Notes under the pieces: generated by a model | Database searches by the model: none | The model's input: only the letters and a program-made list of their open reading frames with translations | Told to the model about the DNA's origin: nothing | Shown here: piece after piece, positions 1 through 64,000 of the stretch | How positions within the stretch are numbered: the first letter of the stretch is position 1 | Layout: the number at the start of each line of letters is the position of its first letter | NCBI GenBank assembly: GCA_018652475.1 | Contig: JABICB010000013.1 | Span: 244-64,243, forward strand | Reading direction: 5' to 3' | From: an archaeon | GTDB taxonomy: Archaea > Nanobdellota > Nanobdellia > SCGC-AAA011-G17 > PNOQ01 | DNA: 64,000 nt | Made by a program: the position numbers and the translations under genes

Positions 1-34
1 AGGAAAACAAAATCATAATAATATTACCTACAAT

Positions 35-958
35 TTGAGCATAACTGAATTTCTTGCAGACCCATATGGTAATGATGATGCAGCAATGCCTGAAGGAGAA
101 TGGATCGAAATAAAAAATTATGGTGATGACCTAGATCTAGTTGGATTCAAATTAAAAGATTTATTTAATAGGACTTTAACCATATCATCACTAAACACGT
201 ATTCAACAATTATTCACTCAAACAATCACCTAGTAGTTTATACAAATGGATTATTTGGATTACTAAACAATGAAGATTTAGAAGAAATAAGTTTATACTC
301 TTTAGATAATATACTAATTGATACTTTAACTTACAGCCATACAAAAGAAGGAGAATCTTGGGCAAAAATAGATGGACTATGGAAACTATCTAATCCTACG
401 CCTAATGAACAAAATCCTACAGTAATAATAACTGAACCAAACCTAAATATAGAAAAAGTTTACACTGGAACAGACAATTCAATCAAATTTGGAGAAGCAG
501 TAAGAATAAAAATAAATGTAAATAAAGGAAATAGCACAAAAAACACACTCAGTACATATATTATATCTAATAAGGGAGAAAAAATAACTCCAACAACAAA
601 AACAAACATTCCATTCAAATACACAAACTATGAATTAACAATACCTATACAATTATTTTCGAACTACAATCAAATTTACACAGAAGGTGAATATATCATA
701 GTGTTAGAGGGGTTTGATATCACTAAGGAAGAAAAAGTCAACATATGGGGCAATTATAACCTTTGTAAAACAAATGAACTAGAATTAGAAGAATGTACAG
801 TAGAAAACATTATAAATCTTTCAAATTACAACAAAGAACATATAATATACCGATCATCAAGCAAAAAAATTCAAAATATAGCACCATTGATTTTTTGTTT
901 TATTTTGATCATAATAATATTACAAACGAGTTTAGAAAATGGAAAAAATAAAAATTAA
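35..958 (+). CDS. Lamin-tail-domain (LTD) protein with a C-terminal TM anchor. The ORF opens at the window edge, so the true start may lie upstream.
   Basis: The N-terminal motif EFLADPYGNDDAAMPEGEWIEIKNYGDDLDLVGFKLKD matches the LTD signature (E..NP.G.D...EW.E..N.....DL.G..L.D). A C-terminal hydrophobic stretch IAPLIFCFILIIIILQ is present. Confidence 0.5.
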   Translation: MSITEFLADPYGNDDAAMPEGEWIEIKNYGDDLDLVGFKLKDLFNRTLTISSLNTYSTIIHSNNHLVVYTNGLFGLLNNEDLEEISLYSLDNILIDTLTYSHTKEGESWAKIDGLWKLSNPTPNEQNPTVIITEPNLNIEKVYTGTDNSIKFGEAVRIKINVNKGNSTKNTLSTYIISNKGEKITPTTKTNIPFKYTNYELTIPIQLFSNYNQIYTEGEYIIVLEGFDITKEEKVNIWGNYNLCKTNELELEECTVENIINLSNYNKEHIIYRSSSKKIQNIAPLIFCFILIIIILQTSLENGKNKN

Positions 959-1364
959 TACAATAATTGAAATTGTTGGAATGCCAAAAGAACATGTAGA
1001 AGAAACTATGAATAAAGTTGTTAGTCTAATCAAAGAAGACAAAGAAATAGAATTAATAACTCATGATACTGCAGAAACAAAACTAGTAAAAGACTTATGG
1101 TCTACATTTACAGAATTTGAATTAGATTTTAACGATTTTAAAAAATTAACAGGATTCTGTTTTGATTTCATGCCTTCTTCTGTAGAAATACTAGAACCTA
1201 CTACTCCAAAAGTATCTTCCGAAGATATTTCAGAATTGTTGAATGATGTCTTAGCAAAAATTCATCAGTATGATATGGCATTAAAAAGAATGATATTAGA
1301 ACAAAGAGCAAAAAAGAAAGTAGAAGATAAAACTAATTCTTCGGAAGAGGCAAAGAAGGAGTAG
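939..1364 (+). CDS. Hypothetical small acidic protein.
   Basis: Clean ORF that overlaps the upstream gene's stop. No motif I can place. Confidence 0.3.
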   Translation: MEKIKINTIIEIVGMPKEHVEETMNKVVSLIKEDKEIELITHDTAETKLVKDLWSTFTEFELDFNDFKKLTGFCFDFMPSSVEILEPTTPKVSSEDISELLNDVLAKIHQYDMALKRMILEQRAKKKVEDKTNSSEEAKKE

Positions 1365-2667
1365 GCCTTTTTTTTACTTTTTTATATATTAAATAACTAA
1401 TTAGACCTATAGATAAAATTATTATTAAAAGGCTAATTAATCCCTTATTTATTTCTGATTCTATTACTTCAGAGTCACAATCACCTGAAGTTGAATTACA
1501 CATCCACCCAGTAGGACACCCAATATCAATACAACTACCTGTTTCTGAATTTATATCACATGAATTTGTAGTTTCATTACAAAAATATCCCTCACTACAG
1601 CCCTCAATAAAACAATCAGAACTAGTTTCCTTCACTTCAATGATTATAGGAAAAGAACTTTGCATATATTCAGTACTGATAGATATATTACCTTCATAAA
1701 TCCCTGATTCTGCATTCATTTCAGAATTGACATATAAATACATTTTTATTTTTTCTCCAGGCTGAACAGAATAGATAGTTTCAGTTTCAAGAATTATAAT
1801 CTCCTCAATATTACCATCCAGTTTAAAACTGACAGTAGAAACAGAGTGATCATAATTATTTTGAATTTCAACATATCCAGTAACATTTTCAGTAGGATAA
1901 ATCTCAAGATTGATTTGATTAGATGGCATAACAAATACTAAGCCTTCATCAGATAAATCAACATCTTCTAAAACTTCATCATCTTCAGAATTTACATTAA
2001 ACCAAACAGGCACTTCATAAATTAAACTATTAGATTCGAATGTTATATACTGTTCAAGAGATGTATCTAATAAAATATTATTTGAATATAAACTCAGAGG
2101 TTCAATCTCCCCTGGTCCAATCTGTATGGTCGAAAGAGATAAATCAAAAATATTATCATCACTAGAAGAAACAAATATATCTAATTCACCCAAACCTGAA
2201 TTTCTTAAACTAAATAAGAAAGTTTGACCAGGATTAGAAGTATCCAAGATTACAATCCCCGGAGAAACATAAAAAGGCACATCAGAAGAGGTTATATTGA
2301 ATAATTCTGTATGATTATTATGAGTGAGGATAGAATTTTCAAAATAAACTAGATTATCAATGAAGATAGTATAATTGCCTAATTCAAGATCAGAATCTAA
2401 ATTAAAATAAATATAATGTTGAGTATTATTTAATTTATAGAACGTAGGCGAAATTGGAATTTTTGAATTATTAAACCATAATGAAAAATCAGCCTGTGCT
2501 AAATTATTTTCCAAATAAATATTTGAATATATCATGGCTTGTAGAGTTTCTCCCGGATGATATTCTTCTTGGCCCAAAAGAACAGTTAATTCATTAGATG
2601 AAACTAAAGGCATAAATAAAATAAATAAAAAGATCAAAAGATAAATTCCTTTTAGTTTTAACATCAT
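1333..2667 (-). CDS. Secreted or surface protein with an N-terminal signal peptide, a C-terminal Cys-rich module and a TM anchor.
   Basis: The N-terminus reads MMLKLKGIYLLIFLFILFMPLVSS. The C-terminus has CxxC-rich segments (CFIEGCSEGYFCNETTNSCD...CPTGWMCNSTSGDCD), then the hydrophobic stretch LISLLIIILSIGLISYLIY and a basic tail. The start overlaps the upstream gene's stop (ATGA at 2664-2667). Confidence 0.5.
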   Translation of the reverse strand: MMLKLKGIYLLIFLFILFMPLVSSNELTVLLGQEEYHPGETLQAMIYSNIYLENNLAQADFSLWFNNSKIPISPTFYKLNNTQHYIYFNLDSDLELGNYTIFIDNLVYFENSILTHNNHTELFNITSSDVPFYVSPGIVILDTSNPGQTFLFSLRNSGLGELDIFVSSSDDNIFDLSLSTIQIGPGEIEPLSLYSNNILLDTSLEQYITFESNSLIYEVPVWFNVNSEDDEVLEDVDLSDEGLVFVMPSNQINLEIYPTENVTGYVEIQNNYDHSVSTVSFKLDGNIEEIIILETETIYSVQPGEKIKMYLYVNSEMNAESGIYEGNISISTEYMQSSFPIIIEVKETSSDCFIEGCSEGYFCNETTNSCDINSETGSCIDIGCPTGWMCNSTSGDCDSEVIESEINKGLISLLIIILSIGLISYLIYKKVKKRPTPSLPLPKN

Positions 2668-4331
2668 TTCTTCCCTTTCAATAAATCCTTTGCCTTACTA
2701 ATTGATTTATCTAATTCACTTTCTAGCAAAGTATCCCTTCTACTTGGTCTATATTGAGAAGGCCTAGGTTTAACTATAGCACGAGTGGAAGGAGGATATG
2801 TAGGATTGATTGGTTTAGAAACAGGGGCAGAACTTGTTGAGGGTAATTTTTTAGATGATCCAAAATTACCACCCTTATATTTATTATATGCATAATATCC
2901 TGCACCAATTCCAATTAAAATAACAATAATAGCTATTAACCATGCTATCCAATTACTTCCTTCTTCATCATCATCAGAAGTTGTATTCGTGGAATCTGGA
3001 GATTCATCTAAAACTTTACAAGTATGAGTTAATGAATCACAATACTCTGGAGATATACAATCTGCATCAGAAGTACAACCAAAAGAAATTGCAGCACAAC
3101 TACATGTATCTACATTACAAGAATAACCAGTAACACAATCATTATCACTCATACAAGCATCTAATTCAGTACATGATTGGGGAGTTACACACATACAATC
3201 AATACAAGTCAATCCGCCATTACAAGGGATACCTGTATCACATTGTTCACCTAATCCGAGAATACCATCTAAACATATAGGAGTCGTTGAAGGCACAGGG
3301 GGAACTTCATTACTAAACATTGCCCAGAGTACCATTGCAGTAGTTTTTACACTGCCTTCCCATGATCCATCTTGTAACTGTTGTAACTTCATCCATTCTA
3401 TTGAATCACTCACTGATGAAGCACCACCTTGATTAGAATTTTTTAAAATATAACTAATTAATGCAGTATTAAATTTATTATTGCCCCAATTCCCACCTAA
3501 CTGATTTTCATTCAACCAATTCGCATAATCATTTTCACCAGTCAGATCTAATAAGAAAGCATTACCCATAGCATCACCAGTACAAGTAGTCTCAAGAAAT
3601 GGATAAGTTGCAGGATTTTCCCCAAGAGAGTTTAAAACAAATCCTGCATATCCAGTATAACCACAATCACAATTATAACTACTACCTGCAAAACATGCAT
3701 TTTCTATAGACAAGGGTAAATTTTCATCGACGATATAATATTGATTAGAATAAGTTTTAAAAATTAAAGAAGGACTAACTGTGACACCTATACAACTAAC
3801 TCCGAATTCTTCTTCAACATCTGCATAACTCCCTAAAACATCATTTTCAAAATCTATCCAATTTGAACCAGTCTCTTCAATAAGAGTATTATTTATCCTA
3901 AACATATAAGAATCATTATCATAAATGATACTGCAAGTAGCATAACCTCCAGTAGTAAGTTGAATTAACCAATTACCATTCTCCATTGCACGAATTCTAT
4001 GATCTAGTAACCATTCAACTTCGGAACTTACATTATTCCCGGTTTTATATAGTGCCAAGGTTGCTAATGCAGTATTATATGCATCACCCCATGAATCATC
4101 ATTTAATTGTTGAGATTCAAGTTCTGCAATACCTTCACTAACATCATACCCAAAATTTCGCAAGGATAGTACTGCTAACGCAACATCATCCACTGGTTTA
4201 TTCCAATTAGATGAATTCATCTGATCATAAAGCCACTCATGAGATTCACTAACATTGAATTCTGCAGAGACTAAATTAATAGAACCTAATAATAAAAATA
4301 CCAAACCAAATAATAAAACTATTTTTTTCAC
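2664..4331 (-). CDS. Surface protein with prenyltransferase/terpene-cyclase-like (QW-type) repeats, a Cys-rich stalk, an S/T/P linker and a C-terminal TM anchor.
   Basis: Signal peptide MKKIVLLFGLVFLLLGSINLVSA. Repeated Q..DGSW / WGD.Y.TALA motifs (QQLNDDSWGDAYNTALATLAL; QQLQDGSWEGSVKTTAMVLWAM) are typical of alpha/alpha-toroid QW repeats. A Cys-dense block (CLDGILGLGEQCDTGIPCNGGLTCIDCMC...) is followed by TSDDDEEG, a TM segment IAWLIAIIVILIGIGAGYYAY and a basic tail. Confidence 0.5.
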   Translation of the reverse strand: MKKIVLLFGLVFLLLGSINLVSAEFNVSESHEWLYDQMNSSNWNKPVDDVALAVLSLRNFGYDVSEGIAELESQQLNDDSWGDAYNTALATLALYKTGNNVSSEVEWLLDHRIRAMENGNWLIQLTTGGYATCSIIYDNDSYMFRINNTLIEETGSNWIDFENDVLGSYADVEEEFGVSCIGVTVSPSLIFKTYSNQYYIVDENLPLSIENACFAGSSYNCDCGYTGYAGFVLNSLGENPATYPFLETTCTGDAMGNAFLLDLTGENDYANWLNENQLGGNWGNNKFNTALISYILKNSNQGGASSVSDSIEWMKLQQLQDGSWEGSVKTTAMVLWAMFSNEVPPVPSTTPICLDGILGLGEQCDTGIPCNGGLTCIDCMCVTPQSCTELDACMSDNDCVTGYSCNVDTCSCAAISFGCTSDADCISPEYCDSLTHTCKVLDESPDSTNTTSDDDEEGSNWIAWLIAIIVILIGIGAGYYAYNKYKGGNFGSSKKLPSTSSAPVSKPINPTYPPSTRAIVKPRPSQYRPSRRDTLLESELDKSISKAKDLLKGKK

Positions 4332-4433
4332 TTAATCACCGTCTTATATTTTAATCATATGTAGAAAAGATTATTTAAAAGGTTTTTGTTTTAAAATAAA
4401 AAAATAATTAAACTAAAAGAATAAATTAAAACT

Positions 4434-5015
4434 ATGATCCCATTATTATTAAAACTAAGATTGAAAAATATAGAATATCTATCTAAAGGAAAAAGAGGAA
4501 TAATATACAAGGCAGAATATAAGGGAAAGAGGGTATCAATTAAAACAAAACTTCCCTCCTCTAGCGCGAAGGGAAGAATAAAAAACGAAGGTAAATTTCT
4601 AAAAATCCTAAATAAATATAAAATAGGTCCAAAACTAATTAAAAATAAAAATAATTATTTAATGTATGAATACATAGAGGGAGAATTTTTGCCTACTTTC
4701 TTGGAAAGAGAACAAGATAAGAAGATAAGAAGAAAAATAATAATAAAAATATTAAAGCAAGTTAGAACCTTAGACAAATTAAAAATAAACAAACTTGAAT
4801 TTACAAGACCTCTCAAACATGTATTCATAAAGAATGGGAGTGTCACAATGATTGATTTTGAAAGATGTTATTATACAGAGTCACCAAAAAATGTTACGCA
4901 GTTTTGTCAATTTTTAATAAATAGAAAATTAATGGCTAAGAATATTAATTTATTACAGCAGTATAAAGAAAATCAAACAGAAAAAAATTTTAAAGAAATA
5001 CTAAGAACTATCTAA
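4434..5015 (+). CDS. Small Bud32/RIO-like protein-kinase-fold protein.
   Basis: A Gly-rich loop plus KRVSIK (VAIK-like beta3 lysine) and TMIDFERC (DFG-like) are present. The size, 193 aa, fits Kae1-associated kinases. The catalytic loop is not canonical. Confidence 0.4.
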   Translation: MIPLLLKLRLKNIEYLSKGKRGIIYKAEYKGKRVSIKTKLPSSSAKGRIKNEGKFLKILNKYKIGPKLIKNKNNYLMYEYIEGEFLPTFLEREQDKKIRRKIIIKILKQVRTLDKLKINKLEFTRPLKHVFIKNGSVTMIDFERCYYTESPKNVTQFCQFLINRKLMAKNINLLQQYKENQTEKNFKEILRTI

Positions 5016-5816
5016 ATTATGACATTTTGATCTAAATGAACAAGAAACACATTTATTTCTATTAGTGACAATCGAAGGTAGTTTACCTTTCAAAACATCA
5101 TTTACTTTCTGAATAGTTGTTAAAATATTATCTCTAACATAAGGATTCATAGTTATTTTTCTCCTTTCATTATAGTCAGTATAATCAATATATCCTTCTT
5201 TAATATTTTTATTAAATTCATCAACTAATAAAGTCATATATGCCTCAAGTTGAATCCTATCCCCTGGCCAAACTCCATCAGAAGGCATCTTGCCAGTCTT
5301 TATCTCAATAGGGATATAATTTTCACCATGAATCTCAATTCTATCCACAATTCCTTTTAATCCAAGTTCATTAGATTCAATAGAAACTTCAGTTAAAATC
5401 TTTGGCGTTAACCTCCTCCATAGACTATCCCCATATACCTTTTCATGAATCATAAAGTCATAAACATATTGTGCTCGGTCTTGAGCCTCTTTCAAAAAAA
5501 TAATCCATAATTTATGAAAAATAGTAGTAGATTCTACGCCAACTTCAAGAAGTTCTAATTTCATTTGATCAATAACTTCCCTAACTACTCTCGAGTATTC
5601 TCTCCTAAATATCATAACTAAATCCTCATAAGGAGTAAAACTTTTTATTCCCTTAATGATATCTTTATCCAACTCATTAATAACATCGAATACCTTATGC
5701 CTTACTCTTCCTTTGATTAAGACATCCTTGGGCGGCCTAGCAAGTTTTAGAACATATTGTAAATATAATTTTCTAGGACAATACAGATAATTAGACAACA
5801 TATTGACTGAAATCAT
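5001..5816 (-). CDS. Cas4/RecB-family PD-(D/E)xK nuclease with a C-terminal Cys cluster. It is standalone, with no CRISPR nearby.
   Basis: The N-terminal LSNYLYCPRKLYLQ matches the Cas4/DUF83 YxYCPR motif. The C-terminal CVSCSFRSKCHN supplies the remaining Cys for an Fe-S cluster. Confidence 0.6.
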   Translation of the reverse strand: MISVNMLSNYLYCPRKLYLQYVLKLARPPKDVLIKGRVRHKVFDVINELDKDIIKGIKSFTPYEDLVMIFRREYSRVVREVIDQMKLELLEVGVESTTIFHKLWIIFLKEAQDRAQYVYDFMIHEKVYGDSLWRRLTPKILTEVSIESNELGLKGIVDRIEIHGENYIPIEIKTGKMPSDGVWPGDRIQLEAYMTLLVDEFNKNIKEGYIDYTDYNERRKITMNPYVRDNILTTIQKVNDVLKGKLPSIVTNRNKCVSCSFRSKCHNLDSS

Positions 5817-5869
5817 AAAAATAATAAGTTAAAAAATATATATAAACCTGCCCTTAATAATAATAATCA

Positions 5870-7015
5870 CTATTTTTTACTAATGACATAAATTTGACGC
5901 TCAATTTTACTATCACTATCTGCATAAACTAATGGAAATTTAACTGATTTATCTAAATTAATTATTTCAAAATTAAGTTTATCTAATAATGCATTAAAAT
6001 TGAAAGTCACTCTTCCATCTTTTTTAGTTCTGAAATTTGGAACAATAATTACTACCTTTGCATTCCTTTTCAAAACTTTCGAAATTGCACTAAGAACTGA
6101 AAAATACATTTTTTCTAATTTTTTCGAAGTAATTAGTGCTGCATTATGAGTAATCATATTTTCAAGGTATGGGCCCATATAAGGTTCAGTAGCCACAGCA
6201 TCTATAGAATTAGATTCTATATATTTAGCTAAATTTGAAGAATCATCATGAATAAGTTTGAAATTGGTCTTTAAATTATATTCTTTTTTTATCCAACCAC
6301 AATTTTTTATTGCTGAATGAACTGTTTTATTATCAATATCTACCCCTATAACATTAATCTTTGATAACATTGCCTCCTGTAAAATAACTCCAGTTCCTGC
6401 AAATGGATCCAACAATAATTCTTTCTTTTTTACTTGTGATAAATTAATTAACATTTTTGAAAGCCTGATTGAAGTATTTTTTAAAAAATCATTTTCTGGA
6501 CGTTTCAAATCCCTTTGTTTATATTTTGCAGGTTTTGACACTGCAACGGATCTAGCAATATGCTTTCCAAACACCAAATATTCTATTAAATCAGAAGAAA
6601 TATCTTTTGGCATTAATCTATCTAAATTCCCTTTCTTCTTTTGTGCTTTTATTCTTTCAGATTTAAACCAGCTTTTCAGATAATCTTCAAATTCTAAAGT
6701 ATACTCAGGATTACCATATGAACTAACAGCATATTTTATTTTAGAAGAACTGCCCATATAAGGGATTAGATCAGAATAGTCCCCTTCAGAAAGAATTTCT
6801 CCAATTTTTACAGTTCCACCTAATTGAGATATTATTTTCTTTCCCTTAAAAAAAGTTTCATCTAATGAAATTATTGCAAGTTCTTCAACAACAAGCTCAA
6901 TTTTATAAATCAAATTTCTGGCAACAAAATAAGATATAGCTTCTGCTAAAGATACATCAGGATTTCTTCCAAAGACAAATAAATATTTTTTCATAATATT
7001 CATGAACTGGTCCAC
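5870..7015 (-). CDS. Class I SAM-dependent methyltransferase, Trm11/TrmG10-like (putative tRNA m2G methyltransferase).
   Basis: Motif I LLDPFAGTGVILQEA (DPFxGsG) and a downstream AVATEPYMGPY (DPPY-like motif IV) match the order seen in Trm11/RlmL-type N2-G methyltransferases. A roughly 190-aa N-terminal domain precedes them. Confidence 0.45.
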   Translation of the reverse strand: MDQFMNIMKKYLFVFGRNPDVSLAEAISYFVARNLIYKIELVVEELAIISLDETFFKGKKIISQLGGTVKIGEILSEGDYSDLIPYMGSSSKIKYAVSSYGNPEYTLEFEDYLKSWFKSERIKAQKKKGNLDRLMPKDISSDLIEYLVFGKHIARSVAVSKPAKYKQRDLKRPENDFLKNTSIRLSKMLINLSQVKKKELLLDPFAGTGVILQEAMLSKINVIGVDIDNKTVHSAIKNCGWIKKEYNLKTNFKLIHDDSSNLAKYIESNSIDAVATEPYMGPYLENMITHNAALITSKKLEKMYFSVLSAISKVLKRNAKVVIIVPNFRTKKDGRVTFNFNALLDKLNFEIINLDKSVKFPLVYADSDSKIERQIYVISKK

Positions 7016-7018
7016 TTA

Positions 7019-7921
7019 TTAAATATTTCTAAAAACAAGTTGACCAGAAACATTATCATTTAGATACTTTTGAGCTTTTTTTGTTAAGTCACCATTACTC
7101 AAGAATAAGACTGGAAGTTTCTTTGATCTTGCTTCATCTGAAGCAGAAATTAAATCAGCATCATTAATATTCTTTTTAGCCTTAAATTTTACAAAATATC
7201 TAAGCCTCCCTATATTCGAAGGAAGGTCTACTACAAAATTTAATTCTCTTTCTTTTCTAACAACATCCTTAGAAATAACATACATTTTATTTTCAGAAAA
7301 ATAAGAATCTATTTCCTTCACTCCAGTATTAGTTTTTACTTCTTCAATAGGTTGAATATCCCTTTCCTTTGCTATTTCTTCTTTCTGTTCAGGTGGTGCT
7401 AATGGTTTTTCTTCTTTCTGTTGAATTGGAGTTACCGGTTTTTCAGGTTCTTTTACTTCTTCAGAAGTTCCAGTAGGAGAAAGAGACTCTTTTATTTTCT
7501 CTTTTGCGAGTTCATTATCTGCAAGATACCATTTCCAAAATAATTCATATTCATTACCTAATTTAACATTTAAGGGAATTGCAAAATCTTTTAATTCCCT
7601 CCGTAGTGCGACTCGATTATCTGCATTTTCGAATTTATCACGAATAATTATATCAGATTTTAATTTTTCATAAACTTCCTTTTCAATAACACCCAAAAAA
7701 ACAGATAATTGTTGTAATTTTTCTTCTTGGCCCCTAATAAAATATAAAGGAGATCCTCCTTTTTTGACCTTAGTAATCAATACTTGTTTTTTTTCAACTA
7801 ACTCTGAAAGAATAGCACTAGCTAAGAGAATATTAGTATTCAACTCTTTAGCAAGTTGACCGGGTAAAACAGGCCCTTCTCTTTTTACAAAGCTCAAAGC
7901 TGAAAAAACATCATTACTCAT
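7019..7921 (-). CDS. Hypothetical protein with an N-terminal winged-helix-like domain and a C-terminal domain with a possible restriction-endonuclease-like fold.
   Basis: The N-terminal 70 aa resemble a wHTH (LPGQLAKELNTNILLASAILSELVEKKQV). The C-terminal NFVVDLPSNIGRLRYFVKFKAKK is D...(E/x)xK-like. The middle is an acidic, Pro-rich linker. Confidence 0.3.
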   Translation of the reverse strand: MSNDVFSALSFVKREGPVLPGQLAKELNTNILLASAILSELVEKKQVLITKVKKGGSPLYFIRGQEEKLQQLSVFLGVIEKEVYEKLKSDIIIRDKFENADNRVALRRELKDFAIPLNVKLGNEYELFWKWYLADNELAKEKIKESLSPTGTSEEVKEPEKPVTPIQQKEEKPLAPPEQKEEIAKERDIQPIEEVKTNTGVKEIDSYFSENKMYVISKDVVRKERELNFVVDLPSNIGRLRYFVKFKAKKNINDADLISASDEARSKKLPVLFLSNGDLTKKAQKYLNDNVSGQLVFRNI

Positions 7922-7952
7922 AAGAAAGGAATCCTTACTAATTATAAAAACT

Positions 7953-8483
7953 TTATGGTTTAATCCAACCTACTTCATAATATGTTACATCTTCTTCATT
8001 ATCAACTATTCCAAGAAGTAATTTTTTCTTAGTGCTATGCGCCACCCTATTTTTTGCAGCAAAATCATACCAAGTCATGACATCACTCTCATAAACTGGA
8101 TACACTATCCAAGTAGCATGACCTTGTCCAGGCTTAACTCCCCTATCATACACTCTGAAATCTGCACCAAACTTTAAAGCAGTTTTAACAATATATCCCC
8201 TAATTCTCAAATCCTTATAAACACAATACTTAGACCAAAAGTTGAGTTCAGATTTTTTTATTTTTTTCAAAAAACTATCAAAATTAAACTCTTTATTTGT
8301 AGAACTAACTATATTCAACTTTCCCGTATCCAGAAGAAATAATGCTTCAAGAAGACTATATTTTATCTTATCTTTTTTTATTTCTCCAAATCTTCCCTTA
8401 TCATATAATTTCTTAGCAAGATTACATAAATCTGCAACAACATGCTCTCCCACAAATATTCCTTCAATTTTAATGATTTTCAT
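7953..8483 (-). CDS. endA: tRNA-splicing endonuclease (EndA).
   Basis: The C-terminal LRIRGYIVKTALKFGADFRVYDRG matches the EndA catalytic region (Y..K.G.KFG.DF.VY). The size, 176 aa, fits homomeric EndA. Confidence 0.65.
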   Translation of the reverse strand: MKIIKIEGIFVGEHVVADLCNLAKKLYDKGRFGEIKKDKIKYSLLEALFLLDTGKLNIVSSTNKEFNFDSFLKKIKKSELNFWSKYCVYKDLRIRGYIVKTALKFGADFRVYDRGVKPGQGHATWIVYPVYESDVMTWYDFAAKNRVAHSTKKKLLLGIVDNEEDVTYYEVGWIKP

Positions 8484-8533
8484 ACACTAATAAAAACAAA
8501 AATTATTTAAAAAGGTTTTGTCAAGTTCAATAT

Positions 8534-9421
8534 ATGAAATTAACCTTCCTTGGAACCTCTGCAATGATTCCTACTAAAGATCGGAACACTAGTGCTGCAG
8601 TTCTAAAATATGAAAATGAATTGATTCTTATAGACTGTGGAGAAGGAACACAGAGACAAATGAGGTTAGCAAAAATAAGCCCAACAAAGATAACAAAAAT
8701 ATTAATTACCCATTGGCATGGGGATCATGTATTAGGGTTACCAGGATTATTACAAACGCTTTCAGCACAAGAATATAATAAAGAATTAGAGATATATGGA
8801 CCAAAAAGAACAAAGAAAAATATAAAACAAATTTTGAAGATATTTCCGACAAATATTAAAATTAAAATTAAAGAAATTAAAAAAACACAAGAATTTCTCA
8901 ATGAAGAAAAATACCTCATTAATTCAATAAAACTAGATCATAATTGTCCTGCAATCGGATACTCATTCATAGAAAAAGATAAAATAAATCTAGATAAGAA
9001 GAAATTAAAAAAGTTAGAACTGAAAAATATTTCACTATTAAAAAAACTAAAAGAAGGAAAAACAATAAAATTCAAGAATAAAAAAATCACCACAAAAAAT
9101 ATTGCTAAAATTACAAAGGGGAAAAAGATTTCAATATTGGGTGATACTCGATATTCAAAAGAATTTGCTAATTTAATAAAAAAATCAGATATATTAGTTT
9201 GTGAATCGACATTCAGAAAAGATTTGAAAAATAAAGCAAAACAGTATTATCATTTAACAAATGAAGATGCTGCAAGAATAGCAAAACAAGGGAAAGTTAA
9301 TCAATTAATACTAACTCATTTTGGACAGAGATATAAGCATACTTCTGAATTAATAAAAGAAACAAAAAAAATATTTCCAAAAACTCTGGCTGCCAAGGAT
9401 TTCTTAGAAATTGAGATTTAA
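8534..9421 (+). CDS. rnz: Ribonuclease Z (tRNA 3' endonuclease; metallo-beta-lactamase fold).
   Basis: KLTFLGTSAMIPTKDRNTSA...LIDCGEGTQRQM...THWHGDHVLGLPGLL is the HxHxDH signature. The C-terminal LILTHFGQRY is also RNase Z-like. Confidence 0.75.
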   Translation: MKLTFLGTSAMIPTKDRNTSAAVLKYENELILIDCGEGTQRQMRLAKISPTKITKILITHWHGDHVLGLPGLLQTLSAQEYNKELEIYGPKRTKKNIKQILKIFPTNIKIKIKEIKKTQEFLNEEKYLINSIKLDHNCPAIGYSFIEKDKINLDKKKLKKLELKNISLLKKLKEGKTIKFKNKKITTKNIAKITKGKKISILGDTRYSKEFANLIKKSDILVCESTFRKDLKNKAKQYYHLTNEDAARIAKQGKVNQLILTHFGQRYKHTSELIKETKKIFPKTLAAKDFLEIEI

Positions 9422-9503
9422 TAGCACATAAATTTGAAAGTTAGGCAAAAAAAACCAAAATAAATTATTTAGTAGCATAGGAAATTTAAATTCATACATT
9501 AAT

Positions 9504-10079
9504 TTAACAATCAACCACATACTCAAAATAATCATCCCAGGGATTTTCTAAAGCCATCATTTCTTTTATTGTTAATTTTTCAAAATATTTACGAAAAGGC
9601 CTCATTGAATTTCCATGTGCAGAGATAGCAACATTTACTTTTTCTTTTTTTACATATTTAATCAAATCTTTAATAAACGAATTAACTCTCTTCTCAACCA
9701 TCTTCACACTTTCACCATTAGGAGGGGCAACAGAATAAGACCTATGCCAAATATCAAATTGTTTTTGTCCAACTTTAGAAATCACACTTTTATGACTGAA
9801 TCCTTGTAAATCACCATAAGACCTTTCAATCATACGATTATCCATCACATTCGCTCCACATTCAGGATGAAATTTCAAAACTTCCTTTAAAGTATCCTTA
9901 GACCTACTCAGGCTAGTATGATATGCAATAGAAAAAGTAACACTTTTCAATCTTTTGGCAACATTTTTAGCATCTTTTATACCTTGTGGATTCAACTTAG
10001 AATCTTTCCACCCAGTAAACTTCTTACTTGCATTATAATGGGTTTCACCATGCCTAAATAAGTAAATATGACATTTCAT
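9504..10079 (-). CDS. Histidine-phosphatase / phosphoglycerate-mutase-family protein.
   Basis: The N-terminal IYLFRHGETHYN is the RHG catalytic motif. The C-terminal SAHGNSMR is the second His motif. Confidence 0.7.
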   Translation of the reverse strand: MKCHIYLFRHGETHYNASKKFTGWKDSKLNPQGIKDAKNVAKRLKSVTFSIAYHTSLSRSKDTLKEVLKFHPECGANVMDNRMIERSYGDLQGFSHKSVISKVGQKQFDIWHRSYSVAPPNGESVKMVEKRVNSFIKDLIKYVKKEKVNVAISAHGNSMRPFRKYFEKLTIKEMMALENPWDDYFEYVVDC

Positions 10080-10163
10080 AACTACATTTTATTTCGAGAA
10101 ATTAAAAACCTTTCCATTATGCCATACAAAATTTAATAAATACAAAATAATTCTAACTCTGAT

Positions 10164-10796
10164 ATGGATGGAGAAACCAACGTAATAACATACGAAACAT
10201 TGTATGATATGTTAAGAAAAGAAAAAAGTAAAACAGAATTACAAGAGATAGATCAGGATTTTTATGATAAAATTATAAATTATCTTAAAGAAAAAAAAGA
10301 CATATTAGAATCTCAACAAAAAAAACAAAGTATATTTACTACCATAGAAGTCCAGAAGACTAGAAAACAAATAGATAACATATACAAAATATTAAAAGAA
10401 TTATATGAAAAAAGAGAAAATAAAATTATTCACTTGGCATTAATAAATTCAAAATCAGAGCACGAATTAAATGATTCGACTATAATGATTGATGCAGAAA
10501 TAGAATTCTATGATAATATTAAAAAAATATTAGATAATTCAAGAAACGAACTATTGAACGGCATTATTAATGGAACAAAAAAACATAAAGAAAAAGAAGA
10601 AGATCAACCAAAACACTTAAAAACCGAAGTCATGCCTAAAAAAACAAAGAAAGTTAAGATTTTAAAAGCAATGCCTAGTTTTATTGGCACAGATCTTAAA
10701 ACGCATGGTCCATTCGAAGCAGGAGATGAAACAACTCTTCCAATAGAGATAGTAAACCTCCTATCAACAGCTAACCACGTTGAGGAATTAAAATGA
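10164..10796 (+). CDS. GINS subunit-like protein (Gins51/Sld5-type), tentative.
   Basis: The N-terminal ITYETLYDMLRKEKSKTELQEIDQDFYDKIINYL resembles the archaeal GINS A-domain start. It sits beside translation and replication genes. Confidence 0.4.
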   Translation: MDGETNVITYETLYDMLRKEKSKTELQEIDQDFYDKIINYLKEKKDILESQQKKQSIFTTIEVQKTRKQIDNIYKILKELYEKRENKIIHLALINSKSEHELNDSTIMIDAEIEFYDNIKKILDNSRNELLNGIINGTKKHKEKEEDQPKHLKTEVMPKKTKKVKILKAMPSFIGTDLKTHGPFEAGDETTLPIEIVNLLSTANHVEELK

Positions 10797-11101
10797 AAAT
10801 AAAGAAAGTAAGAAGAACTTTTTGTCCAAAGTGTAACAAGCACACCGAACATAAAGTAGGTATGAATAAAACAACAGGTAAAAGGGGAACTCTAAAAAAA
10901 GGATCAGTTGCTAGAGCTAAAAAGAGAGGAGAGGGAGTAGGATACGGAAACCTGGGTAAATATTCAAAAGGTGCAATTACATCATGGAAGAGATATGGTG
11001 TAAAAACTAGCAAAAAGGAAGCACTTAAGATTACATGTAAGGAATGTAATAAGTCACAAATAAGACAAAATCCACGTGCAAAAAAGGTGGTATTGGAGTA
11101 A
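10793..11101 (+). CDS. rpl44e: Ribosomal protein L44e (eL42).
   Basis: MKIKKVRRTFCPKCNKHTEHKV...CKECNK is a C4 zinc ribbon. The protein is basic, and the order L44e-S27e-aIF2a-Nop10 is conserved in archaea. Confidence 0.85.
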   Translation: MKIKKVRRTFCPKCNKHTEHKVGMNKTTGKRGTLKKGSVARAKKRGEGVGYGNLGKYSKGAITSWKRYGVKTSKKEALKITCKECNKSQIRQNPRAKKVVLE

Positions 11102-11103
11102 AA

Positions 11104-11280
11104 ATGTCAGAACCAAAAAGTAAATTCATAAAAATTAGATGTCCAGGATGTAAAAACGAACAAATAATATTTGATAAAGCAACGCATGAAATAAAATGTT
11201 TAGTTTGTGAAAAAATATTAGCAACCCCAACAGGGGGAAAAGCAAAAATAACTGCTACTATCCTGGAGGTTTTAGAATAG
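11104..11280 (+). CDS. rps27e: Ribosomal protein S27e (not in the ORF track because it is under 60 aa).
   Basis: Manual translation gives MSEPKSKFIKIRCPGCKNEQIIFDKATHEIKCLVCEKILATPTGGKAKITATILEVLE. This is a C4 zinc finger typical of S27e. The stop abuts the aIF2alpha start. Confidence 0.85.
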   Translation: MSEPKSKFIKIRCPGCKNEQIIFDKATHEIKCLVCEKILATPTGGKAKITATILEVLE

Positions 11281-12057
11281 ATGTTTTACCTAAAGAAAGG
11301 TATGCCAGAAGATAGTGAAATAGTTCTTTGTTCAGTTAAAAAAGTATCATATCATTCAGTATTTTTAACATTAGATGAATATGAAAATGTTGAAGGAATG
11401 ATGCATATTTCAGAAATAGCACCAGGAAGAATACGAACAATTGGTGACTATGTAAATGTTGGAAAAAAGGTAGTTTGTAAAGTTCTAAAAGTAAGGCCTA
11501 ATACCAATCATGTTGATTTATCTTTACGTAGAGTAAATAAAATGCAAAGATTGAATAAAACTTCTGAATTCAAACAAGAACAAAAAGCAGAAAAATTATT
11601 AGAATTAGTTGGAAAAGAATTAAAAGTAGATCTTGCTGAAATGTACAAAGAAGCAGGATATGAATTAAAAGAAAAATACGGAACAATAAACAATGCATTT
11701 CAAAATTTTGTATTAGATCCAGAACAAATAAAAGAATTAAAAATTAAGAAAAAAGTATCTGAAGTATTATTAAAAACAGTTCTTGAAAAAATAAAACCAA
11801 AAGAAGTAATAGTGTTAGGAGAGTTTACAATATCTAGTTTAGCAGAAAATGGTGCAGAACTAATTAAGAAAATCTTAAAGGACGCACAAAAAGGAACAAT
11901 AAAAATAACCTATATGGGTGCACCTAACTACAAAATAACAGTAACTGCATCAGATTATAAGACTGCAGAAAGCCTTCTAGAAAACGCACACGAAGAAATA
12001 GCAAAAAATATTAAAGAAATAAAGGGAACTTGTGAATTCAAACAAATAAAAAAATAA
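11281..12057 (+). CDS. eif2a: Translation initiation factor 2 alpha subunit (aIF2alpha).
   Basis: An N-terminal S1 domain (PEDSEIVLCSVKKVSYHSVFLTL...GMMHISEIA) is followed by the helical and alpha-beta domains. It sits in the L44e-S27e-aIF2a-Nop10 cluster. Confidence 0.85.
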   Translation: MFYLKKGMPEDSEIVLCSVKKVSYHSVFLTLDEYENVEGMMHISEIAPGRIRTIGDYVNVGKKVVCKVLKVRPNTNHVDLSLRRVNKMQRLNKTSEFKQEQKAEKLLELVGKELKVDLAEMYKEAGYELKEKYGTINNAFQNFVLDPEQIKELKIKKKVSEVLLKTVLEKIKPKEVIVLGEFTISSLAENGAELIKKILKDAQKGTIKITYMGAPNYKITVTASDYKTAESLLENAHEEIAKNIKEIKGTCEFKQIKK

Positions 12058-12058
12058 A

Positions 12059-12220
12059 ATGCGTCCAAAAATATTTAGATGTGAATCTTGCAAAAGATAT
12101 ACTTTATTGAATACTTGCAAAGTTTGCAGAAAAAAAACCGAAAATCCAAAACCTGCTAAATACTCTGCAGATGATAAGTTTGGAAAATATAGAAGAATAG
12201 CAAAAAAAACAAATAAATAG
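12059..12220 (+). CDS. nop10: H/ACA RNP protein Nop10 (53 aa, not in the ORF track).
   Basis: Manual translation gives MRPKIFRCESCKRYTLLNTCKVCRKKTENPKPAKYSADDKFGKYRR. It has a Zn ribbon and the conserved P..YSP.DK tail of Nop10. Confidence 0.8.
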   Translation: MRPKIFRCESCKRYTLLNTCKVCRKKTENPKPAKYSADDKFGKYRRIAKKTNK

Positions 12221-12250
12221 TATTTTAAATTTCTAACATCCCTTGATATT

Positions 12251-12808
12251 ATGAATGAATTAGATTTGATTAAACAAACAGAAATTTATAAAAATTGCAC
12301 AAATATAGTATTTGGAAAAGGAAATAATAAATCAGATATTCTTTTCGTTGGAGAAGCACCAGGAAAAAACGAAGATGAACAAGGATTACCTTTTGTAGGA
12401 GCAGCAGGAAAAAATCTAGATAAACTTCTAAATCAAACTAACCTATGCCCAACTGATATATACATAACTAATATTCTGAAATGTAGGCCTCCGAATAATA
12501 GGGATCCCACTAAAGAAGAAATAGAATTACACACACCATATTTAATTAAACAAATAAAAGAAATGCAACCCAAAATAGTTTGTTCATTAGGAAACTATTC
12601 AACTAAATTCTTTTTAGCAGAAGGAGATATAAAAAAAATGAAACACCAAAAAAATATAACAGAAATACATGGTATACCTATTCATATTTTTTTCAAAGGT
12701 ATAAAAATAAAATTAATTCCCTTATTTCATCCAGCTGCAATGATTTACAATAGAAAATTAATTCCCGGATGGGAAGGAGATATTAAAAAAATAAAAAAAG
12801 AAATGTAA
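12251..12808 (+). CDS. udg: Uracil-DNA glycosylase, family 4.
   Basis: GEAPGKNEDEQGLPFVGAAGKNLDKLL is the family-4 motif (GE.PG..ED..G.PFVG.AG). A C-terminal HPAA is also present. Confidence 0.8.
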   Translation: MNELDLIKQTEIYKNCTNIVFGKGNNKSDILFVGEAPGKNEDEQGLPFVGAAGKNLDKLLNQTNLCPTDIYITNILKCRPPNNRDPTKEEIELHTPYLIKQIKEMQPKIVCSLGNYSTKFFLAEGDIKKMKHQKNITEIHGIPIHIFFKGIKIKLIPLFHPAAMIYNRKLIPGWEGDIKKIKKEM

Positions 12809-13711
12809 TTATTCTCCAATCACATTCATAATTGTTGAAATTTCAGTTTCATACTTGTAACTAATCTTTAATTCAATAACATCACTATATGAATCTGTAG
12901 AAATTATAGATTTATCACAAATCAAAGTTTTAGAACCTTCTTTTAATGAAACTTCTCCAATATTAGATTGACCCGTAGTGAAATGACAAACAACATCAGA
13001 AGGAATAACTTCAACCTTAATCTTGCCTTCATCCATTAACCCAAATGATTCACAATCTCTATCTATTGAATAAACCTTGCCACCTTCTTTATTTTCTATA
13101 ACAAATGCAAATCTAATTCCAGTACTACTAAGGTAACTTTCTGTTAAAGATATAACTTGTATCGGTCCAGAAGATACTGCGCCAGATATTAATTTTTCGC
13201 CAGAAATATCGCAAATTTCAACTCCAGTTTGTTTAATCTTATTTGAACTCATACAAACATTAGAAAATAATTTAGTTTCGTAAGGATAACATAATCTAGC
13301 ATAAATGGGTTGTTCATATGACCCATAAATTTGTTTAACATAACTACCTTCTCCAAGAGAAATTATATTTTCTCCACCGGTTTCGAGAGTTTGATCAATT
13401 CCCATTAAATCCAAAGTATTAGAAACAAAATTTGTATTTAATGCAGGCCATGCATCTTCAGAAAAACCAAATAATTTAACTTTTGCTTGGCCAGCAGAAA
13501 TATCAAATTCTCCCTTATTTGATAATAAGGTCTTAAAGGAAACAATCTCTCCTTGTGAAAATGATGTATATGGTGCACCTTCAATAAAAGACAATACTAA
13601 TCCCTCACTTCCTCCCTTGAACGGACCCTGGGAAATCAATTCCTCTGTTCCACACCCTGACATAAATAACAATAATCCCACTGATATAATTAAAAATAAT
13701 TTAGATTTCAT
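12809..13711 (-). CDS. Putative lipoprotein / secreted protein.
   Basis: MKSKLFLIISVGLLLFMSGCG is a signal peptide with a lipobox-like Cys. The C-terminal ISYKYETEISTIM is paralogous to the end of 13730..14620. Confidence 0.4.
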   Translation of the reverse strand: MKSKLFLIISVGLLLFMSGCGTEELISQGPFKGGSEGLVLSFIEGAPYTSFSQGEIVSFKTLLSNKGEFDISAGQAKVKLFGFSEDAWPALNTNFVSNTLDLMGIDQTLETGGENIISLGEGSYVKQIYGSYEQPIYARLCYPYETKLFSNVCMSSNKIKQTGVEICDISGEKLISGAVSSGPIQVISLTESYLSSTGIRFAFVIENKEGGKVYSIDRDCESFGLMDEGKIKVEVIPSDVVCHFTTGQSNIGEVSLKEGSKTLICDKSIISTDSYSDVIELKISYKYETEISTIMNVIGE

Positions 13712-13729
13712 ACTCTTGCCTCCATTTTA

Positions 13730-14620
13730 TTATATTTTCTCATTTTTTCTTTTTAAAGGTATCGCCCCAGTACTGATTGTTGTTGAATATGTATAATCAA
13801 GAGAAATAGCAAGAGAATCATAATAAAAATCCTGCCTCCCTAATGATACCCTCCCATCACACCTCACCACCCTGCTATTATCAATTAATTCTATTCCCTC
13901 TGTAGAGGAAGGATAACAATCAAAAGTAGAAGGGGTACCAATTAAATTTATATCTAAATTTACTTTATGTCCGTTATCTTCTGAAATAACTTCTCCTTCT
14001 TGTGCTTTTTTTAAATGAATATCGAGATATAACCTATTATTATTTCCTTCCGGAACAATATTATATTCTATCATCTCTATACCGACTGGAGCAAAATCTG
14101 CAAGTATATCATTCCCGGCAAGAACAGAACTCGCACTACAACCATCTATGTTCACTGAAGGATCTCTCTTTAGACAAAGCTCTGCCCTAGAAATAGTTTT
14201 CAAATCATATGTCAATTTAGCATTAATATTAGTTGTACTTACACCCATTGCAAGATTCCCATAGGTATAAGAATTTCCAGAAACTGGAAATTGTATTAAT
14301 TGTGTGTCGGGATACTTTTGATCATTAACTATTTCTGCAGGAGAAAGATGAAGGAGAGTACACTCTGGTTCTTGAATTCCTCCAAAGCTATTTGCAGGAG
14401 TATCGTAAATACAAAGACTTCCATCGAGATATTTAGGAATATTATTAGTCAACTCAACACCTACAAGAAAATTTGCATCTTCCCTAATTAAATTTGTTGG
14501 TTGATTTTCTAAAAATTTCATATCTATTCCGCCAATATTAGTTTCTTGACCCGGACCACCCATACATGAAGACACGAAAATCGCCACCAATATGATAGAT
14601 AAAATTGATAAATACCTCAT
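13730..14620 (-). CDS. Putative lipoprotein / secreted protein, paralogous to 12809..13711.
   Basis: MRYLSILSIILVAIFVSSCMGG is a signal peptide with Cys. The C-terminal SLDYTYSTTISTG aligns with the neighbour. Confidence 0.4.
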   Translation of the reverse strand: MRYLSILSIILVAIFVSSCMGGPGQETNIGGIDMKFLENQPTNLIREDANFLVGVELTNNIPKYLDGSLCIYDTPANSFGGIQEPECTLLHLSPAEIVNDQKYPDTQLIQFPVSGNSYTYGNLAMGVSTTNINAKLTYDLKTISRAELCLKRDPSVNIDGCSASSVLAGNDILADFAPVGIEMIEYNIVPEGNNNRLYLDIHLKKAQEGEVISEDNGHKVNLDINLIGTPSTFDCYPSSTEGIELIDNSRVVRCDGRVSLGRQDFYYDSLAISLDYTYSTTISTGAIPLKRKNEKI

Positions 14621-14663
14621 TTTAATTAAATATTATATTAAAATATATAAAAATCTTTCTAAA

Positions 14664-16223
14664 TTAATAATCGAAACAAGAACCATCTACATAAACACAA
14701 GGACCAAAATTACAAAGGTCCGATACACATTCTTCTTCAGCACTATAATCTTCACAACTTGTTGAAGAAAAAGAACAAGACTTACATGAAACGAAATCCC
14801 CACTACTAGAATAAAGAGGCATACATCCTTCTGCAGATAAACACTCCTCATTAATTTCGAAATCATCACATACATCACCCATTTCATTTCTTATAACTGT
14901 AATAACTTCTTTCTTTTCAATTTCATAAACATAATCAACTTCTGCCCTAATTAAACTAAAAAAGAAATCATTACCTTCTGGAAGATCAAGAACTTTAAAA
15001 CTACATTGAAGTTCTATATCCCTAAATTCTTCAATACAATCTGCATCTAGAGCATAATAATTACTATTTGCACAATCCATATTTATTTTATTATTTAAAG
15101 AATGATTAGTAATCTTGTATACTTTGAATCCTTCATAATAATCACCAGTATCTTCAAAATCACATAGCCTTACATCATTACTAAATTCTATAGCCGAAGG
15201 AACATAAAGTTTTAAATCTTTAACACGCTTCAAATTGCCAAAATCCTTAGTAATAAGTTCAACATTAAATAAAACGAAATCACTCTCTTGTGAAAATGGT
15301 TGACTTGTTTCACTACTTAATTTCAGATCAATCGGACCCTCAGTCACTTGAGAAACCATAACATTTTGAGGTTTTATTAATAATTCATTAGTAACTTGAA
15401 TTCGATTATTCATAAAGGGATCTTCACCCATAATTAGAAAAGATTCTAGTAAGTTATGGTCCATAAAATAAACCCTGTAAAAAGATTCGGTTTTAAAATC
15501 ATATTCTGCCTTTAATTTGGCCGTTTCAGAATGTTCATTTTTAGTAGTACTTAATCCTTCTGGAAATATACAACTAATCTCTTGCCTTCTTGTTACTCCT
15601 TTCCCATAAATAGTATAACTTTCAGGATAAATTTCTATTGGCCCATTATAATCCCCCAACTCGCAAAGAAATCTTATTTCCATCCCTTCATCCAATAAAC
15701 CAGCACCGTCTACTATTCCCCTTGCCTGGATAGGTTCGTTAGATAGGAATTTGTCTTTAGTTTCAATAAAACTAATTATATTAACTCCTAAAAAATCATA
15801 CTCTTCATTTTCAATAACTTCAGAACCCCATGCAAAAGTATTTCCTATTTCAGAAGGATTTTTAAATATTTTCCAAAAATTGAATAATCCTGATTCAATC
15901 GGAGCCCCAACACCATCTAGTGCTACAAGTCCTTCTTCTGTCATTGTTGAACCTGCACCAGAACTCCAAACATTAAAAATGAACATTCCAACAAAAAATA
16001 TTAAACCGAGAATTACTATAATCATTATAAATTTCATTAATTTGCCAAATAATATTGCAAAAGAAAATTTAGAGAATTTAAATTTTTTCTTAGGTTTTGA
16101 GGGTTTATCTTCAGGAGTTTCCTCTTTCTCTTCTTCCGCAGAAGTTTCCTCTTTCTCTTCTTCCGCAGAAGTTTCCTCTTCCCCTTCTCCCTCTAATAAA
16201 ACCTCTCTTTTTTCTTCAGTCAT
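14664..16223 (-). CDS. Single-pass membrane protein with a cytoplasmic acidic-repeat N-terminus, a large extracellular domain and a C-terminal Cys-rich module.
   Basis: N-terminal EEEKEETSAEEEKEETSAEEEKEE is encoded by tandem 27-nt repeats. A TM segment FAILFGKLMKFIMIIVILGLIFFVGMFIF follows. The C-terminus is Cys-dense (CDDFEINEECLSAEGCMP...CKSCSFSSTSCEDY...CNFGPCVYVDGSC). Confidence 0.4.
   Translation of the reverse strand: MTEEKREVLLEGEGEEETSAEEEKEETSAEEEKEETPEDKPSKPKKKFKFSKFSFAILFGKLMKFIMIIVILGLIFFVGMFIFNVWSSGAGSTMTEEGLVALDGVGAPIESGLFNFWKIFKNPSEIGNTFAWGSEVIENEEYDFLGVNIISFIETKDKFLSNEPIQARGIVDGAGLLDEGMEIRFLCELGDYNGPIEIYPESYTIYGKGVTRRQEISCIFPEGLSTTKNEHSETAKLKAEYDFKTESFYRVYFMDHNLLESFLIMGEDPFMNNRIQVTNELLIKPQNVMVSQVTEGPIDLKLSSETSQPFSQESDFVLFNVELITKDFGNLKRVKDLKLYVPSAIEFSNDVRLCDFEDTGDYYEGFKVYKITNHSLNNKINMDCANSNYYALDADCIEEFRDIELQCSFKVLDLPEGNDFFFSLIRAEVDYVYEIEKKEVITVIRNEMGDVCDDFEINEECLSAEGCMPLYSSSGDFVSCKSCSFSSTSCEDYSAEEECVSDLCNFGPCVYVDGSCFDY
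16114..16194. repeat. Tandem in-frame 27-nt repeat (about 3 copies) inside the 5' coding region of 14664..16223.
   Basis: ggagtttcctctttctcttcttccgca / gaagtttcctctttctcttcttccgca / gaagtttcctcttcccc... is directly visible. It encodes (AEEEKEETS)n on the minus strand. Confidence 0.8.
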
Positions 16224-16233
16224 TGTATCTAAA

Positions 16234-17355
16234 TTAAATTAAAGTTATTTTAAGCGTTTCTATATCAAAAATAACCAAAGGAATAATCTTAATTGTATTA
16301 TCTCCATCAAACACATATTCGGTTATATCTAAATTAAATATATTAGTTTCACTTTCTAAATCAATTTTTACATTATTAATATATATTTCAGCAAGATGTC
16401 CAACTTCATTAGAAGCCACATCCATATAAACAATTGAACTATCGACTAAATTTATATTGAAATCTCGAGTAGGAAAAGTAGGTATATCCAATCTATTAAT
16501 TAATTTAATATTATTAAATGAGTAATCTCCCCCATCAATAGTAAACTTCAGAGAATTTATTCCAGCATTTAACAAAGAAGAATCGATTTCAATTACTCTA
16601 TTTTGTAAAGAACAAGGCAAATTTTCAAAAAGAATATTTTCATTATTCAAGTAAATTTTCAAAATATTTACATCTTCTGCAACATTACAATAAGAAGCGA
16701 AAGATAAACTAGAAGAAGATATTGACTCTTTTTCTAAAAAAGAAACCTCGAATTCTGAAACATCTCCAGAGTAGACTACTTCATATTCATTTTTTAATGA
16801 AATATCCATTAATTCGCAATTATTTTTCGACCAAAAAGAAATACCTGAAAAATCTACAGATAATTTCAATTCATTTTCTTCTTGTAAATAATCAACAGGA
16901 AGAACCACTACTTTAATGCCCTGAGTTAGTTCACTAGCATAGATCTCATGATCATTTAATTTAACTTTGAAAATTCCCTTTGAATCTATTACTGCAAAAG
17001 ACAATAAACTCCTTTCGATATTATCTAAATCAACTAAATTAAAATTTAAAGTCTGATCTTTCTTACCAAATAAACTATTCTTTAAAAGTATCTGATTAGA
17101 TAGTACTCTAATTTCCGGAGAAGATTTGAAAAAAAGATTTGTATTCATAAATTCATGAATTGAAGAATCTTCAGCCTCAGGTAATAAAATTCCGAATGAT
17201 TCTGATAAAATCACTTCGCCACCATAATTAGAACAACTATCACACCCTACTCCAATTAAGTCACATTTTTCGCAAGGTGCCAATAATATTACATATACTA
17301 ATAATAAAAATGCAAGAGTCAATACTAGTCCAGAAGTTGTAGCTCGTCGATTCAT
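16234..17355 (-). CDS. Secreted protein with an N-terminal signal peptide; function unknown.
   Basis: MNRRATTSGLVLTLAFLLLVYVILLAPCEKCDLIGVGCDSC is a hydrophobic leader followed by a Cys cluster. It is the first gene of a four-gene minus-strand surface-protein block. Confidence 0.4.
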   Translation of the reverse strand: MNRRATTSGLVLTLAFLLLVYVILLAPCEKCDLIGVGCDSCSNYGGEVILSESFGILLPEAEDSSIHEFMNTNLFFKSSPEIRVLSNQILLKNSLFGKKDQTLNFNLVDLDNIERSLLSFAVIDSKGIFKVKLNDHEIYASELTQGIKVVVLPVDYLQEENELKLSVDFSGISFWSKNNCELMDISLKNEYEVVYSGDVSEFEVSFLEKESISSSSLSFASYCNVAEDVNILKIYLNNENILFENLPCSLQNRVIEIDSSLLNAGINSLKFTIDGGDYSFNNIKLINRLDIPTFPTRDFNINLVDSSIVYMDVASNEVGHLAEIYINNVKIDLESETNIFNLDITEYVFDGDNTIKIIPLVIFDIETLKITLI

Positions 17356-17424
17356 ACAATTTAAAACAAAATAAGATATAAAAAGTTTTCTATTAAAAAT
17401 AAAGAAAGTATTTTAAATAATAAA

Positions 17425-18381
17425 ATGATAGTTAACTATATGTTAAACCTATTACTCTGGGCAATAATATTTTTAATTAGTATGGTTGTATTAATTAAAG
17501 CATCAGATAGTTTTACTTATGCTGCAGAGAAAATAGGATTACATTTAGGAATTTCATCATTTGTAGTTGGAGTAGTAATAGTTTCTATTGGAACTTCACT
17601 ACCAGAATTAATTTCATCACTCTTTGCGGTTTTTAAAAATTCTTCAGAAATAGTAATTGGAAACGTAATGGGATCAAATATAACAAATATTTTATTAGTA
17701 GTTGGAGTAGCAGCAATATTTTCTAAGAAACTAATTATTCATTATAAATTTACAAAAGCAGACATACCCACATTATTAGGTTCAGCACTCCTATTAACTG
17801 CATCAGCAATGGATGGAAAGTTTGAATTATTTGAAGCAATAATTTTAATTTTATTTTACCTTATTTATGTAACTTACACATTGAAGATAAAAAGAAAACA
17901 AAAAATAGAGATACCCAAAGAAAAGAAAAGAAAATTCAATTGGAAAATTGGTGCATCTCTTGTAATAAGCTCATTATTCATTTACATTGGGGCAAAATAT
18001 ACTATTGAATCAGTAATTATCATGTCAGAAATATTAAACATAGGAAAAGAAATCATCGCAATACTAGTAGTATCCTTAGGAACTTCCTTACCTGAGTTAT
18101 CAGTTAGTGTGGCTGCAGCAAGAAAGGGAAAGGCAGATATGGCAATGGGGAACATACTGGGTTCCAATATATTTAATTCATTAATTGTTATGGGGATTCC
18201 TTCATTATTTATGCCATTAACCATCCCTACAGGATTGATAATGTGGGCAGCACCAATTATGATAATTTCAACATTAGCTTTTATATATTTAATGAAGAAT
18301 AAAAAAATAACCAAAACGCATGGAGTAGTATTACTAGTACTGTATGCATTATTTGTTGCAAAATCAATGAATTTCATCTGA
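17425..18381 (+). CDS. Ca2+/cation antiporter (CaCA / YrbG-like Na+/Ca2+ exchanger family).
   Basis: Two internally repeated alpha-repeat motifs, GNVMGSNITNILLVVG and GNILGSNIFNSLIVMG, are present. There are about 10 TM segments. Confidence 0.75.
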   Translation: MIVNYMLNLLLWAIIFLISMVVLIKASDSFTYAAEKIGLHLGISSFVVGVVIVSIGTSLPELISSLFAVFKNSSEIVIGNVMGSNITNILLVVGVAAIFSKKLIIHYKFTKADIPTLLGSALLLTASAMDGKFELFEAIILILFYLIYVTYTLKIKRKQKIEIPKEKKRKFNWKIGASLVISSLFIYIGAKYTIESVIIMSEILNIGKEIIAILVVSLGTSLPELSVSVAAARKGKADMAMGNILGSNIFNSLIVMGIPSLFMPLTIPTGLIMWAAPIMIISTLAFIYLMKNKKITKTHGVVLLVLYALFVAKSMNFI

Positions 18382-18416
18382 AAAAATTTATAAAAACAAA
18401 AAATTAATATTGAACA

Positions 18417-19289
18417 ATGATAATAGAATTATTAATAATCTTAACACTGATCTGGTTAATAGTGGCGTCACTCACAGATATAAAGATAAGAGAAGTACCT
18501 AATTGGTTAAGTTTTAGTTTAATAATAATTGCGATTAGTTTTCAATTAATTAACTCCCTAATAAATAACGATCCAAACATAATCATAACCAGCATAAAGG
18601 GATTTAGTATATTCTTTATTATTGGCAATTTGATGTATTATACCAAACAATGGGGAGGAGGAGATGCAAAGATATTAATGGGGCTTGGGGCAATTTTTCC
18701 AAAATATCCCACGGAATTATCTTCCATTTTTAATCCGGAATTAAATCTCCCATTTTTAATAATCATATTATTAAACATATTAATAGTTGGTGCCATCTAT
18801 AGTTTAATTGCCAGCATAGTTTTAGCAATTAAAAATAAAAATAAATTCAAAAAGGAATTTAATAAAAAAATAAAAAATAAAAAAATAACCTTGGTAAATA
18901 AAAGTATCATCATTTTTTCAGTTATGACTTACATACTATTCCTTTTATTATTAAAAACCACATTAATTCCAGTGATATTTGCAACATTACCTTTGATTTT
19001 ATTTTATTTATGGATAATTATTAGTGTAATAGAAAAGATTAGTATGTATAAAATATTAAAGGTGAATCAACTACGAGAAGGAGATTGGGTAGTAAAGAGA
19101 ATAAAGAATAAAGATAAAATAATCTATACTCCTAATGTAAATGGAATAACAAATAAAGAAATTGAGAAATTAATTAAAAATAATATAAAAAAAGTAACTA
19201 TTAAAGATGGATTACCCTTTTTACCTGCAATACTCTTAGCAGTTATAATAAGTTTAATATTTGGAAATATATTAATGTATATTATCTAA
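18417..19289 (+). CDS. Prepilin / preflagellin peptidase (A24 family, GxGD aspartyl protease; PibD/FlaK-like) with a C-terminal extension.
   Basis: The first catalytic Asp context is ASLTDIKIREVPNWLS. The second is TKQWGGGDAKILMGLG, a GxGD motif. The protein is polytopic. Confidence 0.7.
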   Translation: MIIELLIILTLIWLIVASLTDIKIREVPNWLSFSLIIIAISFQLINSLINNDPNIIITSIKGFSIFFIIGNLMYYTKQWGGGDAKILMGLGAIFPKYPTELSSIFNPELNLPFLIIILLNILIVGAIYSLIASIVLAIKNKNKFKKEFNKKIKNKKITLVNKSIIIFSVMTYILFLLLLKTTLIPVIFATLPLILFYLWIIISVIEKISMYKILKVNQLREGDWVVKRIKNKDKIIYTPNVNGITNKEIEKLIKNNIKKVTIKDGLPFLPAILLAVIISLIFGNILMYII

Positions 19290-19570
19290 CCTAATGCCCT
19301 TCTTGCTTCAGTAACTTCTGCAGAAGCAACTTCTTCAAATTCAGAAACTAATTCAGCAAATGGATCTGCAGAACCTAAATTTTCATCCATTGCAAAAGTA
19401 AGATCTAATGAATTTAAACCGAATGCAACAGGTTTTATTTCACTTTTGGTTTCAATATTTTCTTTTTTTAAAAATTCAGATAAGGATAATTTAACTTTTG
19501 ATTCTAATTCTTCCAAATTAATTTCAGGAGTACTAGGCATTACTTTTAAAGTTATAATAACATATGCCAT
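19286..19570 (-). CDS. ef1b: Elongation factor 1-beta (aEF-1beta).
   Basis: MAYVIITLKVMPSTPEINLEELESKV...KPVAFGLNSLDLTFAMDE...EVTEARRAL matches the aEF1B fold pattern (K.MP.S.E.dLe.L...; AFGLK). Confidence 0.85.
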   Translation of the reverse strand: MAYVIITLKVMPSTPEINLEELESKVKLSLSEFLKKENIETKSEIKPVAFGLNSLDLTFAMDENLGSADPFAELVSEFEEVASAEVTEARRALG

Positions 19571-19572
19571 CT

Positions 19573-19791
19573 TTAATTAGGGCCCTCAAATTTACATGAA
19601 GGACAAATATATTTTATTACATTTGCTCTACAATCTTTACATCTAATTATCTCTTCTTTTCCACAATTAGGACAATTAAATTTTACTGAGCCATTGAAAT
19701 TCATAACTTTCCTTTTGCAGGAAGTACAGATTGATTCTTTCTTAACCATTTTAAAACAAATGATATAGAAATCCTTTATAAATCTTTTCAA
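19573..19791 (-). CDS. Zn-ribbon protein of the type usually encoded next to aEF-1beta (COG2888-type).
   Basis: Four CxxC pairs are present (CTSCKRK...CPNCGKEE...CKDCRAN...CPSCKFEG). It lies immediately downstream of ef1b. Confidence 0.6.
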   Translation of the reverse strand: MKRFIKDFYIICFKMVKKESICTSCKRKVMNFNGSVKFNCPNCGKEEIIRCKDCRANVIKYICPSCKFEGPN

Positions 19792-19809
19792 TAATGAATT
19801 TGAATAGAT

Positions 19810-20856
19810 TTAGGCATCATCCCTGATACCTGCATCCGTAACAAAAAACATACATTCGCCATCTGGAAGACATGGACTATCTACAAGCTTAGCAACCCTT
19901 GAACCCTTTTTACCTCTCCTAAGATACACTCTCGTTGTAGATGCATGTGCTACAATATGACCTCCTATTGCAACAGTAGGATCTCCAAAAAAAGTATCTG
20001 GTTTTGACATCACCTGGTTAGTAATATACACTGCAATATTATGATTTTGGGATAATTTCAACAATACGTGCATGTGCTTATTTAATTTTTGTTGTCTATC
20101 TGCAAGAGTTCCTCTTCCGATAAACTCACTCCTAAAATGACTCATTAATGAATCTACTATTACTAATTTAACATTCAAGCCATCCTTTTTTATTAAATCT
20201 TCAACTTTTTCAGCAAGTAACATCTGATGATCACTATTAAATGCCCTAACTGCCCTAATATTTTTCAATGACCTCATTGGATCAAGACCCATTGCTTTTG
20301 AAATTTGTTCAACCCTTTCCGGACGTAGAGTTCCTTCGGTATCGATCCATACTACTATTGGATCTAAAGTAGGATCATCCCCTAATTCAGTTTGTGTCGA
20401 ACAAACTAACTGGTGTGCTAAGGCAGTTTTACCTGAACCATAGGCACCATAACATTCAGTTATCGAACCAGTCTCAATTCCTCCACCGAGCAATTCATTA
20501 AAATTTTCACTATTTGTTGAGACTCTCGTTACAAGTGCCCTTTTCTTCAATAACTCTTCACCTGATTCAAAACCTATATCAAGATTTTTTCGTGCCACTT
20601 GAATAATTCGTTTAGCAACATTATCTCCCATCCCTGAACTTTCAGTTAATTCTGAGGGACTAGCAACTGCAATACTCATAAGATCATCATAACCAACTTC
20701 TTTCAACTTTTCTGCAGTGGCACTACCCACTCCAGGTAAATCTTCAATAGTCATCTTATCGCTCCCTTTCTTAACAACTGCCTTCTTTTCAACTTTTTTT
20801 AAAGGAGATTCAACTTCAGTTATAGTTTCATTATCTTTTTCTACAATTTCTTTCAT
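19810..20856 (-). CDS. radA: DNA repair and recombination protein RadA.
   Basis: An N-terminal HhH (IEDLPGVGSATAEKLKEVGYDDLMSIA) is followed by a RecA core with Walker A GAYGSGKT and Walker B LVIVDSLMSHFR. Confidence 0.9.
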   Translation of the reverse strand: MKEIVEKDNETITEVESPLKKVEKKAVVKKGSDKMTIEDLPGVGSATAEKLKEVGYDDLMSIAVASPSELTESSGMGDNVAKRIIQVARKNLDIGFESGEELLKKRALVTRVSTNSENFNELLGGGIETGSITECYGAYGSGKTALAHQLVCSTQTELGDDPTLDPIVVWIDTEGTLRPERVEQISKAMGLDPMRSLKNIRAVRAFNSDHQMLLAEKVEDLIKKDGLNVKLVIVDSLMSHFRSEFIGRGTLADRQQKLNKHMHVLLKLSQNHNIAVYITNQVMSKPDTFFGDPTVAIGGHIVAHASTTRVYLRRGKKGSRVAKLVDSPCLPDGECMFFVTDAGIRDDA

Positions 20857-20857
20857 G

Positions 20858-21097
20858 TTAATTATCTCCCATTTCTAAAAATAAAGATTCTTGTGCCTTT
20901 TCTAAAACTAATATTGCACGAAGTATGTCTGCACGCCTTAAATTTATTTGTTGGTCTCTCCAAACATCGCCATCTTTCCAACTTTTCTTCAGCGTGACAG
21001 TATTAAATTCAACTTTTTTTCCATCTATTTCTCTTTCATTAGCCCAAATTGAGCATTCTATAGAACCAGATTTATATTTATTTATTGGTTTATTCAT
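20858..21097 (-). CDS. Hypothetical small protein.
   Basis: 79-aa ORF directly downstream of radA, stop-start adjacent. No recognisable motif. Confidence 0.3.
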   Translation of the reverse strand: MNKPINKYKSGSIECSIWANEREIDGKKVEFNTVTLKKSWKDGDVWRDQQINLRRADILRAILVLEKAQESLFLEMGDN

Positions 21098-21201
21098 GTA
21101 TGTTCATCTCCTTTGCTTTTCGCTTCTTATTTCAAAAAGGAATAAATAAGTAAATAAAAATGAATTTATAAATAATTCCGTAGATCATGACAAAATGGCA
21201 A

Positions 21202-21657
21202 TCATACAATTAACAAGATATTGAGAAGAATTAATCCTAAAAAAAACAACCTCTCCATTAATCCTCCTGTTTTTACAATCCCTGCAAATCTCATTCGTAG
21301 AAGGGGATGAAACAATCTGACTCCCTTAATAGTCATAGCATCACTAAACAGATGAGAAAGATATCCTAATAAAAATGCGACAGCAAGAACTTTCTGATCA
21401 ACACTAGATAATAAGAAAAAAACTATGAATGCTGGATAAACACTATGTAAGATGCCCCTATGTCTGAAAAAAAGCCTAAATATCCAGGAAAACACTTTTG
21501 TTTTTTTACTTATCCAACTTTTTGGAATATCTAAGTCTGGAACAAGACTAGCAAAATATAACACTCCTGCAAATATAATCTTATTTTCAATAGAAAAAAA
21601 TTTAAAAATAATTAATGAAACAAGCACTGCAAATGCTAAGTGTGTTTTATACATCAT
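21202..21657 (-). CDS. Membrane-bound metal-dependent hydrolase (YdjM/DUF457-like).
   Basis: Several TM helices with conserved His/Asp (HRGILHS; GYLSHLFSDAMTIKGVRLFHP) are typical of this family. Confidence 0.45.
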   Translation of the reverse strand: MMYKTHLAFAVLVSLIIFKFFSIENKIIFAGVLYFASLVPDLDIPKSWISKKTKVFSWIFRLFFRHRGILHSVYPAFIVFFLLSSVDQKVLAVAFLLGYLSHLFSDAMTIKGVRLFHPLLRMRFAGIVKTGGLMERLFFLGLILLNILLIV

Positions 21658-22646
21658 TATTTCAAAGATTCTAAAACTTCTACAGGATCAGCCCCCTTAA
21701 CTGAATTTGCAACAAATTCTAATCTATCAAAATTAATATTTTTATTAACCCTTCCTTGTATAACCATCTGTTTACCTAATAATTTTTTAGTATATAATTC
21801 CACTTCTTCAGGTTTTAAAACGGATAATTCATTTCCAGACTTGCCAAGTACTTCTTCGGCAAGTTGTGCAAAACAAACAACCCTAATATTCGCAGAAGCA
21901 TCATCAAAGAAAAAATTGAAAACTGGTGATTTTTTAGCAACAACAGTTCCATGATCTTTACAAGACTGAACACCTTCTTGTTCAAGCACCTTTTTTCCAC
22001 ATTTTTCACAAGCATCATAGTATCTAGGTTCATATACTTGAACAATAGTCCCATATATCTCTGCACGATCATCAGCCTTTAGTTCTATTATATTTTTTTT
22101 AGAATAACCAACCTCTGCAGAAACTTGCTTTACTTCACCTATCACTAATCCCTCTGGATTTAATACTGCCTTTCCCCTTGAACCAAGATGTATTTCAAGG
22201 TAACCATTATTATCCCTAGAATATGCATCATTAATTTTTAATATAGAATCTTTTTTTGCATTAACTTTTAAATTATCAATAATTTTTTCATCCCATATAA
22301 CTAATCTAATCACGCCGCTCTCATCTCCAATCGAGCAAAATCCCAATTTTCCTTGTCTCTTAGGAGTATTAAATTCTCTAACTTCGAAATCTGTTAAAAT
22401 TTTTCCGGCAACATTAATTCCATTGACTCCTTTTGCTATTTCAGAAATTTTATAATCCCTAGGGGCAAAATTTTCAAACAATTTTATGCCATACTGATTA
22501 GCGATAATATGTGCTGCGCCTTCTTTACTAATAAGATCAGATAAATTTGCAATTTTTTCAACAATTTTCTTTTCAACTTCTTCTTTAGTGACGCCCTTTT
22601 CAGTTACTATTTTTTCAATAATTTCATCATAATTTAATTTTAACAT
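21657..22646 (-). CDS. rpa: Replication protein A-like ssDNA-binding protein (OB folds plus a Zn ribbon).
   Basis: The OB-fold signature GKLGFCSIGDESGVIRLVIWDEKI matches archaeal RPA (DETG.IR.T.W). A C-terminal zinc ribbon CEKCGKK...CKDHG is present. Confidence 0.65.
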   Translation of the reverse strand: MLKLNYDEIIEKIVTEKGVTKEEVEKKIVEKIANLSDLISKEGAAHIIANQYGIKLFENFAPRDYKISEIAKGVNGINVAGKILTDFEVREFNTPKRQGKLGFCSIGDESGVIRLVIWDEKIIDNLKVNAKKDSILKINDAYSRDNNGYLEIHLGSRGKAVLNPEGLVIGEVKQVSAEVGYSKKNIIELKADDRAEIYGTIVQVYEPRYYDACEKCGKKVLEQEGVQSCKDHGTVVAKKSPVFNFFFDDASANIRVVCFAQLAEEVLGKSGNELSVLKPEEVELYTKKLLGKQMVIQGRVNKNINFDRLEFVANSVKGADPVEVLESLK

Positions 22647-22672
22647 AATCTTGTCCCCTCTTTAATATGGAA

Positions 22673-23425
22673 TTAGTTATTACATATAAAGACTTCGCCT
22701 TGGAGAGGATTTAATTCATCAAAATCCACTGCGGCCCTTATCTTTATTTGTTCAGTACCCTGTATTGAATCAACAGCATACTCTTTTGAACTAAATATGA
22801 AGACATCTTCCTTAAACTCCCACTCAAACTCTGCAGAAGTTTCCCAACAAGAAATATCCCCATCACATGAATCAATAACAGTAACAACTTCACCAACAAA
22901 ATTAACAAAATCGTCAAAATTATAATCTACTTCAAAATAAACATCGGGAGAAATTGAATAAGTTCCTATTTTAGTACCATTATCTAAAATATCATAATTT
23001 AATTTGTCTGAAGAATGAGCCAAAACAAAAAAAGAATTTTCTTTATCTTCATAAGTAAATGAATAATTAATATTAGTTAAATTATTCAATAAAGCACTGA
23101 ATTCTTTTTTTAACATTTCTTTAGTCGGATAACATTCTAAATTGCCAACCTTCCAAAGATTGAAATCCTTATTATGACTTAATGAAGAACTTCCACCCCT
23201 TTCTAATAAATATCTCAAACTATTTGCACTTTTAAAAGAATAATCTACAAAAAAGAAATCTTTCTCTGCCAGAGTATATGCATCTATGAGTTCTAATTGA
23301 GAATTTCCAAGATATTCAATACGGATATTTTCATGATAATCTACAAATAAAAACATAGATACTCCTATGCCTAACACTGCATACATGAGCACATATAATG
23401 TGAATAAACCTTTTTTTCCTACCAT
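22673..23425 (-). CDS. Pilin-like protein with a class-III signal peptide; last gene of the pilus operon.
   Basis: MVGKKG|LFTLYVLMYAVLGIGVSMFLFV shows a KKG cleavage context followed by a hydrophobic helix. It overlaps the upstream gene. Confidence 0.45.
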   Translation of the reverse strand: MVGKKGLFTLYVLMYAVLGIGVSMFLFVDYHENIRIEYLGNSQLELIDAYTLAEKDFFFVDYSFKSANSLRYLLERGGSSSLSHNKDFNLWKVGNLECYPTKEMLKKEFSALLNNLTNINYSFTYEDKENSFFVLAHSSDKLNYDILDNGTKIGTYSISPDVYFEVDYNFDDFVNFVGEVVTVIDSCDGDISCWETSAEFEWEFKEDVFIFSSKEYAVDSIQGTEQIKIRAAVDFDELNPLQGEVFICNN

Positions 23426-24006
23426 TCAAAACAATCTCCAATGAATCTAATATCTGTATTTATAAGAGAAACATATAAATCAGTTTTGAGTTTTTGTTGT
23501 AAAATACTTCCCTCTAAGCACATATCATCAAAGGCAGGTCCAACTGGATAAGTACAAACAGAATTAATCTCTATAAGTTTCACATCACCTTCTTCATTTG
23601 GTTGAGAGCCTATACTAATTTTATAACCCCTAATATAATTAAGATCATTAATCTCATTACAATAATTGAGATTTTTAAAAATTTCAAAAGTTGATTTCCT
23701 TAAAAAATCACCAAGATCATCATTATCAGATAAATAATATTTTTCAGTTAAGACTGCAATAGTTGTCGATTCAATAATCCCATCCCCATCAAGATCATAT
23801 TCAATAGGTGTACGCAAATAATTTAATAAGTTTAAATTTTCAATAGAATAACCTATCTCTCTTTCCAATAAAAGTTTTTCTTCAACATCTGCCGATTTGA
23901 AATCTCCGAGACTCATAATTAAAACATATGCCAACAATAAGACACCAATTAAAAGGATATTAACTGTCCTTAACATGACAGTAGTTCCATTTTTATTCAA
24001 GAGCAC
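23419..24006 (-). CDS. Pilin-like / pilus accessory protein.
   Basis: MLLNKNGTTVMLRTVNILLIGVLLLAYVLIM is an N-terminal signal-anchor. It overlaps both neighbours. Confidence 0.4.
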   Translation of the reverse strand: MLLNKNGTTVMLRTVNILLIGVLLLAYVLIMSLGDFKSADVEEKLLLEREIGYSIENLNLLNYLRTPIEYDLDGDGIIESTTIAVLTEKYYLSDNDDLGDFLRKSTFEIFKNLNYCNEINDLNYIRGYKISIGSQPNEEGDVKLIEINSVCTYPVGPAFDDMCLEGSILQQKLKTDLYVSLINTDIRFIGDCFEW

Positions 24007-24490
24007 TCACCACCTTAATATTCAAATAACCAGGTGATAAAATTGAATTATTCATATATAAAATATAATTATTAGCAGTATAACAATCAAGATTCGAATT
24101 TTCAAGACCACATAATAACCCTTGACTAGATGCAACAGTATTCACTTCAAAACTTTTTATTATATTCCTATCTATATCCATCAATTCTAATTTGAATCCT
24201 TTTTTAATATGATGATAATCAACACACTCTGATATAATAACTTCATCGAATTTTCTTAAATCAATAATTCCTGGATAACTTCGAATACTATCAGTATAAC
24301 TAAAACAATTAGGAGAAAGAAAAAGATTACTAATTAGCATATGTTTCTCTAAGTCCACTGTGTCTACATCCAAATCCGTATTCATGTATGCTGTCAGAAC
24401 CAGAACACCAAAAACAAATAAAATCAAAATAGAATAAATAACCAAATTCATTTGTTCTTCAGTTAAAAAAATGAATCCTTTCTTATTCAT
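23993..24490 (-). CDS. Pilin-like protein with a class-III signal peptide.
   Basis: MNKKG|FIFLTEEQMNLVIYSILILFVFGVLVL shows KKG|F with an acidic residue shortly after the cleavage point. Confidence 0.5.
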   Translation of the reverse strand: MNKKGFIFLTEEQMNLVIYSILILFVFGVLVLTAYMNTDLDVDTVDLEKHMLISNLFLSPNCFSYTDSIRSYPGIIDLRKFDEVIISECVDYHHIKKGFKLELMDIDRNIIKSFEVNTVASSQGLLCGLENSNLDCYTANNYILYMNNSILSPGYLNIKVVSALE

Positions 24491-24893
24491 ATGTTCTACC
24501 TCCTCTAATAACTAAGGAATTATAAGATTTATTAAAAATTAAAAAATCATAATCTCCTTCAGATATATAATCTTTATCTATATAATTATTATTTGCACAA
24601 TAATTTTTTGAACCAGATAATTCTGGAGTATCCTTTAAATTGACTTCAACCAAACAATTTTGACCAAATTTGATTTCTAATCGGTCTTCATTTTGAAAAA
24701 TAGAATAATTCAAATTAATTGCCCCAGGAGAAATAAACATGACTTCTTCAAGCAGAGATATATCTTTTGCTAAATGTCTCTGATTAAATGCAGTTTCATC
24801 GGCAAGTTTGGCCATAGTAAAAAATAACGCCAATAAAACTAATGTAGTTATAATTAAATATCCTGGCCAAAGATATGTCCTCTCCTCTTCCAT
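24483..24893 (-). CDS. Pilus-operon membrane-anchored protein.
   Basis: Its single N-terminal TM segment is YLIITTLVLLALFFTMA. It overlaps neighbours by 8 and 0 nt. Confidence 0.35.
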   Translation of the reverse strand: MEEERTYLWPGYLIITTLVLLALFFTMAKLADETAFNQRHLAKDISLLEEVMFISPGAINLNYSIFQNEDRLEIKFGQNCLVEVNLKDTPELSGSKNYCANNNYIDKDYISEGDYDFLIFNKSYNSLVIRGGRTYE

Positions 24894-24924
24894 AAGAAAA
24901 AATTAGTTTACCTATATATAAATA

Positions 24925-25413
24925 TTATTGATTTGATTTGATTTCACGAATGATTACAACACTATCTTTTTTTTCAAGTTCCAAGGTCATATACTCTTTA
25001 GTTTTTGTTAAAATCACACCACTAATATGTTCGCTGTCGAATTCTAAAATATTTTCAAAAACAGAATAAAACGGTGGAGAAAGACAAGATTCTTGACCTC
25101 CTGACGTTGAACAAACTGCAAGACAAGCATTATTAGAGCACCCTGTTGGTTTTAATATAGCATCTGATTTTTTAGAAAACCCCGAATCAAAACTCACTAG
25201 TTTATAACCCTTATCTAAATAAAATAAAGTATTGGTTTTTTCAAGATTAGATAAATCTTTAATTAATAAATCTAACTGATCCATTGATCTTTCAGTTAGC
25301 TCTAATCCATCTTGGAAAAAGATACCCCACATCACACCCCCAACTTTAATGGATAAAAACAAACCTGCAAGACCTATAACCAATCCAAATATTAATTTAA
25401 TACTTACTTTCAC
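24925..25413 (-). CDS. Pilus-operon membrane-anchored protein (GTG start).
   Basis: The N-terminal TM segment is KLIFGLVIGLAGLFLSI. The start codon GTG overlaps the stop of the upstream small ORF (GTGA). Confidence 0.35.
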   Translation of the reverse strand: MKVSIKLIFGLVIGLAGLFLSIKVGGVMWGIFFQDGLELTERSMDQLDLLIKDLSNLEKTNTLFYLDKGYKLVSFDSGFSKKSDAILKPTGCSNNACLAVCSTSGGQESCLSPPFYSVFENILEFDSEHISGVILTKTKEYMTLELEKKDSVVIIREIKSNQ

Positions 25414-25580
25414 TGCATTGCCCCAGTAACATTTAACTCAGTGAAGGAAAATATACTTTTCATAAAATTTTCAAATACTCCAAAAAACTCACTAATCTGT
25501 TCATTAAAAATAAAAATAATAAGAACAAGAACTATCACCGCAATTATACTCACAACGATAGTTTCTAAAGTAATATTCAT
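25410..25580 (-). CDS. Small (56 aa) pilin-like protein missing from the ORF track.
   Basis: Manual translation of the minus strand gives MNITLETIVVSIIAVIVLVLIIFIFNEQISEFFGVFENFMKSIFSFTELNVTGAMQ*. It has a single N-terminal hydrophobic helix. It fills the gap between 25413 and 25602 and overlaps the next gene by 4 nt. Confidence 0.35.
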   Translation of the reverse strand: MNITLETIVVSIIAVIVLVLIIFIFNEQISEFFGVFENFMKSIFSFTELNVTGAMQ

Positions 25581-25601
25581 AGGACACCTTCAGACAGTTT
25601 A

Positions 25602-25955
25602 TTAGCAACCGCCTTCATTTGTGATGGCACTACATGTCACACCTAGTTGACTGCAGGTCTTAGTCACATCAATCTTTCCATCAAAATCAGTATCTAGTTC
25701 ATAAGTTTTTTCACCACAAAAATTATCCTTATAATCTTCTAATCCTATTAATTCATAATTTGAACAGAAACCATTACATTCAGCAATTGCTTGTTGAGTA
25801 TCTATTGGTTGTGCACCATACATTGATTTTATTTTACCCACTATATTGGTCATTCCGCCCGTAAAAAATGCAGCAATTATTACTAATGCTAGAATTGCCA
25901 GGATCGCAATGATAATAGTATTCATTGAAAGACTTTGACCTTTTTTATTATTCAT
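25602..25955 (-). CDS. Archaeal type IV pilin (class-III signal peptide); the best major-pilin candidate.
   Basis: MNNKKG|QSLSMNTIIIAILAILALVIIAAFF is a textbook archaeal KG|Q prepilin-peptidase site followed by a hydrophobic helix. The mature part is small with Cys pairs. Confidence 0.6.
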   Translation of the reverse strand: MNNKKGQSLSMNTIIIAILAILALVIIAAFFTGGMTNIVGKIKSMYGAQPIDTQQAIAECNGFCSNYELIGLEDYKDNFCGEKTYELDTDFDGKIDVTKTCSQLGVTCSAITNEGGC

Positions 25956-25987
25956 TATAACACCTCAATACAAACCTACAAAAATGA

Positions 25988-26194
25988 TTATTTAAACTTT
26001 TTGGTATTATTTTCCTCTAACTTATATTTATAATATTTTTTGAATAAAGGAAAATAATGTAAGACTCTTATCCAGAGAGGTAAGACTATCATACTATCTT
26101 CAATATGTTCCTTTAATTTATCCCTACTTTTATCAAGGCTATCTCTTAAATTAATCCCATTTACAGTGATAAAATTATCGTTTATAGGTATCAT
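25988..26194 (-). CDS. Hypothetical small protein within the pilus operon.
   Basis: 68-aa ORF with no TM, tightly packed between operon genes. Confidence 0.25.
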   Translation of the reverse strand: MIPINDNFITVNGINLRDSLDKSRDKLKEHIEDSMIVLPLWIRVLHYFPLFKKYYKYKLEENNTKKFK

Positions 26195-26198
26195 TATA

Positions 26199-27374
26199 TT
26201 ATATTATATGTGGAGAAGAGTTCTCTCCCAAAACAGATGAATCTGTGACTCCTAAGTTATTATTATGATTATTTAAAATATTCATTTTTTCTTGATATTG
26301 TGAATAAGTTATACTTTTTCCATTATAATATTTTAACCAAATATCAAATATATCTTGGGTTGTATAAATTTGTTCACCTGAATAATTATTTAATAAATGA
26401 GAATATGCTAAAGCTATTGCAAACTCATTATCATTGATTAAGACAGCAGAAATTTTTTCATTATTCCAATCTATCGAATCATAACCATACACATCGACAA
26501 TTTCTTCACCTTCAAAGCCATTTAATGCATCATAAACTGACCTAAATCCATTAAATTCTAACATAGACAGTCCTTTTTTATTTCCCCCCATATAAACAGA
26601 TTTAGAAGGATCATATACAATATTAGTATTAATGAATATGCCGGAATCATAAGATTCTATAAAAATTATGCCCTTGAGTAAATTTGCTAAATTGTTATTT
26701 ATATCAAGATTTAATGACACCAAAGAAATTAAATTATTTAATGAAGAAATTCTCACAGAAGAATCAAAACTACTCAATGCATCATCTTTATCTTCGAAAG
26801 ATTCATCTTTCTGTGAACATTCTAAAGTTAATAAATCATATTCTTTTGCAACTGATTCAGAGATAATACAAATATTGTCTGAAACTTTATAAAACAATAA
26901 AGAAGAATCGAAATTACCTTCGAATTCATCAATATGTAGATCATTAGTTCCATACAATAATATTAATTGACCAACATTTAAATCAATAGCCGATTTCCAG
27001 GGTTCGAGAATAAAACAAAAAGAACTATCTAGTGTTCTCTCAACTAGTTCGAGTTTAGGTGTATTTAATTTTAATAATGAATGCATACCTTTCTTTTCAA
27101 TCAATAAAGAATAACCAGTAGGATATCCAATTTCAGATTTTGTACAAAAACAATTATTACTTTCATCTTCTGCACAAAGAGAAAGTAGTAAAAATGTATC
27201 TTCAAAAATATCCCTGGCATCTTTTTGTGTAGATATTTCTTCTTGTGTGATAAAAAGATCCCATTCAAATTTATGGCCTAAGGTAGTGAGAGTATCAGAT
27301 CCCCACCACCCTACTACTACAACCAACACAACAATCAAAATAGCAGAAATTATTTGTTTTAAAGTTAAACTCAT
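26199..27374 (-). CDS. Pilus-operon membrane-anchored protein (391 aa).
   Basis: The N-terminal TM segment is IISAILIVVLVVVVGWWG, with a large extracytoplasmic domain. The start ATG overlaps the stop of the upstream small ORF. Confidence 0.35.
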   Translation of the reverse strand: MSLTLKQIISAILIVVLVVVVGWWGSDTLTTLGHKFEWDLFITQEEISTQKDARDIFEDTFLLLSLCAEDESNNCFCTKSEIGYPTGYSLLIEKKGMHSLLKLNTPKLELVERTLDSSFCFILEPWKSAIDLNVGQLILLYGTNDLHIDEFEGNFDSSLLFYKVSDNICIISESVAKEYDLLTLECSQKDESFEDKDDALSSFDSSVRISSLNNLISLVSLNLDINNNLANLLKGIIFIESYDSGIFINTNIVYDPSKSVYMGGNKKGLSMLEFNGFRSVYDALNGFEGEEIVDVYGYDSIDWNNEKISAVLINDNEFAIALAYSHLLNNYSGEQIYTTQDIFDIWLKYYNGKSITYSQYQEKMNILNNHNNNLGVTDSSVLGENSSPHII

Positions 27375-27532
27375 TAGCCCCCACCAAACCTAAACACTGT
27401 TTTGAAATCAATAAATAAATTTGCTAATGTTCCTTTATGTTGCCAAGTAATTACAATAAGAATAACTAATAAGATTATTGCAAGTAAAAAAATTCCTATT
27501 TGATCCCAAGTTAATTCTGCTCTTCTATTCAT
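27374..27532 (-). CDS. Small (52 aa) pilin-like protein missing from the ORF track.
   Basis: Manual translation gives MNRRAELTWDQIGIFLLAIILLVILIVITWQHKGTLANLFIDFKTVFRFGGG*. The start ATG overlaps the upstream stop (ATGA). The stop TAA overlaps the downstream ATG. Confidence 0.4.
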   Translation of the reverse strand: MNRRAELTWDQIGIFLLAIILLVILIVITWQHKGTLANLFIDFKTVFRFGGG

Positions 27533-28344
27533 TGATTACAAGCCCCCATCACTTCATTAGCAGGACCAATATACATTCCTGACACAAAGCCTGTTTTCCT
27601 ATGGAGATCATCATGTGCCAAGATAAGGGCTCCAGCAATACCGCAAGTATACGCTGCAACAGTTAAAGTCGTACCAAATGTGAAAAATGCGGCGGCGGCG
27701 GAAGCAATACATCCTATTCCCGCAGTAACTGTTTCAAAAGTATCTGATTCAAACTCATATCTCTTATCGGCAAAAAATACAACATAAAGCGGCTCAGTAG
27801 TAGAATAATTATCAGTTTCACTAATTTGTCCCACACTAGTATCAGCATAAATATAGTCAAATAAACTCTGTTCTTCCCTGAAGGGGAGTGGCTCTGTGGC
27901 CAGATATTTCATCAACCCGCTAATCTGAGGAGTTTCCTCTTGAATTTTATCACTAAATTCAATCCTGGAACAGATAAAACAATAATTATTACCAGTTCCC
28001 CAATCCCAATCATCTAGAAAATCCCTTTCACCTTTTGCAAATTGATACCAACAATCATACATTTCATTAGAAATTTCAGATTTTATACCTTCTTCATTTA
28101 AATTTTTTATTTTTAATTCATGAGTTTCGCATGCAAGATTTTCGAAAGTAGTTGTTCCTAACAGTTTACTTTGTGCTCTTAAAAAAACACTATCTCTGCA
28201 AGCTTCACGGCTAACACTATCTTCAGCAAAAGGTCCAAATTCAAACAAAAAAAAATAAATGAAAATACCCATTGCCAACATAAGTACTATTACTCCTGCA
28301 ATAGTCATAGCCATCTCGCCTTTTTTAGATACCAAACAATCCAA
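27529..28344 (-). CDS. Pilin-like protein with a class-III signal peptide.
   Basis: MDCLVSKKG|EMAMTIAGVIVLMLAMGIFIYFFL shows a KKG|E cleavage context. An AAAAA stretch and Cys residues occur in the mature part. Confidence 0.5.
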   Translation of the reverse strand: MDCLVSKKGEMAMTIAGVIVLMLAMGIFIYFFLFEFGPFAEDSVSREACRDSVFLRAQSKLLGTTTFENLACETHELKIKNLNEEGIKSEISNEMYDCWYQFAKGERDFLDDWDWGTGNNYCFICSRIEFSDKIQEETPQISGLMKYLATEPLPFREEQSLFDYIYADTSVGQISETDNYSTTEPLYVVFFADKRYEFESDTFETVTAGIGCIASAAAAFFTFGTTLTVAAYTCGIAGALILAHDDLHRKTGFVSGMYIGPANEVMGACNQ

Positions 28345-28477
28345 CTCCTTTTTTTATGATCATATATAAAATAAACAAAGTAAGTAAAATAAATAATAGT
28401 TTGAATGCATTATTTAAAAAACTATTAACTTCGCCCATTTTCTATGTTGAAATATTTTCTTAAATTTATAAAACTTG

Positions 28478-30607
28478 TTAAAATGTAGGTAAAATAGATG
28501 AGGCCAACATACTAAATAAAAGCATGACAATTAAGGAGATTAATAAATAAAGAGTGGTACTTTTTATTAAATTTGATCCAACCTCTGATTGTTCATTAAT
28601 TTTGTCTGGTCCATGTTCAATACCACTAGAAAGAATTGTTAATAGATAAACAATCTGAACAACATATATTCCTACAATTATCTGAAAAAAATAGCTAGGA
28701 ATAGTATCTACCTTATTGAATAATTCAGACATTGCACCCATACCTCCAGTAAAAGTCTGATCACCCTCCATAGTATGTTCAGTCATTATAGATAATTTAG
28801 AGATAACACCCACAATCATCGTGGAGATACCTACAACTATTCCAGCAATGATGGGAGTAAGAAATTTAATTTGACCTTTCATACTGGAAATAATGTCTGC
28901 CAATAAATCTTTTAATCTTTCATTAATTTTATGAATTTTACTTATATAATCTGAAATACTGATTAGTGCTCGAGAAACAACCTGTGGACCTTTATGTGAA
29001 CTTTCAACTAAAACTTCCATAGAACTTTCAATCAAAGGAGTATTATAATTTATTATTGCACCCCTTTCACTATCAAAAATAGCTTCCTTAAGATTCATTC
29101 CACCCTGAGTCAAATTTACATGAATCTTACTAAAAAAATCTCCTGTAGATGTACCTCCCATATTTTCTGCGACATCTTTGAATGCAGACTCAGTAGGAAT
29201 TCCATCCCCAATACGCGTACCTAACTGGAATAAACTAACAGAAAATTCAGATTCTAATTTTTTTATTTCCTTACGAATTTTTCTAGCATCCTTTGTTTTT
29301 GAAGTGAAATATATGCCTGCTCCTACTGCAATCCCTAATGGTAAAAAAAGGCTAAGTAATGCAGCGCCTAAACCAAAAGGACCATAACACTTACCTGTGT
29401 TGAAACATTCAAAATCCAAAAACTTTTCACCCATAAAATTCATATCAAAACCAGGATTAACAGTGTGCAAAATAAATGGTAAAGTACCTAATAATGTGAA
29501 AAGTATAAGTAAAAAAACAGCAAGAGCAGTTGTTCCTTTTTTTGATTTTACTTCTACTGAATTTGCACCATAACCAGTAGGTCGTTGACTAAGTATATTT
29601 GTTCCCATACTATAAACCATTACAGGGAGAATTAAATTGTATAAGAATGCCAAATGCCACCATTGCACTAAACCACCCATAAAACTACCAATTAATGGAA
29701 AAATTACAAGGCCTAAGATTGGTAAAATAACTCCAAGCATATATAACATAGTAATCGGATTTTTCAAATCATGTGCATATTTTAACATACGTTCATATGT
29801 CCCATCCAATATTAATTTTAAACTCTTATCAAGTAATTCAATCCTTCTTTCTTCATTTGGTTCATATAAACTACTCTCTATTAAATGAAATGAATTGACA
29901 AATTCTAAATTATAATCCCTCCATTTAGAAAGATAAAACTCTAAGGATTCTTTCATTGTTGAAAATTTTCCAGTTTCAACATCCCAAAATATTTTCCTAA
30001 GATCTAAAGATAAGGGTGCTCTAATATGGTCTGCAGCAAATTTAAGAGCATTTTCTAAGTTAGAAGTATGTCTCATATAAATAACAATATATAATATACA
30101 TAAAACCATCTGATTACTTGCTTGAAGCCTCCAACGATTAGCTAAACGTATGGGGATCTTTGTAAGTGATTTGAGCGATACTAGTGCGCCCACTACAAAA
30201 AGGAAAGATAACATCAATACAGAACTATTATTGAAAACAAAGTATCCTATGCCCCCTATAAGTACTGCAACAAACATAAATAACGATGCAACAAACATTG
30301 AAAAACTAGCTGCACTAGTAGGAGTTATTTTGAGATGTGTAAATTTTATTGATTCTTCAAGTTGAGTGGAATCTTGTTCAGAAGGTGTAATTTTTATAAT
30401 ACTTTCAGCAAAACTACAAAGTTTTTCATATGTTGAAACTCCTGTAGCCATATATTCTTTTTTAAAAGATTCATATTCTTTAGAAAATCCCGAACTAGGA
30501 GTATAATCTCTAATTTCTTCAGTAGATATATTAGCATCTAATTTAGATTTATACTTATTTAATATTTTTTGTAGTTCCTTTTCGGAAATAGCCATAATGC
30601 ACCTCAA
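28478..30607 (-). CDS. FlaJ/TadC/GspF-like polytopic membrane platform protein of a type IV filament system.
   Basis: At 709 aa it has two blocks of TM helices separated by cytoplasmic domains, as in FlaJ/TadC. Its start overlaps the stop of the upstream ATPase by 4 nt. Confidence 0.65.
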   Translation of the reverse strand: MRCIMAISEKELQKILNKYKSKLDANISTEEIRDYTPSSGFSKEYESFKKEYMATGVSTYEKLCSFAESIIKITPSEQDSTQLEESIKFTHLKITPTSAASFSMFVASLFMFVAVLIGGIGYFVFNNSSVLMLSFLFVVGALVSLKSLTKIPIRLANRWRLQASNQMVLCILYIVIYMRHTSNLENALKFAADHIRAPLSLDLRKIFWDVETGKFSTMKESLEFYLSKWRDYNLEFVNSFHLIESSLYEPNEERRIELLDKSLKLILDGTYERMLKYAHDLKNPITMLYMLGVILPILGLVIFPLIGSFMGGLVQWWHLAFLYNLILPVMVYSMGTNILSQRPTGYGANSVEVKSKKGTTALAVFLLILFTLLGTLPFILHTVNPGFDMNFMGEKFLDFECFNTGKCYGPFGLGAALLSLFLPLGIAVGAGIYFTSKTKDARKIRKEIKKLESEFSVSLFQLGTRIGDGIPTESAFKDVAENMGGTSTGDFFSKIHVNLTQGGMNLKEAIFDSERGAIINYNTPLIESSMEVLVESSHKGPQVVSRALISISDYISKIHKINERLKDLLADIISSMKGQIKFLTPIIAGIVVGISTMIVGVISKLSIMTEHTMEGDQTFTGGMGAMSELFNKVDTIPSYFFQIIVGIYVVQIVYLLTILSSGIEHGPDKINEQSEVGSNLIKSTTLYLLISLIVMLLFSMLASSILPTF

Positions 30608-32886
30608 TTGTTAATATATTTCTTAAACCAATCTTCCCATAGGAAAAAGATTTTTTTACTATTTAAAGCTCCCTCTTTTTTTAACACATCCTGGGAAATT
30701 TTATGAAATTTATCATTTGACAAAATAACAGATTTAGCCTCTAATATATCTGGCCTTTCTAATTTTTTAGAGTAATCCACTATTGTTTGTTTTATTTTAC
30801 CCCTTAATTGAATGTTATCCATCACTGCATCCCAATCCCCAACCCATTCTTTCACAGTACTTGCAATACTTTTTATAATTTCAGAATCTCCATTTATTAA
30901 ATTATCAGTGGGTTCCAATTGATCAGTTTCAACATTATATTTCATAAGATCTACAAATCCATCTTCTTTCAATGGATCATCTGACCAATTTTTTCTAACT
31001 TCAGTTATGCTTAAAACTCTCCTAATTTTATTTAATCCATCTGGAGTTTTTATTGGATTAACAATTATAATTAAATCTGTGGCCTTGAAACTTGTTCGCG
31101 GAACACCAAGGTCATTAACAACCCTATCATAAACAGCATAAGGACTACCTCCATGTATAGTTCCAGCAACAACATTTGCAAGAGCACCAACCCTCATAGC
31201 CTCATATAGTGCTAAAGCTTCCGTACTTCTTATCTCACCAACAATCAAACTACTATCTCCTAATCTTAAACTAGTTCTTATTCCTTCTTCAGCAGACATC
31301 TCTGATCCCCCTGTAGCTAGTGCTGCCCTAACTTTCATAGGTTGAATATTGAAACCTTCTTCCCTGAGAGATTTGACTGGCAACTCCAAAGTATCTTCTA
31401 CAGTAATAATTCTATATTTCCTCATAATCTCCACTAAACAAGAACCCAGTAATGAAGTTTTACCACTACTTCTCGTTCCAGCAACAATCATAGTTCTACC
31501 TCCATCTATCATGAAACTCAAAAGTCCTGCAGCATAAGAATTAATCATCCCATTATTAATGAAAAGAGGTAATGTCCAAGGGTGTTCCCTGTGTCTCCTT
31601 ATTGCATATGCATATCCTAATGGATTAAGAGGCCTACCAATTATTGCAACTCTTGCTTGACCTCCGGGGACTTCTAAATTTGTATCTAAAACTGGATTTG
31701 CTTCATCAAGAGGACGACCACTTATCATTCTAAATTTAGTTGCCCATCCTTCCCCATCTTCCCTACTAGGAATAATATTTGTAACGCATTCCCCAAAATC
31801 CTGATGAACAATATACATTGGAGTTTCGCCAATAGGCCCATTAATTACTATATCTTGTATTTTACTATCTTTCAATAAAACTTCTAATAGTCCAAAACCT
31901 ACAGTGTACCTTACTAAAATTTCTGCAAGAGTGGTAATTTCATCATAAGGTAAAAACATCCCTTTATGTTCTGCTAATTCGACAAGTAAATCCCTCCCTA
32001 TATTAAAAAACGTTCTTCTCATTTTTTGAGGATCGACAAATTCTTCAGAAGTTGGTTTATGTTCTGCTAAAACAGATCTTGCTAAATCTAATAATTCAGA
32101 TTTATCTTCTCGAAGATTGAACTCTGGAGGATTTAAATGATAAATGGGTTTAATATCTTTTTCAGTTTCAAAGATAGTTACAGCAGTCAAACTATCAAGA
32201 CTGTATGCATCTAATTCAACGCCATCTAAGGGGACATCAGACATCAATCTAGTAAACATGAAATTTGGAGAAATTAATGGTCTAAATAAATTTGAATAGA
32301 TTGCCCTATCTCCTATTTCATGACCTTCAACATAATCTTTAGTAATAGAAATTAATTTTGTTCTATCCAGCATCTCAATAGTTTGTATTAATAAATTTAA
32401 GTATGCCTTTTCATCTCTTGCAACTACTTCGGAATTAATTTTTGAAAGTCTTATTTTTTGTTCTCTGATTAATCTTTTTACTTCTACATATGCGCCAACG
32501 GGATCACTTTTTAAAAGATTATTAATAAGATATTGTAAATTAGAAAACTGAGAGGGGTTTGTTCGAAAATATTCAGGAGATGCACCTGCTACCAATCCAC
32601 TCAAAATTCTTTTTTGTTTTAATAAATAAGTATAAAGATTTGCTATTTCCCTCAGTAATGACACTTGTTCAGGCCCATATTGGTAATTTTTTTCGGCAGA
32701 AAGTATTAACCTATTGACAGTAGGAACTTCAATTAATTTATTGATAACATCTGCCATACAAACCTTACTAGTAGAGATAGAGGGAGAATATGAAACTCCG
32801 AGCATATTAATTTTCATTACACTAGTCTGGCCTTCTTCAATAAGGCTATACTCTCCCGGTTTAATCTTTTTTTTAAATTCTGCCAT
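30604..32886 (-). CDS. Type IV filament secretion ATPase (FlaI/GspE/VirB11/TadA superfamily) with a roughly 250-aa N-terminal extension.
   Basis: Walker A MIVAGTRSSGKTSLLG and Walker B ITVEDTLELP, plus the Asp/His boxes, are typical of VirB11/FlaI ATPases. It is the first gene of the operon. Confidence 0.85.
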   Translation of the reverse strand: MAEFKKKIKPGEYSLIEEGQTSVMKINMLGVSYSPSISTSKVCMADVINKLIEVPTVNRLILSAEKNYQYGPEQVSLLREIANLYTYLLKQKRILSGLVAGASPEYFRTNPSQFSNLQYLINNLLKSDPVGAYVEVKRLIREQKIRLSKINSEVVARDEKAYLNLLIQTIEMLDRTKLISITKDYVEGHEIGDRAIYSNLFRPLISPNFMFTRLMSDVPLDGVELDAYSLDSLTAVTIFETEKDIKPIYHLNPPEFNLREDKSELLDLARSVLAEHKPTSEEFVDPQKMRRTFFNIGRDLLVELAEHKGMFLPYDEITTLAEILVRYTVGFGLLEVLLKDSKIQDIVINGPIGETPMYIVHQDFGECVTNIIPSREDGEGWATKFRMISGRPLDEANPVLDTNLEVPGGQARVAIIGRPLNPLGYAYAIRRHREHPWTLPLFINNGMINSYAAGLLSFMIDGGRTMIVAGTRSSGKTSLLGSCLVEIMRKYRIITVEDTLELPVKSLREEGFNIQPMKVRAALATGGSEMSAEEGIRTSLRLGDSSLIVGEIRSTEALALYEAMRVGALANVVAGTIHGGSPYAVYDRVVNDLGVPRTSFKATDLIIIVNPIKTPDGLNKIRRVLSITEVRKNWSDDPLKEDGFVDLMKYNVETDQLEPTDNLINGDSEIIKSIASTVKEWVGDWDAVMDNIQLRGKIKQTIVDYSKKLERPDILEAKSVILSNDKFHKISQDVLKKEGALNSKKIFFLWEDWFKKYINN

Positions 32887-32967
32887 TATACTACTCAGTC
32901 AAGATAACATAACTTTTATTATTAGTTAAATTAATATATTCTTAAATTAAAATAGTTTTCGATTAAA

Positions 32968-33366
32968 ATGGATTCAAAATCAAACAATTTACAAAATCAG
33001 CAGCCAGAACAGGGCATGAATTTAATGATACTAAACAATAGATTGAGAATATTAGAAGAAAGATATAGTACTAATAGGGAAAGAATGTTTGTAATGAATC
33101 AAAATATGATTGAACATTATAAAAAAATAAATTTTGATATTTCTTCATTGAATAAAGAAATGAAAGAATTAAAAGATGAAATTTTCACAATAAAAGAAAC
33201 TGTAAAACATTTAGTTCAAGAATTAGATAATTTTGCAAGAAAAGAACAACTAAAAGTTTTAGAAAAATATATTAATATGTGGAATCCATTTAACTATGTT
33301 ACAGAAGAAGAAGTAGAAAAAATAATAGAAAGGAAGAGGTCAAAGAATGTTAAATCAAAAAAATAA
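32968..33366 (+). CDS. Hypothetical coiled-coil protein, divergent from the pilus operon.
   Basis: Helical heptad-rich sequence. The ORF overlaps the next gene by 20 nt. Confidence 0.3.
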   Translation: MDSKSNNLQNQQPEQGMNLMILNNRLRILEERYSTNRERMFVMNQNMIEHYKKINFDISSLNKEMKELKDEIFTIKETVKHLVQELDNFARKEQLKVLEKYINMWNPFNYVTEEEVEKIIERKRSKNVKSKK

Positions 33367-34030
33367 TCAAAAACAAAATCCAATAAATGAAGTCTCACAA
33401 ATGAAACAAAAAGGCCTAACTAATGAACAAATAATAGGCGAATTAAAAAACAAATCTTATTCTCATGATCAGATAGTTTCGGCTATGGATCAATCAATAA
33501 TAAAACAAGAGGCGGAAAAACCAATAGAATCTGGAAATCCTCTGCCCCCTTCAGGAGGACCAGGACAAGGAGTTCCACTACAATTACCTAGTGCGCCCTC
33601 TCCTTCAAAAAATATAAAAGAAGAACGAGTTCCAGTAACCACTGTACAACCGAATCTTCCAGTTATACAAGAATCACAAATGCCCATAGAAAGACCTAAC
33701 TATGAGATGGTTGAAGAAATTGCTGAATCAGTTGTTAGAGAAAAATGGGAAATACTATTAAATAATTTAGGAAGCATAAATGCTTGGAAAGAAAGGACGA
33801 ATCACGATATTCAATCAATAAAACAAGAAGTTTTGAGAACTCAGCAAAGATTTGATAATTTACAAGCCGCAGTACTGGGACAAGTTAAAGAATATGGAGA
33901 TGGAGTAAAAAATATTGGAGCAGAAATTCAAGCAATTGAAAAGGTATTAGAAAAAATAGTTACACCACTCTCAACAAATATAAAAGAATTGTCTAGAATC
34001 ACGGAAGAGTTAAAAAAGAAAAAGAAATGA
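33347..34030 (+). CDS. Hypothetical protein with a Pro/Gly-rich linker and a C-terminal coiled coil.
   Basis: The middle segment is PLPPSGGPGQGVPLQLPSAPSPS. A long C-terminal helix follows. Confidence 0.3.
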   Translation: MLNQKNNQKQNPINEVSQMKQKGLTNEQIIGELKNKSYSHDQIVSAMDQSIIKQEAEKPIESGNPLPPSGGPGQGVPLQLPSAPSPSKNIKEERVPVTTVQPNLPVIQESQMPIERPNYEMVEEIAESVVREKWEILLNNLGSINAWKERTNHDIQSIKQEVLRTQQRFDNLQAAVLGQVKEYGDGVKNIGAEIQAIEKVLEKIVTPLSTNIKELSRITEELKKKKK

Positions 34031-34567
34031 TTATACATTATCTGAAATATTTTTTATTAGAAAGAAAGATATTAAAAGAATAAAAAAAGCCCCTAATACT
34101 CTGGGGTGAAATATTGTTCTTAATACATCACTAGTTCCTTCTACAGAATAAGGATTAAATACAGGACCAAACACTTTAGTAATTCCTATAATTAAAAAAA
34201 GCATCATTACAACAAATATAGTCAGTCTTCCTCCAACCATTGGCCAAACTTCTTTTTCATCAAATCCGAAAAACATAAACATACTAAATAAAAGCAATAA
34301 AAAAAACATCATGAATACATACCATGGAACAACAAACACCATTAATTTAATTGCACTACCTGAAAAAAGAGATATAAATGCAATAACTAAACTAATAGAA
34401 AAATTCAATCCGCTATTTTCTCCAAGAAGTTTGGTTTTTTCTAAAGTAGCATATAATAAAGTAACAATTAAAATAAATACAAAGACTGGTAAAAAATTCA
34501 TCAAGGAAGTAGGGTCTATCATTTTATCTCTTTTTAATCCATACCACAAAAGCAACTGATAATCCAA
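34031..34567 (-). CDS. Integral membrane protein; member 3 of a tandem paralog triplet.
   Basis: FLPVFVFILIVTLLYATLEKTKLLGEN is conserved with the N-terminal cores of the two upstream paralogs. About 5 TM helices. Confidence 0.45.
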   Translation of the reverse strand: MDYQLLLWYGLKRDKMIDPTSLMNFLPVFVFILIVTLLYATLEKTKLLGENSGLNFSISLVIAFISLFSGSAIKLMVFVVPWYVFMMFFLLLLFSMFMFFGFDEKEVWPMVGGRLTIFVVMMLFLIIGITKVFGPVFNPYSVEGTSDVLRTIFHPRVLGAFFILLISFFLIKNISDNV

Positions 34568-35033
34568 TCAACAACATTACAGATACAACTTCATTACTTA
34601 CATCAAACAATCGATTATACCCATATTGATAAGGAATAAATGACCAAATTGCAGCTCCAACTGCAATAATTGCTGCTAAACCAAATGGGGCAGCAATATT
34701 ATCTCCAGATTTTCCTGTGACTGTTGCTATTAATAACATCATCATTATAGACATAACAATTATTAATGCCATTTTAGATAAATAATTATTCATAAGGATA
34801 ATAACATCAGTATTTATTATTAACATTAATCCTAGTACTGCTGAAAAAAGCAGATTAATATTTGTTTTAGGTACACTAGTAGCAGTAGCTCCAGTACCTG
34901 TTTTAAAAACTCCAAAAATTTGAGATTTTTCTAATACAGCAAAAATTACTGTAAATATTAATAAAAAAGGCAAAACAAACTCATAAAAACCCATGCTTTC
35001 TAATTGATAAAGTAATGAATATAAATTAACCAT
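34524..35033 (-). CDS. Integral membrane protein; member 2 of the tandem paralog triplet.
   Basis: FYEFVLPFLLIFTVIFAVLEKSQIFG aligns with FDVVLPFLLVFAIIFAILEKTFILG of the upstream gene. Confidence 0.45.
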   Translation of the reverse strand: MVNLYSLLYQLESMGFYEFVLPFLLIFTVIFAVLEKSQIFGVFKTGTGATATSVPKTNINLLFSAVLGLMLIINTDVIILMNNYLSKMALIIVMSIMMMLLIATVTGKSGDNIAAPFGLAAIIAVGAAIWSFIPYQYGYNRLFDVSNEVVSVMLLIGLSVAFVVWIKKR

Positions 35034-35571
35034 TCACTTTTCCTCCTTTTGTTATAAAATATAACACTCCACCCATAACAACCAAAAATATGAATATTCC
35101 AGCTATGGGCTCAGTGAATGAACCTAACTTACTTAATAATAAACTTAAGGCGCTTACTCCTTCGAATTTAATTGCACTAGCAAATATTGCTAACAATCCA
35201 ACAAACATCATAATAGTAAACAAAGTATACCATCCTTTATGTTTATCAAGAAGATCTAACTCGCCAGTTTTTAAAAAAACTCCAATCATCATCAGAAATG
35301 AAACAGAAACTATAATTAATAAAACTACATTCGGCAAAGCCTCATTTAAAGCACTAACAACTTTATTCGTTGCAACAGCTAACATTGCAATAACAAATGC
35401 TACAATAGAATTAAGATTCTTTTTTGGTGCGCCATCGGTTTCCTTTCCAAGAATGAACGTTTTTTCTAATATTGCAAAAATAATTGCAAAGACTAATAGA
35501 AAGGGCAATACTACATCAAACATGCCAAAGTCTTTCATAAATTCAATTGATTGTTGTAAAGTTGAAACCAT
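35026..35571 (-). CDS. Integral membrane protein; member 1 of the tandem paralog triplet.
   Basis: Shared N-terminal motif (F/M)(D/E)(F/V)VLPFLL.F..IFA.LEK(S/T). About 5 TM helices. It overlaps the next paralog. Confidence 0.45.
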   Translation of the reverse strand: MVSTLQQSIEFMKDFGMFDVVLPFLLVFAIIFAILEKTFILGKETDGAPKKNLNSIVAFVIAMLAVATNKVVSALNEALPNVVLLIIVSVSFLMMIGVFLKTGELDLLDKHKGWYTLFTIMMFVGLLAIFASAIKFEGVSALSLLLSKLGSFTEPIAGIFIFLVVMGGVLYFITKGGKVNG

Positions 35572-35613
35572 TTATCTAAATAATAAAAAAAAGAGTATTT
35601 AAAATTTATGTTT

Positions 35614-35895
35614 TTATTCGACCTCTTCAATCTGTTGATCTTCGTCATGCATTGGTACTGCTGCCTTACTAATTATGACAATATCACTCATTGCCTTAAC
35701 TAATTGATGTGGAATTATTACTCCCTTAGCACCACCAAGTATTTTTGAAAGATAAGATCGTTTTGTCGCCTTAACTCTCCATCCAAATATTTTATTTGCA
35801 GTTAATATTGATTCTTCTATATCTCCGAAATAATCTCCAGAATCAGTATAAACTTCCATATCATAAGTTTCATTTATTTGTTTAGTTTTTAACAT
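35614..35895 (-). CDS. PRC-barrel domain protein.
   Basis: About 90 aa. EVYTDSGDYFGDIEESIL...GVIIPHQLVKAMSDIVII has the PRC-barrel-like pattern common in archaea. It is paralogous to 47271..47558. Confidence 0.5.
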   Translation of the reverse strand: MLKTKQINETYDMEVYTDSGDYFGDIEESILTANKIFGWRVKATKRSYLSKILGGAKGVIIPHQLVKAMSDIVIISKAAVPMHDEDQQIEEVE

Positions 35896-35959
35896 CTTAT
35901 TCCTCCCTTACTAGATATCCAATCAGAAGTCTTTTAAACTTTATATATCTTTCTACGAC

Positions 35960-36652
35960 ATGATTAAACACAACAATTTGACGCTAATTGGTACATCTCA
36001 CATAGCTAAAGAAAGCATAGAATTAGTAAAATCAACATTTTTGAAAATAAATCCAGACATAGTAGCAGTAGAATTAGACAGGGAGCGAGCATTCTCATTG
36101 ATGCACCCTCAAAAAAAGAAAAATTCAATAAAGGGAATAAAACAAATAGGAATTACTGGTTTTATTTTCAACATTATGGGAGCATATATAGAAAAAAAAT
36201 TAGGAAAATTAGTCGGAACAAAACCAGGCGATGAAATAAGAACAGCCATGATTCTTGCAAGAGATAACGACAAACAAGTAGCATTAATAGATCAGAATAT
36301 TAAAATAACCTTAAAAAAATTAAATAATGAGATAACATGGAAAGAAAAATTCAAATTAATATTTGATATTTTATTTGCAGGATTTAACAAACAAAAAATT
36401 AAAAATATTAATTTATCTGAAGTACCTGATAAAAAAATAATAAATGAATTAATAAAAATCGTTAAGGGAAGATACCCTTCTATCTATAAAGTATTAATTA
36501 AAGAAAGGGATATATTTCTTGCACAAAATTTAAATAAACTAATGAATGATTATCCTAATAAGGAAATATTAGGGATTGTGGGTGCAGGACACGAAGAATC
36601 AATAATAACTTATTTAAAAAATGTTCAAAATGAAAATAATAAACAAGATTGA
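35960..36652 (+). CDS. TraB/GumN family protein.
   Basis: NLTLIGTSHIAKESIELVK matches the TraB family start (LiGTaHvS..S). GHEESI occurs near the C-terminus. Confidence 0.55.
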   Translation: MIKHNNLTLIGTSHIAKESIELVKSTFLKINPDIVAVELDRERAFSLMHPQKKKNSIKGIKQIGITGFIFNIMGAYIEKKLGKLVGTKPGDEIRTAMILARDNDKQVALIDQNIKITLKKLNNEITWKEKFKLIFDILFAGFNKQKIKNINLSEVPDKKIINELIKIVKGRYPSIYKVLIKERDIFLAQNLNKLMNDYPNKEILGIVGAGHEESIITYLKNVQNENNKQD

Positions 36653-37358
36653 AATTAAACATATTTTTATATCTTCTATAATAATTGGGTTCTTATTTTC
36701 TTTTGATTCATTTACAATAAATACATGGTTTAAAAATTCAATATTGGGTGCAATGGCAGTCATAATAAACATAATAGGGCACAAACTAATTGCAAACAAA
36801 AAAGGTTGTACCTCCGAATATAGAATTTGGAACATAAAGAGGTATGGATTTAGAAAACAAAATAAATTACCGAAAAAAATATTCAAGAAAAAAATAAATT
36901 CAATTCCTTCGGGAATAATATTTCCATTAATATTATCATTCTTGAGCCTAGGTGGAATAAAAGCACTATTTATAGGTACAAATAATATAAAAGAAGTAGT
37001 TTATAAAAGAGTAAAAAGAAAATACGAAAAAATAACAGAAGTGGAATTAGCAGTAATTGCAACAATAGGAACCTTAACAAGTTTATTTATTGCATTAATC
37101 TTTCAAATATTAAATTTTAAAGGATTTGAACATTTTATTACTATGAATTATTTAATTGCAATATATTCTTTAATTCCCTTAGAAAACTTAGATGGAATAA
37201 AGATATTATTTGGATCTTTACCTATATATTTATTTACATTAATATTGATAATTGCATCACTAGTCTTAATCAATATTACAAGTTTAATTTTGACAATATT
37301 ATTGGCAATAATAATAGCGACAATAATTACTGGGACATATTTCTATAAATCATATTAA
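36621..37358 (+). CDS. Hypothetical polytopic membrane protein.
   Basis: About 6 hydrophobic helices. It overlaps the TraB stop and may be co-transcribed with it. Confidence 0.35.
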   Translation: MFKMKIINKIEIKHIFISSIIIGFLFSFDSFTINTWFKNSILGAMAVIINIIGHKLIANKKGCTSEYRIWNIKRYGFRKQNKLPKKIFKKKINSIPSGIIFPLILSFLSLGGIKALFIGTNNIKEVVYKRVKRKYEKITEVELAVIATIGTLTSLFIALIFQILNFKGFEHFITMNYLIAIYSLIPLENLDGIKILFGSLPIYLFTLILIIASLVLINITSLILTILLAIIIATIITGTYFYKSY

Positions 37359-37414
37359 TATTATTGACAAACACCTACTGACACATTTATAAATATATTT
37401 AGAAATTCTAAAAT

Positions 37415-39601
37415 ATGCCAAATATTAAAAATTTCAAACCACGATTATATCAAGAAACGATATTATCTAGTTGTACGGAAAAAAATACATTAGTAGCACT
37501 TCCTACTGGATTAGGAAAAACCAAAACTGCCATACTCGTTGCAATAGATAGGTTAAACAAATATTCAAATTCTAAAATACTTTTTCTTACACCTACCAAA
37601 CCTCTTGCAACTCAAATATATAATGAATTCAGAGATTGCACAGATATAAAAGAAATTGAATTATTTACTGGTGCAATTTCACCAGAAAAAAGAAAAGAGT
37701 TAGCTAAATCTGCAAAAATAATTATAAGTACTCCTCAGAGCATAGAAAATGATGTAATAAATAATACATTTAAATTTGATGATGTCTCCTTGATTGTTTT
37801 TGATGAGGCACATAGAGCTATACAAAATTATTCATATACTTGGTTAGCAAAAAAATACAACTCTTCTTCAACAAATTCAAGAATAATAGGATTAACTGCA
37901 TCGCCAGGTGCAGATTTAGAAAAAATAAAAGAAGTTTGTAATAATTTGTACATAAAAAACATTGAAGTAAGGACAGAGAATGATCCAGATGTTAAGGAAT
38001 ATGTACAAAAAACTGAAGTAGAATGGATAAAGATTAATCTCCCTGAAGAATTTAAAGAAATAAGAAACTTTTTACAAAATGCATTTTCAAGTAAATTAAA
38101 AAAATTAAAAGAAGGGGGCTATAGCCTCAATGCTAATGTCTCAAAAAAAGAATTATTAGGGATTATGGCATCATTGAGAGGAGAAATATCAAAAGGAACA
38201 AATGATTATAATATTTTTTCTGCCATTTCTTCAACAGCGGAAGCAATAAAAATTAATCATGCATTGGATTTAATAGAAACACAAGGAATACATTCATTAT
38301 ATTCTTACCTAAAACCAATAATAGGAAATAAGGGACAAACAAAATCTGGAAAAAATCTAGCATTAGACATAAATATGAAATCTGCATTTATTCTTTCTGA
38401 AAAATTATACGAACAAAAAATAAATCATCCAAAATTATCAAGATTAAAAGAAATAATAAAAGAAGAAATTGAAAAAAATCCAAAAACAAAAATAATAGTA
38501 TTTAATCAATACAGAGATTCTGCCAAAAGAATAGAAAACGAACTAATTGAATTAGAAAATGTTAGACCAAAACTTTTTGTAGGACAACTAAAAAAGAAAG
38601 GAACTGGATTATCGCAAAAAGAACAAATAAATATTATAAATGAATTTAAAGAAGGCATTCATAATTGTATAATTTCTACATCCATAGGGGAGGAGGGACT
38701 AGATATTCCCAAAGTCAATACAGTAATTTTCTATGAACCTGTGCCTTCAGCTATAAGGAGCATACAGAGAAGGGGACGTACAGCAAGACATACAAAAGGA
38801 AAAGTGATAGTACTAATGACTAAAAACACTCGCGATGAAGCTTATCATTGGACTGCAGTAAACAAAGAGAAAAAAATGTATTCTATATTAAATGAATTAA
38901 AACATGGATTCAAATTAAATCCCCAAAAACAATTAAATGCCTTTGAAAAAAAAGAAGAATTAAATATTTATGCAGATTCAAGAGAGCAAGGTTCAACAAT
39001 ATTAAAAGAGTTGGTAGATTTAGGAATAAATATTACTACAAAAACACTACCTACTGCAGATTTCATAGTATCTTCAAGAGTTGGAATTGAAAGAAAAACC
39101 ATAAGGGATTTTGTAGATTCAATCATAGATAAAAGATTATTTGATCAATTGAAAAATTTAAAAGCTAATTTTGAAAAACCCTTAATAATTTTAGAAGGAG
39201 AAGAAGATATTTATTCAATAAGAAATATTCATGCAAATTCTATCAGAGGAATGTTAGCAACAATAACCATATCATATGGAATACCTCTGATCCAAACAAA
39301 AAACACAAAGGAAACTGCACAACTATTAAGATCAATAGCGAAAAGAGAACAAATTCAGAAAGAAAAAACCTTTAATCTAAATCTAGAAAAAAAACCTCTA
39401 ACTACAAGGGAATTACAAGAATATATCATCAGTTCCCTCCCCACAATAGGACCAACGCTTGCAAAAGCATTACTAAGGGAATTCAAAACAGTAAAGAATA
39501 TAATAAATGCAAAATCAAATCAATTAGAAAAAATTGAAAAGTTAGGAAAGAAAAAAACAAAAATCATAAAGGAAATAATAAATGAACAATATGATTCTTA
39601 A
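37415..39601 (+). CDS. hef: Hef (helicase-associated endonuclease for fork-structured DNA): DEAH helicase plus ERCC4 nuclease plus HhH2.
   Basis: Walker A LPTGLGKT, DEAH (VFDEAHRA) and helicase motif VI QRRGRTAR are present. The C-terminal ERCC4 motif is ADSREQGS...GIERKTIRDFVDSI. Terminal HhH repeats are (SLPTIGPTLAKALL...). Confidence 0.85.
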   Translation: MPNIKNFKPRLYQETILSSCTEKNTLVALPTGLGKTKTAILVAIDRLNKYSNSKILFLTPTKPLATQIYNEFRDCTDIKEIELFTGAISPEKRKELAKSAKIIISTPQSIENDVINNTFKFDDVSLIVFDEAHRAIQNYSYTWLAKKYNSSSTNSRIIGLTASPGADLEKIKEVCNNLYIKNIEVRTENDPDVKEYVQKTEVEWIKINLPEEFKEIRNFLQNAFSSKLKKLKEGGYSLNANVSKKELLGIMASLRGEISKGTNDYNIFSAISSTAEAIKINHALDLIETQGIHSLYSYLKPIIGNKGQTKSGKNLALDINMKSAFILSEKLYEQKINHPKLSRLKEIIKEEIEKNPKTKIIVFNQYRDSAKRIENELIELENVRPKLFVGQLKKKGTGLSQKEQINIINEFKEGIHNCIISTSIGEEGLDIPKVNTVIFYEPVPSAIRSIQRRGRTARHTKGKVIVLMTKNTRDEAYHWTAVNKEKKMYSILNELKHGFKLNPQKQLNAFEKKEELNIYADSREQGSTILKELVDLGINITTKTLPTADFIVSSRVGIERKTIRDFVDSIIDKRLFDQLKNLKANFEKPLIILEGEEDIYSIRNIHANSIRGMLATITISYGIPLIQTKNTKETAQLLRSIAKREQIQKEKTFNLNLEKKPLTTRELQEYIISSLPTIGPTLAKALLREFKTVKNIINAKSNQLEKIEKLGKKKTKIIKEIINEQYDS

Positions 39602-40818
39602 GAAACGGCCATTATATCGACAGTTTTAGATCCAGAAACACCTATCTGACTACTATCTTTCGCACCTATATCTTCTTTATTAGATATGAAAAAGTACTCT
39701 GAAATTAATTTACCGTTAGCGTCATGTATAGTCAACTTAAGTGTTTCTTCCCTAGGTATAATCACAGTTTTGATAGTATCTTTAATTTTAGTAACCTTTC
39801 CGGTCTTAAAACAAGTGAACATCTTTTCTATGGGTTCAAAAAAAACAACTGTTTTTTCATCACCTAAACCAGAAGATTCCATCCTCATGGAGGAACCTTC
39901 CTCAATATGAGCTTCCTTTCCATCAGGAAAACCAAAAGACTCCTCTACTGAGATAATAGTACAATTATTTGACTCACATTCAATATCAACCAATAATATA
40001 TCTTCTGGCACCTCAGGTTTGGCACTTGAAGAAGTAATATCATATATCAATTCAGATAAAATATATTCATCAAAAAGACCATAGGTTTTTCCATCCCTGT
40101 GCCAATAATCTCTCATTATGCCTTCTTTAACAGAACGAGAATATTCAAAATTTGTACAACCGGCAATACAACTAGTATTATCAACACTATCAAATTTAGA
40201 GCAAGAATCCATATCAGAATCACAATTAGGAGCATCCCACCAAATTGAAATACCTTCTTCAGTATATTCTTCTGCAAAATTTCCAAAAGCATGACCCATT
40301 TCATGAGCAAGAACTAACGGATCATCTGCAGTATTAATGGCCATCACTTTCTGATAAGTGCTAGATCTTAACCAGTTTATTAAATTATAAACTCCATCAA
40401 TATCTGTTAAAACAACAAAATAATCATGAGGACAAATAGAAGATGCCCTAACTATTTTTCCAGTATTACACAAGATATAACCTTTGTCCCACTCACACCC
40501 ATAATCTTCAAAATTTTCTATCCTATAAAAATTAAATTTATCCCTATTCGAATTAAATGGTTCTACTTTTAACAATTCCTCTTTCCAAAAATAAGTATCA
40601 TCAATAAATTCTCCTACAGAATCATAATTAGTACCTAAAAACACTATATCAATATTAGTTTCAGATGGACCTGTTGAATCTACAATCACACACCCCGGGA
40701 GGGGGTCAATAGGTGCCCTAACAAAAGTACCATTACTCCAAAAAATAAAAGAAAACAATATTATTACACCTATAATGAACAATATAAATGGCCAAATAGA
40801 TTGTTTTTTACCAAACAT
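39598..40818 (-). CDS. Membrane-anchored/secreted zinc metallopeptidase, M64 (IgA-peptidase)-like.
   Basis: Signal anchor IWPFILFIIGVIILFSFIFW. The zincin motif VLAHEMGHAFGNFAEEY fits the M64 pattern HE.GH.F..L.DEY. It has many Cys residues. Confidence 0.55.
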   Translation of the reverse strand: MFGKKQSIWPFILFIIGVIILFSFIFWSNGTFVRAPIDPLPGCVIVDSTGPSETNIDIVFLGTNYDSVGEFIDDTYFWKEELLKVEPFNSNRDKFNFYRIENFEDYGCEWDKGYILCNTGKIVRASSICPHDYFVVLTDIDGVYNLINWLRSSTYQKVMAINTADDPLVLAHEMGHAFGNFAEEYTEEGISIWWDAPNCDSDMDSCSKFDSVDNTSCIAGCTNFEYSRSVKEGIMRDYWHRDGKTYGLFDEYILSELIYDITSSSAKPEVPEDILLVDIECESNNCTIISVEESFGFPDGKEAHIEEGSSMRMESSGLGDEKTVVFFEPIEKMFTCFKTGKVTKIKDTIKTVIIPREETLKLTIHDANGKLISEYFFISNKEDIGAKDSSQIGVSGSKTVDIMAVS

Positions 40819-40850
40819 TAATAGAAAAATAGAATAAAATATATATAAAT

Positions 40851-41384
40851 CTATTTATTGAACTTTTTTAAGATATTATATTTTTGATTACCTTTAGCAG
40901 AAACACTTTCCATTAATGTAAATTTATCAATGAGAAATTCCTTAGATGAAAACTTCAATTCAGAAATATACTCTTTAAACTTTTCTTTTTTTATCAACTT
41001 TATTCTTCCTAAAGAAACATGAGAAGAAAAAATTTGAATATGGGGTGATATTTGAAGTAGTTCAGCATCAATCTTCTGCTGTAAGGAAATTATATCTTTC
41101 TTAGAAAAAATATCAACATATATCACAGAAGGATTATTATTTTTATAAAAAAGTTTAACATTGACTAATTTCAAAGTGAATGGTTCAAAAACAATATTTC
41201 CTAATGTCTTCTGAATTATATCTAATTCTGAATCAGAAACTTCTCCAAGCTGTTTCAAAGTTATGTGTAAATTTTTCTTTGCCACCCATTGAATCTTTGC
41301 ATACCGTTTATCAAATGAATTTTGTAGGTTAAATAAATTATCTTTGATTTCTGGTGGTAATTCAAGAGATATGAATGACTTCAT
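40851..41384 (-). CDS. 2H phosphoesterase (LigT-like RNA 2',3'-cyclic phosphodiesterase / 2'-5' RNA ligase).
   Basis: Two H-x-(T/S)-x motifs are present: NLHITLKQLG and SSHVSLGRIK. The size, 177 aa, fits. Confidence 0.6.
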   Translation of the reverse strand: MKSFISLELPPEIKDNLFNLQNSFDKRYAKIQWVAKKNLHITLKQLGEVSDSELDIIQKTLGNIVFEPFTLKLVNVKLFYKNNNPSVIYVDIFSKKDIISLQQKIDAELLQISPHIQIFSSHVSLGRIKLIKKEKFKEYISELKFSSKEFLIDKFTLMESVSAKGNQKYNILKKFNK

Positions 41385-41485
41385 TTTTTTTGAAAAAGTT
41401 CCCTATGTTTTTTTTCGCCAAACAGAACCCAATAAATTGCCAATATACCTATAATAGATAACATAAATAATAAAGCATCTTGCAT

Positions 41486-42601
41486 TTAACCAACCATCCC
41501 AATATTATGATTACTTTCTATTTCAGTATTAGTTAATTTATCAACTGCAAGAGAAAAATCTTCATGTTTAACATGTTTTCTTTTTTGTCTTATTGCGAAA
41601 TATCCCGCCTCAGTACATAGGGCTTTTATATCTGCTCCAGAAAATCCATCTAATAATTTATCTATTTCAGAATAATTAACTTTATTTAATTTCATATTTT
41701 TAGAATGAATCTTAAAAATTTCTGCCCTTGCCTCCTTGTTAGGTAGAGGAACTTCAATTAATCTATCTAATCTACCTGGTCTAACAATGGCAGGATCAAG
41801 TATATCAAACCGGTTTGTTGCACCAATAATCTTTACATCACCCAATGAACTAAACCCATCTATCTCTGCCAATAATTGCATCAATGTTCTTTGTACTTCT
41901 TTTTCACCAGAGGTACCATTATTGGTTCTTTCTGAAGCAATAGCATCTAATTCATCTATAAATATTATAGAAGGACTTCTCTCCTTTGCTAACTTGAATA
42001 TATCCTTAACAAGTTTAGCACCATCTCCTATAAATTTCTGTACTAATTCAGAACCAACAACTTCGATAAAAGTAGAGTTTGTACTTGCAGCTATAGCCTT
42101 AGCAAGAATAGTTTTTCCAGTACCACTATATCCATATAATAAAACTCCTTTTGGAGGGATGATACCTACATCCTTGAAAAGTTGAGGATTTTTCAAAGGT
42201 AACTCAATAACTTCTTTAATCTCCCTAATTTGATCAGACAATCCCCCAATAGTTTCCCAATTAACTTCCGGTTTTTCAATTCTCACAAATTTTTCAACAT
42301 CAAATTTTCTTTTCTGACCTGCCTTTGCAACAATATTTAATGATTTTTGTTCAGACAAAACAGAATCGCCTGGTTTAAGTTTTCCAATAAGCGGTGCTGA
42401 AATAGTTACTAAAAATTTATTTCCATTTGGTAATTTTACTACTGCGCCCTTATCAGTAATACTTGTTACTTCACAAAGAATCAGAGGGGGCAGCCTAAAT
42501 TTATCTATTTCAGATTTTAATTTTATTATGGTTTTATTTAATCTAACATTTTCTTCTATTGCCGAATAGTTGATCACCTTCTTTCTCCCACAAAATACCA
42601 T
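41486..42601 (-). CDS. pan: Proteasome-activating nucleotidase (PAN; AAA+ ATPase).
   Basis: An N-terminal coiled coil and OB domain are followed by the AAA core. Walker A is GVLLYGYSGTGKT and Walker B is IIFIDELDAI. A second region of homology and the C-terminal HbYX-type tail region are also present. Confidence 0.9.
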   Translation of the reverse strand: MVFCGRKKVINYSAIEENVRLNKTIIKLKSEIDKFRLPPLILCEVTSITDKGAVVKLPNGNKFLVTISAPLIGKLKPGDSVLSEQKSLNIVAKAGQKRKFDVEKFVRIEKPEVNWETIGGLSDQIREIKEVIELPLKNPQLFKDVGIIPPKGVLLYGYSGTGKTILAKAIAASTNSTFIEVVGSELVQKFIGDGAKLVKDIFKLAKERSPSIIFIDELDAIASERTNNGTSGEKEVQRTLMQLLAEIDGFSSLGDVKIIGATNRFDILDPAIVRPGRLDRLIEVPLPNKEARAEIFKIHSKNMKLNKVNYSEIDKLLDGFSGADIKALCTEAGYFAIRQKRKHVKHEDFSLAVDKLTNTEIESNHNIGMVG

Positions 42602-42654
42602 AACACAAACGTAAACTCTACCAGATTTATAAACTTTTATCTTGTAATTATTAT

Positions 42655-43008
42655 ATGAATGAAAAACAAGAAATAAGATTGTTATTATTTATTATCACGT
42701 TAGGAATATTCTTATTATTTTTTATGAATAATCTATTAGATTTTGCCCCACAAACTATAGGCGAAACATTTCATCAAGAGATAGGATCAGAAGTGACAAC
42801 AATAGGAGAAATAGAAAAAATAATTAATAATAAAAATTTGACTATAATTACAATTAAAGATGAGAATGAAAGAATAAAAATAATTCTCTTTGAAGAATTA
42901 AATACTATATCAAAACAGGATATTATAGTAGTTAGGGGAACACTCATATCATATAAGGGAGAATTAGAAATAGAGGCAACAGAAATAAAAAAAATAACAA
43001 AAGTGTAA
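42655..43008 (+). CDS. Membrane-anchored OB-fold-like small protein (hypothetical).
   Basis: N-terminal TM LLLFIITLGIFLLFFM. The C-terminal ~70 aa resemble a nucleic-acid-binding OB fold (IVVRGTLISYKGELEIEATEI). Confidence 0.3.
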   Translation: MNEKQEIRLLLFIITLGIFLLFFMNNLLDFAPQTIGETFHQEIGSEVTTIGEIEKIINNKNLTIITIKDENERIKIILFEELNTISKQDIIVVRGTLISYKGELEIEATEIKKITKV

Positions 43009-43248
43009 CTTCAAAATACAATCAATAATATTTACTAAGTTGTGGTATCGGGATGTAAAATATATTTGAAAAAAAGCATATAATAAAAGATATGATTAAA
43101 CAAAATTAACTATATAAATAAATAAATTAAATTATAGATATGAATAAAGAACTTAAGATTTTAAACATCATGACAAAAGAAAGATGCACTTGGGATGAAG
43201 CAAGTGAAAAAGAAAAAGAAAGAAAAAATCTTAAAGAATTTTTCTAAC

Positions 43249-43662
43249 TTATTTTTTAGTTTCTGGTTTTATAGAAGGCATCCTTATGTGGGGAGGTAAA
43301 CTAACTTCTTGAGACATTAATAATGCCTTAACATTACACTTACCTAAAACAGTATTTAATATTAAAGGAGTTATATCTTTAGGTAATTGTTTTGTTTTAT
43401 TCCATTCAACAATCAGTTCTTCTATTTTCTTTTTTTCTTCCATGAACATTAAATGTCCTTGTAAAGAAATATTTCCTATACTTGGTTCATATGAAACAGA
43501 AAAATCAAAATCTAATTTTACAACATCATTTGAATCTCCAACGGATATTTCTTCCTTTGTCAATCCTTTGATAGTTAAATTATTTTTAACTTTCATTCCT
43601 TTCTGAATTTTACCAAGTTTTTCTACTATTATTCTATCGAAATTAAATCCAATTATTGGCAT
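43249..43662 (-). CDS. Hypothetical protein.
   Basis: 137-aa ORF with no assignable motif. Confidence 0.3.
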   Translation of the reverse strand: MPIIGFNFDRIIVEKLGKIQKGMKVKNNLTIKGLTKEEISVGDSNDVVKLDFDFSVSYEPSIGNISLQGHLMFMEEKKKIEELIVEWNKTKQLPKDITPLILNTVLGKCNVKALLMSQEVSLPPHIRMPSIKPETKK

Positions 43663-43708
43663 ATTTATTCACCTATATAATTAATCAATAAACAATATAT
43701 AAAAGTTT

Positions 43709-45433
43709 CTACATCTCTTCAGAGACATCAATACCTAACAAATTTAAACCATTCTTAATAATTTGAGCAACAGAATAAACAATAGATGCCCTTGCTAGCA
43801 TTATCTCTTTATTATCTAAATCTATTACTTTATGTTTATGATAAAATTCATTAAATGATTGAGATAACACCAAAAGATATTTGGCCAAATGATGAGGTTT
43901 TAAATCTGTAGCAATTTTCATCAAAACCTCCTCAAAAATAGATATTTGTTTTATTAGATTATATTCTTCTTTAGTAGTTATTAAAGAAAAATCAATTTTA
44001 TTTTTTGATAGTATTTTGATTTTTGATTTTTTTAAAATACTCCTTGCACGAGCATAAGTATATTGAATATATGGTGCAGTCTCACCTTCAAAATCTAAAA
44101 TTTTATCCCAATCAAAAGAAATATTCCTAATTCTATCATTAGACAAATCTGCAAAGATAATAGATCCTATTCCTACTTTTTTTGCAATAATTTCTTTATT
44201 TTTCAAAGAGGGATTTTTTTTATTTATAGTGGTTAATGCTAAATTGATAGACTTATCTAAAACTTCTTCTAGTAAAATAATATTACCTTTACGAGTAGAC
44301 ATCTTACCTTCGGGAAAGTTGATTAATCCAAAATCAACATGATTAAATTTTTCACGAGATAAATTCATCATTGATAAAACTTCAAATAATTGATTAAAAT
44401 GTAACCTTTGTTCAGAACCCACAACATATAATAATTTTTTTGGTTTAAATTTATTCAATCGATATAATGCAGCAGCCATATCTCTTGTATGATATGTAGT
44501 TGAACCATTAGTTTTTCTTAATAACAAAGGAGGCATATTCTTTTTTTTGAGATTGACAATTAATGCTCCTTCTGAAATTTCAGTAGGGATTGTCTTTTTT
44601 ATAATATCTATTGTTGAATCTAACTTTGATTGATAAAAAGATTCTCCTTGAATATAATCGAAATCTATATTCAATAAATTATAAACTCTCTGAAACTCTG
44701 AAAGACTTAAAGAACTAAACAAGGACCATAATTTAGTTAATTTTACATTACCTTCTTCTAATTTCTTAAAATAAATTCGTGCATCCTCAATTAATAAATT
44801 ATCTTTTTCCAATTCATTATGAAATTTAACATATAAATTAAATAAATAATTTATAGGATCCTTTCTCAAATCTCTTTTATTACCCCATTTTTCAAAAGAA
44901 TATAATAATTTTCCAAATTGTGTTCCCCAATCTCCTATATGATTTACTTTTATAACATTATAACCCAAGAATGAATGAATTTTTGCCAAAGAATTACCAA
45001 TAACTGTACTTCTTAAATGTCCGATTCCAAAAGGTTTAGCAATATTAGGAGAAGAAAATTCAACCAATACTTTTTCTTTCTTACCAAAACATGAAGAACC
45101 ATACTTTTCTTTTTTTCTCAGAATATTAGTTATAACTTCTTTAGAAAAAATAGTTTTATCTATAAAGAAATTAAGATATGGGCCAATTGAAATAATTTTA
45201 ATAACCCCTTTAGGTAATTTTATTTTTTGTTCGAGTTCTTTTGATATTTGAACAGGAGATTTTTTTAAAAATTTACTTAATGTAAAACAAGGAAAGGCAT
45301 AATCACCTAATTCAATATTAGAAGGTATTTCTAAAACAACTTCCTTCAAATTAAGTTGTTTTTTTAAAACATCTTTTATATTTTTTTCAAAATTCATTTT
45401 AATTTTTTTAATATATCTGTTTTTCCCTTCCAT
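43709..45433 (-). CDS. argS: Arginyl-tRNA synthetase. The true start is probably the internal Met at 45397, directly after the lonB stop.
   Basis: The class-I HIGH-type motif is [14 protein letters not shown]. The KMSK-like motif is GKMSTRKG. The C-terminal anticodon-binding DALR-type domain is present. Confidence 0.9.
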
Positions 45434-47244
45434 TCCAATGACTCTTTTAATACTTCTTCAATAGTTTTTACAGGAATTATATTTATATCTTTAACTTTAT
45501 CTTTTTCTATTAATATATCTTTCTCATTTGCTGCAGGGATAATTATATTTTTTATACCTGCTTCAATTGCAGCATTTATCTTTTGATTGACTCCACCTAT
45601 AGCCAATACTTCCCCTCTTACAGATAATGAACCAGTCATTGCAATATTTTGTTTAATAGGTATATTCTTTAATGCTGAAAAAATAGCTGTAGCTACTGCA
45701 ATAGATGCCGAATCTCCTTCTACTCCTTCATATGTTTGTAAAAATTGAACATAAATATCATATTTTTCCTTAATATCTTCTCCAAAATAATTCATAATAA
45801 TCGCCGAAACATTTTTTATTGCTTCTTTTGCTATATCTCCTAATTTACCTGTTGCTATAATTTCTGCATTTTTTCCACCCGGAGTAACTTCAGATTCTAT
45901 AGGTAATACTATACCAGAAGAAGTATTAGTTGATCCAATAACTGCTAACCCATTAACTCTTCCAACTTTAGTCCCAGTAGTAGAAATAACTGCATATTTT
46001 TTCTTATCTTTAATATATTCATCTGCAATTTGTTGTTCAAAGGGTCTAGCATATTCCTTTGCTAATTCCACATGTTTTAATTCGACCAACTCAGACTGTG
46101 AATTTTTAGCTAAATCTCCTGCTGCCCTTACTAATCCACCTAATTCTCTCAAATGTAATGATAATTTGCCTGCTTTCCCTGATCTAATTTTTGCCTCATT
46201 TATAATTTTTTCTGCAGCACTTTTTGTAAAATGAGGTATTTTTCCATCTTTTCTAACTTCCTGAGAAATGAATTTGACTAATTTATCCCTATTAATCTCA
46301 GTATCATCCATATCATGAGCCATATAAATTTCATAACCATATCCTCTAACCCTGGACCTGAGTGCAGGGTGCATATTTTTCAATGTTTCAACATTTCCTG
46401 CTGCAACAAGTATAAAATCACAAGGAACAGATTCGGTTCTGACCATTGCGCCAGCAGATCTTTCAGATTGACCAGTAATAGGATATTTTTTTTCTTGTAA
46501 TGCAGTAAGAAGCTCTTGTTGCATTTCTACCTTGAGTGTAGAAATCTCATCAATAAATAATACCCCCTTATTTGCCTTATGTATCATCCCCGAAACAACC
46601 CTTTCATGAGCAGGAGTTCCCAAACCTCCACTTTGAAAAGGATCATGTAATACATCACCTAATAATGATCCACCGTGGGCACCAGTAGCATCAACAAAAG
46701 GAGACTCATTTACATCCTTATGACCTACTATTAATTTAGGAAAGGGATTTTCTTTTAATTTAATTTTTTTACCTAATGATAAAAGAATCAACATTGCAAC
46801 TATAAAAAACATACTACTTATCAGCGAAGCTGCAGCCATTATATCGCCATATTGTTTCCTAATCCACCATGGCATTAATGATGCAAGAATAATCATTATA
46901 AAAATAAAAATAGATTTAGTACCAATTCCTTTATTAGATTGTAATTTTAATTTATGAATATTTAATTTACCCTCTCCCTTTGGAAAAGATTTTATTAAAG
47001 GATTATTTTCTTCCTCTATATTCTGAAAAGAAACTATATCTTGTAAATCTTCATAAGGTAATAATTCTGCCAAAGATTGACCAATCATGCTTTTACCAGT
47101 ACCTGGTTCACCAATAAGTAAAATATGTCTTCTTTGTTTAGCAACTTTCTTAATAGTATCAATCGCCTTATCTTGACCTATAACTTGATCTACTAATTTT
47201 TTTGATACTTCAATCTCACTAGTATCTTTATAATTAAGAGTCAT
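45394..47244 (-). CDS. lonB: Archaeal membrane-bound Lon protease (LonB).
   Basis: Walker A is GEPGTGKS. Two TM helices are inserted in the AAA domain. The C-terminal Lon protease domain has catalytic Ser in [23 protein letters not shown]. Confidence 0.9.
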
Positions 47245-47270
47245 TTAATATAAAATAAAGAAAAAGAAGA

Positions 47271-47558
47271 TTATATTATATCTTCTTCTGCAACAACTAC
47301 AAAATCCCCTATTGCAATAACTGCACTATATGGAATTAATAAATTGCCACTTTTGTCATGATCTAAATCTAATCCTTCAGTAAATCCAGTAGGATTCCTC
47401 AATACAATCTGTATTAATTCACCAGTTCTAGTCTCAAATACAATACTACCAACTTCACCAAATCTCTTTCCAGCTTTACTAACAACAATTTTACCTATTA
47501 TTTGTTTTGAATATTTTTTATCGTCACCTGACATATTATAATCCTCCAATAAAATCAT
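47271..47558 (-). CDS. PRC-barrel domain protein (paralog of 35614..35895).
   Basis: IGKIVVSKAGKRFGEVGSIVFETRTGELIQIVL...LIPYSAVIAIGDFVVV is PRC-barrel-like. Confidence 0.5.
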   Translation of the reverse strand: MILLEDYNMSGDDKKYSKQIIGKIVVSKAGKRFGEVGSIVFETRTGELIQIVLRNPTGFTEGLDLDHDKSGNLLIPYSAVIAIGDFVVVAEEDII

Positions 47559-47589
47559 TAGTTTAACTCTTTATATAAAAGTTTCTACA

Positions 47590-47901
47590 TTACCATCCAG
47601 AATCATCATTTGAAAATATATTTTTTAAAGCAGGTATTGGATTTAAACTTTCAAAAGAAAAATCGCCAAACAAATCACTTTCCTTAAATACATCAATTAC
47701 TGCTGCACCAGTCATAACAAATGAATTATTTTCCATAACATTATTTTCAGTACCTAATCCTTCAAATACTAAAAATAACACAACCAAAAATAATACGCCT
47801 ATCATAATAAAATGAAATAGCGATTTTGTAAATAAATGTTTTACTGACTCTAATACAACCACCAATAAAACAAAGGATATGATAATATAAATTAAATTCA
47901 T
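47590..47901 (-). CDS. Hypothetical small membrane protein.
   Basis: Two TM helices within 103 aa. Confidence 0.3.
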   Translation of the reverse strand: MNLIYIIISFVLLVVVLESVKHLFTKSLFHFIMIGVLFLVVLFLVFEGLGTENNVMENNSFVMTGAAVIDVFKESDLFGDFSFESLNPIPALKNIFSNDDSGW

Positions 47902-48330
47902 ATTATCATTTATAAAATTAACACTATATAAATTTATTCATATTTACCGAAGACCCTCTGACCTCAATTGCTATTGGAAAAGAAATTATTAAAAAATAAA
48001 GGTTTATGTTCTCTCAAATATTCTTTAAATAAAGAATAGCTCATTTTTGTTTTTTTTACTGATTTTTTTTGTAAGTTAAATTATTATACTACAGCTTTTG
48101 TAAGTATAATATATTAAAGAATTTATTATATATATATATATTTTATTTTTAAGTTTTTTTATTGTATATTATATATTATAGAAACTAAAAATAAAATAAA
48201 AAAAATAAAAAAACAACACCTACTTTTGAAATAAAAGGTTCCACCAGAAATAAGGGTCTCAGAGTAAATATTTAATAAGAATAGTCAATAATAATAATCC
48301 TTAAATAACAAATTCAGTTCATATTATAAA
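47902..48330. promoter_or_regulatory. Putative replication origin (oriC) and cdc6 promoter region.
   Basis: This is the longest non-coding gap in the window. It has an AT-rich core with (TA)n at about 48127-48141. An ORB-like element, gTTCCAcCaGAAAtaaGGGtct, lies at 48238-48262. It resembles the archaeal Orc-binding box (TCCAGTGGAAAC...GGGG) as I recall it. An inverted partial copy (agaCCCTct) lies at 47951-47960. The gap is immediately upstream of cdc6-polD, the conserved oriC neighbourhood. Confidence 0.45.
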
Positions 48331-49533
48331 ATGGGTGGATCAATTACAGATTTTTTCAAAGGATATCTAGAAAAAGAAAGATTGTTTACTAATAAAAAAG
48401 TATTACAAATGAATTATACTCCAGAAACAATACCTCATAGAGAAGAACAAATAGAAGAAATTTCAAAGATATTAGCACCCTCTTTAAAATTAGAAAGACC
48501 TTCAAATATGTTTATTTATGGAAAAACAGGGACAGGAAAAACATTATCAGTAATTAAAGTACTAAATAGTTTGAAAGAAGTTGCAAAAATAAAGAACATA
48601 CCTTTAGATATATTGTATGTAAATTGTAAATTAAAAAATGTTGCAGATACAGAATATAGATTAATAGCACATATAGCTAGGGAATTTGGAGAAGATATAC
48701 CTATTACGGGATTGCCTCGTAATGCCATATATAGTAAATTATTTAAAAAATTAGAAACCAAAAAAAGATTAGTAATTCTGGCATTAGATGAAATAGATCA
48801 AATAGTCAAAAAACAAGGTGATGAAATATTATACACTCTAACAAGGATAAATACTGAATTAGAAAATGCACAAGTATGTTTTATTGGCATTTCTAATGAT
48901 TTGAGATTTGCAAGTGAATTAGATCCTCGTATAAAATCTTCATTAACAGAAGAAGAAATGAATTTTCCACCATACAATGCAATACAATTAAGAGATATTT
49001 TATCAAATAGGGCAAATTTAGCATTTAAAGAAAACTCTGTAAAGGAAGGAGTAATAGAAAAATGTGCAGCATTGGCAGCAAGAGAACATGGGGATGCTAG
49101 GCGAGCTTTAGATTTATTAAGGATAGCAGGAGAATTAGCAGAAAGAGAAGACAATATTGAGATAAATATAAGTCATATAGATACTGCTGAAGAAAAAATG
49201 GATAAAGAAATTGTAATAGATGCAATAAAAACACTACCAAAACAATCCCAATTGGCGTTATTATCAACTTTTTTATTGAATTCAAGAAAAAAGAAGTATT
49301 ATACTGGTGATGTTTCTGAAGAATATAAAAAATTATGTTTTACAGTGGGATTAAAACCTTTATCGCATAGAAGATTATCAGATTTAGTTGAAGAATTAGT
49401 AATGTTAGGAATAATAAGATCAAAAATAGTTAGTAAAGGAAGATATGGTAGGAAAAAGGAAATTTCTGTAAATCTACCTCCTTCAAATATACCTAATCTA
49501 ACTGATCAACTCAAAACATGGTTAAATTTATGA
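48331..49533 (+). CDS. cdc6: Cdc6/Orc1 replication initiator.
   Basis: AAA+ Walker A is GKTGTGKT, Walker B is ILALDEID, and sensor motifs are present. A C-terminal winged-helix follows. The N-terminus has the typical LF.NK.VL...Y.PE.IPHRE.Q start. Confidence 0.9.
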   Translation: MGGSITDFFKGYLEKERLFTNKKVLQMNYTPETIPHREEQIEEISKILAPSLKLERPSNMFIYGKTGTGKTLSVIKVLNSLKEVAKIKNIPLDILYVNCKLKNVADTEYRLIAHIAREFGEDIPITGLPRNAIYSKLFKKLETKKRLVILALDEIDQIVKKQGDEILYTLTRINTELENAQVCFIGISNDLRFASELDPRIKSSLTEEEMNFPPYNAIQLRDILSNRANLAFKENSVKEGVIEKCAALAAREHGDARRALDLLRIAGELAEREDNIEINISHIDTAEEKMDKEIVIDAIKTLPKQSQLALLSTFLLNSRKKKYYTGDVSEEYKKLCFTVGLKPLSHRRLSDLVEELVMLGIIRSKIVSKGRYGRKKEISVNLPPSNIPNLTDQLKTWLNL

Positions 49534-51017
49534 ATGAAAAATTAATTCATCTTTTTTTAAAGAGGGGGGTCTTAATAAGTCCCAATATTGTAAAAGATTT
49601 AGATATTGAGAAAAGTGATAATTTTTTCAAAATATTAGATTCTGAAATATTATCAAAAGAGAAATCACCATACTTATTATCTAGTGAAAAATTTAATGAG
49701 ATTTTAAAAAAATCAATAATTTCTGATAATGAAATGCATTCTGAACCTCTAAAAAATAAAGGAAATATAATTATATTAAAAGAATATCAAGAAAATACAG
49801 ATAAAAAAACTGTAAAAGATTTTACTGCCCATTATAAAAATAGATATGAAAAATTAAAAGGACTGTTGCAGGGAAAGAGAAATTTACAAAATGTAATATC
49901 TATAAATAGGGCGTTAAATAAAAAACAAAGAGAGGAAGTATCTGTAATTGGGTTAATATCTGATAAACATATAACTAAAAATAAAAACATTTTATTAAAA
50001 TTAGAAGATCCTACTGGGTCTATTTCTGTACTAATAAACCAAAACAAAGAAGATTTATTTGAAGAAGCATATAATTTAACACTAGATGAAGTAATAGGGA
50101 TAACTGGTTCAATGGGAAATAAAATTGTATTCTCTAATGAATTAATTTTACCTGGTTATCCAATCCATAATGAAATAAAAAAATCAAATGAAGAAGTATA
50201 TATGGCTGTGTTGTCTGATATTCATGTGGGTTCAACCATGTTTTTAGAAGAAGAATTCAAAAAATTCATAAATTGGACCAAGGGTAATGAAGGAAATGAA
50301 GAACAAAAAAAAATTGTCAAAAAATTAAAATATATATTTATAGTGGGTGATTTGGTGGATGGAATAGGAATTTATCCTGGTCAAGAAGATGAATTAAACA
50401 TATTAGATATAAAAGATCAATATTCCAAATTTACAGAATTAATAAAAGAGATAAGGCCGGATATAAATATAATAATTTGTCCTGGGAACCATGATGCAGT
50501 AAGAATAGCAGAACCTCAGCCAAAAATAAGTAAGGAATTAACAAAATCATTATGGGATCTACCTAACGTGACTATGTTAACAAATCCTGCCACAGTGAAT
50601 ATTCATTCAAATGAAAAAGAAGAGGGTTTTGATATATTATTATATCATGGATATAGCTTAGATTATTATATAAATAATATTGATAAAGTTAGAAATGGTG
50701 GCGGTTATGACAAACCAGAGGTCGCAATGAAATATTTATTGTCAAAAAGGCATTTAGCTCCAAGCCATGGATCTAGTTTATTTATACCTGGCAAAGAAGA
50801 TCATCTTGTTATAGAAAAAATTCCAGATTTTTTTTTAATGGGTCATGTTCATAAATCCGGAATAGATCAAGCAGGAAAAACAACTTTAATATGTGGTAGT
50901 TGTTGGCAATCTATAACACCTTTTCAAGAAAAAGTAGGTCATAAACCAGAAACATCTAAAGTACAGTTAGTAAATTTACAAACCAGAAAAATAAAGGTGA
51001 TGAATTTTGGAAAATAA
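49518..51017 (+). CDS. polD1: DNA polymerase II (PolD) small subunit DP1 (calcineurin-like phosphoesterase).
   Basis: Phosphoesterase motifs are GDLVDGIG, CPGNHDAVR and GHVHKSG. The OB fold precedes them. It overlaps the cdc6 stop by 16 nt. Confidence 0.9.
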   Translation: MVKFMNEKLIHLFLKRGVLISPNIVKDLDIEKSDNFFKILDSEILSKEKSPYLLSSEKFNEILKKSIISDNEMHSEPLKNKGNIIILKEYQENTDKKTVKDFTAHYKNRYEKLKGLLQGKRNLQNVISINRALNKKQREEVSVIGLISDKHITKNKNILLKLEDPTGSISVLINQNKEDLFEEAYNLTLDEVIGITGSMGNKIVFSNELILPGYPIHNEIKKSNEEVYMAVLSDIHVGSTMFLEEEFKKFINWTKGNEGNEEQKKIVKKLKYIFIVGDLVDGIGIYPGQEDELNILDIKDQYSKFTELIKEIRPDINIIICPGNHDAVRIAEPQPKISKELTKSLWDLPNVTMLTNPATVNIHSNEKEEGFDILLYHGYSLDYYINNIDKVRNGGGYDKPEVAMKYLLSKRHLAPSHGSSLFIPGKEDHLVIEKIPDFFLMGHVHKSGIDQAGKTTLICGSCWQSITPFQEKVGHKPETSKVQLVNLQTRKIKVMNFGK

Positions 51018-54000
51018 TATTGCAACAAGCAAGGAAATGAAAGAATATTTCAAATATATTGAAAAATATCTAGAATCCTCTTATTTATTGGCAAATAAAG
51101 CAAGAAAAAGAGGATTTGATCCTTCTCTGGAAGTAGAAATTCCGGTTGCATCAAATATGGCAGAAAGAGTAGAAAAATTAATTGGAATCTTAGCTCCAGA
51201 GATTGTAGGTAATGGAATACCTGAAAGGATAATTGAATTAGAAAAAGTATATAATAAACTAGATTGGAGAGTAGCATTCACCATCTCTCTAGAGGTGGCC
51301 GAAGAAAAATTTTGTAAATTTGAAAATAAACAAAAAGCAATAGAAACTGGATTAAGAATTGGATTTGCATATGTTACTACTGGCGTAGTAGCTAGTCCAG
51401 TAGAAGGATTTACTAAATTAACTTTACCCAAACGAAAAAGCGACGGTAAGGAGTATTTCTGTTTATATTTTTCGGGACCAGTAAGGAGTGCAGGTGGAAC
51501 AGCCGCATCAGTATTTGTATTACTTTCCGATTATGTAAGAAAAAAATTAGGTTATGCTAAATATGACCCTACTGAAAAAGAATCAAAAAGGGCAGTAACT
51601 GAACTAAGAGATTATCATGAAAGAGTAACTAACCTACAATATTTTCCTTCAGATATGGAAACAGAATTTATGGCAGCACATATGCCCATACAGATATCGG
51701 GTGATCCAACTGAAAAAATGGATGTTTCAAACTATAAGGATTTAGATAGGATAGAAACAAACAGAATAAGGGGAGGTTTTTGTCTAGTTATGGGTGAATG
51801 TCTTGCTCAGAAAGCAAAAAAATATGCAGCAAAACTCACAGAATGGGGTTCTGATTTTGAGATGGAAGATTGGGATTTTATTCAGGACTTTGTCAAATTA
51901 CAGAAAAAGATAAAGGCAGGAAAACAGTCCAAAAAAGAATCAGATGAAAAAATAACTGCTGATTATACTTTCATAAAAGATATGGTTGCAGGGAGACCAG
52001 TATTAACTTACCCTAATGAAAAGGGGGGTCTAAGATTAAGATATGGTAGATCGAGAAATACAGGTTTAAGTTGTGCAGCAATACATCCAGCGACAATGAA
52101 ATTATTAAATGGATATATAGGTGTAGGTACACAACTAAAAATGGAGAGGCCAGGAAAAGGTACTGCATTAAGTGTAACTGATTATATTGAAGGCCCAATA
52201 GCAAAATTAAAAAATGGCGAAGTGGTTTTTGTAGAAACAGAAGAGATAGCAGATAACATAAAAGATGATGTACAAGAAATATTATTTTTAGGAGACATAT
52301 TAGTCAATTATGGAGATTTTTTTGACAGAGCACATTCATTAGTACCTGTAGGTTATTGTGAAGAATGGTGGATAAAGGAACTAAAAAATAAAGAAAAAGA
52401 TAATACTAAGATATCTGAACTAACAAAGATAGAATTACCATTAATAAATAAATTATTTATGGATCCTATCAAAACAAAAATAACACCACTCCAGGCACAA
52501 AACATATCAATAAAATTAAATATACCCTTTCATCCAAAATTCACATATCATTGGGAAGATATTTCTCCAAAAGAATTTTTATTTTTAATTGAATGGTTAA
52601 CTAGATCTGTAATAAAAAGAAATGAAGATAAAATAATATTACCTATTTCAAATAATGATCAGGAAGTTACAGAAAAAAGAATTCTTGAAAAATTAGGAGT
52701 ACCTCATAAATATGTAACCAAGGAACACATTATTTTAGAAGGAAACTGGGCAAAAGCCTTTTTAATAAATTTAGGATTAGAAACAAATGAAGATAATCTA
52801 AAAAAATTAGTAGGGAAAGTATCTGAATCAAAATCAATATTAACAATATTAAATAAAGTTTCTTCAGTAAAATTAAGAAATAAATCCGGAACAATAATTG
52901 GAGCAAGGATGGGGAGGCCAGAGAAGGCAAAAATACGAAAACTAACAGGAAGCCCCCATTCTTTGTTTCCCGTGGGTGAAGAAGGAGGAAGATTAAAGAG
53001 TTTTGAATCAGCATTAGAAAAAAATCAAATAACTGAAAATTTTCCAATAAGAAAATGCACACATTGTAATAATGACACAGTATATAATTTATGTGAGAAC
53101 TGTGGAAAAGAAACAGAAAAATTATTTTATTGTAGGGAATGTAATTCTGAATATACTGCAGATTACTGTAAAATCCATAAAATAGAGTTAAAAAGTTTCA
53201 AAAGAAAGAGTATAGATATAAGTAAATATTATTTCTCAACAAAGAAAAAATTAAAATTAACTCAAATGCCCAAATTAATCAAAGGAATAAAAGAAACAAC
53301 AAACGAAGAACATATTCCTGAAAATTTAACAAAAGGAGTATTACGTTCAATTCACAATTTATTCGTAAATAAAGATGGCACTATAAGGTATGATATGACT
53401 GAACTACCTTTAACTCATTTTAATGCTGAAGAGATTGGTACCTCAATAGAGAAACTAAAGGAGTTAGGGTATTCTTTAGATATATATGGTAATGAAATAG
53501 TGAATGATTCCCAAATTATAGAATTAAAACCTCAGGATGTAGTTTTGGCATCATGTGATAAGGCTATGGAAGGGGGCGCAGACCATATACTATACAGGGT
53601 AGCAAATTTTGTTGATGATCTCTTAAATAAATTTTATGGCATAGATAAGTTTTACAATTTAAAATCAAAAAAAGATCTCGTGGGTCATTTGATTCTAAGT
53701 TTAGCACCTCATACTTCCGCAGGAATAATAGGGAGGATAATTGGATTTTCAAAAACACAAGGATGTTATGCTCACCCTCTCTGGCATAGCGCACAGAGAA
53801 GAGATTGTGATGGTGACGAAAACGGGATAATGTTATTAATGGATGGATTATTAAATTTTTCAAAACATTTCTTACCTAATCGAAGAGGTTCAACTCAAGA
53901 TGCCCCTTTGGTATTAACTTCAAAATTAATTCCTACAGAGGTAGATGATATGGTATTTAATATGGATGTAGTTTCAGAGTATCCCTTAGAATTTTATGAT

Positions 54001-54567
54001 GCTTGTATGGAATATAAAATGCCTTGGGAGGTTCCGATTGAACGATTGAACGATCGGTTAGAAACGGAAAAACAATTCGAGAAATATTGGTATACTCATG
54101 AAACAAGTTCAATAAATCAAGGCATAGTTCATAGTGCATATAAGTCTCTTCCTTCAATGCAAGAAAAAGTTTTAGGGCAGATGGACATAGCAGAGAAAGT
54201 AAGGGCAGTATATGAAGCAGATGTTGCAAGATTAATAATAGAGAAGCATTTTATTAGAGATATAAAAGGTAATCTTAGGAAGTTTTCAATGCAACAATTT
54301 AGGTGCGTAGGTTGCAATACAAAATACCGTAGACCTCCACTAAAAGGAAACTGTTTGAAATGTGGAGGAAAAATAATATTAACCATTTCAGAAGGTTCTG
54401 TGGTAAAATACCTAAAACCTTCCCTGGACTTAGCAAATAAATACGATATTCCCGAATATTTGAAACAAACGTTACAAATAACAAAAGATAGGATAGAAAG
54501 TGTATTTGGGAAAGAATTAGAACGTCAAGAGGGGCTAACTAATTGGTTTACTCAAAATAAAAAATAA
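51007..54567 (+). CDS. polD2: DNA polymerase II (PolD) large subunit DP2; no intein.
   Basis: At 1186 aa it has conserved DP2 blocks, including the Zn-binding CxxC clusters (CTHCNND...CENCGKE; CVGCNTKYRRPPLKGNCLKCGG) and the catalytic region AQRRDCDGDENG. It overlaps the DP1 stop by 11 nt. Confidence 0.9.
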   Translation: MENNIATSKEMKEYFKYIEKYLESSYLLANKARKRGFDPSLEVEIPVASNMAERVEKLIGILAPEIVGNGIPERIIELEKVYNKLDWRVAFTISLEVAEEKFCKFENKQKAIETGLRIGFAYVTTGVVASPVEGFTKLTLPKRKSDGKEYFCLYFSGPVRSAGGTAASVFVLLSDYVRKKLGYAKYDPTEKESKRAVTELRDYHERVTNLQYFPSDMETEFMAAHMPIQISGDPTEKMDVSNYKDLDRIETNRIRGGFCLVMGECLAQKAKKYAAKLTEWGSDFEMEDWDFIQDFVKLQKKIKAGKQSKKESDEKITADYTFIKDMVAGRPVLTYPNEKGGLRLRYGRSRNTGLSCAAIHPATMKLLNGYIGVGTQLKMERPGKGTALSVTDYIEGPIAKLKNGEVVFVETEEIADNIKDDVQEILFLGDILVNYGDFFDRAHSLVPVGYCEEWWIKELKNKEKDNTKISELTKIELPLINKLFMDPIKTKITPLQAQNISIKLNIPFHPKFTYHWEDISPKEFLFLIEWLTRSVIKRNEDKIILPISNNDQEVTEKRILEKLGVPHKYVTKEHIILEGNWAKAFLINLGLETNEDNLKKLVGKVSESKSILTILNKVSSVKLRNKSGTIIGARMGRPEKAKIRKLTGSPHSLFPVGEEGGRLKSFESALEKNQITENFPIRKCTHCNNDTVYNLCENCGKETEKLFYCRECNSEYTADYCKIHKIELKSFKRKSIDISKYYFSTKKKLKLTQMPKLIKGIKETTNEEHIPENLTKGVLRSIHNLFVNKDGTIRYDMTELPLTHFNAEEIGTSIEKLKELGYSLDIYGNEIVNDSQIIELKPQDVVLASCDKAMEGGADHILYRVANFVDDLLNKFYGIDKFYNLKSKKDLVGHLILSLAPHTSAGIIGRIIGFSKTQGCYAHPLWHSAQRRDCDGDENGIMLLMDGLLNFSKHFLPNRRGSTQDAPLVLTSKLIPTEVDDMVFNMDVVSEYPLEFYDACMEYKMPWEVPIERLNDRLETEKQFEKYWYTHETSSINQGIVHSAYKSLPSMQEKVLGQMDIAEKVRAVYEADVARLIIEKHFIRDIKGNLRKFSMQQFRCVGCNTKYRRPPLKGNCLKCGGKIILTISEGSVVKYLKPSLDLANKYDIPEYLKQTLQITKDRIESVFGKELERQEGLTNWFTQNKK

Positions 54568-55754
54568 AAAATAGTAGTTAACAATAAACAACCCATGAGA
54601 TGATTCCTACCTATCCCTAATTTTATAGGCAATATTCCCATAAATGTCGAAACTAATAATACAAATAATCCGATAAATTGTCCAGACAAAATAAACACCA
54701 TAATACCAATCAATGAAATTACAGAAATAACTAATTTTTTATAATTTATTTTAGAAAAAAGTTTTGAAAATAATTTTGTAATGAACAAAGTAAGAAATAC
54801 TGCAATAATTCCAACAATTAAGGAAATAAAAAAGAATAATAAAACATGAGACAGGGTTACTTCTCCTAATATTTTGAAAATTGTAATAACTGCACCATTT
54901 CTCGCCTTACCTATTGCATACACTGCAAGAAAACTAATAACCATATTCATAGTGTTTAAACTACCTATCAAGATTAAAAAATAATTTTGTTTTATTTTTT
55001 TATAGAATGAAGAACCTATTATTGCTGCTTGTGCGGGGCCTAATCCTGGAAGAAATGAACACATACTCCCTGCAAGAAAACCTGACGATATAGTCTTAAT
55101 AAGGTCCTTCTTATTCAAAACTGGGAACGTAATAAGTTGTTTAGGTATTTTCACTTTATTTTCTAAACTAACTATTAATGCACTAGTACCAAATAATCCA
55201 GATAATAAAGGAAATAATGGATTCTCCAAATTAGGAAGATTTAATACAACAATCCCTAATATTCCTGACAAACAGAATATTATTGCAGCCCATATTTTCG
55301 ATCTTTTTTCTTTTAATATTAAAAAAATAGATGCAGTGATAAGAATAATGGCCATATATTTATTCAAAAAAGGATAAATATTTTTTATTACAATAAAGAT
55401 TATTGGAGAGAAAATTATTGCAAGGAATAACGCAAGGATACTACCTATCAAAGTAAGAACTATGGCTTCAAATCCTTTCCCCTCTAATAAATACTTATGG
55501 CCAGGTAAAACAGATAAGATCGTGCTCTCATCAGGAGCACCAAGAAATACGGAAGGAATAGTATCTAGGAAAGTATGGGTTATTGACATTGCAACAATAA
55601 ATACTGCAAGAGTTACAGGCGAAACAATTTGTAATAGTTGTATAGATAGACTTAACACAAAAATAGAAATAAGATTTATGTGTATTCCAGGTATTAATCC
55701 AGTAATTATTCCGAATAAAATACCTATAATAGTAGCTATAATGATCTCGAACAT
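54552..55754 (-). CDS. Polytopic membrane protein, TctA/DUF112-like.
   Basis: About 10-12 TM helices. A repeated G..(I/L)PG(I/L)G motif occurs (GLIPGIHINL; FLPGLGPAQAA). Confidence 0.4.
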   Translation of the reverse strand: MFEIIIATIIGILFGIITGLIPGIHINLISIFVLSLSIQLLQIVSPVTLAVFIVAMSITHTFLDTIPSVFLGAPDESTILSVLPGHKYLLEGKGFEAIVLTLIGSILALFLAIIFSPIIFIVIKNIYPFLNKYMAIILITASIFLILKEKRSKIWAAIIFCLSGILGIVVLNLPNLENPLFPLLSGLFGTSALIVSLENKVKIPKQLITFPVLNKKDLIKTISSGFLAGSMCSFLPGLGPAQAAIIGSSFYKKIKQNYFLILIGSLNTMNMVISFLAVYAIGKARNGAVITIFKILGEVTLSHVLLFFFISLIVGIIAVFLTLFITKLFSKLFSKINYKKLVISVISLIGIMVFILSGQFIGLFVLLVSTFMGILPIKLGIGRNHLMGCLLLTTIFYFLF

Positions 55755-55826
55755 AAATAAACTAATGGGGTTCTAAATAAATATATTCTCAATAAAATTT
55801 ATAAAGTGTAAAAAATAAATAAGACT

Positions 55827-56030
55827 ATGTTAGAACTATTAACTTCAAAATTATTTTTATTATTTTTATTCTATTCTTGGTCCTTGACTTGGAAGGGAAT
55901 GGCACTATGGCATGCAGCTATAAACAAACAGAGTAAATGGTTTATCTCATTCTTATTACTAAACACATTAGGCATATTAGAAATATTATATTTAATATTT
56001 TTTCAAAATAAAAAACTAAAAAGGAGGTGA
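55827..56030 (+). CDS. Hypothetical small membrane protein.
   Basis: Two TM helices within 67 aa. First gene of a small-ORF island. Confidence 0.25.
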   Translation: MLELLTSKLFLLFLFYSWSLTWKGMALWHAAINKQSKWFISFLLLNTLGILEILYLIFFQNKKLKRR

Positions 56031-56212
56031 TAATAATTCCAAAGAAAAAAAATAAAGGATATACTAAATTTTTATTATTTATAGGCGGATTAATATCTAT
56101 TTTATTTGCATATGTATTATGGTATCAAGTATTAACTCTTGAGGGCGTATTTGCAATATTGTTTTTCATTGCAGGTATAGGAAAGATTCTGTTTAGTATA
56201 ATGGGTAAATAA
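56027..56212 (+). CDS. Hypothetical small membrane protein (start uncertain; the ORF finder's GTG start is flush with a GGAGG).
   Basis: Two TM helices. It overlaps the upstream stop. Confidence 0.25.
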   Translation: MIIIPKKKNKGYTKFLLFIGGLISILFAYVLWYQVLTLEGVFAILFFIAGIGKILFSIMGK

Positions 56213-56247
56213 ACGATATTCTTTTAACCGAATAACTATATATACTA

Positions 56248-56544
56248 ATGGAAAATACTACTATGCCAACTATAAGTGATAAAAATAAGAAGAAGATCAA
56301 GGAGCAAATTTTACAAATTCTCTTCGAGAATAATCTAAATTCACTATATACTTCAAATATAGCTGAAGAGATAATAAGGGACGAGGAATTTACTCTAATC
56401 TTATTAGGAGAATTGGAAAAAGAAGGGTTTATTAAGAAAATAACTAAGAATTCCGACGGTAAAACTTATTTGGCAAGAAAAAAATGGCGATTGTTGCCCA
56501 AAATTTATTCAAAGTACAAGGCATTATGTTCAGATTTTGCTTAG
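56248..56544 (+). CDS. Small winged-helix DNA-binding protein.
   Basis: The helix-turn-helix reads LYTSNIAEEIIRDEEFTLILLGELEKEGFIKK. A basic tail follows. Confidence 0.35.
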   Translation: MENTTMPTISDKNKKKIKEQILQILFENNLNSLYTSNIAEEIIRDEEFTLILLGELEKEGFIKKITKNSDGKTYLARKKWRLLPKIYSKYKALCSDFA

Positions 56545-56770
56545 TACTCACTTTTTCTTTAATTATCCTTATATTCATTAGATAATTATACTTCTTTCTA
56601 TCAATTATACTATAATTTAACTATCCTTACCATTTTAATCCTCACTTTTGCACAAAATAAGGGAAATCCTGTCAATTTTTCATAAATATACCTTATTCAA
56701 TCACTCACTAATCACTCACTGATCAGTTATTCATGTAAAACTATAAAAATATATACTAATTCACTCTTTT

Positions 56771-57400
56771 ATGTCAGAATTAAAAATAAAAAGATCTTTT
56801 GGTAAAGTAAAGGAAGACATAAACACTCTAACTACTAAAATTATAGCAATAGAGGCTAAATTAGATAAGATTCTTGATAAATTAACTGAAAAAACAGGGA
56901 AAATAACCAATTCTGTAGAATTTGAAGAGAAGAGGGCTCCTCCTGTAACATTACAAAAAAGTTCCACTGGAAATATAGGGGCTCAATCATTCAATCATTC
57001 ACTAGACAATCAATCATTCACTAATCAAACAACAACTAATCCTAAATCAACCATTCATTCACTAAACATTCAATCATTAAAAAAAGATATAGATTCTGCC
57101 TTTTCTAGCCTTACTAGTCAAGAATTCCTAGTATTTCTGACTATTTATCAATTAGAGGAAGATTATAGTAGGGGGATAACTTATGGTGATCTATCCTCAA
57201 AAATAGGCCTTTCGGAAGGGTGTATAAGGGGATATGTCAGCAGTATAATTAGAAAAAATATACCCCTGGACAAGGTAAAAATCAATAATAGAACTATCAC
57301 CTTACGAATAAAACTCGATTTTAGGGAATTAAATTTAAAAGAAAGACTCACAAATATGTATTATCATCTAGATCCTCATCAAAAAAGACTCTATTTGTAA
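56771..57400 (+). CDS. Coiled-coil plus C-terminal HTH regulator (paralog of 57466..58020).
   Basis: An N-terminal helical region, then a Q/S/N-rich low-complexity linker (QSFNHSLDNQSFTNQTTTNP), then a C-terminal HTH (LTSQEFLVFLTIYQLEEDYSRGITYGDLSSKIGLSEGCIRGYVSSIIRKNIPL). Confidence 0.4.
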   Translation: MSELKIKRSFGKVKEDINTLTTKIIAIEAKLDKILDKLTEKTGKITNSVEFEEKRAPPVTLQKSSTGNIGAQSFNHSLDNQSFTNQTTTNPKSTIHSLNIQSLKKDIDSAFSSLTSQEFLVFLTIYQLEEDYSRGITYGDLSSKIGLSEGCIRGYVSSIIRKNIPLDKVKINNRTITLRIKLDFRELNLKERLTNMYYHLDPHQKRLYL

Positions 57401-57465
57401 GATTTAACTCTCACTTTAGCACATATTTCTAAAAATAATGATAAAAACAAGAATTTCAGTATATT

Positions 57466-58020
57466 TTAACCTAACTTATTCGCTAATATTAGTTCTTTTA
57501 GTGATTCATCAACCAAAAACATCTTTTTCCTACTCTTAACGCTAACCTTTTCGTTGATTTTGATTCCTGCCCTCTTGACATCATTAATATGTCTTCTAAC
57601 TGTGACAATATTAATGCCTAATTTTTTTGAAATATCTTCATAAGTCATTGCTTCTTCTGCATAAATAAGTAATCCAACTACTTGTTTTTGTGCAGGAGTA
57701 AGATCTTCGATATTCTGAACGTTCATGATTGTTTGATTTGAACGTTTGAACGTTTGAACGTGTTCAATTTCGTTCAAATTATATTGTGAGTTATGTGCCT
57801 TAGTGTGAAATATACTCGTCTCTATGAGCCTTAGTCTTTCTTCAATATTTTTAATAGATTCGTTATGTTCAGTACGATGGCATTCTAAATGTTTTATCCA
57901 TTCACTCACATCAGACATATCAGTTTTTACCTTACCAAACGAACTTTCCAATACTGTCCTTATCTCAGAAAACTTTTCTTCTAAGATATGTTCTTTTTTT
58001 GAAAAATTCCACCATACCAT
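57466..58020 (-). CDS. Coiled-coil plus C-terminal HTH regulator (paralog of 56771..57400, convergent).
   Basis: The C-terminal LTPAQKQVVGLLIYAEEAMTYEDISKKLGINIVTVRRHINDVKRAGIKI aligns with the neighbour's HTH. Confidence 0.4.
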   Translation of the reverse strand: MVWWNFSKKEHILEEKFSEIRTVLESSFGKVKTDMSDVSEWIKHLECHRTEHNESIKNIEERLRLIETSIFHTKAHNSQYNLNEIEHVQTFKRSNQTIMNVQNIEDLTPAQKQVVGLLIYAEEAMTYEDISKKLGINIVTVRRHINDVKRAGIKINEKVSVKSRKKMFLVDESLKELILANKLG

Positions 58021-58801
58021 ACCCTATCTTATAAATACTTATTATTAAACTTTTTGTTTTTTTGAATGCATTCAAGCGTTCAATTGGAGAATAGGGTAGT
58101 TATAATTAAGAAATATTTGAAGTTCATGTGTTCAAGAGGATATTTATTTATCAAGTTATGATTACTTCTAACAATAAATTTAAATATTAGAAAATTAAAA
58201 TATACTCTGTGAATCAATATGGTCAAGAGAAAAAAAATAAAAAAAAGTGTTCAAAAAAATAATATTTTTCACCATATATTATTGAATAGAATACTATTGA
58301 TAATAGGAATCATTATCATAATGAATGGGTTATGGTTTAATGATATTAGATGGGCATTATTAGGGTTAATACCTATATTCATTGGATATGTACACATAAA
58401 AAGATGGCAAAAAAAATACTAAATTGGAAGTGGATCAAGGAAAATTTTTGGAATGTTTTCATGATATTAATTATATTAAACATAATATCTACAATTATTC
58501 TTTTAATATTTCAATTGATTTTTCCTTCTATGTCAATAATCTAGTAAGGGCACTATACTAGAAGAAAATAACCTTATTTCATTTCATTTTTTTATAATTT
58601 TTTACGATTACTTCTTTTTAGAGTAGATTAATACTTTTAATCCCAAATATTTGCCATAAAATTGACGAATTTAGGACATTTTTTATTCTTTTAGGGATTA
58701 TATTTGAAAAAAATAAAAATCTATCTAAAACGGGCTTATTTTGGCTCAACACATTTATCAGATTCAGAAAAACAACAATCACAACAATCAAATAAAAATT
58801 A

Positions 58802-59518
58802 TTGTATTTTTTCTCAAAACACCATAATTCTACTAATTCTATGGTGAAAATAGCCCCAAAACGCAACATATATAAAGAACTATTGCGAAAAATAAGTATG
58901 TTTAAAGAAAGTAAATCTCAGAGTTCTAGGAATAAATCAAAGTATAATATTTACTATTTACAAATGCCAGAAATAAACAAAATAATTGATGCTGCAAAAA
59001 ATTTAAGGGATGCAACTGTAATAAAAATTTTGGCAAGAACTGGGATGAGGAGATTTGAATTATGTCATATTAAAGTACAAGATATAGATTTTGAAAAAAG
59101 AAGAATTTTTATTTCAAAAGCTAAGGGAAATAAACAAAGAACTGTACCAATAGATCAAGATACGTTACAAACAATTCGGTTTTATATGAGGTCTCGACAA
59201 TACGGTAAACTAATACAAAGTAATAAGAAAAATGTAGATGGGATTGATGAAAGTAGGATAAACGCAATAGTGAAGAATACTGCTCTTAGGGCAGGAATAA
59301 AGCACCCTGATCCATCGAAAAAAAACATGAACCCTCATATATTCAGGCACAGTTTTATACGTCATTTGATCAAACAAAATGTACCTCCCAATTACGTTCA
59401 ACAAATAGCTGGACATGCAGATATAAGGACCACATTACAGATGTATGGTATTCCTGGAATTTCAGATGTTCAAGAAAAATATGAGGAAATTTCTAGTACT
59501 TTTTATAATAATCCTTGA
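58802..59518 (+). CDS. Short tyrosine recombinase/integrase: catalytic domain only, with no core-binding N-domain. The likely real start is the ATG at about 58841.
   Basis: Box I Arg is in VIKILARTGMRRFELCHIKVQDID. K is in SKAKGNKQRTVPI. Box II is HIFRHSFIRHLIKQNVPPNYVQQIAGHADIRTTLQMY (H-x-x-R ... catalytic Y). Confidence 0.8.
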   Translation: MYFFSKHHNSTNSMVKIAPKRNIYKELLRKISMFKESKSQSSRNKSKYNIYYLQMPEINKIIDAAKNLRDATVIKILARTGMRRFELCHIKVQDIDFEKRRIFISKAKGNKQRTVPIDQDTLQTIRFYMRSRQYGKLIQSNKKNVDGIDESRINAIVKNTALRAGIKHPDPSKKNMNPHIFRHSFIRHLIKQNVPPNYVQQIAGHADIRTTLQMYGIPGISDVQEKYEEISSTFYNNP

Positions 59519-59622
59519 GGCTGTATGAATTTATTAATAAATTTCACCGTCGGTAAAAGTTACAAAAGATTTATATACTATAAAACCAAAAAAAGAGTGT
59601 TTTTAAAAAAGGAGGCACAAAA

Positions 59623-59856
59623 ATGGGTAAAATTATACTTAAAGGTGTTGTAGAAAGAAAGCCAGGTCACTTGTACTATATCGACGGTAAAGGTAATGTA
59701 TGTGAGGCTAAAATGGCAAGAGGCGGAAAGAAGAAAAAAAAGAAGCCAGCAGCTAAAAAAACTGTCAAAAAAGTTGTAAAAAAGACAGTAAAGAAAAAAA
59801 TAACTGCAAAAAAAACTACAGCAAAAAAAAAGCCAGCTAAAAAGAAAAAGAAATAA
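59623..59856 (+). CDS. Small Lys-rich basic protein with a histone-H1-like (AKKx)n tail.
   Basis: A strong SD (AAGGAGG) lies 8 nt upstream. The protein is MGKIILKGVVERKPGHLYYIDGKGNVCEAKMARGG followed by KKKKKKPAAKKTVKKVVKKTVKKKITAKKTTAKKKPAKKKKK. Confidence 0.5.
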   Translation: MGKIILKGVVERKPGHLYYIDGKGNVCEAKMARGGKKKKKKPAAKKTVKKVVKKTVKKKITAKKTTAKKKPAKKKKK

Positions 59857-59905
59857 ATAATTTATTTTTTTATTTTTTTATTTTAAAGAAATTTTCTAGA
59901 TTTTT
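59857..59905. terminator. T-rich bidirectional terminator between convergent genes.
   Basis: Runs of T7-T8 (tttatttttttatttttttatttt) lie immediately after the stop of 59623..59856 and after the convergent 59870..60277. Confidence 0.4.
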
Positions 59906-60277
59906 ATTAGATTTTTTAGGTACATTTTGTAATCTTCTCCATCCGATCACTTCTAATCTACTCAAATTGGCACAATTGGGGCATTTAGTAGGTTTATGTT
60001 CTGAAAGCTTATTTGACATCCATTCCCAGTTGCATGAATGACATAACATAATGTACCTAACTGCTCCTTGTGCTTGTAATCCTCCAAATTTGACCTCTCT
60101 GGCATATATTATGATAAATAAGGAAATTAATCCAACAATAAATATAGAAATGAAAAGTGAGAGTAAAAATTTATCAAGAATTATTTTACTAAAAAGAAAA
60201 GAAAAATATAATGTAATAGTTGAAAAGATATAGAAAATAATAAGAAAAAATAGTTTTTTTGAAAAGAGTGAGTTCAT
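59870..60277 (-). CDS. Membrane protein with a C-terminal zinc ribbon.
   Basis: Two N-terminal TM helices. Then CHSCNWEWMSNKLSEHKPTKCPNCANL, two CxxC pairs. Confidence 0.35.
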   Translation of the reverse strand: MNSLFSKKLFFLIIFYIFSTITLYFSFLFSKIILDKFLLSLFISIFIVGLISLFIIIYAREVKFGGLQAQGAVRYIMLCHSCNWEWMSNKLSEHKPTKCPNCANLSRLEVIGWRRLQNVPKKSNKNLENFFKIKK

Positions 60278-60308
60278 AAAAAAGAATAAGTGGGGAAAAT
60301 ATATAAAA

Positions 60309-61013
60309 TTACCCCAAATAACTCATATCTTTTTTTTCTTTTTGAACTTTGACATTTTTTGTATTTTGTAGAATATTTTTTATTTTGCTTTCAACCACCA
60401 TTGCCTGCTTTAAGAGAGGGTTATAATCCACATTTAATCCCAAATATGCATCAAGTGTTTTAACTATGCTTGCTGCAGCTCGACTATCGGGTAATTTAGA
60501 TTTAGTTTCAGCAAATATGCATGATAGTGGAGTTTTTTTAGTCTTCAATAATAATGCAGCAGTCAAACCGACGATAATTCCTTCATTTAGTGGTTTTATT
60601 CCTGCCTTTTCAAATCGTTTTTTATTAACTTTACTATGATAATAAACAGATTCCTTTCCTTTCTTCCCTAACAATCCTACTCCTTCTATACTAATAATCT
60701 CTTTAGCAGAAAGTTGTATTGCTAGTGTAGAGATGGCGTCTGCAAGCTTCCATTCTATTCCCTTAACTTCAGAGATTGCATGAACTATCAATAAATTATA
60801 TTTTTTAGAATAGAACAAACCGATTGGATCAACAACTTCTTCTTCATGGATAGCAACCATAGGGTGCATTTCATTAATCCATATAGAACCTATTTGCTCT
60901 GCATTTAAATGGTCAATCAGGAATTCAGTAGTTATAGTACCAACCAATCCAAATCCAGGAAAACCTTCGACAATAGTAACATTCTTTGGCCTCTTCTTTA
61001 ATTCTATTTCCAT
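60309..61013 (-). CDS. PAC2-family proteasome assembly chaperone (PbaA/PbaB-like).
   Basis: The N-terminal NVTIVEGFPGFGLVGTITTEFLIDHL matches the PAC2 start (GFPG.GLVG). The size is about 234 aa. Confidence 0.6.
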   Translation of the reverse strand: MEIELKKRPKNVTIVEGFPGFGLVGTITTEFLIDHLNAEQIGSIWINEMHPMVAIHEEEVVDPIGLFYSKKYNLLIVHAISEVKGIEWKLADAISTLAIQLSAKEIISIEGVGLLGKKGKESVYYHSKVNKKRFEKAGIKPLNEGIIVGLTAALLLKTKKTPLSCIFAETKSKLPDSRAAASIVKTLDAYLGLNVDYNPLLKQAMVVESKIKNILQNTKNVKVQKEKKDMSYLG

Positions 61014-61098
61014 AAACTGATTTTACTCGAAGAGATTTATATATTTTTCTATAGAATAAATAATAAAATATATAAATTCCAAATTCCAAAATTAATCC

Positions 61099-61872
61099 AT
61101 GGTTGACATAAAACTTTTACATTTTATTAAGGATGGAATAAAAAAAGGATATTCTCATACTGAATTAAAATCAATCTTAAAAGAGAATGGGTGGGATGAT
61201 ACAGAAATAGAATCCACCTTGACATCTTTAAAAAAACCAAGGCTCCAAGAATCTCAACCCCTCCCTATACAGAAGTCAAATTTAAATCTTCTAAATAAAT
61301 TTATCAAAACATCATTACAAAAAGGTGCACGTGAACATGAAATAAGGCTGGCACTATTATCCAAGGGATGGCCAGTTGAAAAGATAAATAAAGCATTTAT
61401 TCGGTTAAAAGAAAATCGCCCAATTCAACCACAGGCAGAACAATCATTAGAAATGGTGGGCTATGCGGCTAAGAAACCACTACAAAAAAAAGAAACAATA
61501 AAAACTGAAGAAAAACCTAAAACACATTTCAAAATAGATGGAAGAAAAATTTTAATTTATATTTTGAGTTTTATCCTGATCACCGCAATAATCTCTGGAA
61601 CCTTTTCAGTATTCTATTTCATGCTAGGAATTAATTCTCATGAAGGTAATTGTAATTCAGGACTTTGTGCAGATACAAAAGATTATGCAATGAACTATGC
61701 AATTGACAATATGTTTATGGCATTGATAATAAGTTCTATTCTTGCATTTGCAGTAGTATTAACTTACGCATTTATTCCAAATAAAGATATATTACTATGG
61801 ATAGTAAATTTATTTTACTTATTATTTACTTTATTCATAGCATTTCTCTGGTTAAAATTTGTTACTAAATAA
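61099..61872 (+). CDS. Membrane protein with a duplicated N-terminal cytoplasmic module.
   Basis: An internal repeat is visible: IKDGIKKGYSHTELKSILKENGWDDTEIESTL and IKTSLQKGAREHEIRLALLSKGWPVEKINKAF. Three C-terminal TM helices follow. Confidence 0.35.
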   Translation: MVDIKLLHFIKDGIKKGYSHTELKSILKENGWDDTEIESTLTSLKKPRLQESQPLPIQKSNLNLLNKFIKTSLQKGAREHEIRLALLSKGWPVEKINKAFIRLKENRPIQPQAEQSLEMVGYAAKKPLQKKETIKTEEKPKTHFKIDGRKILIYILSFILITAIISGTFSVFYFMLGINSHEGNCNSGLCADTKDYAMNYAIDNMFMALIISSILAFAVVLTYAFIPNKDILLWIVNLFYLLFTLFIAFLWLKFVTK

Positions 61873-61920
61873 ACAAAAGTTTTTTAAGGCAAAATTTAAC
61901 CTATTATTTAATTATTTTTT

Positions 61921-61995
61921 GGGCTCATAACTCAGCCTGGTCAGAGTGCATGGCTCTTAACCATGAAGCCGCGGGTTCGAATCCCGTTGGGCCCA
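61921..61995 (+). tRNA. tRNA-Lys (anticodon CUU).
   Basis: Hand-folded cloverleaf. The acceptor GGGCTCA pairs with TGGGCCC. D-arm ACTC/GAGT. Anticodon stem CATGG/CCATG with loop CTCTTAA, anticodon CTT. T-arm GCGGG-TTCGAAT-CCCGT. Discriminator A. Followed by T9. The G+C content is far above the local background. Confidence 0.85.
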
Positions 61996-62077
61996 TTTTT
62001 TTTTAACACAAATCATAGAAAGGTTTAAATAAATAAATAAATAATGCATTCTTATTATATTTAAGTGGTGATAATTT

Positions 62078-64000
62078 ATGAACATTAAAAAGAAAAGTAT
62101 GTGGATATTGTTGGTATTATTATTTGGTTCTATTTTTTTCATTTCTGAATCAGTTAAAGCAGATAACGATTGGCTAAATGTCGAAAAGCCTGCTGGCAAA
62201 ATAAATGTAGATGCACAAGATTTAGAAGTATCACCAATTAATTCTTGGCGAAATATTTATTGTGGTAAAACTCTTTGTGGTTATGCAGGGGAATGTGCCA
62301 ATAATGAAATGTGCCAGGTTAGAAAAAGATGGGTATGGCCAAGGCCTCATATTCAAGAATCATCTAGAAGTCCGATCAATATTCAAAAGATAAATACAAA
62401 AAGGATTACCGCTATTGAAGATAGTATAAATATTAATGAACAAGTAGATAAATTAGAAGATGAAAAAAATATATTAAAAAATTTAAGATATTATTTTTTT
62501 AATCAATTCAGATGTCACGAATCAACACTTTGTGTAAATTCGTGTGAAGATGGAGTTGACAATGATGGTGATGCCAATTTAGATGCAGTAATAATTGAAT
62601 CTGCGGAAACATATTTTGAAGAAAATAATATTCAAGGAGTCAGTCTTTCTGAAGAAAATTGTAATAATAGTGGAGAGGATCCAAGAACTGAAGAAAGTAA
62701 TTGTATGTTATTATTCAATGATGCATATGATGATCCGGAATTTCTGATTAGTGGAATGGGGGCATGCACAAATGAAGAGATACAAGGGCAGACAAGAGAA
62801 ATAGTAGTACCTTATTCAGAAAATTGTGATCCTAATTATAATAGGGTGTCAGTTTCGAATCCAATTTATGAAGCATTCGGAGACATACTAGATAATTCAA
62901 ATTTATGTGAATCTGCCTTTACTTGGTGTTGCATAGATATGTCTTCAGAGGCATATAATAATACTGGAGTGATAGGTGGAGTAAATAATTTCAGATATTG
63001 CGGGGATGGCTACTGTCAAGGGTGGCAAGGCGGCATTTCCACAGGAAATGAATCAGATTTAGAAGAAGGTTGGACTTTGGAAACAGCAGAATCACATTTT
63101 AGTTGTTCATGGGCAGATTCCACTGGAACGATTAATCATGATTGTACTTCTACTGGGATAGATTGTGATTGGATTCAGTGGGTAGGTCAAGAAGATTATG
63201 AGTCTTGTCAAAGTGGAGATTTAACTGAAATAGATGGAAGTGAAGTTCAAATAAATTGGATAAATTCTACGGGCTGTAGTTTTGGAGAGCATAGGAGATC
63301 TTGTACAGTTGGAGGTTTTCATTGGACTGAGTGGGATTTTTGTGATGGTATAAATCCAACAGAATATAATTATGAAGAAACTTGTAATGATAATTTAGAT
63401 GGAGATTGTGACGGAGATACAGATAGTTATGATGCTGACTGTGGTAGTTGTATAGATGGAACAATTGAAAATCAGCAATGTGGGGTATCTAATATAGGGC
63501 AATGTGCAATGGGTGTAGAATATTCAGACTGTACCTTTACTGGTAGATTTTGGGAACAAGGCTCATGGCATGATTGTACTGCGACTCTTCCAGATGTCGA
63601 ACAATGTAATGATGGAATAGACAATGACTGTGATGGTGATATAGATAGTTTAGATGAAGAATGTGGCAGTTGTATAGATGGAACACTTGATACACAATCT
63701 TGTGGGGAAACAGAGATAGGTATTTGTACCTTGGGTACAGAATATTCAGACTGTGAATATAATTCAGATACCGACAGATGGAATTATGGGGGATGGTATG
63801 GTTGTACTGCAACTTTCCCACAAACAGAGCAATGTAATGATATAGATAGTTTTGATGAAGATTGTGATGGGACTTCAAATGACGAAGATGAAGAATGTGG
63901 CAGTTGTGTCATGGGTGATAGCCTAGATAGATCTTGTGGAAATTCAGAGATAGGTATTTGTACCTTGGGTACAGAATATTCAGACTGTGAATGGACTGGA
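62078..64000 (+). CDS. Secreted Cys-rich repeat protein with MopE-like (CxDxDxDCDG) putative metal/Ca-binding modules. The 3' end is partial and runs off the window.
   Basis: Not in the ORF track because there is no stop within the window. I translated it manually. Signal peptide MNIKKKSMWILLVLLFGSIFFISESVKA. Repeated modules are CNDGIDNDCDGDIDSLDEECGSCIDGT...SCGETEIGICTLGTEYSDCE. A GGTGA SD lies 8 nt upstream. Confidence 0.6.
   Translation, partial: MNIKKKSMWILLVLLFGSIFFISESVKADNDWLNVEKPAGKINVDAQDLEVSPINSWRNIYCGKTLCGYAGECANNEMCQVRKRWVWPRPHIQESSRSPINIQKINTKRITAIEDSININEQVDKLEDEKNILKNLRYYFFNQFRCHESTLCVNSCEDGVDNDGDANLDAVIIESAETYFEENNIQGVSLSEENCNNSGEDPRTEESNCMLLFNDAYDDPEFLISGMGACTNEEIQGQTREIVVPYSENCDPNYNRVSVSNPIYEAFGDILDNSNLCESAFTWCCIDMSSEAYNNTGVIGGVNNFRYCGDGYCQGWQGGISTGNESDLEEGWTLETAESHFSCSWADSTGTINHDCTSTGIDCDWIQWVGQEDYESCQSGDLTEIDGSEVQINWINSTGCSFGEHRRSCTVGGFHWTEWDFCDGINPTEYNYEETCNDNLDGDCDGDTDSYDADCGSCIDGTIENQQCGVSNIGQCAMGVEYSDCTFTGRFWEQGSWHDCTATLPDVEQCNDGIDNDCDGDIDSLDEECGSCIDGTLDTQSCGETEIGICTLGTEYSDCEYNSDTDRWNYGGWYGCTATFPQTEQCNDIDSFDEDCDGTSNDEDEECGSCVMGDSLDRSCGNSEIGICTLGTEYSDCEWTG
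63400..64000. repeat. Intragenic tandem repeats of about 240 nt (at least 3 copies) in the Cys-rich protein gene.
   Basis: Exact 45-nt matches gagataggtatttgtaccttgggtacagaatattcagactgtgaa occur at about 63706 and 63946. gaatgtggcagttgt occurs at about 63661 and 63895, and a similar copy at about 63430-63540. Confidence 0.7.

Follow-up and report, generated by a model that had tools for sequence, protein, structure and literature searches.

A life attached to other cells is presumed for DPANN archaea, of whose attachment proteins very few are known. The window analysed here, a stretch of DNA of 64,000 nucleotides, ends inside an open reading frame whose product is unusually rich in cysteine (7.2%, versus 0.2-4% in the products of the other long ORFs of the window). 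The source is an uncultured marine DPANN-type archaeon. In the NCBI labels it appears only as 'archaeon', a close relative as Candidatus Woesearchaeota. The locus raises the question of what the complete protein looks like, which metal its repeats may bind, and whether it could serve in attachment.

Reading frame and architecture of the protein

The frame begins with an ATG at position 62078 and is free of stop codons up to position 64000, corresponding to 641 codons. The initial annotation described the gene as unannotated; in fact NCBI carries it as MBT4334599.1, a hypothetical protein, partial. The full-length product of 1,253 amino acids, P0005, was identified on a 60-kb JGI contig, which is another contig of the same population. 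Within the first 641 residues it differs from the window protein by 1 substitution, and the neighbouring genes are identical. The frame that had been seen to be open to the window end is thus that of an intact gene and not of a pseudogene. The 5' part of the gene is also present on five further ENA contigs. A pseudogene, or an artefact produced by the collapse of repeats, is hardly credible as an explanation: the MAG assembly did break within the repeats, with P0001 ending in module 4 and P0006, from another contig of the same MAG, fusing the tail of module 2 straight to module 5, but the independent JGI assembly contains one uninterrupted frame of 1,253 codons, the five ENA contigs contain the same 5' part, and orthologues of 1,116 and 1,185 amino acids have the same architecture. 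In scans of metagenomes and GTDB genomes, only the P0002-type locus and one fragment labelled Woesearchaeota were found, without an extra copy of the gene.

The features identified in the window are listed in Table 1. The position of the tRNA-Lys(CTT) gene is matched in the orthologous locus L006, and the putative TATA box was recognized by the consensus of archaeal promoters in general. Three antisense ORFs on the minus strand (63267-63464, 63472-63624 and 63537-63878) were dismissed as side effects of coding-strand composition.

Table 1. Features of the gene and its upstream region, in window coordinates
Feature	Position	Strand	Basis or remark
tRNA-Lys(CTT)	61920..61996	+	ARAGORN; Rfam tRNA 67.9 bits; directly 5' of the gene
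TTTAAATA, putative archaeal TATA-box-like element	62024..62031	+	read from the sequence; ~50 nt 5' of the start codon
GGTGAT, putative Shine-Dalgarno-like motif	62067..62072	+	read from the sequence; 5 nt 5' of the ATG
5' part of the gene, first 641 of 1,253 codons	62078..64000	+	stop-free translation; ORF continues past the window end
Signal peptide, aa 1-28, predicted cleavage after VKA	62078..62161	+	sequence features and hydropathy
Cys-rich N-domain, aa 29-425, 23 Cys	62162..63352	+	0 Pfam families
Degenerate acidic loop CEDGVDNDGDANLD within the N-domain	62543..62584	+	regex scan
Module 1, aa 426-499, contains CNDNLDGDCDGDTDSYDADCGSC...QCG...GQCAMGVEYSDC	63353..63574	+	
Module 2, aa 500-575, 8 Cys, contains CNDGIDNDCDGDIDSLDEECGSC...SCG...GICTLGTEYSDC	63575..63802	+	
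Exact 48-nt patch common to modules 2 and 3, copy 1	63711..63758	+	
Module 3, aa 576-641	63803..64000	+	interrupted by the window end
Exact 48-nt patch, copy 2	63945..63992	+	234 nt downstream of copy 1

The complete protein consists of a signal peptide, a Cys-rich N-domain of ~400 amino acids, five modules with eight cysteines each, and a predicted seven-bladed beta-propeller of ~400 amino acids. It had been described as being built from its modules; the array, however, forms only the middle stalk between N-domain and propeller (aa 426-846 of 1,253, about a third of the protein). The gene is intact. Its secreted, disulfide-rich product has a stalk of repeats that probably bind calcium and, as its head, a beta-propeller, and is most likely a binding protein of the cell surface. 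It belongs, as a divergent member, to an already known class of repeat proteins and does not represent a new kind of system.

The N-terminus (MNIKKKSMWILLVLLFGSIFFISESVKA, followed by DN after the predicted cleavage site) is Sec-like, with a lysine-rich n-region, a hydrophobic core with a mean Kyte-Doolittle value of 2.97 over 12 amino acids, and a V-K-A site. By hydropathy, no second hydrophobic or transmembrane-like segment was found in the protein, and the proposed signal peptide and secretion are borne out as far as they can be predicted. A membrane anchor, a PGF-CTERM-like tail or a lipobox was not found either, and retention of the protein at the cell surface is assumed here.

For the N-domain, no match was obtained in Pfam, NCBIfam or the PDB sequences, and a PDB profile search gave nothing significant. 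The protein encoded by the next gene is a paralogue of the N-domain core (aa 57-351; BLASTP E 6e-29). A profile search of 1.84 billion representatives (1.84e9) returned 7 clusters, and the domain is confined to a handful of archaeal lineages. An AF2 model of window residues 29-641, comprising the N-domain and the modules and based on 7 sequences, was unusable (mean pLDDT 35, pTM 0.26).

The repeat modules and their putative metal ligand

Three tandem modules of 74-76 amino acids (222-234 nt) are present in the window. The initial annotation had correctly counted at least three, but had estimated their length at about 80 amino acids. Pairwise, the modules match each other in BLASTP with E values of 5e-16 to 1e-24, at 42-62% amino acid and 63-71% nucleotide identity (63% of aligned codon nucleotides for modules 1 and 2, 71% for modules 2 and 3), and are thus far from the near-identity at the DNA level that had been claimed. 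In the full-length protein, the five modules have 74-94 amino acids. Across 8 modules, 17 columns are invariant, all 7 aligned cysteines included. At the start of the module lies an acidic loop of the form C-x-D-x2-D-N-D-C-D-G-x2-D-x2-D-x2-C, which in module 3 carries an insertion of two amino acids; module 3 has its orthologue in module 2 of P0002. Two strings had been assigned to every module. The first, CNDGIDNDCDGDIDSLDEEC, was found in module 2 only, its counterparts being CNDNLDGDCDGDTDSYDADC in module 1 and CNDIDSFDEDCDGTSNDEDEEC in module 3, and the second, GICTLGTEYSDCE, is limited to modules 2 and 3.

Instead of exact 45-mers at a distance of 240 nt, a single long exact repeat of 48 nt was identified at a spacing of 234 nt. 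The next longest is a 22-mer at 63652/63886, and the module array was not reported by Tandem Repeats Finder. These exact patches of 48 and 22 nt are embedded in modules which are 71% identical overall, and the window modules are old and diverged, with short stretches of identical DNA that would fit gene conversion. In L006, exact patches of 77 nt and 52 nt lie likewise inside modules that are 73% identical. A recent expansion of the repeats, as proposed initially, is not what the window contains; the only recent duplication is that of modules 4 and 5, which are identical in their first 39 amino acids and lie outside the window. Compared as suggested, repeat number differs between the orthologues, which carry 5, 3 and 3 modules.

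The modules had been assigned to the MopE-type repeats of Pfam family PF11617 (Cu-binding_MopE, 'putative metal-binding motif'), a model of 30 columns with a gathering threshold of 27 bits. This threshold is not reached by the protein. The window fragment gave no match at E<=1, full-length P0005 scored 9.6 bits (E 1.4) and P0002 11.7 bits, while module 2 alone scored 14.6 bits (E 0.039) over profile columns 15-29 only; the best stretches altogether span only columns 14/15 to 29/30, which is half of the model. The acidic double-disulfide repeat of NCBIfam, NF033662, with a cut-off of 41 bits, gave 11.2 bits for the window fragment, 15.8 bits for P0002 and 11.6 bits for a single module. However, the distant orthologue P0018 exceeds the PF11617 threshold with 33.4 bits. 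In addition, the module profile was aligned by hhalign with P0004, a protein scoring 59.4 bits for PF11617, over 50 columns (probability 96.5%, E 8.7e-10), a span which takes in the downstream CG-x-C...CG...G-x-C part, and in phmmer the window protein matched P0004 with an E value of 1.1e-6. By profile comparison, the modules are linked to the PF11617 class, and the assignment stands as a relationship, though not as a match at the family cut-off.

PF11617 repeat proteins occur in Myxococcota, Patescibacteria and others (e.g. MDA3840691.1, P0014/P0004). Like the protein described here, they are secreted and carry tandem repeats, and they have in common the acidic Cys loop E-x-C-x-D-G-x-D-N-D-C-D-G-x-x-D. 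The Cys- and Asp-rich character initially noticed is confirmed, and the acidic loop of the repeat, of the C-x-D-x2-D-N-D-C-D-G type, forms the core of PF11617. In P0004 as in the modules, the loop is followed by a CG-x-C...C-G-x4-G-x-C-x2-G segment. In contrast, the first half of the 30-column model is replaced in the modules by a shorter C-T-A-T-x-P segment, and the motif sits in a fixed module of 74-76 amino acids with eight cysteines, within a protein that also contains a propeller and a novel N-domain.

Taken literally, the Pfam name would make the protein a MopE-like copper-binding or copper-scavenging protein, and the likeness to half of the PF11617 motif agrees with this. Such a role is nevertheless very improbable. 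The high-affinity copper site of MopE consists of two histidines and a kynurenine (PMC3423442), and PF11617 is an unspecific model that spans no more than a small region of MopE/CorA (PMC6189053). The residues conserved in the loop are the hard-oxygen ligands Asp, Asn and Glu, which suit Ca2+. Nor did the protein resemble the rest of MopE: a phmmer search of P0005 against all PDB sequences, among which MopE* is presumably included as a solved structure in view of the crystallographic work cited in PMC3423442 and PMC3278476, gave 0 matches at E<=10.

Among PDB sequences, the only match to the loop was the C-rich domain of teneurin-4 (7PLP), with an E value of 0.81, which is not significant. This domain binds three Ca2+ ions via E835, D840, D843, N844, D845, D847, D851, D854 and D856 (PMC9058538). 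Of these nine ligand positions, eight are kept in module 1, seven in module 2 with an additional D-to-E change, seven in modules 4 and 5, and all nine in module 1 of P0002, the modules of P0018 lying within 7-9 of 9; these counts describe conservation of the motif only. Since 7-9 of the 9 ligands are kept, Ca2+ is more likely than copper to be the metal of the modules. Of the metal binding proposed initially, Ca2+ binding is thus favoured by the sequence motif, while a copper site as in MopE is unsupported. In the degenerate loop of the N-domain, which resembles the teneurin type with a glycine in place of the second cysteine, six of the nine positions are identical and one is conservatively replaced.

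The acidic spacing of the teneurin-4 domain, C-x-D-x2-D-N-D-x-D-G-x2-D-x2-D-x-[DE]-C, is the same as in the modules, and in teneurin, too, an extracellular, disulfide-stabilised module is located beside an ectodomain containing a beta-propeller. However, the cysteine pattern differs: DNDCDG is found here instead of DNDGDG, with an extra cysteine at the position of G846 and a serine at that of C852, and the modules contain eight cysteines in place of the six-Cys 1-3, 2-5, 4-6 pattern. Teneurin has a single C-rich domain, as compared to five or more modules here. The likeness is taken to mean that the motif is common to both and that Ca2+ is likely to be bound in the same way, and homology is not claimed. 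Besides the teneurin C-rich domain, PF11617 and thrombospondin type-3 repeats contain loops of this DxDxDG type. Through the teneurin domain, the likeness extends to LDL-receptor class A modules and, again, to thrombospondin type-3 repeats. The widespread PF11617 motif, assigned to copper by its Pfam name, keeps the Ca2+ ligands that were solved experimentally in teneurin, an observation that would help to correct the annotation of thousands of proteins.

The predicted C-terminal propeller

The all-beta domain of ~400 amino acids at the C-terminus was modelled by AF2 from 2 sequences with moderate confidence (pTM 0.73, mean pLDDT 61.9). The model contains 28 strands (7 x 4), and the domain is predicted to be a seven-bladed beta-propeller. 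One canonical Asp-box was found in it, consistent with a predicted propeller fold of the Asp-box kind. A Foldseek search with the model gave E values of 1e-9 to 1e-8 to sialidases, PL42, GH145 and PL24/25. PDB sequence and profile searches with the domain, and likewise with the full protein, yielded nothing significant. Word-index homologue searches with the C-terminal domain and with the 8-module alignment were empty and also missed the known orthologues, so that they report only the absence of close relatives.

The propellers that the domain resembles are those of the sialidase/BNR and lectin types, namely P. gingivalis sialidase (8GN6), GH145 (5MUM/5MUK), PL42 (7ESK) and the lectins PLL and BP39L (5C9O/6GXR). 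Sequence identity to them is 9-15%, no family HMM reached its threshold, and catalytic or sugar-binding residues were not identifiable. Classical sialidases have six blades, whereas the 28 strands found here fit seven.

Enzymes and lectins both occur among the best structural neighbours, and the designation 'binding head' for the modelled domain is a choice and not a result. A secreted carbohydrate-active enzyme is a possible though rather unlikely alternative, with a catalytic propeller of the sialidase, GH145 rhamnosidase or PL24/25/42 lyase type, the modules as a stabilising linker and the N-domain serving in carbohydrate binding or targeting. The family models of such propellers gave weak matches, with 12.6 bits for BNR_2 (PF13088; threshold 31.4 bits, E 0.084) and 15.2 bits for the GH145 rhamnosidase model NF052497 (threshold 700 bits, E 0.0058). 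An alignment of the three orthologues contained few invariant charged residues, identity and model quality being too low for the mapping of an active site.

The three-gene set and its possible role in attachment

The gene is the first of three which are kept together in three archaeal lineages. The second gene starts 7 nt after the first and codes for P0015, the paralogue of the N-domain. The third follows after a gap of 36 nt, and its product, a type-IV-pilin-like beta-helix protein, begins with MKKKGMSPLIATILIIGF. The same three genes were identified in L006 and L014 with different flanks. For Pilin_N (PF07790, cut-off 25.2 bits), the third gene of L006 passes with 28 bits, while those of the window organism and of L014 remain below with 15.7-15.8 bits. 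As in archaeal type IV pilin-like surface proteins, the third protein starts with MKK[KR]G[IM]SPLIAT[IV]L[IL]IG, a class III signal with a hydrophobic N-terminus. In contrast, the product of the first gene carries an ordinary signal peptide and does not belong to the pilins, and its association with the pilin-like protein consists of conserved gene order only.

The slightly favoured interpretation is that the protein forms one subunit of an extracellular binding apparatus, with a Ca2+-stiffened stalk and a propeller head, serving in attachment. The acidic loop of each module would chelate two or three Ca2+ ions, which together with four disulfides would rigidify the module. Stiffened by calcium in this way, the array would serve as a stalk that keeps the propeller, a head that probably binds glycans or ligands, at a distance from the cell. 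The N-domain shared by two of the proteins and the pilin-like nature of the third suggest that the three products may combine to form a single surface structure by which the cell attaches, plausibly to a host cell. Stalk length could vary between lineages as modules are gained and lost and as adjacent modules exchange short tracts by gene conversion.

In archaea, S-layers are commonly stabilised by calcium. A structural protein of the envelope or S-layer, forming a surface lattice by its repeats and propeller without a specific ligand, would also account for a large secreted protein with Ca2+-type motifs, whose gene is conserved beside housekeeping genes in two lineages. It is nonetheless improbable, since the family is extremely rare for a core envelope component (7 clusters in 1.84e9 representatives; 2 loci among GTDB species representatives), an anchor is missing, and the linkage is to a pilin-like gene and not to S-layer genes.

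Going beyond the single binding subunit, it is conceivable, but in this complete form unlikely, that the three genes represent an undescribed surface attachment apparatus of a small marine DPANN clade. Here, the pilin-like beta-helix protein would be the anchor or filament, and two subunits would dock via their N-domains, one of them presenting the propeller to the host surface on a Ca2+-stiffened stalk of variable length, with its reach tuned by gene conversion and by gain and loss of modules. In a literature search on DPANN Cys-rich adhesins, nothing relevant was found. The locus provides a concrete three-gene candidate for attachment, conserved in three lineages and with clearly separable domains. 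The gain in annotation is modest, from 'hypothetical protein, partial' to a complete secreted protein of three domains whose repeat is known but divergent.

The syntenic neighbourhood of the gene includes a Xer-like integrase, PAC2, tRNA-Lys and SerRS. A mobile element, as the tRNA and the integrase upstream might indicate, was rejected because of the synteny of the whole neighbourhood in a species with an orthologue of only 40% identity.

Gene integrity and layout of the product

Translation from the ATG at 62078 was shown to be free of stop codons up to base 64000 (641 codons). Via the upstream neighbour (61099-61872), a JGI contig of 60 kb was identified that matches the window in gene order and carries the gene with a length of 1,253 codons. 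The full-length product, P0005, falls into one 90% cluster with the NCBI partial protein MBT4334599.1 (672 aa, 'archaeon', 64,335-bp contig), and S198G is its sole residue difference from the window translation. The gene is therefore intact: the frame disruption named in the initial annotation as evidence against its reading is absent from P0005, and an artefact is unlikely given this uninterrupted gene.

The proposed signal peptide is supported by its sequence features, namely a basic n-region, a hydrophobic core and a cleavage-like small-x-small site (MNIKKKSMWILLVLLFGSIFFISESVKA followed by DN); a hydropathy scan of the full-length protein identified no second hydrophobic segment. Cys accounts for 7.2% of the ORF, whereas the remaining long window ORFs contain 0.2-4%. 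The protein had been described as built from Cys/Asp modules. These are present; however, they are flanked by an N-domain and a C-terminal domain and thus form only the middle third.

Features of the gene, its product and its surroundings (window coordinates unless a protein or locus is named)
Feature	Position	Strand	Remark
tRNA-Lys(CTT)	61920-61996	+	
TTTAAATA box	62024	+	read from sequence
Shine-Dalgarno-like motif GGTGAT	5 nt upstream of ATG 62078	+	read from sequence
Signal peptide	aa 1-28 of P0005		sequence features
Cys-rich N-domain	aa 29-425 of P0005		
Five modules (M1-M5)	aa 426-829 of P0005		
Extra acidic loop, one	aa 830-846 of P0005		
C-terminal domain	end of P0005		~400 aa
M1			8/9 Ca2+-ligand positions kept
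M2			7/9 kept, plus a D-to-E change
M4/M5			7/9 kept
M1 of P0002 (orthologue at locus L006)			9/9 kept
M1 and M2 of P0018 (distant orthologue at locus L014)			8/9 kept, each
Third gene of the set	L006:14817-15998; L012:2595-2708; L014:13306-14532		

Divergence, kinship and probable metal of the modules

The window contains three tandem modules matching pairwise at E 5e-16 to 1e-24 (BLASTP), in agreement with the at least three repeats initially reported. Their length is 74-76 aa rather than about 80, and near-identity in DNA was not borne out, the modules being 63-71% identical in nucleotides and 42-62% in amino acids. Instead of exact 45-mers 240 nt apart, a single long exact repeat is present, a 48-mer at 63711 and 63945 (spacing 234 nt), followed in length by a 22-mer. 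The peptide strings quoted for each module hold for module 2, or modules 2 and 3, but not for every one. All five modules contain eight Cys in the order C-TAT-x-P ... C-N-D-x2-D-x-D-C-D-G-x2-D-S-x-D-x2-C-G-S-C-x9-C-G-x5-G-x-C-x2-G-x3-D-C-x10-14-W.

The suggested comparison of repeat number revealed variation, with 5, 3 and 3 modules in three orthologues, between which individual module types are recognisable as orthologous. In the window, identical-DNA tracts of 48 and 22 nt lie inside modules that are 71% identical, and at L006 tracts of 77 and 52 nt inside modules that are 73% identical. The chance of 48 straight matches at 71% identity is roughly 0.71^48 (~7e-8), and within the shared tracts synonymous sites are identical too, which argues against selection on the peptide; the tracts between neighbouring modules look like gene conversion. 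The recent expansion proposed initially applies to M4/M5, the only recent duplication (first 39 aa identical), which lies beyond the window, but not to the diverged window modules. This duplication is probably the reason why the MAG assembly broke here. The partial version P0001 ends in M4, and in P0006, encoded on a different contig of this MAG, the tail of M2 runs into M5. These two (HOD61_02170, HOD61_03355) imply conflicting array paths, M2-M3-M4 versus M2-M5, the latter junction reflecting either an allele with three modules in the population or a collapsed assembly.

The modules had been assigned to the MopE-type repeats (PF11617). For the window fragment, Pfam gave no match at E<=1. With 9.6 bits for the full protein and 14.6 bits (E 0.039) for one module, the scores stay under the cut-off of 27 bits, and in either case the match is confined to columns 14-30 of a model that has 30; the protein is therefore not a strict PF11617 member. 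The NCBIfam acidic double-disulfide repeat was sub-threshold as well. At the profile level, however, kinship with this class is real, because phmmer retrieved (E 1.1e-6) a Patescibacteria protein with 59.4 bits to PF11617, which NCBI lists as 'putative metal-binding motif-containing protein' (P0004/P0014), because a profile of eight modules matched it in hhalign (probability 96.5%, E 8.7e-10) over the acidic loop and the subsequent CG-x-C...CG...G-x-C part, and because P0018, likewise of three-part layout, exceeds the cut-off with 33.4 bits.

The Pfam name of PF11617 suggests copper. Copper binding is unlikely here, since the MopE site consists of two His and one kynurenine (PMC3423442). The PF11617-type motif has earlier been aligned with the teneurin Cys-rich region (PMC3278476), and when PDB sequences were searched with a profile, the teneurin-4 C-rich domain (7PLP) matched exactly the acidic loop, but not significantly (E 0.81). 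Its 1.5 A structure contains three Ca2+ ions, with thrombospondin-type-3-like and LDL-A-like coordination by E835, D840, D843, N844, D845, D847, D851, D854 and D856 (PMC9058538). These nine positions were mapped onto the modules (see table). The central D-x-D-x-D-G is a classical calcium loop. Ligand conservation and this loop suggest, at the motif level, that the modules bind Ca2+ in a structural role. The Cys pattern differs from that of teneurin, and homology is not claimed.

The flanking domains

For the N-domain, no Pfam, NCBIfam or PDB match was identified. A three-orthologue profile searched against 1.84 billion representative proteins retrieved seven in total: two orthologue clusters, P0018 as the full-architecture member, P0015, P0016, P0017 and P0019. 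P0015, P0016 and P0017 (~460-570 aa) have the N-domain alone in common, and P0015 is encoded immediately downstream in the window organism (gap 7 nt). The window protein matches the L006 paralogue at 6e-29 over ~300 residues (BLASTP). AF2 on the N-domain plus modules gave no usable model (pLDDT 35).

In the downstream paralogue (P0015; L006:13382-14770 (+); L014:11562-13271), which has no Pfam match, a short motif, [LS]S-x-x-[TD]N[AG]H[IVA]...Y...(C)C (SNKTNAHISL, SDETNAHAEL, SSLTNAHVGDC...CCHY), occurs three times after the N-domain, and the C-terminus is CC-x-Y. P0019 (438 aa) is identical to the L006 paralogue over its first ~215 residues and has an unrelated, Ser/Thr/Gly-rich C-terminal half; the contig may be chimeric or the gene recombinant. 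P0018 and P0017 (L014:8001-11558, 11562-13271) carry lipobox-like signals (…LIFISSC, …LLISSC), as opposed to the VKA-type site of the window protein, which hints that the family is lipid-anchored in the L014 lineage.

For the C-terminal domain, Pfam, NCBIfam, homologue and PDB profile searches gave nothing informative. AF2, given two orthologues, predicts an all-beta domain of 28 strands (pTM 0.73, mean pLDDT 61.9), and the top Foldseek matches are sialidases, PL42, GH145 and PL24/25 lyases (E 1e-9 to 1e-8, TM 0.47-0.58). One canonical Asp-box is present in P0005 (SEDNGESW) and two in P0002. It is reasonably safe to regard the modelled domain as probably a seven-bladed propeller like those of sialidases and lectins. 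A secreted glycan-active enzyme is the main rival reading, at about one chance in four. Slightly better than even is our estimate for a secreted subunit of an extracellular binding structure, in which Ca2+ would stiffen a modular stalk carrying the propeller head. An S-layer role is unlikely. The architecture and the undescribed N-domain are new, and the PF11617-type repeat, here divergent, is known.

A conserved three-gene set and other window proteins

In the window organism, which PolD and PAC2 mark as archaeal, PAC2 is followed by genes for a 257-aa membrane protein, tRNA-Lys, the protein under study, its 458-aa paralogue, products of 356 and 89 aa, and SerRS. The order is identical in the P0002 species (protein 40% identical; Saanich Inlet, 200 m); a GTDB-representative fragment labelled Candidatus Woesearchaeota matches the P0002 N-terminus at 81% identity. 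In L014, a third lineage with archaeal markers (CCA-adding enzyme, proteasome, aCPSF1-type beta-CASP), the flanks differ and the same trio lies in a row (1,185, 569 and 408 aa). The trio is a putative functional unit, chiefly because it stays together in altered surroundings.

In each of the three lineages, the third gene begins with MKK[KR]G[IM]SPLIAT[IV]L[IL]IG, a type-IV-pilin-like N-terminus (MKKRGISPLIATVLIVGF). Its product also carries an acidic Cys loop (PKCNDTIDNDDDGYGDEDDPDC) and a C-terminal body resembling a beta-helix. For Pilin_N, the L006 copy passes the cut-off (28 versus 25.2 bits) and the other two lie below (~15.8 bits). A pilin-associated, DPANN-specific attachment apparatus is a speculative reading, perhaps one chance in five.

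A tyrosine recombinase (Phage_integrase/MrpR_C_cat; 58802-59518 (+)) is encoded 2.4 kb upstream of the tRNA-Lys. Although this arrangement looks like an integration hotspot, that reading was rejected, and the recombinase is probably of the chromosomal Xer type, because synteny extends across the entire block in a species only 40% identical in the big protein.

At 59623-59856 (+), a 77-aa protein is encoded whose N-terminus is short and globular (MGKIILKGVVERKPGHLYYIDGKGNVCEAKM) and whose tail is rich in Lys; the gene-call record of the JGI contig lists no Pfam entry for it. The 519-aa product of 14664-16223 (-) has an N-terminal acidic EEEKEETSAEEEKEE repeat, contains a single TM segment and ends in a Cys-rich tail (…CKSCSFSSTSCEDYSAEEECVSDLCNFGPCVYVDGSCFDY). 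The adjacent genes 1333-2667 (-) and 2664-4331 (-) both have secreted products in which a Cys-rich stretch (e.g. CLDGILGLGEQCDTGIPCNGGLTCIDCMC) precedes a C-terminal membrane anchor; these products are predicted to be additional Cys-rich surface proteins of the same genome.
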